Shown here: positions 1 through 64,000 of the stretch, piece by piece | Layout of the letters: every line of letters begins with the position of its first letter | Numbering within the stretch: position 1 is the first letter of the stretch | Source of the DNA: a virus | Taxonomy: Duplodnaviria > Heunggongvirae > Uroviricota > Caudoviricetes | Virus record (IMG/VR): IMGVR_UViG_3300021431_002946 | Coordinates: 225,291 to 289,290 of that record | Reading direction: 5' to 3' (one strand) | DNA: 64,000 nucleotides | Notes under the pieces: generated by a model | Seen by the model: only the letters and a program-made list of their open reading frames with translations | Database searches by the model: none | Told to the model about the DNA's origin: nothing | Made by a program: the position numbers and the translations under genes

Positions 1-189
1 AGATTTGATATTTCTGATGATGATTTATGCATAAAAGATTGTTCTTCTATTGTAGATAATACTATGGATCTTTTAATTGAGATGAGTGATGCATTAGAAT
101 ATATAGAGACATTTTGTTCAATGCCAGTACAAGCACAATTACAAATTATTACAGATACTATCGATGAATTAATTCAAGAAGAAGGATAG
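1..189 (+). CDS. 3' end of an acidic hypothetical protein (truncated at window start)
   Basis: Frame 1 is open from base 1 to TAG at 187-189. Confidence 0.6.
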   Translation, partial: RFDISDDDLCIKDCSSIVDNTMDLLIEMSDALEYIETFCSMPVQAQLQIITDTIDELIQEEG

Positions 190-192
190 TGT

Positions 193-816
193 ATGGCTAG
201 TATAATAGATAAAATATTAGGAAAGAAAGAGAAAAAGAAGAAAGGTAATATATTTATTGCTGGAACAAATGTTGATAATTCATTAGATTTAGTAATTAAA
301 TATTTTAAAATACCTTCAAAGAAGTTATATACAGAACAAACAGTTTTATTTGATAACTTAAAGGAACTTGAAAAAGAAGCAATTAGACGAGAAAATGAAA
401 TAGTTGATAAAGGTTATAAAGACTATACTCAATTATTTGAACCTAAATTTATAGTAATAGAAGATCTTGAATCATTAGATCTTACTAATACTATAATGAT
501 GGACGCAATTAAAGAAAAATTAGTTACTTTAACTAATAAGAGTGAAATTACTGGATTATTTTTTATATTTATTATAAAAAATGATAATTGCGCAAATATA
601 TTTTTAGATATTTATAAGTCATGTTTATATAAAATTCATTTTGGTGAATTTAAAGACTCTATTTATATCCAAGAAATATTTGAAATGATGACAAAGCATT
701 TTACAAATGACGAACTTAATGATATAATAAATAAGTTAGTAATACAATATTCAGATGTAGATGTAGCACTTTTGAATATTGAAGAATTTAATTTTTATAT
801 GAGACAACCTATATGA
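193..816 (+). CDS. FtsK-like ATPase-fold protein, probably catalytically dead
   Basis: NIFIAG strand, LEKEAIRR helix and PKFIVIEDL strand mirror the FtsK layout; Walker A GSGKS is absent. Confidence 0.4.
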   Translation: MASIIDKILGKKEKKKKGNIFIAGTNVDNSLDLVIKYFKIPSKKLYTEQTVLFDNLKELEKEAIRRENEIVDKGYKDYTQLFEPKFIVIEDLESLDLTNTIMMDAIKEKLVTLTNKSEITGLFFIFIIKNDNCANIFLDIYKSCLYKIHFGEFKDSIYIQEIFEMMTKHFTNDELNDIINKLVIQYSDVDVALLNIEEFNFYMRQPI

Positions 817-1364
817 AAAAGATAATTTTTGATTTAGACGATACTATGTGGCCACTTAATGCAAAAGCATGCGCTCTTGCAAATGTTGACATTAATAAAT
901 TAGTATATTTTAATCTTAGCTTGAATAAAGATTTAACTAAAGCTGAGAGAGAAAAGCTATGTAGTATTTATAGTGACCCAGGTCTTTGGAAAAATATAAA
1001 GTATTATAAAGGCGCTAAAAAAATTTATAAGTTAGAAAAACATAAAGATGTAAAAGTTTTTATTAATTCTAATAGTATGAATCAAGATGTTCGAGCATAT
1101 AAAAGAAGTATTTTAAGTAAGGACCTTAATTTACCTAATAAACAGATTATATTGAATAGCTCTTGTAGAAAAAAGAATATTAAGGGAGCATTTATATTTA
1201 TTGATGATAATCCTGATAATATTTTGCATGCTGAATCTGAATATTATATTATGCTTGATAAACCTTGGAATCAAAAATTAAAAGGAAAGAATATTTTTAG
1301 ATGTTATTCATTTGAAGAAATACTTGAAACAATAGAAAAACTTATAAAGGAATCTGAATCATGA
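813..1364 (+). CDS. HAD-family 5'(3')-deoxyribonucleotidase-like
   Basis: IIFDLDDT, FIDDNPDN, KPWN motifs. Confidence 0.8.
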   Translation: MKKIIFDLDDTMWPLNAKACALANVDINKLVYFNLSLNKDLTKAEREKLCSIYSDPGLWKNIKYYKGAKKIYKLEKHKDVKVFINSNSMNQDVRAYKRSILSKDLNLPNKQIILNSSCRKKNIKGAFIFIDDNPDNILHAESEYYIMLDKPWNQKLKGKNIFRCYSFEEILETIEKLIKESES

Positions 1365-1945
1365 AAGCATTAGTTATTGCAGATACTCATGGAATTTTAA
1401 ATTCTATCTATGAGCAAATTAAAGATCAAATTCCTAAATTTGATATGGTTATTTTATTAGGTGACCATAGCACTACAGATATTAGATGCGCACAATTAAT
1501 TGCAAATAGAAAAGTAGTATTTAGAATTGCAGGCAATCATGATATGCCTTATTCAACATCAACACATAATTTTCATGCAACATTATGTAATGTAAATCCA
1601 TCTTTTACAGGATGGCAAGGTTCTCATAAATATAAAGAATCGCAATATTATGGTTATACTCAAGATCAATCTTTAAATGAATATAGAAAAATGCCTAAAG
1701 CTGATATTTTATTTTCTCATGATGGACCTTTTAATAATGAAAAAGATGAAGCTCATTGCGGTCTTAAAGGTATAACTAAGTATATTAAAAAGATTAAACC
1801 AAAAACATTTATATTTGGTCATTTACATAAACCAAATACATTTAAATTATATGATACAAATTGTTTTTGTGTCTATCAATTTTCATGGTTTGAATTTGAT
1901 AAAGAAGGAAATGTACTAAATTATAAGCAATTTAAAACATTCTAA
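1361..1945 (+). CDS. Calcineurin-like metallophosphoesterase
   Basis: ADTHG, LGDH, GNHD, SHDG, FGHLH motifs. Confidence 0.85.
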   Translation: MKALVIADTHGILNSIYEQIKDQIPKFDMVILLGDHSTTDIRCAQLIANRKVVFRIAGNHDMPYSTSTHNFHATLCNVNPSFTGWQGSHKYKESQYYGYTQDQSLNEYRKMPKADILFSHDGPFNNEKDEAHCGLKGITKYIKKIKPKTFIFGHLHKPNTFKLYDTNCFCVYQFSWFEFDKEGNVLNYKQFKTF

Positions 1946-1960
1946 ATAAGGAGAACTATT

Positions 1961-2266
1961 ATGAATCTATATGCAGGAGTTGTTGATTTAAATAATAAAC
2001 AATATAAACTTTATACAATAGAAGCCGAAGAAACAAAAGAAGCTGAGTATAAAACTTCAAAAGCAGTATATGTAAATTATTCAACTACATTAAGCAAAAT
2101 TTCAAGACATTATTGTAACTTAATGTTACATATAGGAAAGACAAATGAAGATAGAATATATGTTTATTACTCATTAAATAAAGATATAGTATTAAATAAA
2201 ATGGTTGATTTTGTAAATAAAAATGATGAAAATAAAATAACAATTGATGATATAATTATTATATAG
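1961..2266 (+). CDS. hypothetical protein
   Basis: ORF with AAGGAG RBS. Confidence 0.7.
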   Translation: MNLYAGVVDLNNKQYKLYTIEAEETKEAEYKTSKAVYVNYSTTLSKISRHYCNLMLHIGKTNEDRIYVYYSLNKDIVLNKMVDFVNKNDENKITIDDIIII

Positions 2267-2276
2267 GAGGTATTAT

Positions 2277-2447
2277 ATGAGAAGCGATGTTAGAAAACTT
2301 ACAGATGAACAGAATAGAATGCTTTTTGACACTTATTATAAGTTAATCAAGCCTATTGAAGAAATTTCTATTGATGAATATTTAAATGCTCCTGAAAATT
2401 TTTTAAATACAAATTTTGATGTACAGAACTATGGTAAAAAGGAATAA
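2277..2447 (+). CDS. small hypothetical protein (56 aa)
   Basis: AGGAGG RBS; stop overlaps next ATG. Confidence 0.6.
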   Translation: MRSDVRKLTDEQNRMLFDTYYKLIKPIEEISIDEYLNAPENFLNTNFDVQNYGKKE

Positions 2448-3160
2448 TGACTATGTTGACTTTAAAAGATATTATTGATATGACATATGAAGAATATGTT
2501 GAACATTTGTTGAAAAAGTATGGTCCTGTACCTGAGAATTTTGTAACTAATAGAGAATGTGAAAAGTTTAATCTAAATATTGATAGATCAAAAGAAGGAT
2601 TAACTATTCATCATGTTAAGGAAAAGCTTGGTGGCGTTCCTATAAATTGGTATGATTATGAAATGCATAAGAAAGAAAATTTAGTCTACTGTGATATGGT
2701 AGAACATTTTCTTTTACATGTTAAGCTTTTCTATGATCCAAAGTTTAATTATGAACAACAAGGTATGTTACATATTGTAGATGAAAATGGACAATCTGAT
2801 GAAGAAATAGATGATTTAGATCCTGCAATAATAACTCCAGAAATACAATTAGTCGGATTTAAAATGTATTTAAAAGATATGATCTTTGAAATCAATAGAT
2901 TATATTTTGATAATATTTGTTATGGTCAGCCTGGACCTACTAGAATTCCAGGATTAACAACAAAAATATTACCTAAGTATAAAGCATATCTTGGAATACT
3001 TAAATATATATTACTTGTAACTGGTGTAGGATATATGGAACAGTTTAGTGAAGCAGTTTTAATTTGTGCATCTACATCAGAATCTAGTATTTGTCATGAA
3101 ATATCTGCAGATTTGTTAGATATGATTATTGATTATAAAGATACTTCAATTGATCTTTAA
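2447..3160 (+). CDS. hypothetical protein with possible HNH-like N-terminal domain
   Basis: IHHVKE...ENLVYC...EHFLLH pattern. Confidence 0.45.
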   Translation: MTMLTLKDIIDMTYEEYVEHLLKKYGPVPENFVTNRECEKFNLNIDRSKEGLTIHHVKEKLGGVPINWYDYEMHKKENLVYCDMVEHFLLHVKLFYDPKFNYEQQGMLHIVDENGQSDEEIDDLDPAIITPEIQLVGFKMYLKDMIFEINRLYFDNICYGQPGPTRIPGLTTKILPKYKAYLGILKYILLVTGVGYMEQFSEAVLICASTSESSICHEISADLLDMIIDYKDTSIDL

Positions 3161-3172
3161 GAGGTAATATAT

Positions 3173-3364
3173 ATGAAGAAAACAATTAATCTTGGAAATT
3201 GTACTGTAAAAGAATTAAAAGAAGCTTTAAAAAATACAAATGACGATGTAATTATTAATATTTGTAATACTGGAACTACAGGTATAATAAAAGATGTTAA
3301 TATGGATATTAGTAAAAAATCTATTTGTATAAATATTGAAGCGGATGCATTAAAAAAGGGGTAA
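3173..3364 (+). CDS. hypothetical protein
   Basis: ORF with GAGG RBS. Confidence 0.6.
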   Translation: MKKTINLGNCTVKELKEALKNTNDDVIINICNTGTTGIIKDVNMDISKKSICINIEADALKKG

Positions 3365-3366
3365 TA

Positions 3367-3831
3367 ATGAATTATTTTTTAAAGAAATGTATAGCTGAAG
3401 GGTGGCCAGTTGTTTGTGACTATGATGGTGTTTTATTTGAAGCACGATTTGAATATATAAGAGTTGGTGCTTGTAATAATGATGAAGAAATCAGAATAAA
3501 GCATGAACAAGGTTTATGGTTAATTACTACTCCAATTGGTTTTATGATAAATCTATTAAAAGATTTATCTAATCCAAAATTTGTATTATCACATATTCAT
3601 ACGGATATTGAAGAAAAAACAAAAATTAAACAATTAAATAAATATTATAATGGAATTCCTCTATTGAGAGCTAATTCTGTTGAAGAAAAAATTAAATATT
3701 TACAAGATATTTATGATAAATATGGTGGATTTATTTATATCGATGATACATTACCTTATATTCAAATATTTGAGAATGCATTAACTGAAGATACTATGCA
3801 TTTCTTCCATGTATCATCTTTATATGTATAA
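3367..3831 (+). CDS. HAD-superfamily hydrolase
   Basis: VCDYDGVL and IYIDDT motifs. Confidence 0.65.
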   Translation: MNYFLKKCIAEGWPVVCDYDGVLFEARFEYIRVGACNNDEEIRIKHEQGLWLITTPIGFMINLLKDLSNPKFVLSHIHTDIEEKTKIKQLNKYYNGIPLLRANSVEEKIKYLQDIYDKYGGFIYIDDTLPYIQIFENALTEDTMHFFHVSSLYV

Positions 3832-3858
3832 GAAAAAATAACATAATGGAGGATAAGT

Positions 3859-4077
3859 ATGGTAAAAGAATACGATTTTAATTATTCAGGTGGTTATATT
3901 ACAATACAAGATGCTGTAATTAAACTTGATTCTATTGATTATTACAGATTTGATCCTAATCAATTAGTCATGATTATTAATGGAGTAACTATTGGTTTTA
4001 CTTTAACAGAAAAAGATAATGTTGAATCAATTAAAACTCAATTACAAGACCTCTTTAATCCTAGAGAAATAGTATAA
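3859..4077 (+). CDS. hypothetical protein
   Basis: ORF with GGAGG RBS. Confidence 0.65.
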   Translation: MVKEYDFNYSGGYITIQDAVIKLDSIDYYRFDPNQLVMIINGVTIGFTLTEKDNVESIKTQLQDLFNPREIV

Positions 4078-4103
4078 TAAAATATTTTTTATTATTTAAG
4101 AGG

Positions 4104-4116
4104 CTATTTAATAAAT
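4104..4116 (+). promoter_or_regulatory. putative phage-specific promoter motif CTATTTAnTnnnTA (recurrent)
   Basis: Related motif recurs upstream of transcription units at about 8490, 14950, 16173, 24656, 29087, 34069, 40798, 51545 and 51934. Confidence 0.55.
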
Positions 4117-4135
4117 AATAGAGTGGAATCTGCAC

Positions 4136-4168
4136 AATGGCTTAGTTTAATAAACTAAGTCATTTTTA
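4136..4168 (+). terminator. intrinsic terminator in leader
   Basis: AATGGCTTAGTTT/AAACTAAGTCATT hairpin plus T-tract. Confidence 0.7.
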
Positions 4169-4199
4169 TTACAAAAAAATAAAAAGGAGAATAAAAATT

Positions 4200-4598
4200 A
4201 TGAAAATGACAACTTGGGACTTAATAAATGAGGCTAGAAGAAGATTAAATTATAAGTATAACAAAATTGAATGGGTAAATTGTGATTATAGAGTAGAAGA
4301 TAATAAGTTAATTGTAACTCCAAGAATGATTGCAATAAATGGATGTGATGTTTATTGTAAGGATGAGGAAGTTTGTACTGATCCTTTGACTGTATATTTT
4401 GATAAAATACTTCCTAAAACAGTAACATATGTAGATTATAATCCTGAAACTAAAGAATTAAGATTAAATGACACAATTTATTTTATTAAAATATATTATG
4501 ATGTTGGATTTTTTATTGGAGATTTTGGATGCCAAGACTCACAAGCATTAGAAAGTTTAATGAAATATTTTGGTGAATGGTTATTAAAAGGAGACTAA
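4200..4598 (+). CDS. hypothetical protein
   Basis: ORF with AAGGAG RBS. Confidence 0.7.
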   Translation: MKMTTWDLINEARRRLNYKYNKIEWVNCDYRVEDNKLIVTPRMIAINGCDVYCKDEEVCTDPLTVYFDKILPKTVTYVDYNPETKELRLNDTIYFIKIYYDVGFFIGDFGCQDSQALESLMKYFGEWLLKGD

Positions 4599-4600
4599 TT

Positions 4601-5080
4601 ATGGGACTTGATATGTATTTATATAGAGCGGATAAAAAAAGATTAAAAAAATTTGAACAATTAACTGATGAAGAGAAAAAGAATGTAGAAAAACCATTTT
4701 ATGAAGTTGCGTATTGGAGAAAAGCAAATCAAATAAGACAATGGTTTGTTACAAATTGTGGTTATCCAGAAAATGGAAATTGTATAGATTTTAAGCTTAA
4801 AAAATCAGATTTAGAAAAATTAGTTGCAGATTGTAAAGCAATTCGTGAAATTTATAAAGAAGCTGAAAATTTATTTGGTGAAGATGAAGATCAAATTTCA
4901 AATTATGTAGGAAAGAAAGCTAAAAAAATATTACCTACTCAATCTGGATTTTTCTTTGGTTCCACAGATTATGATTATTATTATTTAATGGATATTGATA
5001 ATACAATAGAACAATGTGAAAGAGTATTATCTGAAACAAATTGGAAAGACGAAATTGTAGTTTATTATGAATGGTGGTAA
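4601..5080 (+). CDS. conserved phage hypothetical protein (MGLDMYL...YWRKAN type)
   Basis: RBS places start at 4601; recognisable phage motif of unknown function. Confidence 0.7.
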   Translation: MGLDMYLYRADKKRLKKFEQLTDEEKKNVEKPFYEVAYWRKANQIRQWFVTNCGYPENGNCIDFKLKKSDLEKLVADCKAIREIYKEAENLFGEDEDQISNYVGKKAKKILPTQSGFFFGSTDYDYYYLMDIDNTIEQCERVLSETNWKDEIVVYYEWW

Positions 5081-5095
5081 TTAAGGAGAAATAAT

Positions 5096-5464
5096 ATGTC
5101 TAATAGATTTGATGCTGAACAAAGAGCTTTTAATAATTGGATAAATACAAATGCAGAAACTGTTGATATTTATAGAAGATACAATCATGATTTTGAGTTT
5201 TTTATGGTACCTATAATTCAAAATAGAATTAAAAAAGAAGGTTATACAAAATATCTTGATTTAACAGATGAAGAAATTGATAAACTTTGCAAAGCCATAG
5301 ATGAAAAGAATGAGCAAATAAGTAAAGAACCTGATGAAAATGGTGTAAGACACATTTCAATTTGGCAAGGGTATAATGAAAGAGATACAATTATTTTAAT
5401 TAAAGCATTTGTAAAACTTTCAAGCGATGACCAAAATATTATATTAGGTTATTCTTTTAGATAA
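5096..5464 (+). CDS. hypothetical protein
   Basis: ORF with RBS. Confidence 0.7.
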   Translation: MSNRFDAEQRAFNNWINTNAETVDIYRRYNHDFEFFMVPIIQNRIKKEGYTKYLDLTDEEIDKLCKAIDEKNEQISKEPDENGVRHISIWQGYNERDTIILIKAFVKLSSDDQNIILGYSFR

Positions 5465-5474
5465 GGAGTAAATT

Positions 5475-5765
5475 ATGACTAGAGAGGAAATTATAGAAGA
5501 AGTTCAAAATTGGAGTGGAGAGAAAACCGATATTTGTGCAAATATTCATCCTGAATTTCGTGATTATTATAATAGATTAAGTGGTAATGTAGTAGATGTT
5601 GTTTTTGATGATTTTGAGGGTAAAGCTAATAGAAATACTACATTTTTAGGTATAATTGGTGGATTAGTTGATTCTATTATAATTGGACTTCCAGAAAAAG
5701 ATGTTAGATATTATGCATTAATTGCTGTTTTATATGATACAATTCATAATTATCAAGACAATTAA
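5475..5765 (+). CDS. hypothetical protein
   Basis: ORF with RBS. Confidence 0.7.
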   Translation: MTREEIIEEVQNWSGEKTDICANIHPEFRDYYNRLSGNVVDVVFDDFEGKANRNTTFLGIIGGLVDSIIIGLPEKDVRYYALIAVLYDTIHNYQDN

Positions 5766-5776
5766 GGAGTAAATAA

Positions 5777-6178
5777 ATGAATATTAAAAAAATTTGTGAT
5801 TATTTAAATAATAATTATAAAGAAGTATTAGAATATTCTTTTTATGGTGATATATGGGACACTATAGTTACTATTAAATTTACTGGTGACTATATAGTAG
5901 ATAAAGAATTTGGTGATGATTTTATAATTAAAGTGCCTGTAGAAGTTATAACGTCTGAAGACGATGGTGAAAGTTTAGATGAAATAGAGTATTATAATAC
6001 TGAATTATTTATTTGTAATAATGCAGGTAGACTCTTTATTAGTTTAACAAGATACCCAAATGATCAAGGTGAAATAATTTCTACTGATATGTTTGATACA
6101 AATGATTATACTGGTGTTACAATTTGGGAATTTCATAAGAAGCCTCTAGATTATTTATTTAAAAAAATAGGAGAATAA
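5777..6178 (+). CDS. hypothetical protein
   Basis: ORF with RBS. Confidence 0.7.
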   Translation: MNIKKICDYLNNNYKEVLEYSFYGDIWDTIVTIKFTGDYIVDKEFGDDFIIKVPVEVITSEDDGESLDEIEYYNTELFICNNAGRLFISLTRYPNDQGEIISTDMFDTNDYTGVTIWEFHKKPLDYLFKKIGE

Positions 6179-6179
6179 T

Positions 6180-6692
6180 ATGTATAAGCATCTTGAACAA
6201 TTAGATTTTAATTTTGGTGAAGAAATGTTTAGAAGTGCATTAGATCTTAAAAATAGTGATAAATATCATGAATATATGGTTGATGAATTTGAATCTGAAT
6301 TTGACGATTTAAACGAATTAGATGAAGTTATTGCTGAATTTTATGATCTTATTCAAAGTTTAACTCTTTATAAATCTGAAGGTTATGAATATATTGAATT
6401 AGCGGATGATCGAATTGATTTTGGAGTTGGACATTTAAAATTAACTGATGAAGATTATGTTCAATTAGAAATTAGTCAACAAGTATATTTAGATGACGCT
6501 TGTCTTGCATTTACCGAAAAGACAAATTCTGAAATATATTTACTTGGTAGAAGTGGAAGACATGTTTGTGTAGATTGTAATTTTGATAATGCACTTAGAT
6601 TAGAAGAATTATGCGAAGTACAAAAGAAATTACAAGATAGATATATTGAGGATATTCAAAATGAAGCAAAGAAGCTTGCAAAAGGAAAATAA
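6180..6692 (+). CDS. acidic hypothetical protein
   Basis: ORF with RBS. Confidence 0.7.
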   Translation: MYKHLEQLDFNFGEEMFRSALDLKNSDKYHEYMVDEFESEFDDLNELDEVIAEFYDLIQSLTLYKSEGYEYIELADDRIDFGVGHLKLTDEDYVQLEISQQVYLDDACLAFTEKTNSEIYLLGRSGRHVCVDCNFDNALRLEELCEVQKKLQDRYIEDIQNEAKKLAKGK

Positions 6693-6742
6693 TAAAGAAT
6701 TATTTATTTAATATAAATAATATTGAAAGGAAATTATGTAAT

Positions 6743-7291
6743 ATGATTGTAATAGGAGTAGATCTTGGTAACAAATCTAGGAATAGTATTTGTGTTATGC
6801 AAGATAGTAAATTATTAGAATGGAGTAGATTAAATTATTCTGATTCTAAAAATACTTGGGAGCATAGACAAAAGATAGTAAAGCAGATAAAAGAATATAT
6901 TAAAAAGTATAAGTTAAATAAAAAAGATTATCTTTTATTTGAACAAATATTCTTTAGTAGAGGATTATCTAGAATGGCAAATATAACAAGTATGGCATTC
7001 TTACAAGCAACTCTTATAAATGAATTTTCAAATAAAATTTCTATAAGTGAAGTACATGTACAATCTTGGAAATCTAAAGTATTAGGTTCAAGATCTGCTA
7101 CTAAAGATGACGCAGTTAATTATGTTGAAACTTATTATCCAAATGTAGATTTAGATATTATAGTAGAACATAAAAAGAAAGGTACTGAAATAATAAAAGA
7201 TAATGATACAGCTGACGCAGTATGCATAGCAAAATATGCATTTATTGTGGATCAAAAGAAGTTAGATGAGCATTTAGTTAATTATACATAA
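6743..7291 (+). CDS. RuvC-like Holliday junction resolvase
   Basis: VIGVDLG, FEQ, QSWK, DTADAVCIA catalytic pattern. Confidence 0.75.
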   Translation: MIVIGVDLGNKSRNSICVMQDSKLLEWSRLNYSDSKNTWEHRQKIVKQIKEYIKKYKLNKKDYLLFEQIFFSRGLSRMANITSMAFLQATLINEFSNKISISEVHVQSWKSKVLGSRSATKDDAVNYVETYYPNVDLDIIVEHKKKGTEIIKDNDTADAVCIAKYAFIVDQKKLDEHLVNYT

Positions 7292-7339
7292 GGAGATAAT
7301 TAATTATTATTTATTTAATATATAAAGGAGAATAATATT

Positions 7340-7738
7340 ATGCAAATAATTTCAGCTGAATTACTTACAATTGAACAATATATGAAGTATAAAGACGTAA
7401 TACCTTTTAGTGGTGATGCATTTTGGCTTCAAAGTAATCAATCAAATTCTGAATTTGCTCCGGTAGTAGCGAATTCAGGTTATTTTAATGAAAAAGATGA
7501 TAATTGTTTTGCAAATACTCTTTGTGCTTTTGGTGTAAGAATATTATTAACAGTTGATGGTTTTGACGAAGATATATTAAATTTTGGCGGAAGAGATGTA
7601 TATACAAAGATTGATGATAATTTATACATTTCAAACAAAATACTTGATTACATTTGGTATGATCAAAATAGTAGCGATTATAAGAATTCGTCTATTAGAG
7701 ATCAAATTCAAAAGCACGTAAAAAAATACAAAATTTAG
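7340..7738 (+). CDS. hypothetical protein, DUF6273-like
   Basis: LLTIEQY...FWLQS...GVR pattern. Confidence 0.45.
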   Translation: MQIISAELLTIEQYMKYKDVIPFSGDAFWLQSNQSNSEFAPVVANSGYFNEKDDNCFANTLCAFGVRILLTVDGFDEDILNFGGRDVYTKIDDNLYISNKILDYIWYDQNSSDYKNSSIRDQIQKHVKKYKI

Positions 7739-7846
7739 GTTATTCAGGCGCAGGCAAGTCTACACCGATAAAGATACTAGTCTCTATGTAAATGGAGGGT
7801 TAGTATGGAAATTAAACAATAAAAATAAAATTTTAAGGAGATTATT

Positions 7847-8107
7847 ATGTCTAATAAATATGATGAAATAAAATTTGTTTCTCAATTTTTCGATTTAATA
7901 GACAAAAATCCAAAAATAGCAAATACAGTAACTATGTATAAACCAAATGTTGCTATGACATTTAAAGGACCTTATGTATTATTAACATATGAAAATGGAC
8001 TTAATATAATAGTTAATTCTTATGATTATGATGAAGTTATACATAGTATAAAATATCCAAAAGATGTATTGAATGCAGTTGATAATTTTTATTTATTTAC
8101 ATTATAA
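7847..8107 (+). CDS. hypothetical protein
   Basis: ORF with RBS. Confidence 0.7.
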   Translation: MSNKYDEIKFVSQFFDLIDKNPKIANTVTMYKPNVAMTFKGPYVLLTYENGLNIIVNSYDYDEVIHSIKYPKDVLNAVDNFYLFTL

Positions 8108-8143
8108 TAAAAATGTATTATAAATAAATAGGAGGTAATTTAT

Positions 8144-8485
8144 ATGTCTAAATTTGATAAATTAGAATGGTATGTATATTGTGAAGATCTTAACGGTAAT
8201 AGTATTAAAAAATTTAATATTTTTAATCATTATGGTGTAATGGAAGATCTAAAAAAGCTTGATAAAAAAATTAAAGATTATGATGAATTTTGTAAAAAAT
8301 TTAATACTACTTTAATGTATTATTATTGGTCTAAATGTGAATGGGAAGTAATTATTTCTGATTGGCCACCATCAAAAAGAGATCCAAAAGAAATTAAAGT
8401 TGATGTATATGATCAAATTATGTTAAATAAAGATATATTCTTTAAATATGTCTGGAATACAATACATCCAAAAAAGCAAATATAA
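8144..8485 (+). CDS. hypothetical protein
   Basis: ORF with AGGAGG RBS. Confidence 0.7.
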   Translation: MSKFDKLEWYVYCEDLNGNSIKKFNIFNHYGVMEDLKKLDKKIKDYDEFCKKFNTTLMYYYWSKCEWEVIISDWPPSKRDPKEIKVDVYDQIMLNKDIFFKYVWNTIHPKKQI

Positions 8486-8515
8486 AAGTCTATTTAATTA
8501 TAATGGAGTGTGAAC

Positions 8516-8549
8516 AATACCTTAGCAAAAATGCTAAGGTATTATTTTT
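8516..8549 (+). terminator. intrinsic terminator in leader
   Basis: AATACCTTAGCA/TGCTAAGGTATT hairpin plus T-tract. Confidence 0.7.
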
Positions 8550-8572
8550 AATAAATAAGGAGGTGTCAGTAA

Positions 8573-8935
8573 ATGATTATCTTGAAGTTTGGTTATGAAG
8601 ATTTTATAGAAGATGATGAACCTTTACAATTACATTTTGATAAAGAAAATAATAAATGTTCAGTATATTATACATATTTAGTTACTGACAATAATACCTT
8701 TGCAATAGTAAAAAATGAAATAGTTTTACAAAAAGATATGAATGCAATTTTTATTTATAAAGATGGTTTAATTCATAGTACAATAAATAAAATTGATTTT
8801 GATAAGAAAAGATTAAAGATAGGAAAGGTGTACTTATCTGAAAAAAGTGATATAATGGCAGTAGGTGTTAATAATCTTTATACACTTCCAGGATTAAATG
8901 ATAACGAAGAAGATGAAGGAGATTTTTATGGTTGA
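8573..8935 (+). CDS. hypothetical protein
   Basis: ORF with AAGGAGG RBS. Confidence 0.7.
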   Translation: MIILKFGYEDFIEDDEPLQLHFDKENNKCSVYYTYLVTDNNTFAIVKNEIVLQKDMNAIFIYKDGLIHSTINKIDFDKKRLKIGKVYLSEKSDIMAVGVNNLYTLPGLNDNEEDEGDFYG

Positions 8936-9347
8936 ACGTTATGGTGTATATCGAGATTATGAATATTATGTAGTATTTATGAAGAAAGGCGGTTGGAGGT
9001 CTGGATATATTGGTATACCAAAAGGTCATCCATATTATGGCCGTTTTTATGATGAAATACCTTATATTGATTGTCATAAAGGATTAACTTTCAGTGACTT
9101 TTTACCAGAATTAGATATTGCTGAAAAAAATATTTGGTATTTAGGTTTTGATTATAATCATTACGCAGATGGATATGATTGGGAATTACTTAAAAAATAT
9201 AATGGTGCTGCATTTGTTGAAGAACGTTTAAATGAATTAGACGATAGATTAATGACTAGAAAAATTAATACATGTGTTACAACTGATGAAGTTGAAGAAG
9301 AATGTAAACATGTAATTGACCAAATTATAGCAAATACTCAAAAATAA
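8928..9347 (+). CDS. conserved phage hypothetical protein
   Basis: GYIGIP..HP...CHKGLTFS...WYLGFD..HY.D pattern; RBS favours start 8928. Confidence 0.65.
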   Translation: MVERYGVYRDYEYYVVFMKKGGWRSGYIGIPKGHPYYGRFYDEIPYIDCHKGLTFSDFLPELDIAEKNIWYLGFDYNHYADGYDWELLKKYNGAAFVEERLNELDDRLMTRKINTCVTTDEVEEECKHVIDQIIANTQK

Positions 9348-9360
9348 GGAGAATATATAA

Positions 9361-10275
9361 ATGTTAAATGAGAAAATGAAAGCTTTTCAAGATTATTATA
9401 ATACATTTTCAGATAATGATATATTAATGTATCAATATGTAGATGAGAATATTCATGCTGAAAAGTTTATAAATCAAGAATTAGTTACTAAATGCATTAA
9501 TACGCAAAAGAAAAATAAAAAGATTAAATTTGATTCAATGACAGACGAAGATCAAATAATTGCGTGTATAACAATTGCAAGGTATCTTGAATTAGATTAT
9601 TTTTATGATTGGTTGAAAGAATTTGGAACTGTAACTTTAAAGTTATTTAATAAATATTTAGTTCCTAGATACGCAGCTTTGATTGATCCTTTTTGTGAAG
9701 ATAAAGTTGATTTTGAAAAAGAGTTTGCTGAGTATAAACCAGAAATAAAAATTGGTGAACATCATAATGTTTGGGCAATTAAATTAAATTATGATGAAAG
9801 TATGAATTCTGTATTTGAATTAGAGAATTTAGATAAAGAAGGATTAAAGCTTCTTAAAGAAAAAGTAGCAATTATTTCTGAATTTGCTAAAAGAGTTAAA
9901 GAATATATTGAAGAAAGAGATTTGTTTATTAGTAAGATATATAATCTTTTAGATAAAGATCATTATGAAAGACGTAGATCTAGTATTTATTTAGATACTG
10001 CAAAAGGTAATAGAACTCAAAAACATTTAATGGTTGATTCAAATATATATTCAACTTGTTCAGTATATCATGATTTTAATATTTCTGGAATGAGCACTAA
10101 AATTAAAGTAATAAGAGGAACAACTGTAGTTGGTGTTATTTGTGATAAAGAAGTTCATTTTGATAATATTGAAGATATAATGAATAATCCTCAATTTATT
10201 GATTTAGATGAAATCTTTATTGCAGTTAAATATACAATTGAGCAGAATTATCAAAGTATTGCAATTCTTGATTAA
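9361..10275 (+). CDS. hypothetical protein
   Basis: 304-aa ORF with RBS. Confidence 0.8.
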   Translation: MLNEKMKAFQDYYNTFSDNDILMYQYVDENIHAEKFINQELVTKCINTQKKNKKIKFDSMTDEDQIIACITIARYLELDYFYDWLKEFGTVTLKLFNKYLVPRYAALIDPFCEDKVDFEKEFAEYKPEIKIGEHHNVWAIKLNYDESMNSVFELENLDKEGLKLLKEKVAIISEFAKRVKEYIEERDLFISKIYNLLDKDHYERRRSSIYLDTAKGNRTQKHLMVDSNIYSTCSVYHDFNISGMSTKIKVIRGTTVVGVICDKEVHFDNIEDIMNNPQFIDLDEIFIAVKYTIEQNYQSIAILD

Positions 10276-10286
10276 AGAGGTATTTT

Positions 10287-29179: not shown

Positions 29180-30145
29180 ATGGCTATAGATATTAAGAAG
29201 ATATTGGCAAAATCAAAGCCTTTGTTAAATGGTGAGAGTAGATTACAGGAAGCTTTAAAGGATATTAAGCGACAGGTTGTTTCATATATTAGTGATGAGA
29301 CTAGTATGAAGAAAGAAATTGATCATGCTGGAAATAATGAATATATTTATTTATCAATATTTCCTCATAAAGCGCAGTCTGGAACAATTTATATATATAG
29401 TATGAATATAAATTTGGGTACAACTAATTTTAAATTAGAAGATTTAAGTACTACTGATGATTTTAATGGCGAAAAAATGATGCAATCATTTATTAATAAT
29501 TTAATTAATACTATATTCTTAAAATTTAAAGAATATGGATTAATGAAAAATGCTCCTTATGTTGATGAAGGTGGTACTAATTATTATACAGTAAATTTTA
29601 GATTTAATAATGAAACAATAAATAAATCATTAAAGAAAAGTGAAATTGCGAGATATGTTGTTGCTCAAAGAGATGCAAAAATAAAAAATTATGTAGAAGA
29701 ATTTAGTAAAATAAGTAAAACAATTGAAAATTATACAAGAACAAAAGATTTTGAAAAGAAAATTGAAGACTTATTTTTAACAGCTCGTAAAAATGAAGTA
29801 GATTTATTGGTTCAAATATATGGTGTTGAAGTTGAGGATCCTGATGATTTATATGGTGAATTTACTCGAGATATTGTATATATGAGAATATATGATGAAT
29901 TAAGTAAAAATAGATTTGAAGATCTTAATGATGAATTAAGTAAAGTATTTAGTGAATTGGATTGCCCATATACAAATACTGGCGCAGTTGGAGAAGCAAT
30001 GAAAGTTAGTATTTGGTCTGGATTAGAGTGGTTAAGTGTTAGACTTGAATCTCAAGGAATTAACGCAACTAAAGTTGATGTAGAAAAAATTGATTTGACA
30101 AATAAAGCACCAATTAAAATACATTTATTTATTAATAATGAGTAA
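29180..30145 (+). CDS. hypothetical protein
   Basis: 321-aa ORF with RBS. Confidence 0.8.
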   Translation: MAIDIKKILAKSKPLLNGESRLQEALKDIKRQVVSYISDETSMKKEIDHAGNNEYIYLSIFPHKAQSGTIYIYSMNINLGTTNFKLEDLSTTDDFNGEKMMQSFINNLINTIFLKFKEYGLMKNAPYVDEGGTNYYTVNFRFNNETINKSLKKSEIARYVVAQRDAKIKNYVEEFSKISKTIENYTRTKDFEKKIEDLFLTARKNEVDLLVQIYGVEVEDPDDLYGEFTRDIVYMRIYDELSKNRFEDLNDELSKVFSELDCPYTNTGAVGEAMKVSIWSGLEWLSVRLESQGINATKVDVEKIDLTNKAPIKIHLFINNE

Positions 30146-30156
30146 GGAGGTTAAAA

Positions 30157-30543
30157 ATGACAATACAAGAGATAGATAGAATTATAGATTTTGGATTAAG
30201 AGATAATACTCCTAATGAGGCTATAGTTTTGATATTGTCACAACTTAATCAACAGCCTCTTAGATTTTCAGTAGAAGAATTTGATTCTGATAACTTAAAG
30301 AATTTTAGTAATAAAGGTGAGATATTTAATAATAGATCATATTATGATGTTGCTTCAAAAGATTTTGATTTATATGATGCTGAAGGAAATTTAGTACTTA
30401 GTGTCACAATGGATGGTCGAGTAATTGGACATTTACCAAGATTTGAAGTACCTTCTGATAATGAAGAAGATATTGAAACATTTAAAAAATTTGCAAGAGA
30501 TTTATTAAAATATGATACTATTACTTATCCTGAAAGAAAATAA
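30157..30543 (+). CDS. hypothetical protein
   Basis: ORF with AAGGAGG RBS. Confidence 0.75.
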   Translation: MTIQEIDRIIDFGLRDNTPNEAIVLILSQLNQQPLRFSVEEFDSDNLKNFSNKGEIFNNRSYYDVASKDFDLYDAEGNLVLSVTMDGRVIGHLPRFEVPSDNEEDIETFKKFARDLLKYDTITYPERK

Positions 30544-30547
30544 AACG

Positions 30548-30590
30548 AATTTGCTCTAACTTTATTGTTAGGGCAAATTTTTTTCTTTTT
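30548..30590 (+). terminator. intrinsic terminator
   Basis: AATTTGCTCTAAC/GTTAGGGCAAATT plus T-tract. Confidence 0.75.
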
Positions 30591-30694
30591 TAGCATAAAA
30601 GTATGTACAATAATATAATTATATGATAATATATAGCTATACGTTAAAGTTAAAAATTTAAGCGAGATTTTTTTAGTTTTTGTATAAAAGTTAT

Positions 30695-30722
30695 TTACAA
30701 ACAACTAAAAAGAGGTTATAAT
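30695..30722 (+). promoter_or_regulatory. sigmaA-like promoter
   Basis: TTTACA-N17-TATAAT upstream of MoxR gene; similar at about 31826-31853. Confidence 0.65.
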
Positions 30723-30769
30723 TAAACTAACAACAAAACAACAACATTTTATTCAAGGAGATTTAACTT

Positions 30770-31750
30770 ATGGCTAAGAAGACAACTGTTAACATTAACA
30801 AGACTTATTTCATTACAAAGATTGATGCAAAGACGCTTGAAACAAATCTGATTCCTAATAAGGGAACAATTCAGATTGTTGAAGGTCAGGATATGCATTA
30901 CGCAGCAATCTTGAGAATTTATAACTGGTATCAGACTGATTACGCAACAGGTAAGATTAGTGCTGAGGCTGGTAACATTATTTTGTCTCGTATGTATGGC
31001 ATACTCCAGATGTCTGAAAGTGATATTGATGAAAGACTGCTTACAAGCGATATGACAGTTGATGAGAATGCTGAAGCTATTGCTCAGAAGCTGATTGACC
31101 TTCTTGCTGAGCTTGGAATTGATGTATCAATAAGAATGTTTGATACTCTTGCAAGAGCTACTGATAAGGTTGCATATCTGTTGAGCTACTACAAGCTTTC
31201 TGACCATCCTGCATATAATGAGCTTTATACAAAGATTCAGGGTTCTGAATGGAGAACATTCCTCAAGAAGTTTAATGTAACAGCTAAGACTGAGCCTGTA
31301 AATAAGCACCTCAAGATTTACTTTGGTCCTGCAGGTACAGGTAAAACATATACAGCTGAAAAAGAAGCTGACACAGTAATTCTTTGCTCTGCAGATATGA
31401 CTTGTAAAGATTTGCTTCAGGATTTTGACTTTGAAGATGGTAAGGCTACATTCAAGAAGTCAGACCTTTGGATTGCAATTGAAGAAGGTAAAACAGTACT
31501 TCTTGATGAGATTAACCTTCTCAACAAAGATACTCTTCAGTTCCTTCAGGGTTTGACTGACGGTAAGGAAAGCATTAACTTCCTCGGTAATATCATCAAA
31601 ATTCATCCTAACTTTAAGGTAATTGGTACAATGAACCTTGTTGTAAACGGTATGAAGTTCCCTCTTCCTGAGCCTCTTGTTGATAGATGCTCTGAGATTA
31701 TTGAATATAAGCTTACAGCTAAAGACCTTCTTAGATCTTTAGGTCAGTAA
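30770..31750 (+). CDS. MoxR-family AAA+ ATPase
   Basis: GPAGTGKT, LLDEINLL, IHPNFKVIGTMN, LVDR. Confidence 0.85.
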   Translation: MAKKTTVNINKTYFITKIDAKTLETNLIPNKGTIQIVEGQDMHYAAILRIYNWYQTDYATGKISAEAGNIILSRMYGILQMSESDIDERLLTSDMTVDENAEAIAQKLIDLLAELGIDVSIRMFDTLARATDKVAYLLSYYKLSDHPAYNELYTKIQGSEWRTFLKKFNVTAKTEPVNKHLKIYFGPAGTGKTYTAEKEADTVILCSADMTCKDLLQDFDFEDGKATFKKSDLWIAIEEGKTVLLDEINLLNKDTLQFLQGLTDGKESINFLGNIIKIHPNFKVIGTMNLVVNGMKFPLPEPLVDRCSEIIEYKLTAKDLLRSLGQ

Positions 31751-31774
31751 TAAATCTCCTAAATTGTTGTTAGA

Positions 31775-31802
31775 AAAAGAGTCTCGTAAGAGGCTCTTTT
31801 TC
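31775..31802 (+). terminator. intrinsic terminator
   Basis: AAAAGAGTCTC/GAGGCTCTTTT. Confidence 0.7.
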
Positions 31803-31881
31803 TTATTATTTTAATAAAAAGTTATTTACAACAGTATATAAATAGGTTATAATAATCTTATAAACAACAAGGAGATAACAT

Positions 31882-33519
31882 ATGGAAATTACATACGCTT
31901 TTATTAAGTCAATCTTTGATACACTTTCAGTAAGCTACTATCTTGGTAGAAAGATTGACGTAGTTCTTTCAAAGACAAGCAAAAATTCATTTTATGCTCC
32001 TGAAAAAGACCTGATCGTTATCTCAGCTCCTTCAATTGCAAGAGTTATTTTTGAAGGTAACTTTGATAGAGCATACATTGAGCAGATTGTTCGTGGTCTT
32101 CTTTATCATGAAGTAAGCCATGTCATTCTTTCAGGTAAGAATTGGATTGGTATAGCTGCAAATAAGAAAGAGCAGAAGAACCTTAACATTTTTGAAGATG
32201 AAAGAATTGAAACAATCCTTGCAAATTATTATATCAATACAGATTTTAAGAAGAACATTATTCTTCTTAATAACTATCGTGGTCAGGCTCCTAGAAATGC
32301 TGACGAAGCTTGGTACTTCACAGTAAGATTCCATGTTGGTGAAGCTAAGTGGATTGACTATACTGAACAGCTCATCAATAAGTATGCTGATCTTACAGCT
32401 ACAGCTTCAAGATATGAGTGGAGAGAATATCTCTCTGATATTATGGACTTCTACAATGAGTTCTGCAAAGATTGGAATGAAAATAATGAAGAAACAGAAT
32501 CTGCTCCTTCTGATGAAGATGAAGAAAAGTCTGAGAGCGAGTTTCAGAAGTCATTTTTTGGTAGTGACGGTCATGATGGTAATGAAGAAGATTATGATTT
32601 TGATGAAAATGCGTCTGGAAATGATGCATCTAATGACTCTGACTCTGATGATGAAACTAATGGCTCTGGTAAGTCTGATGATAAATCTGATGAAGCTGAT
32701 CAGAAGTCTGATGAAGAGTCTGATAATGGTAAAGAATCTGATAAGATGACAGAAGAAGAAGCTGAAGAAAAAGCTAATAACACAAGAAAGTTCAAGTCTT
32801 CTATTAATAAAAATCAGCCTGGCTCAACATCTCCTATTCTTAGAAGAGCATTTGAGAACTTCAATGATTATGAGAATGCAAATCTTACTGCAAAGCTTGC
32901 TAAGATTTTGATGATGGCTAATAAAAAGAAAGGTTTTTATAGCAACTCAAGATCTACATATAATAGTGGTAGAATTAATCCTCGTAGTATCAAAGAAGAC
33001 AACTACAAGTGGTTTATCGACAAAGGTCATAATAGTGACAAGAGATACTCCAAGATTCATTTCAATCTCTTTATTGATAACTCTGGTTCTTGGACTGCTG
33101 AGCTTGAAATTAATCAGCTTATAAGAGCACTCAACAAAATTAAGTCTCCTGACTTTGATTTTGATGTAATCACAATCAACACAAATATTGTTGAATGGCC
33201 TACAAGTGACGCGTATGTATTTGAAGCAAGTGGCGGTACTGATCTTAACAATGAGATTGCTCCTGTTATTAAGAAGCATACAAAAGCAGGTTGCTATAAC
33301 TACAATATTGTTGTATTTGACGGTGCAGCTCATAGTTATAACAGAACTTCTGAGCCTTTCCTCAACTTCAATACTGAAAACACAATTCTTGTAGTTGATG
33401 ACTCTAACAAAGATTTTGTTAAGAATTGCAATACTTGCAAAAAGAAGATTATTTCTGATAACTACGCAACACACTTCATCGATGCTATCATCGAGCTGCT
33501 TGAAAGAACAATTTGCTAA
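31882..33519 (+). CDS. VWA-domain protein with HExxH motif (CobT/MoxR-partner type)
   Basis: LYHEVSH, NIFEDERIE, acidic linker, MIDAS IDNSGS...GGT...VFDG. Confidence 0.8.
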   Translation: MEITYAFIKSIFDTLSVSYYLGRKIDVVLSKTSKNSFYAPEKDLIVISAPSIARVIFEGNFDRAYIEQIVRGLLYHEVSHVILSGKNWIGIAANKKEQKNLNIFEDERIETILANYYINTDFKKNIILLNNYRGQAPRNADEAWYFTVRFHVGEAKWIDYTEQLINKYADLTATASRYEWREYLSDIMDFYNEFCKDWNENNEETESAPSDEDEEKSESEFQKSFFGSDGHDGNEEDYDFDENASGNDASNDSDSDDETNGSGKSDDKSDEADQKSDEESDNGKESDKMTEEEAEEKANNTRKFKSSINKNQPGSTSPILRRAFENFNDYENANLTAKLAKILMMANKKKGFYSNSRSTYNSGRINPRSIKEDNYKWFIDKGHNSDKRYSKIHFNLFIDNSGSWTAELEINQLIRALNKIKSPDFDFDVITINTNIVEWPTSDAYVFEASGGTDLNNEIAPVIKKHTKAGCYNYNIVVFDGAAHSYNRTSEPFLNFNTENTILVVDDSNKDFVKNCNTCKKKIISDNYATHFIDAIIELLERTIC

Positions 33520-33550
33520 TAATTATTAAATTAAGAAAGGATAAATTATT

Positions 33551-33991
33551 ATGGGAAGAAAGATTAGAGATTTGACTGGAGAAAAGTTTGGAAAGCTGAC
33601 TGTGCTTGCATTGTCACCTGATAGGCATAATGTAAATGGTAATGCACAATGGCTTTGTAGATGTGAATGTGGTAATATTGTTGAAGTAGTAAATACATCA
33701 CTTTTGTCTGGAGCTACTGCTTCTTGTGGTTGCCTTAGACGTGAAGGTAAAGCTAAAGAAATGAAGACAAGAAATATGCCTAGACTTGATCTTAGAAATA
33801 TAAGATTTGGTAGATTGACTGCAATTTCACCAACTTATAGACGAGATGCAACTAGATCTATTGTTTGGAAATGTAAGTGCGATTGTGGTAAAACAATCTA
33901 TGTTAGAGCGTCAAATCTTAGAAGTGGAAATACAAAGTCTTGTGGTTGCTTGAAGAAGGAAAAGATTAGAAGAGCTGTTCTTGACTTCTAA
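33551..33991 (+). CDS. tandem zinc-ribbon DNA-binding protein (HNH/AP2-associated type module x2)
   Basis: DL.G..FG.LT...W.C.C.CG.....L.SG...SCGC repeated twice. Confidence 0.65.
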   Translation: MGRKIRDLTGEKFGKLTVLALSPDRHNVNGNAQWLCRCECGNIVEVVNTSLLSGATASCGCLRREGKAKEMKTRNMPRLDLRNIRFGRLTAISPTYRRDATRSIVWKCKCDCGKTIYVRASNLRSGNTKSCGCLKKEKIRRAVLDF

Positions 33992-34029
33992 AATTTAGTT
34001 TACCTATTATTTAGAATAGTTTATAATTA

Positions 34030-34063
34030 AAAAGGATGAGATTATTACATCTCATCCTTTTTT
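34030..34063 (+). terminator. intrinsic terminator
   Basis: AAAAGGATGAGAT/ATCTCATCCTTTT. Confidence 0.75.
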
Positions 34064-34115
34064 AAAGGCTATTTAAATATACAAGAAAATTTAGTTTAAG
34101 GAGGAATTTTTTCAG

Positions 34116-34346
34116 ATGAGTAATGAAGAGATTTTTGACGCGATTATTTATGAATTGACATTTTCAAATGGTGTAAAGTTGACTGGACCTCTTGATAAGG
34201 TATCAAATCATTTGACAGATTTTGATGATCCTAAGATGGTAATTTCGAGAAATCAGCCTGAGTCTATTAAGTCTATTGTTGATGAATATCATTCTATTAA
34301 TGATGTAACTCCAATTAAGTTTGAAGATTTTCTTGCAAATAGATAA
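34116..34346 (+). CDS. hypothetical protein
   Basis: ORF with RBS. Confidence 0.6.
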   Translation: MSNEEIFDAIIYELTFSNGVKLTGPLDKVSNHLTDFDDPKMVISRNQPESIKSIVDEYHSINDVTPIKFEDFLANR

Positions 34347-34421
34347 AGAATTACTTTAAACTTTAAATGCAATTAAACCAGAGTCAATCTGGTTTAAATT
34401 ATTTATATATGGAGAAATAGA

Positions 34422-35324
34422 ATGTTAGCAAATAAATATAGACCAAAGACTTTTGACGAAGTAACTGGTCAAGAAGTTACTGTTAAAATTCTTAAGAACC
34501 AATTAAAAAATAATAATTATTCTCATGCAATGTCATTTATTGGACCTTCAGGCTCAGGTAAGACTACTTGTGCGAGAATATTTGCTAATGAGATTGATGG
34601 TGAAATATTTGAGTATGATTGTGCATCTCATAATGGAGTAGCTGATATTAAAGAAATTCTTGACAAAGCTAGAATAAAGTCACTTATTCATGAATATAAG
34701 GTTTTTATTTTGGATGAATGTCATACTCTTTCAAGTGCAGCTTGGCCTGCACTTCTTATTACTTTAGAAGAAAATTTACCTAATGCAATTTTTATTTTGT
34801 GTACAACTGATGCACAGAAAATTCCTAATACAATTATTTCTAGAGTACAAACTTATAATTTTTTACCATTAACTCAAGCTCAAATTTTTGATAGACTTAA
34901 AGAAATTTGTAAGGCTGAAAATATTCAAATACAAGATGATGCAATTGATCTTATTGCTCATTATTCTAAAGGTAGTTTAAGACAAGCATTAACAAATTTA
35001 GATAAATGTATTGTATTTGGAGAGCTAGATTATAATAGTATTTGTAAAGTATTAAATATTGTTACTTATGATCTGATGCAAGATTTAACAAACGCAATTA
35101 AGAATTCAGATACTAAGAAAATTATTGAATTAGTTGATGGTATTTATAATAATGGATATGAATTACATCAATTTGTAAAACAATATTTAGATTGGGTTGT
35201 TGATAATCAAGTTGTTGATCTTATGTCAATGTTATTAGATCTAGTAAATGATATTAGATATGATGAGACGCCTAAAGCAATTATTATTGCTAAATTTATA
35301 ACGAAAGGAGGAAATTATGTCTAA
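34422..35324 (+). CDS. dnaX: DNA polymerase III gamma/tau-like clamp loader ATPase
   Basis: LANKYRPKTFDEVTGQE, GPSGSGKTT, KVFILDECH, LEE, TIISR, GSLRQA. Confidence 0.9.
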   Translation: MLANKYRPKTFDEVTGQEVTVKILKNQLKNNNYSHAMSFIGPSGSGKTTCARIFANEIDGEIFEYDCASHNGVADIKEILDKARIKSLIHEYKVFILDECHTLSSAAWPALLITLEENLPNAIFILCTTDAQKIPNTIISRVQTYNFLPLTQAQIFDRLKEICKAENIQIQDDAIDLIAHYSKGSLRQALTNLDKCIVFGELDYNSICKVLNIVTYDLMQDLTNAIKNSDTKKIIELVDGIYNNGYELHQFVKQYLDWVVDNQVVDLMSMLLDLVNDIRYDETPKAIIIAKFITKGGNYV

Positions 35325-36318
35325 TGGTGAAAAGAAGTATAAAGCAATTTCAAAACATTCAGTTACGCGCGGAAAGCAGCGATTAGGTAACACAAAGAAT
35401 GGTATAAGTTTAGCTGCAAAAAGAGCTAGAAAAGATGGATTAGAAGCTCATTTAGTTAAAGGTGCTTTACATGATGAAATGGTAAAGCATGCTGGAACTT
35501 TAATTATATATTATGCGAATGCAATTTATATTTTTGGTAAGAATGATGCTTTAATTACTGTTTTAAATAAAGGTACTTTATTTGATAAAGAACTATATAA
35601 ATATACTTTATATGGAACTTTTGTAAGTTATACTCATGCTAGATATAAGTATACAGAAAATAAAGAAAAAATGTATGAAACTCTCAATGCAGGATATAAT
35701 TATATTGTTGCACAAATAAATGAGTATATTGCTCCATATTTAGCAAAATGTGATTTTATTTATGCAGATCCATATACAAAAAATAAATATGGTCAAGCAA
35801 ATATTAGTTGTGATGACATATTACCTATTGAAATTGTTGAAAAAATTAAAAATGATTTTGGTTTGGTAGTAATGTATTTAAATGCTCCAAAAGCAGTTGA
35901 TCCAAATGAAACAATGGATCGTGCAGAAATAATTAAAGAATGGTTTAGTAAAAATTATAATATAAATGTAAAAGTTAGTTTTGCAGACGGTAAATATACT
36001 ATTTTAAGAACTGCTACTAGTTCACCAGTTAAAATAATTTCTGAAAAAGTTCAAAAATCATATGAAAATGCTTTTAAATCTAAATTATATATTAGATATA
36101 AAGGTGATGGACTATCTAATAATGTATTAGTTCCAGAAAAAATTGCATTTGCTTTAAAAATTACAAATTGGTTACAAAATTATACAAGTAATTATATAAT
36201 ATTTGATATTGATAAAACAAATGTGGAAATTCAATCTAATGAAAATATAAGTGAAGATTTGAAGGATAATTTTTATAAAGAATTTAATAAAGTATTATTG
36301 GTTAGTAAGCGAGGGTGA
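35317..36318 (+). CDS. hypothetical protein (paralogous N-terminus with next gene)
   Basis: KHSVTRGKQRLG...YYANAIYIF vs NHSMRRGNQRLG...YYANAVYIF. Confidence 0.75.
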   Translation: MSNGEKKYKAISKHSVTRGKQRLGNTKNGISLAAKRARKDGLEAHLVKGALHDEMVKHAGTLIIYYANAIYIFGKNDALITVLNKGTLFDKELYKYTLYGTFVSYTHARYKYTENKEKMYETLNAGYNYIVAQINEYIAPYLAKCDFIYADPYTKNKYGQANISCDDILPIEIVEKIKNDFGLVVMYLNAPKAVDPNETMDRAEIIKEWFSKNYNINVKVSFADGKYTILRTATSSPVKIISEKVQKSYENAFKSKLYIRYKGDGLSNNVLVPEKIAFALKITNWLQNYTSNYIIFDIDKTNVEIQSNENISEDLKDNFYKEFNKVLLVSKRG

Positions 36319-36322
36319 TATT

Positions 36323-36907
36323 ATGGCAACGTTTAAAAAGTATAAAAATTTAAATAATACCACAAATCACTCTATGCGAAGAGGAAATCAAAGATTAGGT
36401 TTAACTAAAAATGAAACTAAAAAAATGGCTGATAGAGCATTAACTGATGGTATATCTTCAGAATTAATTTTTGGTAAACTTAAAGAAGAAGTAATGGACA
36501 CTTGTAAAGGTAATGTTAGATATTATGCAAATGCAGTTTATATATTTAATAGAAATAATCATTTAATTACAGTAATAAAAGTAGATCCAATATATGAAAA
36601 ACATTTGTTAGATTATGTTAGTTTACCTGTTTTTGCTTGGTATAAAATGAATAGAATTAAGTATAAATCAAATCAAGCAGCTTGTCAAAAATCTGTACAA
36701 CGATTAATTAATGAGTCTAAACAAAAAATAATTTTGAAAATTAATACTGAATTTTTTGCAGATTCTGATATAAAAGTACATGATATTATACTTTATGAGA
36801 AGAAAGGTACTGTTGTTGTAGATACAACTGATTTTAGTAAGATAGCAGATTTAAGATCTGATTTTAAGAAAAAATATAGAATGAACTTAATAACTAAGAG
36901 AAAGTGA
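36323..36907 (+). CDS. hypothetical protein (paralog of upstream gene)
   Basis: Shared H..R..QRLG and YYANA.YIF motifs. Confidence 0.75.
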   Translation: MATFKKYKNLNNTTNHSMRRGNQRLGLTKNETKKMADRALTDGISSELIFGKLKEEVMDTCKGNVRYYANAVYIFNRNNHLITVIKVDPIYEKHLLDYVSLPVFAWYKMNRIKYKSNQAACQKSVQRLINESKQKIILKINTEFFADSDIKVHDIILYEKKGTVVVDTTDFSKIADLRSDFKKKYRMNLITKRK

Positions 36908-37620
36908 GAAATGAGATGAAAGTAATTGTAATTCCAGATATTCATCTTAAGCCTCAAATTTTTGATAGAGTTGATCGAATTATGTATAAGTACGACATTA
37001 CCGAATCAGTATTTGTGGGTGATATTGTAGATGATTGGGGTAAAAGTGATGATATAGAACTAGTTAAAGAAACACTTGATCGCGCAATTAAATTTAAGAA
37101 AGATCATCCTTCATGCAAGTTCTGTTGGGGAAATCATGAAGTTGGTTATATTACTGGAATTTATTGTTCAGGAAATAGTGAAATTCATTATATTGATATT
37201 CAAGATATGATTAAAGAATATGAAAAGAAAGTACAGCCTAGAATAGCATTTAAGATTGATAATGTTATTTTTAGTCATGCAGGTTTTACTGAAACATATA
37301 AATCAGCTTTAGAAATCTTGAATTCAACTAAAGAATATAATGAAAAATTGTATGAGTGTATGTTAGATACTGGATCTCCTTTATGGGTAAGACCTGATGA
37401 GTGGATTAAATTTTGTAATGTAACTCAAGTTGTAGGACATACTCCAGTTGAAACTATTACACAAGATAGAAAACTTTGGATAGTTGATACACATAGTACA
37501 TTACTTAATGGTGAACATTATGGAGATCAATCATTCTTAGTAATTGATACAAAGACACTAACTGCAGAAATTTATGGAGTAGATGAATGGATCAGCAAGA
37601 CCGTTTACGCGAACAATTAA
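36904..37620 (+). CDS. calcineurin-like metallophosphoesterase
   Basis: PDIH, GDIVD, GNHE, SHAG, VGHTP. Confidence 0.85.
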   Translation: MRNEMKVIVIPDIHLKPQIFDRVDRIMYKYDITESVFVGDIVDDWGKSDDIELVKETLDRAIKFKKDHPSCKFCWGNHEVGYITGIYCSGNSEIHYIDIQDMIKEYEKKVQPRIAFKIDNVIFSHAGFTETYKSALEILNSTKEYNEKLYECMLDTGSPLWVRPDEWIKFCNVTQVVGHTPVETITQDRKLWIVDTHSTLLNGEHYGDQSFLVIDTKTLTAEIYGVDEWISKTVYANN

Positions 37621-38192
37621 AAACTTTACCAAATAATTTAATTATTGTTGGACCTAAATATTCTGGTAAAAAGACTTTAGTTAATGAAGTTGCACCAGAT
37701 TTTATTTGGGTTGAAGGTAAAGTTGATAATATACGTGAATGTAAAGATGGTAATTATGTTTTTGCAGATGTAGATAATTGGAATCCAATTTGTTTTAGCG
37801 CTATGCTAAAATTATTGGAAGAAAATGAACATCATATTATTATTACATGTAAAAATATAATGAACCTTCCAAATTCAATACAATCAAGATGTATTATTGA
37901 ACATATGGATCCTTATAAAAATATTAAAAAATATTGTAATAGTATAGGCGAATATCAATTATATAGTGATGAAATGCTATATGATATTGATAGATTTATA
38001 TATAAAGATTCGTATGATCTTGATGTATATTTTAGTGTTCTTTGTAATAGATTAATTGATAGAATTAAAAATGGTGAACATTTAGAAAAACAACTTTTAA
38101 TTTGTAGTAAATATAATGCACTTAAATCACTTAAATCATTAAATACAAAACAATTTATTGTTAATTGGTCTTTAGATTTAAAAGAAATATAA
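37587..38192 (+). CDS. clamp loader delta-prime-like subunit (reduced AAA+)
   Basis: IIVGPKYSGKKTL, AMLKLLEE, LPNSIQSRC. Confidence 0.65.
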   Translation: MDQQDRLREQLKTLPNNLIIVGPKYSGKKTLVNEVAPDFIWVEGKVDNIRECKDGNYVFADVDNWNPICFSAMLKLLEENEHHIIITCKNIMNLPNSIQSRCIIEHMDPYKNIKKYCNSIGEYQLYSDEMLYDIDRFIYKDSYDLDVYFSVLCNRLIDRIKNGEHLEKQLLICSKYNALKSLKSLNTKQFIVNWSLDLKEI

Positions 38193-38293
38193 TACTGTAA
38201 CGGTTAACATTAAATTATTAAAAAATGTTTACGGTTAAAATTCTACAATATATAATATAGTTATAAACCTATAACTATTAAGGAAGTGATTGC

Positions 38294-38881
38294 ATGAGTA
38301 ATTATAAGATTGATAATGAATCAAAGAACCCAATGCATGTTGCACTTTTTGTTTCTAGAAATAAAGATAATTCAGCAGTAGCAGATTTTAAAGAGAGAAG
38401 AGTTACATTTGTAACTCATGCTACTATTGATGAACTTAAAAATAAGTTTAAGCATTTTGTAGAAGATGGTAAATCTGGTGAAATGTGTAGACTTTATTAT
38501 TCTGTAAATGCTAGAAATGAAGAGAAGGTTTATAAAGAGCTTCTTCATTATTTAATTGATAATCCAGACACAAATCTTTGTAATATGGATGCTAGAATTG
38601 CTAGTATTGCTGCAAAGAATGAAAATGCAGCTGAGAAGAAGTGGATGTTTGATTTTGATATTAATGATGAATCCAAAGCAAATGACTTTGTAAATGATAT
38701 TAAGAGTATTGATAATTCTGTTGAAACAGAAATTATTAAGACTCCTAATTGTTATGCAATTATTTGTAGTCATGGTTTTGATACTAGAGAACTTTACAAG
38801 AAATGGGATCATAATTTAACTGAGCTCAAGAGAGATGATCTTATTTGCGCATATTGGGCAATAAAGGATAAAGGAGGTTAA
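38294..38881 (+). CDS. conserved phage hypothetical protein
   Basis: SRNKDN, RLYYSVNAR, KWMFDFD, KTPN...HGFD. Confidence 0.7.
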   Translation: MSNYKIDNESKNPMHVALFVSRNKDNSAVADFKERRVTFVTHATIDELKNKFKHFVEDGKSGEMCRLYYSVNARNEEKVYKELLHYLIDNPDTNLCNMDARIASIAAKNENAAEKKWMFDFDINDESKANDFVNDIKSIDNSVETEIIKTPNCYAIICSHGFDTRELYKKWDHNLTELKRDDLICAYWAIKDKGG

Positions 38882-38882
38882 A

Positions 38883-39269
38883 ATGCTAAAATATATTGAG
38901 CAATCAGGCTATATTTATCATTATTATTTTAGTATTGATGATAAAAAGGCAAAAAATAAATCTTCTAAAATCTATTTATGGAAGGAAAAATATGAATATG
39001 GTACAAATGCAACGGTAGATCTTGAGAATAAAGATACTTCAAAGTTTTATTACATAATTTATAATAAAAGGAGTAATAAACGTGTAAGACAAGACCAAAT
39101 TGGAAAATTAATGCATGGAAAATGGATTTTATTGTTAGAAAGAAATGATGATCTTGCAAAACAGCTATATAATGATTATATAGCGCAAAAAATAAAAGAA
39201 GAAAAAGCAAAGATCAAAGCATTAAAAGACAAACAGAGTCTTGTTAATAATTTAGATATTGAGGAGTAA
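38883..39269 (+). CDS. hypothetical protein
   Basis: ORF with RBS. Confidence 0.7.
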   Translation: MLKYIEQSGYIYHYYFSIDDKKAKNKSSKIYLWKEKYEYGTNATVDLENKDTSKFYYIIYNKRSNKRVRQDQIGKLMHGKWILLLERNDDLAKQLYNDYIAQKIKEEKAKIKALKDKQSLVNNLDIEE

Positions 39270-39272
39270 TTT

Positions 39273-40697
39273 ATGATTAAGAATTTTGTAATAGATACTA
39301 ATGTATTAATGTCAAATCCTAATGCACTTTTTGGTTATGCAGATAATAGAGTTTTTCTTGTAGGAACTGTTCTTCAGGAACTTGATAAACATAAGAATGA
39401 TGAAGGTGAAAGAGGATTTAATGCTAGACAAGCAATAAAGAGCATTAATGCAGTTGTTTCTACTGCAATTAAAGATAAGACAGCAGAAGAAATAAGAAAA
39501 ATGTTGACTGTTGATGGTATTCCGCTTAATGATGAAGGTGGAGTTCTATTATTTGAACCTGATGGTGTAGATGAAAATTATTTGCCTAAAGGTTATTTGT
39601 TAGATAGAGCAGACAATAAGATTATTTCTTCTTGTATACATATGAATAAACAGTATTGTAAAGACAATAATGTTACTCTATTGACAGAAGATGCTGCAAT
39701 GTATTTAAATGCAATTAACTGCGGTGTAAAGTCAGAAAATATTAGAAATGAACAAATTGCATATACTGGATATTCAGGTCATGTAAATTTGCCTATTGCA
39801 AATGCAAATCATATAAATGAAATTTATAAGAAAAATTCAATTGAAGCAAAGAAAATTCCTGAAATAAAGAAATTAGATTATCCTTTATATGAGAACCAGT
39901 TTGTAACAATTACTTGTGGTAATCAGTCTGTTTTGACAGTTTATCAGAATGGAATGATTAATAAAATTCCTGAAGATCTTGGAATAAATGAGTATAAGAT
40001 TAAGCCTCTTAATAAAATGCAGAGATATGCAATTTGGGCTCTAACAAATCCTGCAATTCCTCTTGTAATTCTTGAAGGTCCAGCCGGTACAGCAAAAACT
40101 TTCTTATCAATGGCTGCAGGTCTTACTCAGCTTGATATAAGTAATGTTTATGGTAAGGATCTTTCTGAAAAGAATAGAAAAGAATTGTATGGTAGAATTC
40201 TTATATCTAGACCTAATAATAAAACGTCAGACGCAGACTTTGGTTATCTACCTGGCTCACTTGAAGAAAAGATGGGACCTCTAGTTGCATCTTATATGGA
40301 TAATCTTGAAGAAATTCTTGGTGATAAAGATACTCCAATAAAAGATACTAGAGCTACAATTGAAGATATGATGTATAGTAGATTAATTGAACTTTGTCCT
40401 CTTTATGCAATTAGAGGCAGATCAATTCATAATGCATATCTTATTTGCGATGAGTCTCAGAACGCAACAAAAAGTCTTATTAAAGACGTAGTTACAAGAG
40501 CAGGTAAGAATACTAAGATTGTAGTTGCAGGAGATCCAACTCAGATAGATAATACTGCACTTAGCATGCATAATAATGGTCTTGTTTATCTTAAGAATTG
40601 TATGAAAGGTGATCCTCTTTGTGCAATAATTAGATTTGAGAATGACAATTGTGTTAGAAGTGCTCTTGCTGAAAATGCTCTCAATCGTCTCAAGTAA
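39273..40697 (+). CDS. phoH: PhoH-family protein with N-terminal PIN domain
   Basis: VIDTNV, ADNKII, GPAGTAKT, IRGRSI, DESQN, GDPTQID, RSALA. Confidence 0.9.
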   Translation: MIKNFVIDTNVLMSNPNALFGYADNRVFLVGTVLQELDKHKNDEGERGFNARQAIKSINAVVSTAIKDKTAEEIRKMLTVDGIPLNDEGGVLLFEPDGVDENYLPKGYLLDRADNKIISSCIHMNKQYCKDNNVTLLTEDAAMYLNAINCGVKSENIRNEQIAYTGYSGHVNLPIANANHINEIYKKNSIEAKKIPEIKKLDYPLYENQFVTITCGNQSVLTVYQNGMINKIPEDLGINEYKIKPLNKMQRYAIWALTNPAIPLVILEGPAGTAKTFLSMAAGLTQLDISNVYGKDLSEKNRKELYGRILISRPNNKTSDADFGYLPGSLEEKMGPLVASYMDNLEEILGDKDTPIKDTRATIEDMMYSRLIELCPLYAIRGRSIHNAYLICDESQNATKSLIKDVVTRAGKNTKIVVAGDPTQIDNTALSMHNNGLVYLKNCMKGDPLCAIIRFENDNCVRSALAENALNRLK

Positions 40698-40723
40698 ATA
40701 AAAGTTATAAATATATAACAAAA

Positions 40724-40760
40724 AATAAAAGGAAGATGTAAAAATCTTCCTTTTTATTTT
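40724..40760 (+). terminator. intrinsic terminator
   Basis: AAAAGGAAGAT/ATCTTCCTTTT plus T-tract. Confidence 0.7.
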
Positions 40761-40844
40761 TACTTATAAAAGTAATAATATTATAATTAAACGAAAGCTT
40801 ATTTAATTATACAAGGAAAATTATGTAAAGAAGGAGGAAATTGA

Positions 40845-41624
40845 ATGAATAAAGAAGAATTCAAGCAAGCAATGCAATCACCAAAGAATGTATATTGTAT
40901 AGTTTCCTCTGATGCTAGAATGATTGATTTGTATAGAGATAGATTTAAAGCAGCAATAAAAGCAGATCAAATAGTATTTGGTCAGATACAAACTTCAGGT
41001 AAGTTATTTAAAAAGAAAACTTTAAATGTTATTTATATGCCAAAACTTGAAGAGTCTGTATTTGAAAGAAAAGAATATATTTTTATTCATACAGATTCAA
41101 TTGATAAAAGAACTGTTGCATATAAAAGATATAAGAATCAAATAATCATATTAGAAAATGATTATACTGATTATGTAATGAAGCATAGTAATATGAATGA
41201 AGATCAAGCTAAAGCATTTATAAAACAATGCGCAAATGATCTTGGTATTATTGAAAATGAACTTATGTTTTATAAAGAAGCTGGAATTCATTATAATAAT
41301 TATGAAAATAATATATATGGTTGGGTAGATAATTTCTTAAAAAGAGAGCCTTTACCTAGAACTACAGAATCAGAAATAAGTATAATGGCATTATTATCAA
41401 ATAATTGTCAAGATTTATTAAAAGTAAAACAAAATAATATAGATGGAATGGATCCATACAGAATTAAATGTATGAACGCAATGAAATCTTATAGAACTGA
41501 AGAAGAATTAAAAAATATGATAAAAGACTGTTTTTATTTAGATTGTCAAATAAAGAAAGGATTGTTAGACCCTAAATATACTATAGCATTTTTAAAGGAG
41601 AGATATTATGCCATTACCAATTAA
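40845..41624 (+). CDS. clamp loader delta-like subunit
   Basis: CANDLGIIENEL, DCFYLDCQIKKG pattern and replication-cluster context. Confidence 0.45.
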   Translation: MNKEEFKQAMQSPKNVYCIVSSDARMIDLYRDRFKAAIKADQIVFGQIQTSGKLFKKKTLNVIYMPKLEESVFERKEYIFIHTDSIDKRTVAYKRYKNQIIILENDYTDYVMKHSNMNEDQAKAFIKQCANDLGIIENELMFYKEAGIHYNNYENNIYGWVDNFLKREPLPRTTESEISIMALLSNNCQDLLKVKQNNIDGMDPYRIKCMNAMKSYRTEEELKNMIKDCFYLDCQIKKGLLDPKYTIAFLKERYYAITN

Positions 41625-43119
41625 CTTTTTGCCTGAAGTCAAGTCTAAACTTGATGATGCAGCATTAATAGAAAAACTAAAAAATGAAAAGAAAAAGAGT
41701 AAATTAAATTCAAATAATATTCTTGATATTATTGAAAAAATTAGACAAGATATTGATCAGCATCTTGCATATAGAAAAGATCAATTTGCTATTATTCGAA
41801 GACCAAGTGAATTAAAAGAATATATTAAGCAAGCAAATAAGTATGGTAAGATAGCAATCGATACTGAGACTACAGGTCTTAATCCTTTGGTTATTGATAT
41901 TATTGGTTTCAGTATGTATTTTCCTGGTGCTAAAGCTATTTATGTTCCTGTAAATCATGAAGATTATTTAACAGGAAATAAACTTATAGACCAGATGACT
42001 GAAGAACAATGTAAAGAATGTTTATCTGAATTAACTGCAGATGTAATAATGCATAATGCACAATTCGATATTAGAGTTATTTATCATACAATTGGTGTTA
42101 GATTAAAGTGTTGGTGGGATACGCAAGTTGCAGGTTTTCTTATTGATGAAAACGAATCTCATGGATTGAAAGATTTGCATAGTAAATATATCTCTCATGT
42201 AGTAGAAAAAACATTTAGTGGTTACTTTAAAAATATTAAATATCAGCAAGTTCCAGTTGAATTAGCATATCCTTATGCTGCAAACGACGCTATTGATACT
42301 TGGGAAATTTATGAGTACCAGTATAATAAAGCTGGATTAAATGAACAATCTGATATGTGGTGGTTATATAGAAATATTGAAATTCCAATGATCGATGTAA
42401 TTATTGCACTAGAAGATAATGGTGTATATATTGATATGGAATTTTTAGAGACTCTTAAAGAAAAATATCATGGTAAGCTCGATGAAGCACTTAATGGTTG
42501 TTATGATGAGATTGCAAAAATTCAAGGCACAATTGATACTTATATGCTCAATCATCCTGAATGCAAATTAAAGCAACCTATAAATATTGGTTCGACAACA
42601 CAACTTGCTATTTTATTTTATGATATTTTAGGTGTTAAACCTATTCAAGGTAAGAAACCAAGAGCTGTAGACGATGATGTTATGCAAGAATTAAAGAAGA
42701 AATATCCACTTGCTGCTAAAATTACAGATTATCGTAGCGCTATGAAAATGACTTCTACTTATATTGACAATATTCAAAATATTGTTCATACAGATGGTAG
42801 AGTTCATACTGGATTTAATTCAAATGGAGCAGCTACTGGTCGTATGAGTTCAAAAGAACCTCTTAATCTCCAAAATATTCCATCTAGAGGTCCAGCAAAG
42901 GAACTTAGAAGAATGTTTGCAGGCCAAACTACAGAACGTGAAGTAGAACTTAGATCTGATAATGCATATATTCTTGATAGATGTGAAGAAGTACAACTTC
43001 AAGATGGTACTTGGGTATGGGCAGAATTAGTTAAAGCTGGTGATGTTCTTGAAAGTGGAGAAGTTGTAAAAGCAGTAATTGTAAAAGAGTTTAAAGTTTT
43101 GATTGGAATTGAAACTTAA
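41608..43119 (+). CDS. polA: DNA polymerase family A, N-terminal piece (3'-5' exonuclease, thumb, part of palm)
   Basis: IAIDTETTGL, MHNAQFD, YAANDA, NIGSTTQLA, TGRMSS..PLNLQNIP; ends just before motif A. Confidence 0.9.
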   Translation: MPLPINFLPEVKSKLDDAALIEKLKNEKKKSKLNSNNILDIIEKIRQDIDQHLAYRKDQFAIIRRPSELKEYIKQANKYGKIAIDTETTGLNPLVIDIIGFSMYFPGAKAIYVPVNHEDYLTGNKLIDQMTEEQCKECLSELTADVIMHNAQFDIRVIYHTIGVRLKCWWDTQVAGFLIDENESHGLKDLHSKYISHVVEKTFSGYFKNIKYQQVPVELAYPYAANDAIDTWEIYEYQYNKAGLNEQSDMWWLYRNIEIPMIDVIIALEDNGVYIDMEFLETLKEKYHGKLDEALNGCYDEIAKIQGTIDTYMLNHPECKLKQPINIGSTTQLAILFYDILGVKPIQGKKPRAVDDDVMQELKKKYPLAAKITDYRSAMKMTSTYIDNIQNIVHTDGRVHTGFNSNGAATGRMSSKEPLNLQNIPSRGPAKELRRMFAGQTTEREVELRSDNAYILDRCEEVQLQDGTWVWAELVKAGDVLESGEVVKAVIVKEFKVLIGIET

Positions 43120-43165
43120 AAATATATTTAACTATACAAGGAATATTTTAGAAAGGATTTAAAAA

Positions 43166-43405
43166 ATGGAGCAAGACGACAGTTTGTTAAGTAAGATAAC
43201 TAATACATTTTTTATTAGTTTATCTATACTTCAATATGTTTTTATTGCATTAAAATTTTTAAATATTATAAAGTGGTCGTGGTTTATAACACTTTTACCT
43301 ACTTTAATTCTAATAATATTTATAGTTTTAATTCTATTTGCAATATTATGTATATTAATTATAACAATGCTAATGAAAGTGAAAGGAGGAGTAAAGCATG
43401 ATTAA
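43166..43405 (+). CDS. small membrane protein between polymerase halves
   Basis: Two hydrophobic segments; KWSW motif. Confidence 0.65.
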   Translation: MEQDDSLLSKITNTFFISLSILQYVFIALKFLNIIKWSWFITLLPTLILIIFIVLILFAILCILIITMLMKVKGGVKHD

Positions 43406-44564
43406 AGCTAGAACTAGAAGAATTATTCAAGGTTCTGACTATTCAGCGCAAGAACCAAGACTTCTTTCTCAACTTTGTGCAGATCCTGGAATGTTACAGG
43501 CATATATGGATGGAAAAGATTTGTATGTAGAAATTTCATCAATTGCTTTCCATAGACCATATAAAAAATGTCTTGAACATTTTCCTAAAGGCTGTCCAAT
43601 TAAGAAAGATGCAGAAGATCATTGGGTTTATGCGTTATTAAAAGATGGTTCAGAAGATTCAATAGAAAATTTTGAGGATCTTCATAAGTACTTAGATGAA
43701 GATTTTAATCCTGAATTATATGATTACGATAAATTAGCTGATGGTGAAGTTGATGCTTTTGCAGAAGGTAAAGAATACCGTAGCCAAGCCAAACGTATAC
43801 TCTTAGGAATAATGTACGGCAGAGGTGCTAGATCAATTGCAGAACAATTATTTGGTACTCCTGAAAATAAAGCACAGGAGAGAGAAAATATTGATCAAGC
43901 ACAAAAAATTAAAGATGATGTGTATGATGCTTTTCCAAAGATTAAGGAATTTGAAGAAGCTTCAATTGAAATGGTTCAAAAATATGGATATGTTACTACT
44001 CTTTGGCTAAGACGTAGAAGACTTCCTGAATATAATTTAGAACCTATTCAAATTTTTTATGTTTGGTTAGATGCAGCAGGACAAGAAATTAAGAGAGAAA
44101 ATCTTGAGAAAGTAAATCCATCAAAATATAATGAAGTATTAACTGGTTATATGAATCAAAATTGGAATAATAGAGATAATTATGTTAATAAGTTATATAA
44201 TAATGAAGGTATTTTAATAATAAATAATAATAGTAAGATTGCAAGAGCAGGAAGACAAATTATTAACTCTCGAGTTCAAGGTTCTGCAGCAGATATGAGT
44301 AAGATGGCATTAATTAAAATTAATACTGATGAAGAACTTATTAAACGTGGAGTTAAAATCATCATTCCAGTTCATGATGAAATCTTAGTTGAAACACCTC
44401 TTAGATACGCAAAGTATGTAAAGGAAAGATTTGCTAATGATATGATGACTGCAGCTAGACCTAAATTAACAATTCCAGTTAGTTGTGATGTTGAATCTGC
44501 AGATAGATGGTATGGTGAACCTATGAACTTAGATGAAGAATTAAAAGGATTAGAAGGAGTATAA
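43398..44564 (+). CDS. polA: DNA polymerase family A, C-terminal piece (motifs A, B, C)
   Basis: GSDYSAQEPR, RSQAKRILLGIMYG, NSRVQGSAAD, VHDE. Confidence 0.9.
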   Translation: MIKARTRRIIQGSDYSAQEPRLLSQLCADPGMLQAYMDGKDLYVEISSIAFHRPYKKCLEHFPKGCPIKKDAEDHWVYALLKDGSEDSIENFEDLHKYLDEDFNPELYDYDKLADGEVDAFAEGKEYRSQAKRILLGIMYGRGARSIAEQLFGTPENKAQERENIDQAQKIKDDVYDAFPKIKEFEEASIEMVQKYGYVTTLWLRRRRLPEYNLEPIQIFYVWLDAAGQEIKRENLEKVNPSKYNEVLTGYMNQNWNNRDNYVNKLYNNEGILIINNNSKIARAGRQIINSRVQGSAADMSKMALIKINTDEELIKRGVKIIIPVHDEILVETPLRYAKYVKERFANDMMTAARPKLTIPVSCDVESADRWYGEPMNLDEELKGLEGV

Positions 44565-44565
44565 T

Positions 44566-44844
44566 ATGACTACTAAAGATTTATCTAATAGTGCAAGTTC
44601 TGTAACAGCGCATTTTGTTAAGATATTACCTGATCTCAATAAAGTTATTGCAGATATATCTATGTCTGATAATCAAAAGAGAGATGATTGTTTAGTAATT
44701 GCAATACAAGCTTTGAATATTTCAGATGCAAGTAATGCATATTATACAAAAACAAGAGAAGCTCTTATGAGATGCAGAACTGCTTTTGAAATTAGAAATA
44801 AAGTATTATCAATTATTGAGAATGGAAAGAATTATTCGAGGTAA
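44566..44844 (+). CDS. hypothetical protein
   Basis: ORF with RBS. Confidence 0.7.
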   Translation: MTTKDLSNSASSVTAHFVKILPDLNKVIADISMSDNQKRDDCLVIAIQALNISDASNAYYTKTREALMRCRTAFEIRNKVLSIIENGKNYSR

Positions 44845-44849
44845 TAAAT

Positions 44850-45128
44850 ATGCCAAATTATGCAGACAAAGAAGGCACAGTAACTTGGGTATATAAACAG
44901 ATTTTGCCTCAATTAATGGAACTTAATGCAGATCCTACAATGTATGAGTGTGAAAAATATTATGCATGCTTTGTACTTACGTATCAAAGTCTTAAAAAGA
45001 TGACTACTCATATTGAGAAACAAAGATTATGTAATCAATATTTAACAGAGTTATGCAAATGTAAATCTTCACAAGAAATTGTAGATTTAGCAAATAATAT
45101 GTTAGTTAGAGGAAATAGAAAGGATTAA
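44850..45128 (+). CDS. hypothetical protein
   Basis: ORF with RBS. Confidence 0.7.
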   Translation: MPNYADKEGTVTWVYKQILPQLMELNADPTMYECEKYYACFVLTYQSLKKMTTHIEKQRLCNQYLTELCKCKSSQEIVDLANNMLVRGNRKD

Positions 45129-45133
45129 TATAT

Positions 45134-45631
45134 ATGATTGAATTTATAAAAGTTAGAGATGTTAAGGATCCGATTAGAGATGTAAATGAGAATGCTGGAA
45201 TTGACTTTTTTATTCCTGAAAAGTCAGATTCAATGATTGCTGAAATTGTTGGTTTTAATCCAAATATTACATTTTCAGGTAATACAATTATAATTCCACC
45301 TCATGAAGATATTCTTATTTCTGCTGGTATTAAGAGTAAGTTTGATAAGAATCTTGCTTTAATTGCAAATAATAAGAGTGGTATTGCTACTAAAAAGAAG
45401 CTTATTTTTGGCGCATCTGTAATTGATTCTTCATATCAAGGTGAATGGCATTTTCATTTGATCAACTGGTCTAAGCAAGAGCAAAGAATTGAATTTGGTC
45501 AAAAAATTATTCAGTTCATTCCAACAGTAATTTCTAATGATGCTCATGTTATTTTTAATGGTTCAGAAGAAGAGTTCTTTACTACTAAGACTAATCGTGG
45601 CGAAGGCGGATTTGGAAGTTCAGGTATATAA
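45134..45631 (+). CDS. dut: trimeric dUTPase
   Basis: AGIDF, KSGIA, VIDSSYQGE, KIIQ, RGEGGFGSSG. Confidence 0.95.
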   Translation: MIEFIKVRDVKDPIRDVNENAGIDFFIPEKSDSMIAEIVGFNPNITFSGNTIIIPPHEDILISAGIKSKFDKNLALIANNKSGIATKKKLIFGASVIDSSYQGEWHFHLINWSKQEQRIEFGQKIIQFIPTVISNDAHVIFNGSEEEFFTTKTNRGEGGFGSSGI

Positions 45632-45683
45632 ATAAGTTTACTAATTATAAATTTATTATTATAATTTATTGAGGTAAAAAATA

Positions 45684-46085
45684 ATGAGTACTGAAGATAG
45701 ATTAGATGAAATTAGTTCTCAAATGCAAGAACTATCAAATGAACAATATAAACTAAATAAACAATTAATGATTGAACAACAAGAAAAACTTAAACCATTA
45801 ATTGGAACTTGTTTTTGGAAAAAGTCTAGGAATCAAATAATTTATTATAAAGTTGTAGATGTACCTCAAGAAGATAAATATTCTATTAGATTTAGTTTTA
45901 ATCCATATCAAATTCCAGTAATTGAATTAGGTATTGATTACACTATATCTAGAGTTACAGTACATAGCAAAGCAGTAAATGACAATGACCCAGTTGCAAA
46001 ATTTGCAACTGAATATAATATTTGTACAACTACAGAATTTAATGATAAATTAAATGAAATAATTAAAAATATAAAGGAAATTTAA
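45684..46085 (+). CDS. hypothetical protein
   Basis: ORF with RBS. Confidence 0.7.
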   Translation: MSTEDRLDEISSQMQELSNEQYKLNKQLMIEQQEKLKPLIGTCFWKKSRNQIIYYKVVDVPQEDKYSIRFSFNPYQIPVIELGIDYTISRVTVHSKAVNDNDPVAKFATEYNICTTTEFNDKLNEIIKNIKEI

Positions 46086-46088
46086 TAT

Positions 46089-46532
46089 ATGAATAAATGG
46101 GATGAATATTTTATGAATGTAGCGAAAGATACTGCTGCATTAAGTAAAGATCCTAAGACAAAAGTTGGTGCAGTAATTGTAAAAGATAAGAGACTTTTAT
46201 CTGTTGGATATAATGGTGCGCCACATAATTTTCCTGATGAACTAATTCCTATGACTGAGGGAGAAGGTTTACTTAATCAGAAAAATACTTATATGGTACA
46301 TGCTGAACTTAACGCAATTTTAAATTATAAAGGTCAGATTCAAGATCTTGCAGGATCAACTGTTTATGTTACAATATCTCCTTGTACAAATTGTGTATTA
46401 GCAATGTCACAAGTTGGTATTAAAAAAGTAATTTATTTACAAGAATATCATAGAACAGAAATACATAATGCAGCTACAAAAATAATGGATAAATGCGGAA
46501 TTAAATATCAAAAATTTGGAGATGAAGAATGA
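46089..46532 (+). CDS. dCMP deaminase
   Basis: WDEYFM, KVGAVIV, GYNG, HAELNAI, PCTNC. Confidence 0.92.
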   Translation: MNKWDEYFMNVAKDTAALSKDPKTKVGAVIVKDKRLLSVGYNGAPHNFPDELIPMTEGEGLLNQKNTYMVHAELNAILNYKGQIQDLAGSTVYVTISPCTNCVLAMSQVGIKKVIYLQEYHRTEIHNAATKIMDKCGIKYQKFGDEE

Positions 46533-47539
46533 AAGTTAATACAGAAATATTAAAAAACGCGTTGTCTTTTTTATCAATGGGTATATCAACAAATTCGGAT
46601 AAGTATGAAACTCAGCTTATTGAATTTGAAATATCAAATGGTAAATTAAAAGGTTTCACTAATAATGGAACTGATAAGTTAGGTATGAGAATTTGTGATT
46701 CAACTGATACATTTAATGCTGTTCTTAAATTTGCAGATCTTTTTAATTTAATAAAAGCTTGTAAAGATGAAGAAATTGAAATGAAATCAGGTAAAAATTA
46801 TGTTCAATTTACAACAAAGACAATTTCTTGTAGATTGAGCGCATTTGATCATAAAATTGAAAGACCTATAATGCCTAAGTATGATAAAAAGGTAAATGGT
46901 GAAAAATTAAAAGATTGTTTGCCTGTAATTAAAAGTATACTTAATCTTGCACATGTTGAAGAATGTTATAGATATGTATATTTTAGCGATTATGTAATGG
47001 TTACAGATACAGATAATGTAGCTATAATAAATGAGAAGCTATTTAATAATATACTAATGTCATTGCGGAGTATTGAGATTCTTAGTACTCTTGGAGAGTT
47101 TGATTATATAACAAATGGCAAAGAAATTTGTGCATTTAACGATAATAAGATTGTTGAAATTTTACTCAAAGATAGTTCGCATTATCAATATACAGAACTT
47201 TTAGGTCTCTTTGCAAAATTAAATAATAAAATATCTTTAACAAAAGATACATTAAATAATGCAATTAGTTTAGCATCTATATTTAATACAGATGATGTAG
47301 ATTTAGTATTTGATACTAATGGTGCTAGATTAGAAATACCTGCAAATAGTTTTGTATATCAATTAAGTACTTCACATTGTATTGATAAAAAGTATACATT
47401 ACCTTTATCATTACTCAAGAAATTTTCTGTTATTGGAGAAAATCTAAATATTGGAATTGATTCTGATGATTTTATTAGTGTTGAGGATAGTGACAATAAT
47501 AATATAAAAGCTTTATTTGGAGTAGCAAATGAGGACTAA
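46529..47539 (+). CDS. DNA sliding clamp (beta-clamp-like)
   Basis: 336 aa, MKVNTEILKNAL start, repeated alpha/beta pattern, clamp-loader context. Confidence 0.55.
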   Translation: MKVNTEILKNALSFLSMGISTNSDKYETQLIEFEISNGKLKGFTNNGTDKLGMRICDSTDTFNAVLKFADLFNLIKACKDEEIEMKSGKNYVQFTTKTISCRLSAFDHKIERPIMPKYDKKVNGEKLKDCLPVIKSILNLAHVEECYRYVYFSDYVMVTDTDNVAIINEKLFNNILMSLRSIEILSTLGEFDYITNGKEICAFNDNKIVEILLKDSSHYQYTELLGLFAKLNNKISLTKDTLNNAISLASIFNTDDVDLVFDTNGARLEIPANSFVYQLSTSHCIDKKYTLPLSLLKKFSVIGENLNIGIDSDDFISVEDSDNNNIKALFGVANED

Positions 47540-48056
47540 ACATGCAATAATAGTTTTAATAATAATAATATTATTAAGTGTTGCAACTATTGTCTTTTAT
47601 TTTTATAATAAAGATCGAGTTACTATACCAACAAATCATGTGTATTTAGAATCTGAAGAATTTACTGGTTGGATGAAAGAAGAATTAAATCTTAATTGGG
47701 CACCTACATATTTAATTATTAAAGACGGAAAATTTATTAGTAGTATAAAAGGTGGAATTCCAGTAAATACTTTTGAAAGTGCGTATGCATTAGCAATAGC
47801 AGATAATAATATAATAAAAGAAGTACCGAGTATTGAAATAACAAATATTGATAATCAAACAAATAATGTTAGTGAATTATTTAAAAATGGAGTATATATT
47901 TTGGAAATTAGTTGGGTAGATTGTCCAGACTGTATATTCCAAGATGAGAATTTTACAAAAGACGTGTATCGTAAATACGGAGTTAAAAAGATTTATAGAT
48001 ACTATGTAAATTCAAGTCCAGACCAAGTAATAGAAAAATATAAGAAGGAGAGGTGA
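47529..48056 (+). CDS. membrane-anchored thioredoxin-like protein
   Basis: N-terminal TM helix; WVDCPDC; APTYLIIKDGK. Confidence 0.55.
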   Translation: MRTKHAIIVLIIIILLSVATIVFYFYNKDRVTIPTNHVYLESEEFTGWMKEELNLNWAPTYLIIKDGKFISSIKGGIPVNTFESAYALAIADNNIIKEVPSIEITNIDNQTNNVSELFKNGVYILEISWVDCPDCIFQDENFTKDVYRKYGVKKIYRYYVNSSPDQVIEKYKKER

Positions 48057-48341
48057 TGCTGTTTGGGACTTTTTGATAAATTTAAGAAAAAAGAAAAGCA
48101 AATTATTTTATGGCAAAAAATGGATTTAATTCCAGGCGGCATGTGTGTTGGCGATTATGTTCGTAGAATTCTAAAAGATAATAATAAGAGCGTTGGTTAT
48201 ATTTATTTAAATGATGATCCTATTGGTTTTGCATATGGAAATTTATCAGACATAATTGATCCTTCTTTATATACTAATTTAGTAAAAGAAATATATGGTG
48301 CGGATGAAGATGGTACTCTATATTATAAATTAGTATTCTAA
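48057..48341 (+). CDS. hypothetical protein
   Basis: ORF after GAGG RBS (track start 48063). Confidence 0.6.
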   Translation, partial: CCLGLFDKFKKKEKQIILWQKMDLIPGGMCVGDYVRRILKDNNKSVGYIYLNDDPIGFAYGNLSDIIDPSLYTNLVKEIYGADEDGTLYYKLVF

Positions 48342-48628
48342 AAGTAGTTTACTTTTTATAAAATAAAATATATAATACTTTTATAATTAAATTGAAACTT
48401 GAAAATTAAATATAGATCGTAGTTATCTTTTCATTTGTTTCTTATTATGAGTCTCCTTTGGTTCTAACCAGATAACTATTACGTAGCCAATCGTACCCGC
48501 TCAGGGATAGAGAGTTAAGAAAAAGAAAGTCATATTATACCTCGTTACTTGTTTTTTGTATATGACATTATTGTGAGGTTTCTAATTTCTGAATTATTAT
48601 CTTAGTTCTTTCCTCACTTAAAATTTAT

Positions 48629-48924
48629 CGGACTGTGGCGGAACAGGCAGACGCAACGGACTTAGAAATTTGAGCACTAAGTTAAGAAATTACTTATGTG
48701 AATCTTGGCTAATTCGAGGAAACTCCTTTTAATAAGGACAACCACGAGCTAAATGGTTAGTAATAACCTAAATGTGTAGAGACTATACACCAAGCACCTA
48801 AGTTGAAAAATATGGTGAAGATATAGTCCAGACTACAACACAAATGTGGCTATGGTAACATAGTGTAGTAAGAAAATCCGTCGGTGGAAACATCGTGTGG
48901 GTTCGACTCCCATCAGTCCGACCA
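48629..48924 (+). tRNA. tRNA-Leu(UAA) interrupted by group I intron
   Basis: Exons 48629-48663 and 48873-48924 rebuild ACGGA-CUUAAAA-UCCGU, long variable arm, CCA. Confidence 0.9.
48664..48872 (+). mobile_element. group I intron in anticodon (U^AA), 209 nt, ORF-less
   Basis: AAUUCGAGGAAAC, CGAGCUAAA, GUAGAGACUA, AAGAUAUAGUCC core; terminal G. Confidence 0.9.
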
Positions 48925-49020
48925 ATAAGGTTAACCAACCTTTCTTTGTTATTTTTATTTTTACGGATCCCTGGCTACTTGGGTTAAAGTAGCATTTTTT
49001 ATATAAGAGAGGAAATTATT

Positions 49021-49593
49021 TTGAATAGTAAAGACAAATTTTTAAAGATTGTAAATAATATTACAAGACCTGGATTTAAAGGATTTTTGGATTATCTTGA
49101 AAAATCTGATTATTTTATTGCACCTGCATCAACTAGATTTCACGATAGTTATGAAGGTGGATTGTTAGATCATTCAATAAGAGTTTATGAACATCTTAAG
49201 AAACTTGTAAAAGCTTATAAGTTAGATATTTCAGAAGAGTCTATTGCAATTGTTGCATTATTTCATGATGTATGTAAAATTAATTGTTATACAAAAGAAT
49301 CACGTTGGAAGAAAGATGAACAAAATAACTGGGAAAAATATTATACTTACGCATTTAATGAACAAGAAAAATATGGTGGACATGGTTCAAAATCAGTATT
49401 TATAATCCAGTCTTATATGCATTTATCTTTTGAAGAAGCAACTGCAATAAATTGTCATATGGGTCCTGACGGAAATGATTTTTCTTGTATGGACGCCTAT
49501 AGAGAATGTCCTTTAGCCTTTCTGCTTCATACAGCAGATATGGCAAGTACAGTTTATCAACTTAACACTCAAACCACTGAGGACGAAATATAA
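49021..49593 (+). CDS. HD-domain phosphohydrolase
   Basis: FHDSYEGGLLDHS, LFHDVCK, CHMG, LHTAD. Confidence 0.85.
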   Translation: MNSKDKFLKIVNNITRPGFKGFLDYLEKSDYFIAPASTRFHDSYEGGLLDHSIRVYEHLKKLVKAYKLDISEESIAIVALFHDVCKINCYTKESRWKKDEQNNWEKYYTYAFNEQEKYGGHGSKSVFIIQSYMHLSFEEATAINCHMGPDGNDFSCMDAYRECPLAFLLHTADMASTVYQLNTQTTEDEI

Positions 49594-49732
49594 AACATAG
49601 TCTCCTATTTCGGACTCCGAGACTATTACGTTAAGTCGTACGTTTGACCCAACGATATTGGGTCTTTTTTAATTTACATAACAATTTATTATAAATATAA
49701 TATACATATAATAAATTACATCGAGGATAATT

Positions 49733-50974
49733 ATGTTACAATCAAAGAATATTATAATTTATACTTTAATTTGTGATAAATGCAATAAAACAACAACGGT
49801 AGTTTGTAAAAACAAATCTGATTTACTTGCACAACCATTTATAATTGACTTTGATAAAAATACTTGTATTTGCACTAATTGTGCAAAAAAAGAAGCTAAA
49901 GAACAAAAAGCTTTAGAAAAAAATAATAAAGTTAAAAAACAACAATTTACAAATGATGATGTATCAAAAATATTTGATGATGTATCTTATGAAAAAACTA
50001 CGCATCCTTTAGTAGATGTTGTTGAACATATTAGAGACTCTCGTATAAAAGATATGATTATTCGACGTCTTAATGGAGAAACTTTAAATAATATTGGTGC
50101 TGTATATGGTATAACTCGAGAAAGAGTACGTCAATTAACAACAAATGTATTTTCAAAATTTTTAGTAGAAGAAGATACACTTGATGCATTATATTATTTT
50201 GCGCATTATGGATTTTTAACTAAAAATCATATGATGAAAGTATTTAATATTTCTGAACAAGTATATTATTATTATAAGTGTAGATTTGATAGAAATATGA
50301 ATACTACTAAGGATGATTTATTTACAGATGATAATTTAACTGAAGAATTAAGAATAGCATTTGATAATATATTTATATATTCTAAAGAATTAAAAGATTT
50401 ACAATGGCATAATAAGGCTATGAAGTCATATAAATATTTATTTGATAATAATCCACATAATAAATTAACAGTTTTAGATATTTTGAGAGAGTATAGTCCA
50501 ACACAAAAGAAATATATATATAAAGCACTTTGTCAATGTGAATGCGGTAATTATACAACAGTTGCAACAAATATGGTATCTCGTACGCAATCTTGTGGAT
50601 GTATTACAAAAAATGTTAAAAATTGGTTAACTCCACCAAAAACTCGTCTTACTAAACCAGTTAAATGTATTGAAACTGGTAAAATATATGCATCAATGGC
50701 TGATGCATCTAATGAGTTAAATATAAATACTGGATCTATTTCTACAAGTTGTAAATATTCTACAGCTGTAAAAGGGTATCATTTTGAATATGCAGATTCT
50801 AAGTATGGTAGAAATACTTTTGAATGTGAAAATACTAAAAAAGTAAAATGTATTGAGACTGGAGAAATATTTAATTCAGTTAATGAAGCTAAACGAAAAT
50901 ATCCTTCTGTGTCAAATATACTTTATGGACACATTAAATCTACAAAGGGTTATCATTTTGAATTTATAACATAA
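49733..50974 (+). CDS. multidomain DNA-binding protein: sigma-70 region 4-like HTH, zinc ribbon, two NUMOD1-like repeats
   Basis: TLNNIGAVYGITRERVRQL; CQCECGN...SCGC; VKCIETG..(Y/F).S...A x2. Confidence 0.65.
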   Translation: MLQSKNIIIYTLICDKCNKTTTVVCKNKSDLLAQPFIIDFDKNTCICTNCAKKEAKEQKALEKNNKVKKQQFTNDDVSKIFDDVSYEKTTHPLVDVVEHIRDSRIKDMIIRRLNGETLNNIGAVYGITRERVRQLTTNVFSKFLVEEDTLDALYYFAHYGFLTKNHMMKVFNISEQVYYYYKCRFDRNMNTTKDDLFTDDNLTEELRIAFDNIFIYSKELKDLQWHNKAMKSYKYLFDNNPHNKLTVLDILREYSPTQKKYIYKALCQCECGNYTTVATNMVSRTQSCGCITKNVKNWLTPPKTRLTKPVKCIETGKIYASMADASNELNINTGSISTSCKYSTAVKGYHFEYADSKYGRNTFECENTKKVKCIETGEIFNSVNEAKRKYPSVSNILYGHIKSTKGYHFEFIT

Positions 50975-50995
50975 TTATTTTTATGGAGGTATTTT

Positions 50996-51358
50996 ATGGA
51001 TAAATATGAAGAAGATTCTGAGTTATTAGAAAATTTTGAAAATTATCTCGAAAAAGATAAATCTAGAGCTAAAAGACGTAGAACTGATAGAAGTAAAGCA
51101 TATAGCAAGGCAAAGCTTGATAAACAGATTTCACATTTTGTGTGCTATAAAAATCTTCATCAGTATTCTAAGAATAAGATTCATTGCTCTTGTCCAGCAT
51201 GTTCTGCAAAATCAAATATGCATAAATATAAAGCTATAGGTAATAATACATATAGACGTCGTGATTGTTCAATTACTTGCAGAAGATACGGTAAGAAGAA
51301 TTATAAAATAAATGATATAAGAAGAATAGACGCATTAAATTATAGTGAGGTATCATAA
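50996..51358 (+). CDS. basic hypothetical protein
   Basis: HCSCPAC motif; RBS. Confidence 0.65.
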   Translation: MDKYEEDSELLENFENYLEKDKSRAKRRRTDRSKAYSKAKLDKQISHFVCYKNLHQYSKNKIHCSCPACSAKSNMHKYKAIGNNTYRRRDCSITCRRYGKKNYKINDIRRIDALNYSEVS

Positions 51359-51537
51359 TGGAAATTGAACACGCAATTTGGCTAGATGGTGAAGATGGTT
51401 TTGTAGAATGTTCTAATTGTGGATATATATCAAAAGAAAGATTAGATGAATGTCCAGAATGTGGTCGGTCAATGGGAATGACTGATGAAGAAGCTGAAGA
51501 ATACTTTAATAAAAGTCTTGGAATTGATAACGAATAA
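51358..51537 (+). CDS. small zinc-ribbon protein (59 aa)
   Basis: CSNCG...CPECG; GAGG RBS. Confidence 0.65.
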   Translation: MEIEHAIWLDGEDGFVECSNCGYISKERLDECPECGRSMGMTDEEAEEYFNKSLGIDNE

Positions 51538-51673
51538 CGAAAGGCTATTTATACATACTAGAGATATAATGCGATTGTATCGGCGACATGAGTATTATAT
51601 GGCTAGTTATTATATATAAATTGCAATTATATATTGCCGAATATATGAAAGTATATTTATATATAATATAGCA

Positions 51674-51735
51674 AGTTGCATAAAAACTTCCTTATTACAT
51701 TTATAATATTCATGCAAACGTTAGTTTTCGCAACT
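51674..51735 (+). ncRNA. repeated structured RNA motif M, copy 1 of 5
   Basis: AGUUGC-AUAA-AAACU-UCCUUA...UU-AGUUU-UC-GCAACU. Confidence 0.65.
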
Positions 51736-51772
51736 TAAAATGAAAGGTTATTTATTAATATAAGGTGATAAT

Positions 51773-51925
51773 ATGAAAGCAAAATGGATAGAACATAATG
51801 ATCCGAATAGAATAGATAATAAAGTTTGGTTTGAATGTTCTGATTGTGGATTTATTTCATTAATTAAATCATATGAATGCCCACATTGTAAATATATTAC
51901 ATCTAAAGAAAATAAGAAGCTGTAA
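51773..51925 (+). CDS. small zinc-ribbon protein (50 aa)
   Basis: CSDCG...CPHC; paralog-like to 51358 ORF. Confidence 0.6.
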   Translation: MKAKWIEHNDPNRIDNKVWFECSDCGFISLIKSYECPHCKYITSKENKKL

Positions 51926-52004
51926 ACGAAAGGCTATTTATTAATATAGCTGGAAGGCTATAATAAAAAAACTAATTATACATTATATGAAAGGAGTAAA
52001 AGTC

Positions 52005-52133
52005 ATGTTACAGACATCTAATCTCGGACACTATAACACAACATGGAATACCATGAGTATTGCATGTGAGGTTAAGGGTTTAGGCTTTGCTCCCGAATAT
52101 AAATCAGATAGAAAGTTTAGGACTTTTCTATAG
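52005..52133 (+). CDS. putative leader peptide (42 aa)
   Basis: Strong RBS, short ORF, terminator at 52212-52250. Confidence 0.4.
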   Translation: MLQTSNLGHYNTTWNTMSIACEVKGLGFAPEYKSDRKFRTFL

Positions 52134-52211
52134 ATTGAATTATAATTAGTATAATATAATAAATGAATAAAAAGTAATATAAAATAATATAAAACTATAA
52201 TATAATTTAAA

Positions 52212-52250
52212 CTATAGGAAAGATCTAAAAAAGGTCTTTCCTATTTTTTT
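52212..52250 (+). terminator. intrinsic terminator
   Basis: ATAGGAAAGATC/GGTCTTTCCTAT plus T-tract. Confidence 0.75.
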
Positions 52251-52379
52251 TATATCAAATTTTATAATATAAAAAATTTTTTGACATTTTTTACAAAAAG
52301 CTATTTACTTTTTTTACATTTAATATTATATTTAAACTAATAAAAATAAATGATCTTTTACAATATTAATTAATAACAT

Positions 52380-52440
52380 TCTTCTATAGCTTAATGGAAA
52401 AGCATAAAAGATGTAGGTTCGATTCCTGCTGGAAGATCCA
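52380..52440 (+). ncRNA. tRNA-like RNA lacking the anticodon arm
   Basis: Acceptor UCUUCUA/UGGAAGA plus UCCA, D-arm, 9-nt linker, T-arm. Confidence 0.65.
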
Positions 52441-52628
52441 TGGCAGAAATGCCTTGTAAATCATACTATAATGGTTTACTCCTTAATTAATTTATTGGTG
52501 GTGTGTGAAATTCAAGCTGTCGAAAGATAATCGTTAAAGCCGATTTTAAAAAGTTTTAAAAAGCTGTTTACGAAATAAAAAATTTGAGATATAATACAAA
52601 TATATTATAAGAAAGGAAGAAAAGCAAA

Positions 52629-52730
52629 ATGTTATCAGTAATGTTTAGAAATACAACAGAACCGAAGCTCTATCGCAAAGCGATTTGCGTCGATACCATT
52701 ATGCTTTTTGATTCGTCTGGACCAGGATAA
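52629..52730 (+). CDS. putative leader peptide (33 aa) upstream of tRNA array
   Basis: Promoter, RBS, short ORF, then terminator. Confidence 0.4.
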   Translation: MLSVMFRNTTEPKLYRKAICVDTIMLFDSSGPG

Positions 52731-52757
52731 GTTTAAAATAAAAACTTAATTCTATCC

Positions 52758-52790
52758 AAACGAAGATTCCTCAAAGATCTTCGTTTTTTT
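52758..52790 (+). terminator. intrinsic terminator immediately before the tRNA array
   Basis: AAACGAAGAT/ATCTTCGTTT plus T-tract. Confidence 0.75.
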
Positions 52791-52799
52791 ATTTTAAAT

Positions 52800-52874
52800 T
52801 CCGGTGTAGTTCAACGGCTAGAACGAGTGCCCTGTAAGCATTAGATGTGAGTTCGATTCTCTCCTCCGGATCCA
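52800..52874 (+). tRNA. tRNA-Thr(UGU)-like, C33
   Basis: Cloverleaf, loop CCUGUAA, CCA. Confidence 0.65.
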
Positions 52875-52933
52875 TAAATTCCTCTAATAGAGAGGTCCTG
52901 TAATTCAGAATTGCGCAATATGAATTATGGAAG

Positions 52934-53004
52934 ACTGTATAGTTTAAAATGGTAAAACGTTAGGCCTTTGCCTAAAGTTACAGGTTCGAATCCTGATTAC
53001 AGTA
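52934..53004 (+). pseudogene. degenerate tRNA (4-nt anticodon loop)
   Basis: D and T arms intact; UUAGGC-CUUU-GCCUAA. Confidence 0.5.
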
Positions 53005-53012
53005 ATTATTTT

Positions 53013-53088
53013 GGCTGAATAGCTCAGTTGGAAGAGCAGAGGACTGAAAATCCTTGTGTCACTGGTTCGATTCCAGTTTTAGCCACCA
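53013..53088 (+). tRNA. tRNA-Phe(GAA)
   Basis: Canonical cloverleaf, CCA. Confidence 0.95.
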
Positions 53089-53096
53089 CAATATAT

Positions 53097-53182
53097 GCGT
53101 CGGTATGCAAGTCTGGTCAAAGCAAGCGGTCTGTAAAACCGATCCTTCGGGTTCAGTAGTTCAAATCTACTCCGGCGCACCA
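53097..53182 (+). tRNA. tRNA-Tyr(GUA)
   Basis: Cloverleaf with variable arm, CCA. Confidence 0.92.
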
Positions 53183-53249
53183 AATAAAAAGAAAGGAAAG
53201 AAAAAATATGAAAGAACGATTTACAGAAGGTATATTTCGATATACCATT

Positions 53250-53328
53250 GGCTAGTAAGCTAATCTAGTGATAGCGGTCGCCTGAAGAGCGATGTCTTAG
53301 GTTGGAGCGGAACCAACACTAGCCACCA
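53250..53328 (+). tRNA. atypical tRNA-Phe(GAA) with non-canonical T-loop
   Basis: Loop CUGAAGA; T-loop AGCGGAA; CCA. Confidence 0.55.
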
Positions 53329-53339
53329 AATTTTTTTAT

Positions 53340-53415
53340 GGGTTCGTAGTTCAACGGCTAGACCCCCTGACTCTTAATCAGTGAAATGAGGGTTCGAATC
53401 CCTCCGAGCCCACCA
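53340..53415 (+). tRNA. tRNA-Lys(CUU)
   Basis: Cloverleaf, CCA. Confidence 0.9.
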
Positions 53416-53481
53416 GTACATAATAGCAAGTCAGAAATGATACTACTATTAAAATTGAATCTTGACAACTTAATTATTTAT

Positions 53482-53557
53482 CCACCGTTAGTGTTAGCGG
53501 CTAGCATGTCTGCCTTCCAAGCAGAAGGGGAGAGTTCAAATCTCTTACGGTGGTCCA
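53482..53557 (+). tRNA. tRNA-Gly(UCC)
   Basis: Cloverleaf, CCA. Confidence 0.9.
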
Positions 53558-53563
53558 CAATAT

Positions 53564-53638
53564 TCTCATATGATGTAATCGGTAGCATGCGTGACTGTTA
53601 ATCATTCTGTACAGGTTCGAGTCCTGTTATGAGAGCCA
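53564..53638 (+). tRNA. tRNA-Asn(GUU)
   Basis: Cloverleaf, CCA. Confidence 0.92.
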
Positions 53639-53640
53639 AA

Positions 53641-53675
53641 AGTTTGATAAGTATCTTTTTAAAAACTTATTACCA
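53641..53675 (+). repeat. dispersed hairpin-CCA element X (copies at 55911, 59049, 59270, 59486)
   Basis: AGTTTG.TA(A/G)GT-loop-AAAAAC(T/C)TAT..CCA. Confidence 0.6.
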
Positions 53676-53762
53676 AGGGGATTAACTCAACTGGTTAGAG
53701 TGCTTGCCTTACAAGCAAGAAGCGAAAGGTTACTATGGGTTCGAGTCCCTTATCCCCTACCA
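53676..53762 (+). tRNA. tRNA-Val(UAC), long variable region
   Basis: Cloverleaf, loop CUUACAA, CCA. Confidence 0.85.
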
Positions 53763-53894
53763 ATAAGGTTAGCTATAACCTTGACGTTTACTGGGTTTCA
53801 GTCCTGGTACTCGTCTTAAGTCGAAAAAAATCGTACGCAGTTCTCTATTTGAGTTGCAATAGAATATGAGATACTTAGACAAATAGCATTTTAT

Positions 53895-53973
53895 GGGGCA
53901 TGGGACTGCATGGAGTGGTCACTTGATTTGCACTCAAGAAAGCAGATGAGTTCGATTCTCATATGCTCCACCA
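53895..53973 (+). tRNA. tRNA-Ala(UGC)
   Basis: G3.U70, CCA. Confidence 0.92.
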
Positions 53974-53976
53974 ATA

Positions 53977-54040
53977 TTTTGCATACGAACTTCCTTATAT
54001 TATAACAACTGAAAATTGTTTTAAATTAGTTCTCGCAAAA
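53977..54040 (+). ncRNA. repeated structured RNA motif M, copy 2
   Basis: UUUUGC-AUAC-GAACU-UCCUUA...UU-AGUUC-UC-GCAAAA. Confidence 0.65.
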
Positions 54041-54059
54041 TTAAAAAAATTATTTATTT

Positions 54060-54118
54060 ATTCGCATATAGACTTCCTTATTTATAAGATTTTGGGTTCT
54101 TTTTTAGTCTTCGCGAAT
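54060..54118 (+). ncRNA. repeated structured RNA motif M, copy 3
   Basis: AUUCGC-AUAU-AGACU-UCCUUA...UU-AGUCU-UC-GCGAAU. Confidence 0.65.
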
Positions 54119-54123
54119 TATAT

Positions 54124-54199
54124 GGTGATATTGATGTAATGGCCAGCATAATCGGTTGTGACCCGGTTTGATCGAGTTCGAATCTCGGATATTACCCCA
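54124..54199 (+). tRNA. tRNA-His(GUG)
   Basis: G-1, C73, CCA. Confidence 0.9.
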
Positions 54200-54207
54200 C
54201 ATTTAAT

Positions 54208-54281
54208 CTAGATGTCAGTCAACGGTAGGCCGCGAGCTTTGGAGACTCGGAATGAGCGTTCGATTCGCTCCATCTAGACCA
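54208..54281 (+). tRNA. tRNA-Pro(UGG)
   Basis: Cloverleaf, CCA. Confidence 0.85.
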
Positions 54282-54286
54282 ATTAT

Positions 54287-54363
54287 CGGGATGTATCACA
54301 ATTGGTCAGTACACTTGGCTGATAACTGAGAAGTTGGAAGTTCAAATCTTCTCATCTCGACCA
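54287..54363 (+). tRNA. tRNA-Ile(GAU)
   Basis: Cloverleaf, CCA. Confidence 0.88.
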
Positions 54364-54371
54364 TAAAATAT

Positions 54372-54447
54372 TGGAATATAACTCAGTTGGTAGAGTGCAG
54401 TGCTGATAACGCTGAAGTCATGGGTTCGAGCCCCATTATTCCAACCA
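54372..54447 (+). tRNA. tRNA-Ile(GAU)
   Basis: Cloverleaf, CCA. Confidence 0.92.
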
Positions 54448-54544
54448 TTTAATTCTTTTTATTATTAACAAGTCCAATTAATAATAAAAAGTCCTGATCT
54501 ACTAAGAAAAAACAAAGGACAAGTTGGATTGATAGAGGTCAGAA

Positions 54545-54616
54545 GATGACGTAGTTTAATTGGTAAAACACTGGACATTTTGTCCGGAAATGAAGGTTCG
54601 ACTCCTTTTGTCATAT
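54545..54616 (+). pseudogene. degenerate tRNA (Lys UUU-like, A33, no CCA)
   Basis: D and T arms intact; loop CAUUUUG. Confidence 0.5.
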
Positions 54617-54621
54617 ATTAT

Positions 54622-54697
54622 GGGTGTGTAACTCAATTGGTAGAGTACCGGTCTCTTAAATCGGGAGTTGCGAGTTCAAGTCTTGTCGCACCCACCA
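54622..54697 (+). tRNA. tRNA-Lys(CUU)
   Basis: Cloverleaf, CCA. Confidence 0.92.
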
Positions 54698-54847
54698 ATA
54701 CGTGTAGATAGTGATTTATTTTGCAAGATAAATCAATATCCAAGACAAATAACATGACTGATCAACATGAAATGCGTTTATGTGGGTTCAAGTCCCAAAG
54801 GGTTAACCATACTCGAAGCCGATGTGAAGGTACACGTATATTTTTAT

Positions 54848-54923
54848 GGGTCTGTAGCTCAACTGGGAGAGCGCCTGCTCTGCAAGCAGGAGGTAGTGAG
54901 TTCAACACTCATCAGATCCACCA
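54848..54923 (+). tRNA. tRNA-Ala(UGC), C33
   Basis: G3.U70, loop UCUGCAA, CCA. Confidence 0.88.
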
Positions 54924-54927
54924 TAAT

Positions 54928-55010
54928 ATTTGCATAAAGACTTCCTTTATTTTCTGGTTCAACTCCAGAAACTTGTTAACAACGAGTTTCGGTATTTAGT
55001 CTTCGCAAAT
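54928..55010 (+). ncRNA. repeated structured RNA motif M, copy 4 (payload contains a T-loop hairpin)
   Basis: AUUUGC-AUAA-AGACU-UCCUUU...UU-AGUCU-UC-GCAAAU. Confidence 0.65.
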
Positions 55011-55015
55011 AATAT

Positions 55016-55092
55016 CTCTGGGTGATGGAATTGGTATACATACTGGACTAAGAATCCAGGTTCTGAGGGTTCGACTCCCTTCTCAGAGACCA
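55016..55092 (+). tRNA. tRNA-Leu(AAG), short variable loop
   Basis: Loop CUAAGAA, CCA. Confidence 0.85.
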
Positions 55093-55200
55093 TGTTGGAC
55101 AAGCAAGTTCAATTCTTGTAGGCTTAACGATAAGGTTCAATTCCTTATATGACTGGAAGTTAGTAAAGCTCTCTTGGTGAGATACATGTCCACACTATAT

Positions 55201-55276
55201 CTATTTGTAGCTCAGGTGGTAGAGTGCCTGGTCAGGGGCCAGGAAGTCGAGGGTTCAAGTCCCTCCAAGTAGACCA
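55201..55276 (+). tRNA. tRNA-Pro(AGG), C33
   Basis: CCUGG-UCAGGGG-CCAGG, CCA. Confidence 0.8.
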
Positions 55277-55342
55277 AAAAATAAATTTTAAGGAGAAAGA
55301 AAAATGATGTTACGAAAATGTTTTACATTACGGATTTAGTAC

Positions 55343-55417
55343 GCGTCTGTAATGTAACGGTCAGCATACCAGACTTTTAATCTGGGCGTAAGAGTTCGAA
55401 TCTCTTCAGGCGTACCA
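55343..55417 (+). tRNA. tRNA-Lys(UUU)
   Basis: Cloverleaf, CCA. Confidence 0.9.
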
Positions 55418-55423
55418 CATTTT

Positions 55424-55500
55424 GCCTGTTTGATGCAATTGGCAGACATGACTGTCTCAAAAACAGTTTCTTATGGGTTCAATTCCCATAGCAGGCACCA
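55424..55500 (+). tRNA. tRNA-Leu(CAA), short variable loop
   Basis: Cloverleaf, CCA. Confidence 0.88.
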
Positions 55501-55504
55501 ATAT

Positions 55505-55580
55505 GCTTCATTAGTCTAACTGGATAAAACTATGGATTTCTACTCCATAGTTACGGGTTCGAGTCCTGTATGAAGTACCA
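55505..55580 (+). tRNA. tRNA-Arg(UCU)
   Basis: Cloverleaf, CCA. Confidence 0.88.
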
Positions 55581-55636
55581 AATATATCAAATAATTGTTT
55601 ACGAATAAACAAATTATATGATATAATATAAAATAT

Positions 55637-55710
55637 TCTCCGGTCATTCAAAGGTAGGATAGGTGACTGTTAATCACTCAATGAAGGTTCGATTCCTTCT
55701 CGGAGAGCCA
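55637..55710 (+). tRNA. tRNA-Asn(GUU)
   Basis: Cloverleaf, CCA. Confidence 0.9.
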
Positions 55711-55832
55711 GTTCAGTGCAGGAGTGAACGAGTTGCAATCGACGGATGGGTGGTATTTAATACCTTAGCTGCACTTTAAATATTAATAATGTTCGCGCTA
55801 TTTTTATAACAACTCATGAAAATAGCATTTAT

Positions 55833-55907
55833 CGCCTCATACGATAACGGTTAGTCGGGTAGATTGTCGATCTACAGGTACGGGTTCGATTCTCGTTGGG
55901 GTGGCCA
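55833..55907 (+). tRNA. tRNA-Asp(GUC)
   Basis: Cloverleaf, GCCA. Confidence 0.88.
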
Positions 55908-55944
55908 ATAAGTTTGATAATTCTTTACAAAAATTATCATTTAT

Positions 55945-56019
55945 GGTGGCATGGTATAATGGTTATTATGGCGGACTGTCGCTCCGTCGATGAGAGTTCA
56001 ATTCCCTCTGTCATCGCCA
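55945..56019 (+). tRNA. tRNA-Asp(GUC)
   Basis: Cloverleaf, GCCA. Confidence 0.88.
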
Positions 56020-56047
56020 ATAAAATACTAATTAGTATTTTTTATAT

Positions 56048-56123
<76 letters not shown>

Positions 56124-56199
56124 GTGCCAGTTGCTAAATGGTTTGGCGTGCAGTCTGCAAAATTGCATTTCATCGGTTCGAATCCGATCTGGCATTCCA
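56124..56199 (+). tRNA. tRNA-Cys(GCA)
   Basis: Cloverleaf, UCCA. Confidence 0.9.
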
Positions 56200-56200
56200 C

Positions 56201-56322
56201 TTCTTGCATAAGAACTTCCTTAGTTTCCAAGCCGTGGGTTGTAGGTTCGAGTCCTACCTTCCTCATTTTGAGGAAGTAGCTCAATGGTAGAGCAACAGTC
56301 TCCCCATTAGTTCCAGCAAGAA
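56201..56322 (+). ncRNA. motif M copy 5 enclosing a circularly permuted tRNA (Gly-like): 3' half 56222-56265, 5' half 56270-56306
   Basis: T-arm plus CUUCCUC-A precede GAGGAAG plus D-arm; flanks pair UUCUUGC/GCAAGAA and GAACU/AGUUC. Confidence 0.75.
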
Positions 56323-56328
56323 AATTAT

Positions 56329-56465
56329 AAGGATGTGGCGAAATAGGAAAACGCCGGATGTGACTCGTTCTGTATACATAAAAATATTTATTAAATATAC
56401 TAGTCAATTTAATACTTATGATATACAGTGTAGAATTGCAGGTTCAACTCCTGCCATCCTTACCA
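56329..56465 (+). ncRNA. tRNA-like RNA with large insert replacing anticodon arm
   Basis: Acceptor AAGGAUG/CAUCCUU plus ACCA, D-arm, T-arm. Confidence 0.6.
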
Positions 56466-56469
56466 AAAT

Positions 56470-56547
56470 GCAGGTATCGTATAGTTTGGTCTATTACACT
56501 GCCTTGCCAAGGCAGATACGCCGGTTCAAATCCGACTACTTGCTCCA
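56470..56547 (+). tRNA. tRNA-Gly(GCC)
   Basis: Cloverleaf, UCCA. Confidence 0.92.
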
Positions 56548-56708
56548 ATACTATTATAAAATAATATTTATAGTAAATTGTAATGCTGGTGCAAAGGTGT
56601 GGATGAAGAACAAAGATTTAATATTGATCTTAAAGTTCGATTCTTTTCCACTTACAATTTAAGCATCTTAATATCCACATAAGAGAAGATGTTATAATAG
56701 TTTTTTAT

Positions 56709-56786
56709 CGCTACGTAGCTCAGTTGGCCAGCAGCAGTCGGTTCATACCCGTCAGGTCGTGCGTTCGAATCGCACCGTAGCGACCA
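56709..56786 (+). tRNA. tRNA-Met(CAU)
   Basis: Cloverleaf, CCA. Confidence 0.88.
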
Positions 56787-56793
56787 ATAAAAT

Positions 56794-56868
56794 GGGTTTG
56801 TAATATAATGGAATTATACCAGACTTTTAATCTGCGATATGAGAGTTCGATTCTCTCCAGACCCACCA
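56794..56868 (+). tRNA. tRNA-Lys(UUU)
   Basis: Cloverleaf, CCA. Confidence 0.88.
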
Positions 56869-56877
56869 AAAATTATT

Positions 56878-56952
56878 GTGCTTATAGTATAATGGATATT
56901 ACATCAGTTTCCTAAACTGAAAATTAAAGTTCAATTCTTTATAAGCACACCA
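56878..56952 (+). tRNA. tRNA-Arg(CCU)
   Basis: Cloverleaf, CCA. Confidence 0.88.
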
Positions 56953-56958
56953 TTTTAT

Positions 56959-57053
56959 GATAACGTGAGCCCAATTGGTAAGGCGATTGTTTGGAAAGCA
57001 GTTTATCGATTTAAAAGATTGATATGCAGGTTCAAGTCCTGTCGTTATCGCCA
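56959..57053 (+). tRNA. tRNA-Ser(GGA)
   Basis: Long variable arm, GCCA. Confidence 0.88.
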
Positions 57054-57173
57054 AGAAATTATTTACATATATAAAAATATATGATATAATTTTATAGTAA
57101 GTAAGAGGTGTAGTTCTATTTGGCTCCCCGGCATAAAAATAGACGAGACTTGTCCGCCTCTTACTTATACTAT

Positions 57174-57249
57174 CTCTCCATAGTCTAATGGTAGTGACGC
57201 TGGGCCTTCAACCCGGAAGCGAGGAGTTCAATTCTCCCTGGAGGGACCA
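57174..57249 (+). tRNA. tRNA-Glu(UUC), C33
   Basis: Loop CCUUCAA, CCA. Confidence 0.82.
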
Positions 57250-57255
57250 ATAAAT

Positions 57256-57331
57256 CGCGGCGTGGAGAAGTGGTTAACTCGCCAGGCTTTCAATCTGGTA
57301 TTCGACGGTTCGAACCCGTTCGCCGTGACCA
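57256..57331 (+). tRNA. tRNA-Glu(UUC)
   Basis: Cloverleaf, CCA. Confidence 0.9.
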
Positions 57332-57332
57332 A

Positions 57333-57450
57333 TGCGAGACACTTGCAAATTACAAGGCTTGCCCGCTAAAGTAATTGAAGTGAGGAAGTGTGAAAACTTG
57401 ATGGAAGGGCAAATAAGTCAAGGGGAGATGGTTCGAATCCATCCTCGCAG
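57333..57450 (+). ncRNA. tRNA-like RNA (acceptor plus T-arm, non-tRNA interior)
   Basis: UGCGAG/CUCGCA; GAUGG-UUCGAAU-CCAUC; UUGCCC/GGGCAA interior helix. Confidence 0.5.
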
Positions 57451-57454
57451 TTAT

Positions 57455-57531
57455 GCCGCAGTGATGCAACTGGCAGACATTGCGCACTTAAAATGCGTAT
57501 TCTGCGGGTTCGAAGCCCGCCTGCGGTACCA
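57455..57531 (+). tRNA. tRNA-Leu(UAA), short variable loop
   Basis: Cloverleaf, CCA. Confidence 0.9.
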
Positions 57532-57535
57532 AAAT

Positions 57536-57610
57536 GGCTCTATGGTATAATGGCTATTATGACGGATTGTCTCTCCGTAGATCGGGGTTCAATTCCCCGT
57601 AGAGTCGCCA
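57536..57610 (+). tRNA. tRNA-Asp(GUC)
   Basis: Cloverleaf, GCCA. Confidence 0.92.
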
Positions 57611-57714
57611 ATAAGAGAAATAACCGTAGTCTTGTAGCCGAGGCTATAGGGGAGATTATATTAGAGATAGGTAGCTACTATCCAAATATAGTTTCTATTT
57701 CTCTTTTTAAATAT

Positions 57715-57791
57715 GGCCCCATCTTCTAATTGGTTTAGGAAACTAGATTCTCAATCTAGAAATACGAGTTCGATTCTCGTTGGGGTTACCA
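57715..57791 (+). tRNA. tRNA-Glu(CUC)
   Basis: Cloverleaf, CCA. Confidence 0.9.
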
Positions 57792-57797
57792 TTATAA

Positions 57798-57874
57798 GCC
57801 TCTATGATGCAAAAGGTAGACATATTTGTTTCAGAGACAAATTTTTCTCAGTTCGATTCTGAGTAGAGGTACCA
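57798..57874 (+). tRNA. tRNA-Leu(CAG), short variable loop
   Basis: UUUGU-UUCAGAG-ACAAA, CCA. Confidence 0.85.
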
Positions 57875-57876
57875 TC

Positions 57877-57998
57877 TGCTGTATAGTTTAACGGCAAATA
57901 ATTATCTATTGGTACTGAATTATGACAATAGCTATGATTATAGAACGGCACTATTTTGTCAGGTGTTGATACCTGTTCGACTCAGGTTATAGCGACCA
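57877..57998 (+). ncRNA. tRNA-like RNA with D-loop insertion and aberrant anticodon arm
   Basis: Acceptor UGCUGUA/UAUAGCG plus ACCA; ACCUG-UUCGACU-CAGGU. Confidence 0.55.
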
Positions 57999-58004
57999 AA
58001 AAAT

Positions 58005-58080
58005 GCTTCTATAACTCAATTGGTAGAGTGATTGTTTCGTAAACAATAAGCTAGGAGTTCGAGTCTCCTTAGAAGCTCCA
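58005..58080 (+). tRNA. tRNA-Thr(CGU)
   Basis: Cloverleaf, CCA. Confidence 0.92.
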
Positions 58081-58127
58081 ATGAAAGTATATTTAATTAT
58101 ACAAATATTATAAAGAGGTATAATTAT

Positions 58128-58400
58128 ATGAATAATACATTTGGTGTTTTTAATATAGAAACAAAAGAGCTTTTTCAATTTGATAAATATGAAGATGCTT
58201 TAAATGGTTATATGCAACTTGTTATAGAACATGTAAAGCATGAAGATCATAGATTAGCTCCAGATTGGTATTTAGTTTATATTAATGATGGAAAAATAGT
58301 TCAATTTGAACAATTTAATTGGAATACATATTGTAGAAATGTTGATCTTGATAAATTAAAAGAAATTGATAAATACAAACTTGAAAATAGAATTTTTTAA
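58128..58400 (+). CDS. hypothetical protein within tRNA array
   Basis: GAGG RBS, promoter-like motif upstream. Confidence 0.7.
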   Translation: MNNTFGVFNIETKELFQFDKYEDALNGYMQLVIEHVKHEDHRLAPDWYLVYINDGKIVQFEQFNWNTYCRNVDLDKLKEIDKYKLENRIF

Positions 58401-58423
58401 CTGGAATTATTTCCAGTAAAAAT

Positions 58424-58501
58424 GCTTGGGTGCCGGAGTGGTCGATCGGCGTGGTCTGCAAAACCATCGTTTCGTGGGTTCGAATCCCACCTCAAGCTCC
58501 A
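58424..58501 (+). tRNA. tRNA-Cys(GCA)
   Basis: Cloverleaf, UCCA. Confidence 0.92.
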
Positions 58502-58505
58502 ATAT

Positions 58506-58580
58506 GCCTCTGTAGCACAACGGAAATGCAGCACTCTTCTAAAGTGTAGATTGCAGGTTCGAATCCTGTCAGAGGTGCCA
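58506..58580 (+). tRNA. tRNA-Arg(UCU)
   Basis: Cloverleaf, GCCA. Confidence 0.92.
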
Positions 58581-58876
58581 TTGTGTGTAGTTTAAAAAGG
58601 TGCCAAAAAGTAAATCCTTAAAATAAAATACTTCTAGCGCAGAAGAGATATTAGTTGGAAACACTAATCATGCAAGCCATTAATTATTTACTTTTATTTA
58701 TTAATTTATTATAATAATTATGTTTAATCAATAGAGAAATCTATTATTAAATACCAGTCGAAAGTATGCAAGAATCACAAGCAGCTGGGGGTCCAAGCCT
58801 GGCATCCATAAAAGATTAAGTGCACATGTGTCTTAATGGATAACGTTGGGGTAGTGTCCAGCCTTTCACACCAAAT

Positions 58877-58949
58877 CGGGGTGTAGCGCAGTTGGTAGCG
58901 CACGTGCTTTGGGAGCATGGGGCCGCAGGTTCAAGTCCTGTCACTCCGA
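58877..58949 (+). tRNA. tRNA-Pro(UGG), CCA not encoded
   Basis: Canonical cloverleaf. Confidence 0.92.
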
Positions 58950-59303
58950 CTTTGAATATAATATAGGGAGCGTTAATTTAATTAATGAGATAATAATAGC
59001 TTTATTAAGCTATATTGTATTTTAAGCAAATAAGAATATCTATTTAAAAGTTTGATAAGTTCTTTTTAAAAATTTATTACCAAGACAAAGAAAAGTCTTT
59101 AAAACACCTGGCCGGACCAAGTTCCTATTTATAGGTCACCAATGATAATACTTGGAAGAGGTCCACCATCTAAGATAGGTAAAGTCAAGAGAACTCCAGG
59201 GAAAATCTCTGCAGAAGAGGGTTGTGCCTCTTCATTTTATAGCAGGAATTCCAATTCTTGCAATCAAAAAGTTTGTTAGGTTCTTTTTAAAAACCTATCA
59301 CCA

Positions 59304-59484
59304 GTAGAGGCGTGCTGATAAATTCAGCGTGCGGGTTCGAATCCCGTCTACTTCATCAAATATGGTTGAGTTTCGTAGGTAGTAACGAGCCTGATGAAGT
59401 TCAGGTACGGCGGCAGGTGCAAATCCTCCCCAACCACCAAAAATGAAGTAGTGGTGAAACGGCAAACACCGCCTCGTTCCCAAA
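59304..59484 (+). ncRNA. candidate circularly permuted class II tRNA: 3' half 59304-59355, 5' half 59445-59484
   Basis: GAAGUAG/CUACUUC acceptor and GCCUC/GAGGC anticodon stem form only across the permuted halves. Confidence 0.55.
59364..59439 (+). pseudogene. atypical tRNA-like element nested between the permuted halves
   Basis: GGUUG/CAACC plus ACCA, D-arm, CCUGA/UCAGG with 6-nt loop, T-loop UGCAAAU. Confidence 0.5.
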
Positions 59485-59519
59485 GAGTTTGGTAGGTTCT
59501 CTTTAAAAACTTATTGCCA

Positions 59520-59672
59520 GAAAGAATGGTGTAAAAGTAGTTTGTACCTGTTATTAAATTGGCGCCAAACAATGATAGAGTACAGCGGCTACTACTATAC
59601 GAAGCTGGTATAGTGAACACAGTTGGATGTTGTGTCCAAATGATGTTAGTTCGAGTCTGACTTCTTTCACCA
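59520..59672 (+). ncRNA. expanded tRNA-like RNA (153 nt)
   Basis: GAAAGAA/UUCUUUC plus ACCA; GUUAG-UUCGAGU-CUGAC T-arm; multi-hairpin interior. Confidence 0.6.
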
Positions 59673-59834
59673 ATGAGGTAGATCCCAAGTACCTCTTTTA
59701 GAAAAACCTTGGCGTGGAGATACTGTATAGCACACGAAATAACGGCAGTACATAGGAGAAGCAGAACTTCTAACAGTATTCATACGGATGAACGTGATCT
59801 AAGAGGTTTACGACAAACAAATCTGCATTAATAT

Positions 59835-60023
59835 GAAGTAGTGGCGGAATAGACATAAGATTTGGCACACAATGGTATCTTATGTGATAGTAAACGCAAG
59901 GCTGGAATGTGTATGCTCATTAAGAGTGCAAGTTCGAGTGAAAGGCTCGATGAGGTTGGCAGAGTAACCGACACACGACATTTGGCTAACTGTCTTGTTA
60001 GGTGCAAATCCTAACCTACTTCA
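59835..60023 (+). ncRNA. expanded tRNA-like RNA (189 nt)
   Basis: GAAGUAG/CUACUUC; D-loop insert ACAUAAGAU/AUCUUAUGU; three-hairpin domain in place of anticodon; GUUAGG-UGCAAAU-CCUAAC. Confidence 0.6.
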
Positions 60024-60121
60024 TTAAAATCTTAAAATTATATATTTTATCTTACATTAAATAGTTTTAAGATAAAGTTATCGATATTGGTCTTGACTAC
60101 TTAGGTTAAAGTATCAAATAT

Positions 60122-60197
60122 GCCTATGTATTCCAATGGCAGAGAAAGTCGGCTTAGAACCGATACAGTGAGGGTTCGACTCCCTTCATAGGTACCA
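60122..60197 (+). tRNA. tRNA-Leu(UAG), short variable loop
   Basis: Cloverleaf, CCA. Confidence 0.9.
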
Positions 60198-60201
60198 TAT
60201 A

Positions 60202-60338
60202 AATAGTTGGCTGTTTTTAGTAATAGAAGCTTAGCTCAGACGAAAAAACTTGCAACTATTAAATTTATAAACCTGATAATTGGGTGATTGTTTTTAGTGG
60301 AGAAACTTGTTGTTCCTACGAAAAAGCTTGCACCCAAT
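60202..60338 (+). repeat. two tandem copies of a structured motif (60202-60260, 60279-60338)
   Basis: Different closing stems around shared TGTTTTTAGT...ACGAAAAA(A/G)CTTG. Confidence 0.55.
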
Positions 60339-60378
60339 AAATTTAAAAGATCTATATATGAAAGAAAGGAGTTAATAT

Positions 60379-60963
60379 ATGAAAAATATATTTGCTTACA
60401 ATAAATCAGATATAGATGATGATGGAAAATTATATCAAAAATATCTTAATAAAGGTATTAATTCTAGAAAAGAAAATATTAAATTTGATTTAACTTTTGA
60501 AGAATTTATATTTTTAGTGAGAGACGCAAAATTAAAGTCTTCTCAATTAGGATATACTGGTGAAAAATATGTATTAGCTAGATATGGTGATAAAGGTGGT
60601 TATACAGTAGATAATTGTCGTTTTATTACTCAAAAAGAAAATGCAGCTGAAAAAGTTGTAACTGAAAAATCAAGAAGAGCAAGTAGAATGAATGTAAGAT
60701 CTGCATTTCAAGCAGCTGTACAAGATCCTTTATATAGACAGAAAGTTTCTGCTGGAATTAGAAAAAGTGAATCATATAAAATAAGAGCTGAAAAAGCAAA
60801 ATTAAGAAAAGAATTATATGATGCTACAAAAGATAAAAGGTATTCTGGTGAGCATAATTCTCAAACTGGAACCTTTTGGATTACAAATGGAAATATAAAT
60901 AAAAAATGGAGACCTAGTAAAGGTGAATTACCTGAAGGTTTTTATAAAGGTAGAGTTATGTAA
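60379..60963 (+). CDS. free-standing HNH-like endonuclease
   Basis: LARYGDKGGYTVDNCRFITQKEN; C-terminal FWITNG...PEGFYKGR module. Confidence 0.65.
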   Translation: MKNIFAYNKSDIDDDGKLYQKYLNKGINSRKENIKFDLTFEEFIFLVRDAKLKSSQLGYTGEKYVLARYGDKGGYTVDNCRFITQKENAAEKVVTEKSRRASRMNVRSAFQAAVQDPLYRQKVSAGIRKSESYKIRAEKAKLRKELYDATKDKRYSGEHNSQTGTFWITNGNINKKWRPSKGELPEGFYKGRVM

Positions 60964-60974
60964 GGAGTAACGTT

Positions 60975-61142
60975 ATGAAAAATGAATTTGATATAGTTTA
61001 TGATAAGCATTGTAGTAAATGTCATTTAAGACATAGTAATAATTGTGAATATAAAAATTGTTCAGAAGAACAATATAAAGAATGGTTAAAAGAAGCTCGT
61101 CATAATATAACAGATACATATTTTGATGGAAATTTTGGTTAA
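60975..61142 (+). CDS. small Cys/His-rich protein (55 aa)
   Basis: AAGGAG RBS; HCSKC...C...C. Confidence 0.55.
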   Translation: MKNEFDIVYDKHCSKCHLRHSNNCEYKNCSEEQYKEWLKEARHNITDTYFDGNFG

Positions 61143-61246
61143 TTCAAAATTTTTTTTTTAAAAATAGCAAAAATTAGTTTATTTTTAAATTTGAATGTGA
61201 TATAATAAATTTTATATTTTATACTATAAAAAAAATATTTAAGTAT

Positions 61247-61322
61247 ATCCAGCTAGTTTAATTGGTAAAACACCGGCCTCCAAATCCGGGTAATATGGGT
61301 TCGAGTCCTATGCTGGGTGCCA
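61247..61322 (+). tRNA. tRNA-Trp(CCA)
   Basis: Cloverleaf, GCCA. Confidence 0.9.
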
Positions 61323-61439
61323 AAAACAGTAAAGTGATATTTATTTAATTTATTTAAGAGGACATTTTAATATTTAATTATAAGTCTAGAATTATAATTG
61401 AGGAAGAAAACGATCAGAAATTTAAATTAATAAATATTT

Positions 61440-61511
61440 GATTAGTGGTGCAATAGGTAGCACGCAGATGGTTAAGGCGCCGAGATGATAGGTTCGAATC
61501 CTTCCTAATCA
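61440..61511 (+). pseudogene. degenerate tRNA (no proper anticodon arm)
   Basis: D-arm, T-loop and partial acceptor stem. Confidence 0.4.
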
Positions 61512-61572
61512 CTGTTTTAATTCAAAAAGTTATTTACATAAAGGTATATTTAATTTATAATAAAGATAATAT

Positions 61573-61646
61573 TCTCCGGTCATTCAAAGGTAGGATAGAT
61601 GACTGTTAATCATTCAATGAAGGTTCGATTCCTTCTCGAGGAGCCA
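61573..61646 (+). tRNA. tRNA-Asn(GUU), near-duplicate of 55637
   Basis: Near-identical sequence; acceptor stem partly disrupted. Confidence 0.8.
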
Positions 61647-61758
61647 GAGGTTTTGATTGAATAACCTGTAAATCTATTATAGAATGTCGCAGAAATCTTA
61701 ATAGTAAAATTCAATTAGGAGTTTGTTAGGTATCTTCTCTACTAAAAAATCTACAAAT

Positions 61759-61835
61759 CGATACGTAGCTCAGTAGGTTAGAGCAGGGGTCTTATAAACC
61801 TCAGGTCGGTGGTTCGAGTCCACTCGTATCGACCA
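61759..61835 (+). tRNA. tRNA-Ile(UAU)
   Basis: Loop CUUAUAA, CCA. Confidence 0.9.
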
Positions 61836-61889
61836 ATTTTTAATAAAATATTTTTATACTTATAAAATTATTCAAATTAATTTAATAAT

Positions 61890-61964
61890 GGTGATCTTGG
61901 TGTAGCGGTAGCATTACAGATTGTGGCTCTGTCGGTACGAGTTCAACCCTCGTAGTTCACCCCA
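61890..61964 (+). tRNA. tRNA-His(GUG)
   Basis: G-1, C73, CCA. Confidence 0.9.
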
Positions 61965-61974
61965 CTTTATATAT

Positions 61975-62049
61975 GGTTCCATAGGCTAATGGATAAACTT
62001 ATCGGCTACGGACCGATAGTTGCGGGTTCAAATCCTGCTGGAATCGCCA
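61975..62049 (+). tRNA. tRNA-Arg(ACG)
   Basis: Cloverleaf, GCCA. Confidence 0.92.
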
Positions 62050-62227
62050 TTAAACTTAATTTAATACTTTTTTGCTAGTTTTATGTATTAAATTTAATAT
62101 ATAAGTTTTTGTTGTTTGTGTAAATAGTAATTTGTCAAATCGTAATCGTTTTATCCTTTCAAAATGTAAAAACTAGCATTTAGTATTTATTACTATAAAT
62201 GACAATTAAGGAGAACAAATTTTTTGT

Positions 62228-62761
62228 ATGGAGGAGTTAACTAAAGCAAGTTTAGAATCTATGATTGATATGCAGCATCAATTATTTTCTAATGAATTTA
62301 TTGATAAAGTTATACTTACTCAACAAGGACCAACAATGCAATTAAAAGGAATATCTGATGAGAATTTCTATTTATTAATGCATGAATTATTTGGTGAAGA
62401 GGAAGTTGTATATCAAAATCAAGTAGATGGTAAATATGCATATTTTGAAGGAAATGGTTGTTTATTTATAAATAAACCTGACGGAGAAGGTGAAGTATCA
62501 TCAGATACTTTTAGAAATACTTTTAATTTATTTTATAAAATATGTAGTACATTTAATGATACATTTACTATGTTTAAAGATCTTTTGGATTTTGGTGCAT
62601 ATTCAATGGTACATGATCTAACATCATATAAACCAAGTATTTTTAAACGTATTAAAGGTGAAAAATCTGAATTAGGATTATTAGATCAATTAGGTGTAAG
62701 ATGTAAAGATAGAGATATGGGAATTGAATTTAAATATAACGGAATGTTAGTATATATGTAA
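62228..62761 (+). CDS. hypothetical protein within tRNA array
   Basis: 177-aa ORF, RBS upstream. Confidence 0.65.
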   Translation: MEELTKASLESMIDMQHQLFSNEFIDKVILTQQGPTMQLKGISDENFYLLMHELFGEEEVVYQNQVDGKYAYFEGNGCLFINKPDGEGEVSSDTFRNTFNLFYKICSTFNDTFTMFKDLLDFGAYSMVHDLTSYKPSIFKRIKGEKSELGLLDQLGVRCKDRDMGIEFKYNGMLVYM

Positions 62762-63055
62762 GCCATTTTTCCATTTCTTTTGCAGTTTGCTGGTTCTGCA
62801 AATTCCAATCCATAATAAAACCTCTGTGCTTAATAAAGTCACGCCCCCCATAAAAAAAGAACTGTACAATAAATAAAAACCAGCATTTTAATAAAATTTA
62901 GTTTACTATTTAGAAAATTGTATATAAAATATTATATACTATTATGAATTACGGAACCAGGGTTGAAAAATTCGTTAGAGTAAACTTTTGGTTTGTAAGG
63001 GCATAATATGAAATGAGAAACATTCGAAATTTTTCACTCATGTTATGCCAAGTAC

Positions 63056-63131
63056 GCTTTCATAGCTCAGTCGGTAGAGCAATTGATTAGTAATCAATAG
63101 GTCGTGAGTTCAAGTCTCACTGAAAGCTCCA
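63056..63131 (+). tRNA. tRNA-Thr(AGU)
   Basis: AUUGA-UUAGUAA-UCAAU, CCA. Confidence 0.9.
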
Positions 63132-63136
63132 ATTAT

Positions 63137-63230
63137 GGTAAGGTACCGAAATGGTTATAACGGCGCTGTCTTGAAAACAGATGAGCTATCGTGAGATGGC
63201 CTGTGGGTTCGAATCCCACCCTTATCGCCA
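63137..63230 (+). tRNA. tRNA-Ser(UGA)
   Basis: Long variable arm, GCCA. Confidence 0.92.
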
Positions 63231-63377
63231 ATGCTCTAGAAGAATGTAAGTACCTTCTAGTAAAACCTATCCAAGATTAATTTATTCTTACAAATAAATT
63301 AATTAGCCTGGGTCAGTTTAGATGGGTGAAATATATGGACAGCATGTATTTCGAGCTTTTTTCCGCCAGGCATAAAT

Positions 63378-63466
63378 GCAGATGTGGTGTAATCGGTATC
63401 ACAATGGATTGCTAATCCATCCTACGTGTGAACGTAGTGCAGGTTCAAGTCCTGTCGTCTGCGCCA
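63378..63466 (+). tRNA. tRNA-Ser(GCU)
   Basis: Long variable arm, GCCA. Confidence 0.9.
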
Positions 63467-63583
63467 ATAATAATCGTATAGTTTTTGGTAGTTTTTTCTA
63501 TATGATTATTTTTATATATATGAAGTTTTAAGGCATGCCGCTATTCTAGGAAATTTTTATATATATAAAAACTACCATTATAT

Positions 63584-63659
63584 TGAGAATTGGTGAAATT
63601 GGTTATCATATCTGACTCTGACTCAGAAGTTTTAGGTTCAAGTCCTAAATTCTCAGCCA
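63584..63659 (+). tRNA. tRNA-Gln(CUG)
   Basis: U1-A72, GCCA. Confidence 0.92.
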
Positions 63660-63725
63660 TTGCAAAATCTATTTGAAGTTTTGCAAAAATTGCTCTTACA
63701 GTAGATAAATTTATCTACCAAATAT

Positions 63726-63799
63726 CGCAGTGAGGTGCAATTGGTTGCACGCTGGGCTCATAACCCATGAGGTTGCGGGTTCGAATCCCGCCGCTGCAA
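63726..63799 (+). tRNA. initiator tRNA-fMet(CAU), CCA not encoded
   Basis: C1:A72 mismatch, GGG/CCC anticodon stem. Confidence 0.88.
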
Positions 63800-63941
63800 G
63801 ATATACAATGTTTCTGTACCTTGACGTGGTGTATATCCTTTAAACTAAATCAGAAACAGAAATCCAAAATGGTAGTAGTAAGAGCCACCTCCTTAGTACT
63901 TGAGGCAAATATTTTGCTCGTATATTTGCCTCTTTAAATAT

Positions 63942-64000
63942 TCTCGATTGGTGAAATTCGGTAATCACAGTGGACTTTGACTCCACAGTTCTGGGTTCGA
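63942..64000 (+). tRNA. tRNA-Gln(UUG), truncated at window end
   Basis: GUGGA-CUUUGAC-UCCAC, T-loop start. Confidence 0.8.

What the first reader, a model, noticed from the sequence alone, without database searches (positions are those of the whole stretch)
56201..56322. Circularly permuted tRNA gene in a bacteriophage
Seen: order is [UUUCCAA-GCCGU, variable loop, T-arm GUAGG-UUCGAGU-CCUAC, CUUCCUC-A]-UUUU-[GAGGAAG, D-arm GCUC-AAUGGUA-GAGC, ACAGU-CUCCCCA]. The 3' half precedes the 5' half, the acceptor stem closes as a hairpin, the break lies in the anticodon loop, and the outer flanks pair as motif M. Body is Gly-like (UCC or CCC after joining), though A73 and a 3/5-WC anticodon stem are atypical. 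Established: permuted tRNA genes are known from algae, nucleomorphs and an archaeon, matured through a circular intermediate. I know of no phage example, but have not searched.
Basis: partly seen in the sequence, partly recalled or inferred. Interest (0 to 1): 0.88.

Follow-up and report, generated by a model that had tools for sequence, protein, structure and literature searches.

The report
Phage tRNA mimic with swapped halves
The stretch really encodes a tRNA-shaped RNA whose two halves lie in swapped order, but its relatives show it is the tRNA-like head of a widespread, uncatalogued family of small phage RNAs that share a hairpin 'handle' and travel with one unknown protein. It is therefore more likely a tRNA mimic, like bacterial Y RNAs, than a gene for a working tRNA.

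Summary
Observation confirmed. Window 56201-56322 (+) holds, in order, an anticodon-stem 3' strand, variable loop, T-arm, a 7-bp acceptor stem closed by A-UUUU, a D-arm and the anticodon-stem 5' strand, clamped by pairing flanks. Un-permuted in silico, ARAGORN calls it tRNA-Gly. It is not decay. Sixteen distinct elements with this wiring occur in other phage and Clostridia contigs. In an alignment of 11 of them, 95.7% of cells are paired and 24 of 32 pairs change on both sides.

The clamp is a conserved handle: 7-bp stem, AUAN/YC loop, 4-bp helix, UUCCUUA...UUA. It has 7 copies in this 467-kb phage and about 55 in the fetched loci. Its payloads range from filler to T-arms, anticodon-arm look-alikes and one ordinary tRNA. 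Handle arrays sit directly upstream of a helical+TerD-domain protein in 9 of 9 loci holding that gene, including this phage.

The permuted-tRNA-gene reading is only partly supported. There is no BHB motif, splicing endonuclease or RNA ligase, and the supposed anticodon changes (UCC to UUU) in a 96%-identical ortholog. Best reading: a Y-RNA-like (YrlA-type) tRNA mimic with a different handle and partner.

This scan has found the same RNA-protein pair before on other DNA.

The parts
56201..56207 (+). Handle, outer stem 5' strand (UUCUUGC). It starts 2 nt after tRNA-Cys (56124-56199).
   Evidence: Pairs 7/7 with 56316-56322. Six of the 7 pairs change on both sides across 11 homologues.
56208..56222 (+). 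Handle core, 5' side: internal loop AUAA, inner helix GAAC, conserved UUCCUUA.
   Evidence: In 57 collected instances A-U-A-N is nearly invariant and UUCCU invariant. The 4-bp helix is always paired and covaries.
56223..56230 (+).
   Evidence: Not conserved: 2 substitutions and 1 insertion in L110, which is 96% identical overall. Length is 6-15 nt in other homologues.
56231..56240 (+). Anticodon-stem 3' strand (GCCGU) and 5-nt variable loop (GGGUU).
   Evidence: The stem is perfect in L110 through C56233U and U56299C. U48 pairs with A15 (Levitt pair), which covaries in the family: A-U 8, G-C 6, U-A 1.
56241..56257 (+). T-arm (GUAGG UUCGAGU CCUAC).
   Evidence: 100% of cells paired; G53 U54 U55 C56 A58 C61 invariant in A2.
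56258..56276 (+). Acceptor stem closed as a hairpin: CUUCCUC, A73, UUUU, GAGGAAG.
   Evidence: 7/7 pairs; 100% paired in 11 homologues with 6 of 7 pairs compensatory. The loop reads A-CCA-U in ortholog L106, and N73-CCA is present in 6 of 17 rows (4 lineages).
56277..56294 (+). U8 A9, D-arm (GCUC AAUGGUA GAGC), A26.
   Evidence: The Rfam YrlA model aligns T-arm, closed stem and D-arm at 56234-56296 (39.6 bits).
56295..56306 (+). Anticodon-stem 5' strand (ACAGU) and 3' junction strand (CUCCCCA).
   Evidence: The junction starts with CU in most homologues, but its sequence and length otherwise vary.
56307..56322 (+). Handle, 3' side: UUA, inner helix GUUC, loop CA, outer stem GCAAGAA.
51673..51736 (+). 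Handle copy 1 (AU-rich payload), just after a promoter-like site and upstream of a small ORF.
53976..54041 (+). Handle copy 2; payload includes an anticodon-arm look-alike (AACAA CUGAAAA UUGUU).
54059..54119 (+). Handle copy 3 (short payload with GGGUUC).
   Evidence: ortholog at L106:3561-3624.
54927..55011 (+). Handle copy 4; payload is a T-arm-like hairpin plus a second hairpin.
   Evidence: orthologs at L106:4548-4633 and L101:121-201.

Best explanation
Window 56201-56322 encodes one roughly 122-nt member of an uncatalogued family of small structured RNAs. Phages of gut and rumen Clostridia, and some Clostridia themselves, carry these RNAs inside tRNA operons and directly upstream of a conserved 620-710-aa protein with a helical N-domain and a TerD domain.

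All members share a terminal handle: a 7-bp stem, an A-U-A-N / Y-C internal loop, a 4-bp purine/pyrimidine helix, and UUCCUUA ... UUA. The apical payload varies. Here it is a whole tRNA body wired in permuted order: the acceptor stem is closed by a 5-nt loop, and the anticodon stem opens into the handle instead of into an anticodon loop. This is the topology of YrlA-type Y RNAs and of permuted tmRNA genes.

Shown: the structure, its conservation and covariation, the family, and the gene linkage.

Inferred biogenesis: the RNA is released from the tRNA polycistron when its neighbours are processed. The acceptor loop (A73-UUUU before G+1; A73-CCA-U before G+1 in an ortholog) looks like a pre-tRNA trailer/leader junction. 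It is probably opened by RNase P and RNase Z, then given CCA; the phage encodes a CCA-adding enzyme. The product would be a two-piece L-shaped RNA held together by the acceptor stem and the handle.

Inferred function: the handle binds the TerD-domain protein. The tRNA-shaped head then acts as a tRNA mimic, either a decoy or an adaptor for enzymes or host nucleases that recognise tRNA. It does not act as a decoding tRNA.
For: Structure and tRNA-likeness.

Rfam: the YrlA model (T-arm, closed acceptor-like stem, D-arm) hits this element at 39.6 bits, E 5.6e-8 for the genome. The next-best hit in the genome is 22.4 bits, on a tandem tRNA pair. The model also hits six other permuted elements at 34-42 bits.

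Conservation: 16 distinct permuted elements inside the same handle, found in metagenome, viral and genome contigs. In an alignment of 11 of them, 95.7% of cells pair against 72.6% in shuffles and 40-48% with slid partners, and 24 of 32 pairs change on both sides. G.U pairs place the structure on the tRNA-sense strand. The Levitt 15-48 pair covaries. Against the two close orthologs (96% and 91% identity) there are 18 differences. All 5 that fall in stems keep or improve pairing.

The handle is an independent module: 7 copies in this genome and about 55 in the loci, with payloads from filler to T-arms, anticodon-arm look-alikes and one normal tRNA-Met.

Partner gene: a homologue of the 622-aa protein lies directly downstream of handle arrays, on the same strand, in 9 of 9 loci that hold the gene. 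In this phage the gene is G000:314980-316848, 90 nt after handle copies 6 and 7. In one locus the context is chromosomal, in a Lachnospiraceae isolate.

Acceptor end: N73-CCA sits exactly at the start of the loop in 4 lineages. There is a UUU-to-CCA switch between orthologs. U is at -1 in most elements. The phage encodes a CCA-adding enzyme. M. smegmatis YrlA is cut by RNase P in the same loop and receives CCA (PMC4201824).
Against: Binding of the handle to the TerD-domain protein rests on gene linkage only. The protein has no known RNA-binding domain, and my fold searches found only a TerD domain plus an unassigned helical repeat. Several family members keep an intact, canonical-looking anticodon arm (C-U-NNN-A-A) and an encoded CCA, which would also suit working two-piece or spliced tRNAs. 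In this element the junction strands begin with CU and end with AA, like positions 32-33 and 37-38 of a tRNA.
Confidence: 0.6

Rival explanations
1. A genuine circularly permuted tRNA gene. An endonuclease cuts in the two junction strands next to the handle, and a ligase (host RtcB, for example) joins them. RNase P, RNase Z and CCA addition open the acceptor loop. The result is a decoding tRNA with loop CU+UCC+AA, i.e. Gly(UCC).
For: The permuted order has a perfect acceptor stem and an intact tRNA core. The 3' junction strand starts with CU and the 5' junction strand ends with NNN-A-A in most homologues. Family members have the break at other positions (about 27/28) with whole anticodon arms, as in algal permuted tRNAs whose break points differ (PMC4090602). 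The handle has a central helix of exactly 4 bp, with unpaired bases 5' of each strand. A Lachnospiraceae genome that carries the family encodes RtcB.
Against: The handle is not a BHB: it has a 4x2 internal loop on one side and a large loop on the other (definition in PMC4090602). The phage has no tRNA splicing endonuclease, RtcB, Rnl1 or PF09414 ligase. Cutting at the handle itself would leave a loop of about 30 nt. The triplet changes from UCC to UUU, with an insertion, in a 96%-identical ortholog, and from AUG to UUG between L096 and L105. The phage already has ordinary tRNA-Gly(UCC) and three tRNA-Lys(UUU). The same handle holds payloads that cannot become tRNAs. A73 with A2-U71 is not the bacterial GlyRS identity set (own knowledge).
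Confidence: 0.1
2. A two-piece tRNA-like RNA that is aminoacylated after RNase P and CCA maturation and donates its amino acid without any joining of the anticodon side. It could act in translation, in a tmRNA-like rescue step, or in another aminoacyl-transfer reaction.
For: Encoded N73-CCA in four lineages and a perfect 7-bp acceptor stem. Two-piece tmRNAs from permuted genes show that bacteria make and use such split tRNA-like molecules (PMC11915505). The phage has its own CCA-adding enzyme.
Against: No recognisable identity set: G3-C70 rules out alanine, and A73 with A2-U71 does not fit bacterial Gly. No tag reading frame or pseudoknots. The tmRNA and permuted-tmRNA models do not hit the element. 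In this element the anticodon loop is open and variable.
Confidence: 0.1
3. A cis-acting piece of the tRNA operon with no trans function. It would be a structured spacer that organises folding or processing of the polycistronic precursor, or protects it from exonucleases, and is built from recycled tRNA parts.
For: All copies lie between tRNAs on the tRNA strand, 1-6 nt from their neighbours. Payloads are very diverse, which fits a weak constraint on the apical part.
Against: The tRNA core of the payload is strongly constrained, with tertiary nucleotides invariant and covarying stems. Handle arrays also occur away from tRNAs, as leaders of the TerD-domain protein gene in a bacterial chromosome with no tRNA within 8 kb. 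The invariant single-stranded UUCCU and AUA point to a specific ligand.
Confidence: 0.12
4. Debris: the remnant of two tandem isoacceptor tRNA genes that lost their outer halves, without function.
For: Tandem tRNAs with matching acceptor stems are common in phage arrays and give the same local pattern. Chen et al. note dimeric tRNAs as false positives of YrlA models.
Against: No remnants of the missing halves; the flanks are the conserved handle. The arrangement is kept with compensatory changes in 16 elements from many contigs. No stem-breaking change appears in the two close orthologs.
Confidence: 0.03

Closest known systems
YrlA-type bacterial and phage Y RNAs (Rfam RF02553; Chen et al. 2014, PMC4201824)
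   Same: Same topology: two stacked helices formed by the 5' and 3' ends, then a short stem standing in for the anticodon stem, variable region, T-arm, a closed acceptor-like hairpin and a D-arm, with the tRNA tertiary nucleotides kept. Encoded on the same strand as, and next to, a large partner protein. Found in phages that carry many tRNAs. M. smegmatis YrlA is cut by RNase P in the acceptor loop and receives CCA. A tRNA-less sister RNA (YrlB) shares the protein-binding part, as the simpler handle RNAs do here.
   Different: The score is 39.6 bits against a gathering score of 69, and only the tRNA-like middle aligns. The Rsr-binding motif GNCGAAN0-1G is absent; the handle has GC-AUAN-4bp-UUCCUUA instead. 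There is no TROVE/Ro60 gene in the phage or in three genomes that carry the family. The linked protein is a helical+TerD-domain protein.
Circularly permuted tRNA genes of Cyanidioschyzon merolae, other algae, nucleomorphs and an archaeon (Soma et al. 2007; reviewed in PMC4090602)
   Same: The 3' half lies upstream of the 5' half, and the acceptor ends are bridged by a short linker. Leader and trailer pair with each other. Break points differ between family members.
   Different: Those genes rely on a BHB motif, the tRNA splicing endonuclease, a ligase and a circular intermediate, and they give a conserved anticodon. Here the BHB is not met, the enzymes were not found in the phage, and the anticodon-like triplet is not conserved.
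Two-piece tmRNA from circularly permuted ssrA genes (alpha- and beta-proteobacteria, cyanobacteria, mitochondria; PMC11915505)
   Same: A bacterial precedent for a permuted tRNA-like gene whose transcript is cut by tRNA-processing enzymes at the acceptor loop and stays together by base pairing.
   Different: tmRNA has G3-U70, a D-loop without a stem, a tag reading frame and pseudoknots, and it works with SmpB. None of these is present here, and the tmRNA models do not hit.
Handle RNA plus helical/TerD protein pair noted earlier by this scan on other DNA (for example e1-5344637, e1-3748123, e1-1835519)
   Same: Same plan: tandem small hairpin RNAs with a conserved handle, absent from Rfam, beside one uncharacterised protein of about 600-700 aa with a TerD domain.
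   Different: Those are unchecked AI notes on other genomes. I confirmed the pair independently for this phage and eight other loci. I could not reproduce the Ro60-like fold they report for the N-terminal domain.

Membership tests
Circularly permuted tRNA gene (Cyanidioschyzon type) | 3' half upstream of 5' half, acceptor ends bridged by a short linker, halves reconstitute a cloverleaf | tested here: met
   After swapping the halves, ARAGORN calls a 72-nt tRNA-Gly with a 7/7 acceptor stem.
Circularly permuted tRNA gene (Cyanidioschyzon type) | Leader and trailer form a bulge-helix-bulge motif (4-bp helix flanked by two 3-nt bulges on opposite strands) | tested here: not met
   A 4-bp helix is present. 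It is flanked by a 4x2 internal loop (AUAN/YC) on one side and by a loop of at least 10 and 8 nt on the other. Definition from PMC4090602.
Circularly permuted tRNA gene (Cyanidioschyzon type) | tRNA splicing endonuclease and RNA ligase available | tested here: inconclusive
   PF01974, PF01139, PF09414 and PF09511 are absent from the 467-kb phage (the PF09511 control rang nowhere). The host is unknown. RtcB is present in one Lachnospiraceae genome that carries the family.
Circularly permuted tRNA gene (Cyanidioschyzon type) | Joined product has a 7-nt anticodon loop with an anticodon conserved among orthologs | tested here: not met
   UCC becomes UUU with a 1-nt insertion in L110 (96% identity). 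AUG versus UUG in L096 and L105. Junction lengths are 5-15 nt.
Circularly permuted tRNA gene (Cyanidioschyzon type) | Circular intermediate and mature joined tRNA detected | not testable with these tools
YrlA / Y RNA-like (Rfam RF02553) | tRNA-like domain in the order T-arm, closed acceptor-like stem, D-arm, with the tRNA tertiary nucleotides | tested here: met
   Model positions 24-84 align at 56234-56296, 39.6 bits, E 2.5e-7. Six homologues score 34-42 bits.
YrlA / Y RNA-like (Rfam RF02553) | Reaches the family's gathering score (69 bits) | tested here: not met
   39.6 bits.
YrlA / Y RNA-like (Rfam RF02553) | GNCGAAN0-1G Ro/Rsr-binding motif near the 5' end | tested here: not met
   The handle reads (G)C-A-U-A-N-RRRS-UUCCUU. 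The YrlA consensus acggCgaAUGC is not matched. Motif as defined in PMC4201824.
YrlA / Y RNA-like (Rfam RF02553) | Encoded next to a Ro60/Rsr (TROVE) gene | tested here: not met
   No PF05731 match in the phage or in three genomes carrying the family.
Permuted (two-piece) tmRNA | G3-U70, D-loop without stem, tag reading frame, hit by the tmRNA models | tested here: not met
   G3-C70 and a normal D-stem. RF00023 and RF04321 are in the library and do not hit the element.
Handle RNA with helical/TerD-domain partner (uncatalogued; seen by this scan) | Handle consensus with covarying outer and inner helices | tested here: met
Handle RNA with helical/TerD-domain partner (uncatalogued; seen by this scan) | Partner gene in the same genome, with handle RNAs directly upstream on the same strand | tested here: met
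   G000:314980-316848 lies 90 nt after handle copies 6 and 7. The same holds in 8 other loci. The element studied here lies about 33 kb upstream of that gene, in the main tRNA array.
Handle RNA with helical/TerD-domain partner (uncatalogued; seen by this scan) | Partner protein has a Ro60-like ring (claimed in earlier notes) | tested here: inconclusive
   The TerD domain is clear: Foldseek probability 1.0, and VIA Z 8.1 with 132 residues aligned at rmsd 3.2 to 2qz7_B. The N-domain gives only generic helical-repeat matches with Z below 8, and Ro60 is not listed.

The most novel reading that the evidence does not exclude
The handle is the recognition signal of an unknown cut-and-join RNA-processing pathway in phages of Clostridia, possibly run by the linked TerD-domain protein together with host RtcB. 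In that case the handle-clamped elements with swapped halves, including this one, would be true permuted or split tRNA genes that mature into decoding tRNAs. They would be the first such genes outside eukaryotes and archaea, and a bacterial counterpart of BHB splicing.
Probability: 0.08. Interest if true: 0.95.

Novelty: new variant of a known kind. Interest (0 to 1): 0.68.

Why it matters
Two kinds of tRNA mimic tied to a protein-binding stem are known in bacteria: YrlA with Ro60, and tmRNA with SmpB. This element shows the same design built on a different handle and linked to a different, unstudied protein family. That family has 786 homologues at E <= 1e-5, mostly viral. The element sits in the middle of a 53-gene phage tRNA array.

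The family offers a graded series of payloads: whole tRNA, permuted tRNA with or without an anticodon arm, acceptor/T minihelix, lone T-arm, and anticodon-arm look-alikes. The series can be used to ask what the partner or the targeted host factor recognises. If the RNAs are decoys or adaptors for tRNA-targeting defence or repair, they add a new layer to the tRNA arms race between phages and hosts. If they turn out to be spliced, bacteria-infecting viruses would have permuted tRNA genes.

For annotation, the result warns that such elements are missed by tRNA finders and fall below Rfam thresholds.

Tried and rejected
Searches that found no relatives:
- Exact 50-mer of the element in viral contigs: none.
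- Two strict handle patterns in viral contigs: none. They were too strict; the looser T-arm pattern later worked.
- Relatives through two window proteins in viral contigs: none.
- blastn against GenBank phages: only generic tRNA matches.

Relatives that lacked the element:
- Relatives found through the array ORF 60379-60963 have tRNA arrays but no handle or compact permuted element.

Rfam:
- Scans at relaxed E-values give no family for the handle itself.
- The Rfam tRNA hit at 56270-56462 is a chimera of this element's 5' half with the 3' half of the next tRNA-like RNA.
- The weak YrlA hits at window 52948-53066 and G000:314564 are tandem-tRNA false positives.

Ideas considered and dropped:
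- A BHB reading of the handle, a k-turn reading of AUAN/YC (no G.A pairs), and alternative pairing of UUCCUU with the acceptor 5' strand (not conserved in L107 or L098) were all dropped.
- RtcB in Lachnospiraceae G001 is not shown to be adjacent to the handle locus.

Partner protein:
- Ro60 did not appear in Foldseek PDB, AFDB clusters or Swiss-Prot searches, or in VIA wide searches of the partner protein or its N-domain.
- Botulinum-toxin rows in those lists have TM about 0.1 and are noise.
- A profile search of the N-domain against PDB sequences and Pfam gave nothing.

Full report
WHAT IS THERE. The window comes from a complete 467,383-bp phage genome with terminal repeats. From 52.8 kb onward the window is a tRNA array: 53 genes by ARAGORN, all on the + strand. 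No tRNA is called between tRNA-Cys (56124-56199) and an odd tRNA-like RNA at 56329-56465.

- an outer 7-bp stem (56201-07 with 56316-22);
- then AUAA, GAAC, UUCCUUA;
- an 8-nt junction strand;
- GCCGU, a 5-nt variable loop, a T-arm;
- CUUCCUC-A-UUUU-GAGGAAG as a closed acceptor hairpin;
- UA, a D-arm, A, ACAGU;
- a 7-nt junction strand;
- then UUA, GUUC, CA and the outer stem.

If the two halves are swapped in silico, ARAGORN calls a 72-nt tRNA-Gly. All nucleotides that build the tRNA elbow and core are present. The body is no recent copy of a resident tRNA: the best match is 55 of 72 identities. A purpose-written scanner finds this arrangement with a 7/7 acceptor hairpin only twice in the genome.

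NOT CHANCE, NOT DECAY. A scan of public metagenome contigs used the 5' handle motif followed by a T-loop and gave 17 loci. The same pattern found 7 genome contigs and 4 viral contigs. After removing a few ordinary tRNAs, these loci hold about 55 distinct handle instances. Sixteen of them are distinct elements with the same permuted wiring, and 14 have 7/7 acceptor pairs.

Two are close orthologs in syntenic arrays: L110 (96% identical over 331 nt) and L106 (91%). The others differ in almost every stem position yet stay paired.

On an alignment of 11 elements, 95.7% of cells form standard pairs. Column shuffles give 72.6%, and sliding the partners gives 40-48%. Twenty-four of 32 pairs show changes on both sides, and the acceptor hairpin is paired in every sequence. 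G.U pairs show the structure belongs to the tRNA-sense strand. The tertiary Levitt pair 15-48 also covaries: A-U 8, G-C 6, U-A 1, and one A.C. Of 18 differences between this element and its two close orthologs, the five in stems all keep or improve pairing.

THE CLAMP IS A MODULE OF ITS OWN. The flanks are a conserved handle with consensus (G)C / A-U-A-N / 4 bp (purine strand 5') / UUCCU(U/A)(A/U) ... (U/A)UA / 4 bp / Y-C / G(C). Its two helices covary and it has invariant single-stranded A, A and UUCCU.

This genome has seven copies. Five are in the window, against 0.00 expected. Two more follow tRNA-Gln and tRNA-Lys at G000:314752-314890.

Payloads fall into classes:
- AU-rich filler;
- a short GGUUC-containing segment;
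- a GC hairpin plus an anticodon-arm look-alike (AACAA C-U-NNN-A-A UUGUU);
- a T-arm with a second hairpin;
- a T-arm plus acceptor minihelix ending in GCCA;
- permuted tRNA bodies broken in the anticodon loop (as here), or broken at about 27/28 with an intact anticodon arm;
- in L107 and L113, a complete ordinary tRNA-Met with CCA.

No Rfam family matches the handle.

A LINKED PROTEIN. In the genome of a Lachnospiraceae isolate, three tandem handle RNAs lie in ordinary chromosomal surroundings, directly upstream of a 712-aa ORF with no Pfam family. One of the three has a permuted tRNA-like payload. The phage encodes a homologue (E 5e-41) at G000:314980-316848, 90 nt downstream of handle copies 6 and 7.

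By tblastn, a homologue follows a handle array on the same strand in all nine loci that hold the gene. Some share one promoter, with only 20-35 nt between the last RNA and the start codon.

The family is large (786 proteins at E <= 1e-5) and mostly viral. It has no Pfam, NCBIfam or PDB sequence relative. The AlphaFold model (pLDDT 86, pTM 0.84) shows a helical-repeat N-domain of about 375 residues. It also shows a TerD beta-sandwich at about 400-570: Foldseek probability 1.0 to TerD structures, and VIA Z 8.1 with 132 residues at rmsd 3.2.

After I had found this linkage, the scan's notebook showed that other agents had met the same RNA-protein pair on other DNA and called the N-domain Ro60-like. 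I confirm the pair. I could not reproduce the Ro60 similarity, and I treat it as open.

IS IT A PERMUTED tRNA GENE? Known permuted tRNA genes are defined by three things: a BHB motif formed by leader and trailer, cleavage by the splicing endonuclease, and ligation through a circle (PMC4090602).

Here the central helix has 4 bp. It is flanked by a 4x2 internal loop and a large open loop, not by 3-nt bulges. The phage has no splicing endonuclease, RtcB, Rnl1 or PF09414 ligase. Cutting at the handle would leave a loop of about 30 nt.

The junction strands, which would have to supply the anticodon, are the fastest-changing part. UCC becomes UUU with an inserted base in the 96%-identical L110. L096 and L105 differ by an indel there. 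Junction lengths range from 5 to 15 nt. The phage already has tRNA-Gly(UCC).

Some points remain in favour. The 3' junction strand starts with CU and the 5' junction strand usually ends with AA. Some relatives keep whole anticodon arms. Four lineages encode N73-CCA. I therefore keep this reading at about 0.1, and a two-piece charged RNA at about 0.1.

MOST LIKELY MECHANISM. The topology is that of YrlA Y RNAs. The Rfam YrlA model aligns the T-arm, closed stem and D-arm at 39.6 bits, well above the next-best hit in the genome but below the family threshold of 69. It does the same for six homologues. The YrlA consensus also has two stacked helices below the tRNA-like domain.

The defining Ro-binding motif and the Ro60 gene are absent. 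This is therefore not a YrlA member but an RNA that works on the same plan.

The acceptor loop looks like a pre-tRNA trailer/leader junction: U at -1, G at +1, a U-rich trailer here, and A-CCA-U in the ortholog L106. M. smegmatis YrlA is cut there by RNase P and receives CCA (PMC4201824). Two-piece tmRNAs arise the same way (PMC11915505). The phage has a CCA-adding enzyme.

From this I infer three steps:
- release from the polycistron by the processing of neighbouring tRNAs;
- probable opening of the acceptor loop;
- a stable L-shaped RNA whose handle binds the TerD-domain protein and whose head imitates tRNA.

What the mimic is for is not shown. It could be a decoy for tRNA-directed host nucleases or modifiers, or an adaptor that brings tRNA enzymes or damaged tRNAs to the protein.

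LIMITS. Protein-RNA binding is inferred from linkage alone. The host is inferred only from carriers of the family: a Clostridia MAG, a goat-colon bacterium and a Lachnospiraceae isolate.

Noticed in passing
window 59304-59484: A second permuted arrangement. T-arm and CUACUUC-A lie upstream of GAAGUAG plus a D-arm (7/7 acceptor pairs). The 90-nt 'loop' itself holds a tRNA-like RNA ending in CCA. It is flanked by other hairpin elements, not by the handle. No homologue appeared in the fetched loci apart from the flanking hairpin in L009.
   Followed up: partly
window 56329-56465: A tRNA-shaped RNA with a paired acceptor stem (AAGGAUG/CAUCCUU), D- and T-arms and encoded ACCA. About 80 nt replace the anticodon arm. 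Rfam's tRNA hit at 56270-56462 is a chimera with it. It is conserved in L106 and L110.
   Followed up: partly
window 52380-52437: A 58-nt Rfam tRNA hit (45.6 bits) that ARAGORN does not call.
   Followed up: no
L107:1267-1385 and L113:2708-2829: A complete, normal-order tRNA-Met(CAU) with encoded CCA lies inside a handle. Here the handle pairs the leader with the trailer of an ordinary pre-tRNA.
   Followed up: partly
L126:3391-3897 (G000 about 316948-317454): The gene right after the phage's TerD-domain protein is a PF04308 RNase H-like protein (E 8e-47).
   Followed up: no
L105:2504-2949: A sub-threshold GOLLD RNA match (99 bits, gathering score 150) inside a related phage tRNA array that also carries handle RNAs. 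L120 has a tmRNA in its array.
   Followed up: no
window 60379-60963: A 194-aa ORF without a Pfam family sits inside the tRNA array. Its homologues (56 at E <= 1e-3; 276 tblastn-confirmed relatives in IMG/VR) also lie within or beside tRNA arrays of many other phages. In one 74%-identical relative an RNA ligase (PF09414) lies 1.6 kb upstream.
   Followed up: partly
window 41608-43119 and 43398-44564: Family A DNA polymerase is split into two ORFs (exonuclease plus the start of the polymerase; the rest of the polymerase), separated by about 280 nt.
   Followed up: no
window 39273-40697: A PIN domain is fused to a PhoH-like ATPase (474 aa), a possible RNA-processing enzyme about 12 kb upstream of the tRNA array.
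   Followed up: no
window 51640-51670, 51930-51965; L003 1378-1410: A recurring AT-rich motif (GAAAGTATATTTA ... TATAAT-like) stands before handle copy 1, before small ORFs and before the tRNA-Gln/Lys unit. It is probably this phage's own promoter type.
   Followed up: no

What the first reader, a model, noticed from the sequence alone, without database searches (positions are those of the whole stretch)
59270..59519. Second candidate permuted tRNA, with another tRNA-like gene nested in its linker
Seen: a 3' half (GAGGC, variable arm GCUGA/UCAGC, T-arm, CUACUUC-A; 59304-59355) lies upstream of a 5' half (GAAGUAG, Leu-type D-arm, GCCUC-GUUCCCAAA; 59445-59484). Acceptor and anticodon stems pair only across the halves. 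The flanking X elements cross-pair (UGGUAGGUU 59490-98 with AACCUAUCA 59292-300), extending the anticodon helix. The rebuilt loop is 9 nt with CCC at its centre on a class II, A73 body, a possible identity/anticodon mismatch. Caveat: 59835-60023 has the same acceptor sequence, so rearranged debris is an alternative.
Basis: partly seen in the sequence, partly recalled or inferred. Interest (0 to 1): 0.7.

Follow-up and report, generated by a model that had tools for sequence, protein, structure and literature searches.

The report
Swapped-half tRNA mimic in phages
A giant phage carries a tRNA-shaped RNA gene whose two halves lie in swapped order; three other phages keep the same layout with matching base-pair changes, so it is a real, uncatalogued RNA family that most likely imitates a tRNA rather than reading codons.

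Summary
The swapped halves are real and are not debris. The window lies in the tRNA array of a circular 467-kb phage. The layout recurs in independent assemblies and in three contigs of other phages (L070, L078, L088). Across the four copies all 80 acceptor, anticodon-position, T and D stem cells pair, and 11 of 20 pairs change on both sides.

Their acceptor stem is closed by a 4-5 nt loop, so the nested tRNA-like gene is optional; it is a free cassette, 77/78 identical to a standalone copy in another phage. No anticodon is conserved. X is a self-folding, CCA-ended hairpin, and two relatives have a tRNA instead of the upstream X. The phage has a CCA-adding-type enzyme; no splicing endonuclease, RtcB, Rnl2-type ligase or Ro60 was found.

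Best reading: a non-decoding, leucine-type tRNA mimic with YrlA-like arm order, here probably cut into two pieces. Function and expression are untested. The scan noted other permuted phage tRNA mimics before, but no sequence look-alike of this one.

The parts
59267..59303 (+). X2: hairpin element (9-bp stem, U/A-rich loop) ending in CCA, abutting the first base of the permuted RNA
   Evidence: 18 distinct X copies keep 156 of 162 stem cells paired
59304..59355 (+). 3' half of the tRNA-like body, encoded first: anticodon-position strand, long variable arm, T arm, acceptor 3' strand, A73; no encoded CCA
   Evidence: 34/45 identical to the L070 homolog over variable and T arms
59356..59444 (+). 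Linker in the acceptor loop (90 nt counting A73); 4-5 nt in the three relatives
59364..59439 (+). B: nested standalone tRNA-like gene with A/T-rich leader, 6-nt anticodon-position loop, UGCAAAU T loop, A73 and encoded CCA
   Evidence: 77/78 identical to a free-standing copy at L077:14046-14123; missed by ARAGORN and Rfam
59445..59482 (+). 5' half, encoded second: acceptor 5' strand, U8-G9, leucine-type D arm (A15, GG), anticodon-position strand, short tail ending CCA
   Evidence: 25/28 identical to the L070 homolog over D arm and stem; tail ends CCA in 3 of 4 copies
59483..59519 (+). X3: hairpin-CCA element directly after the permuted RNA; an X stands at this place in all four copies
59046..59082 (+). 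X1: further copy of the hairpin-CCA element (a fourth lies at 53639-53675, before tRNA-Val)
59835..60023 (+). Collinear tRNA-like RNA with the same acceptor sequence; member of a conserved collinear family without a canonical anticodon loop, not the missing partner of the halves
   Evidence: the same acceptor occurs in collinear RNAs of L001 (4 copies), L003, L070, L077

Best explanation
The stretch encodes one member of a small family of circularly permuted, class II (leucine-type elbow) tRNA mimics shared among phage tRNA arrays. Shown: arm order variable-T-acceptor-D, closed by the helix at the anticodon position; conserved elbow bases (U8, A15-U48, D-loop GG, T-loop UUCGA); a first G directly after an upstream CCA (from X or a tRNA); a 3' tail ending in CCA (CCG in L070) directly before an X. 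Inferred: it is cut out of the long tRNA-array transcript at these CCA boundaries and folds into a tRNA L shape with no anticodon. In the relatives it stays one piece of 93-95 nt with a capped acceptor arm. In this phage the acceptor loop holds the tRNA-like cassette B, so RNase P cuts at 59364 and 59445 plus 3' trimming and CCA addition would release B and leave a two-piece RNA with an open A73 acceptor end that host LeuRS might charge. Most likely role (inferred, untested): a decoy or ligand for proteins that read the tRNA elbow, such as tRNA-attacking defence nucleases or tRNA-handling enzymes, not codon reading.
For: Three homologs from other phage contigs with the same order. 80 of 80 stem cells paired, 11 of 20 pairs changed on both sides. 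A covariance model built from L078 and L088 alone finds L070 at 48 bits, E about 9e-12, with no broken pair. The permuted cloverleaf lies within 0-1.8 kcal/mol of the minimum-energy fold in all four. Acceptor sequence and discriminator vary freely among the closed-loop copies and no anticodon is conserved, which fits shape rather than decoding. M. smegmatis YrlA has the same arm order and is cut by RNase P and CCA-tailed when its acceptor stem is 7 bp (PMC4201824). The phage encodes a PF01743+HD nucleotidyltransferase of the CCA-adding type. Three other recurring non-tRNA RNAs in these arrays also start 0-1 nt after a CCA supplied either by X or by another RNA.
Against: Only four distinct copies, and two of them (L078, L088) are close relatives. 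No expression, end-mapping or binding data. The model finds the window copy only in part (15 bits) because of the 90-nt linker; its homology rests on BLAST (79% over 91 nt, 83% over 65 nt against L070) and hand parsing. In the window copy an alternative 9-bp variable-arm helix competes with the T and anticodon-position stems. Close relatives of both phage lineages lack the element (L010, L077, L082), so it is dispensable. No partner protein was identified.
Confidence: 0.57

Rival explanations
1. The family is real, but this copy is a recent recombinant: the short acceptor hairpin of the permuted RNA was replaced by a piece of an array running from the 3' end of one collinear GAAGTAG-type gene, through B, to the 5' start of the next. 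The copy may be decaying or may serve only to carry B.
For: The arms match the L070 permuted RNA (34/45 and 25/28), but both acceptor strands match the collinear family 7/7 and the permuted homolog only 1/7. B is 77/78 identical to a free copy in another phage lineage, which suggests recent movement. The window copy has a competing fold.
Against: All 20 stem pairs of the window copy are intact, and three strains show no change in it (too few SNPs to prove selection). The same data fit the opposite history, in which this copy keeps the ancestral acceptor and linker and the relatives lost them. I could not decide the direction.
Confidence: 0.2
2. It is a true permuted tRNA gene: the ends at the anticodon position are trimmed and ligated, the linker is removed by RNase P and 3' trimming, and a leucine-charged tRNA with a non-leucine anticodon results.
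For: Known permuted tRNA genes have linkers of 1-74 nt and are often class II (PMC3978253). The second tail base is U in all four copies, as U33 would be, and UCC follows in three. The window copy has an open acceptor with A73 and an A/T-rich leader like normal tRNAs.
Against: Joined ends give 10, 7, 9 and 9 nt loops; a cut at 37/38 gives a purine at 32 in all copies, C37 here, and anticodons UCC or CCG. No bulge-helix-bulge motif at the ends. No tRNA splicing endonuclease, RtcB or Rnl2-type ligase found in the complete genome (the T4 Rnl1 search had no working control). The acceptor sequence is unconstrained, with two G-U pairs in L078 and L088. A host ligase is not excluded.
Confidence: 0.12
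3. It is a YrlA-type Y RNA that binds a Ro60 (Rsr) protein.
For: Same order of variable, T, acceptor and D arms as YrlA (PMC4201824). L088 begins with a near match to the GNCGAA motif.
Against: The motif is absent in the window and L070 copies. No TROVE gene in this genome or in two X-bearing phage records. Rfam YrlA does not score on any copy tested. There is no long Ro-binding stem. The full records behind L077, L078 and L088 could not be searched, and a host Ro60 is untested.
Confidence: 0.07
4. Rearranged debris or an assembly error at the X repeats.
For: The X repeats flank the unit, and a gene with the same acceptor sequence lies 400 nt downstream.
Against: Same layout in independent assemblies and conserved with compensatory changes in three other phage contigs.
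Confidence: 0.03

Closest known systems
YrlA-type bacterial and phage Y RNAs (Rfam RF02553; Chen et al. 2014, PMC4201824)
   Same: Permuted tRNA-like domain in the order variable, T, acceptor, D; acceptor closed by a loop; the 7-bp form can be opened by RNase P and CCA-tailed.
   Different: No conserved Ro-binding motif or long stem, no Ro60 gene found, no Rfam score. It has a full class II variable arm and a leucine-type D arm, its ends lie at the anticodon-position helix with a CCA tail, and it is tied to the X element.
Circularly permuted tRNA genes of C. merolae, other algae and Thermofilum pendens (Soma 2014, PMC3978253)
   Same: 3' half before 5' half, break in the anticodon region, variable linker in the acceptor loop, class II body.
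   Different: Those use a bulge-helix-bulge motif, a splicing endonuclease and a ligase to rebuild a normal tRNA. Here there is no such motif, the enzymes were not found in the phage, and no anticodon is conserved. That review lists no bacterial or phage case.
Two-piece (permuted) tmRNA (Rfam RF04321; Keiler et al. 2000, cited in PMC10085705)
   Same: [quoted passage not shown]
   Different: No tag reading frame and no alanine G3-U70 pair; the Rfam match is a T-arm-only hit at E 1.4.

Membership tests
YrlA Y RNA | Permuted tRNA-like domain in order V-T-AS-D | tested here: met
   all four copies
YrlA Y RNA | 5' GNCGAAN(0-1)G Ro-binding motif | tested here: not met
   absent in the window and L070 copies; only a near match in L088
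YrlA Y RNA | Ro60/TROVE gene nearby | tested here: not met
   no PF05731 match in the complete genome, controls rang; records of L077, L078, L088 not searchable
YrlA Y RNA | Match to Rfam RF02553 | tested here: not met
   no hit on the window, L070 or L088 copies at E up to 5-10
YrlA Y RNA | Binds Ro60 | not testable with these tools
   needs a pull-down
BHB-type permuted tRNA gene | 3' half upstream of 5' half with pairable cloverleaf | tested here: met
BHB-type permuted tRNA gene | Bulge-helix-bulge motif at the joined ends | tested here: not met
   the X2/X3 helix has one 3-nt bulge far from the junction and cannot form in L078 or L088, which lack the upstream X; judged by eye and from folds
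BHB-type permuted tRNA gene | Splicing endonuclease and RNA ligase available | tested here: inconclusive
   PF01974, PF01139 and PF09414 not found in the phage; T4 Rnl1 search uncontrolled; host unknown
BHB-type permuted tRNA gene | Rebuilds a canonical 7-nt anticodon loop with a conserved anticodon | tested here: not met
   loops of 10, 7, 9, 9 nt if ends are joined; purine 32; UCC versus CCG
Two-piece tmRNA | Alanine acceptor with G3-U70 and a tag-coding piece | tested here: not met
   A3-U70; no tmRNA call by ARAGORN, T-arm-only Rfam hit

The most novel reading that the evidence does not exclude
The window copy matures, using only ordinary tRNA-trimming enzymes and the phage's CCA-adding enzyme, into a two-piece tRNA-shaped RNA with a CCA end on both arms (a chargeable leucine-type acceptor and a second CCA at the anticodon-position helix). 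It would also preserve the intermediate by which a collinear phage tRNA-like gene became circularly permuted around a neighbouring gene.
Probability: 0.18. Interest if true: 0.8.

Novelty: new variant of a known kind. Interest (0 to 1): 0.56.

Why it matters
Standard tools miss or miscall these genes, so phage tRNA arrays hold more RNA types than their annotation shows. The family extends permuted tRNA mimics beyond Ro60-linked Y RNAs to a class II body that moves between phage lineages as a cassette. It offers a natural series, from collinear relatives through an open long-linker form to closed short-loop forms, on which the origin of circular permutation and the decoy role of phage tRNA-like RNAs can be tested directly.

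Tried and rejected
Exact-pattern scans of IMG/VR for the long-linker form or the 5' half found nothing; a short-linker scan gave only chance hits inside genes. GTDB genomes: nothing. Annotated phage collection: no homolog; the hit in LR756502 is two adjacent normal tRNAs, and the Desulfovibrio phage hit covers only half an X. The single metagenome scan gave 55 stretches, mostly ordinary tRNA-Leu or chance; it yielded one new homolog, L070. The covariance model found no further member in 25 sources or four phage records; weaker hits are junctions of neighbouring tRNAs or the other permuted family at 56228. ARAGORN with introns calls a tRNA-Tyr at 59445-59672; I rejected it because it joins the 5' half to the next RNA's 3' end, which pairs better with its own 5' strand at 59520. 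X as a CCA-ended intron of the anticodon loop: rejected, because cutting at the X stem would leave a loop of about 17 nt. Weak Rfam hits to wcaG (E 2.1), Ysr197 (E 2.8) and permuted tmRNA (E 1.4) are at chance level. No class I synthetase of the PF00133 type in the phage. No promoter or terminator above chance in 58900-60150. Literature searches found no report of permuted tRNA or such mimics in phage arrays beyond YrlA; the library lacks most subscription papers.

Full report
Setting. The window lies in a complete 467,383-base virus record with direct terminal repeats, 27% G+C, read by the standard code. The finding sits in a 12-kb array of 53 ARAGORN tRNAs. Neither ARAGORN nor Rfam calls anything at 59270-59520 beyond a T-arm fragment.

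Observation. The sequence shows a 3' tRNA half at 59304-59355, a tRNA-like gene B at 59364-59439, and a 5' half at 59445-59482, between two copies of element X. Acceptor and anticodon-position stems are perfect and pair only across the halves. Among the phage's ordinary tRNAs such a 7/7 acceptor match between different genes occurs once in 2550 combinations. The fully permuted cloverleaf scores -59.7 kcal/mol against a minimum of -60.4, although a longer variable-arm helix competes with it. Independent assemblies have the same layout, so it is not an artefact.

Homologs. A metagenome scan for X followed closely by a T arm found L070, a tRNA array of a different phage, with X, the permuted body and X again. 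Following a protein of L070 to longer contigs gave two more copies, L078 and L088, in phages of that same group. All four keep the order variable arm, T arm, acceptor, D arm. All 80 cells of the four main stems pair, and 11 of 20 pairs change on both sides; the variable arm also differs yet pairs. A covariance model from L078 and L088 recovers L070 at 48 bits with no broken pair. The debris reading therefore fails. The sample is small, and L078 and L088 are close to each other.

What the homologs change. First, their acceptor stem is closed by 4-5 nt, so B is not part of the design. B is a free cassette with its own leader and CCA, 77/78 identical to a standalone copy in L077. Second, no anticodon is conserved: joining the ends gives loops of 10, 7, 9 and 9 nt, and a cut at 37/38 gives a purine at 32 and UCC or CCG. 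Third, only the downstream X is constant; L078 and L088 have tRNA-Asn upstream. What all four share is a first G directly after a CCA, and a tail ending in CCA (CCG in L070) before X.

Element X. Eighteen distinct copies keep 156 of 162 stem cells paired within the same copy, with G-U and G-C/A-U exchanges, so X is a self-hairpin, and any two copies can cross-pair. X2's 3' arm pairs as well with X copies from L070 as with X3. X stands between RNAs, and three other recurring RNAs of these arrays always start 0-1 nt after a CCA, given either by X or by another RNA. I infer that X is a punctuation mark for processing. A rival lead: X's loop and 3' arm match the E. coli rrnB boxA region printed in PMC2176067 at 14.1 of 20 bases on average, against 9.7 in shuffles. 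That comparison was made after seeing a weak alignment, and the B. subtilis boxA differs (PMC13753749), so it is only a lead.

The shared acceptor. The window copy has the arms of the permuted family and the acceptor of the collinear family. Either it keeps the ancestral state from which the short-loop forms arose, or it is a recombinant. B's near identity to a free copy leans towards recent exchange; I could not settle this.

Enzymes. The phage encodes a nucleotidyltransferase with PF01743, PF12627 and HD domains, as CCA-adding enzymes have. No RtcB, Rnl2-type ligase, tRNA splicing endonuclease, Ro60 or PF00133-type synthetase was found, with working controls. The T4 Rnl1 search had no control. 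The host is unknown.

Mechanism. Shown: permuted order, covarying stems, conserved elbow bases, CCA boundaries, optional linker. Inferred: release from the array transcript at the CCA boundaries, folding to an L shape without an anticodon and, in this phage, opening of the acceptor by RNase P and CCA addition, as reported for M. smegmatis YrlA (PMC4201824). That LeuRS reads A73 and the elbow rather than the anticodon is from my own knowledge; charging is untested. A decoy or ligand role for elbow-reading proteins is my best guess at function.

Comparison and verdict. It works like YrlA in architecture but fails three YrlA membership tests. It resembles algal and archaeal permuted tRNA genes in layout (PMC3978253) but lacks their motif and a conserved anticodon. 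I found no description in the papers I could search. Earlier notes of this scan report several other permuted phage tRNA mimics; they are unchecked, gave me the YrlA lead, and none is a sequence look-alike of this family. Verdict: real, conserved, a new variant of a known kind; interest 0.56.

Noticed in passing
window 53639-53675, 59046-59082, 59267-59303, 59483-59519; L001, L002, L003, L010, L070, L077, L078, L082, L088: Element X recurs in at least ten phage contigs as a CCA-ended hairpin between RNAs; its loop and 3' arm resemble the E. coli rRNA boxA region (14.1/20 versus 9.7 shuffled), so antitermination is a rival to a processing role.
   Followed up: partly
window 59835-60023; L001 (four copies), L003, L070:523-607 (- strand), L077:13348-13431: Collinear tRNA-shaped RNAs with a nearly invariant GAAGTAG acceptor and A73 but very different interiors and no canonical anticodon loop; the acceptor looks like a recognition site.
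   Followed up: partly
L077:14046-14123: Standalone copy of the nested tRNA-like gene B, 77/78 identical, in a 105-kb contig of another phage group: recent exchange of RNA cassettes between phages.
   Followed up: yes
L070:839-918 (- strand): An 80-nt gene that is only the tRNA-like domain of tmRNA (Rfam tmRNA 63 bits with about 300 model positions missing).
   Followed up: no
L002, about 3830-3884 (- strand): X is followed by a permuted T-arm/D-arm elbow with almost no acceptor stem, closed by a 6-bp helix: a second, smaller permuted form.
   Followed up: no
L084:5969-6070; L010:1476-1554; window 56228-56305: Class I permuted tRNA-like RNAs with a 5-nt acceptor loop; the L010 and window copies are homologous, and L084 may belong to the same family.
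   Followed up: no
window 58752-58874 and 59670-59848: Further uncatalogued RNAs conserved in other phages (72% in L002; 93% in L001 and 84% in L003).
   Followed up: no
window 58581-58680: Another tRNA-like RNA ending in CCA with an atypical T loop, conserved at 79% in L010.
   Followed up: no
window about 62783-62888 and 63480-63580: X-like arms that enclose 70-90 nt instead of a short loop; similar forms occur in L010.
   Followed up: no
L010, about 6380-7170: About 800 nt without a called gene, richer in G+C than its surroundings, inside the tRNA array: possibly a large structured RNA.
   Followed up: no
L012:1142-1214: ARAGORN calls a tRNA with anticodon TTA (ochre suppressor type) in a related phage.
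   Followed up: no
window 59445-59672: ARAGORN with intron search reports a false intron-containing tRNA-Tyr that joins the permuted 5' half to the neighbouring RNA's 3' end.
   Followed up: yes
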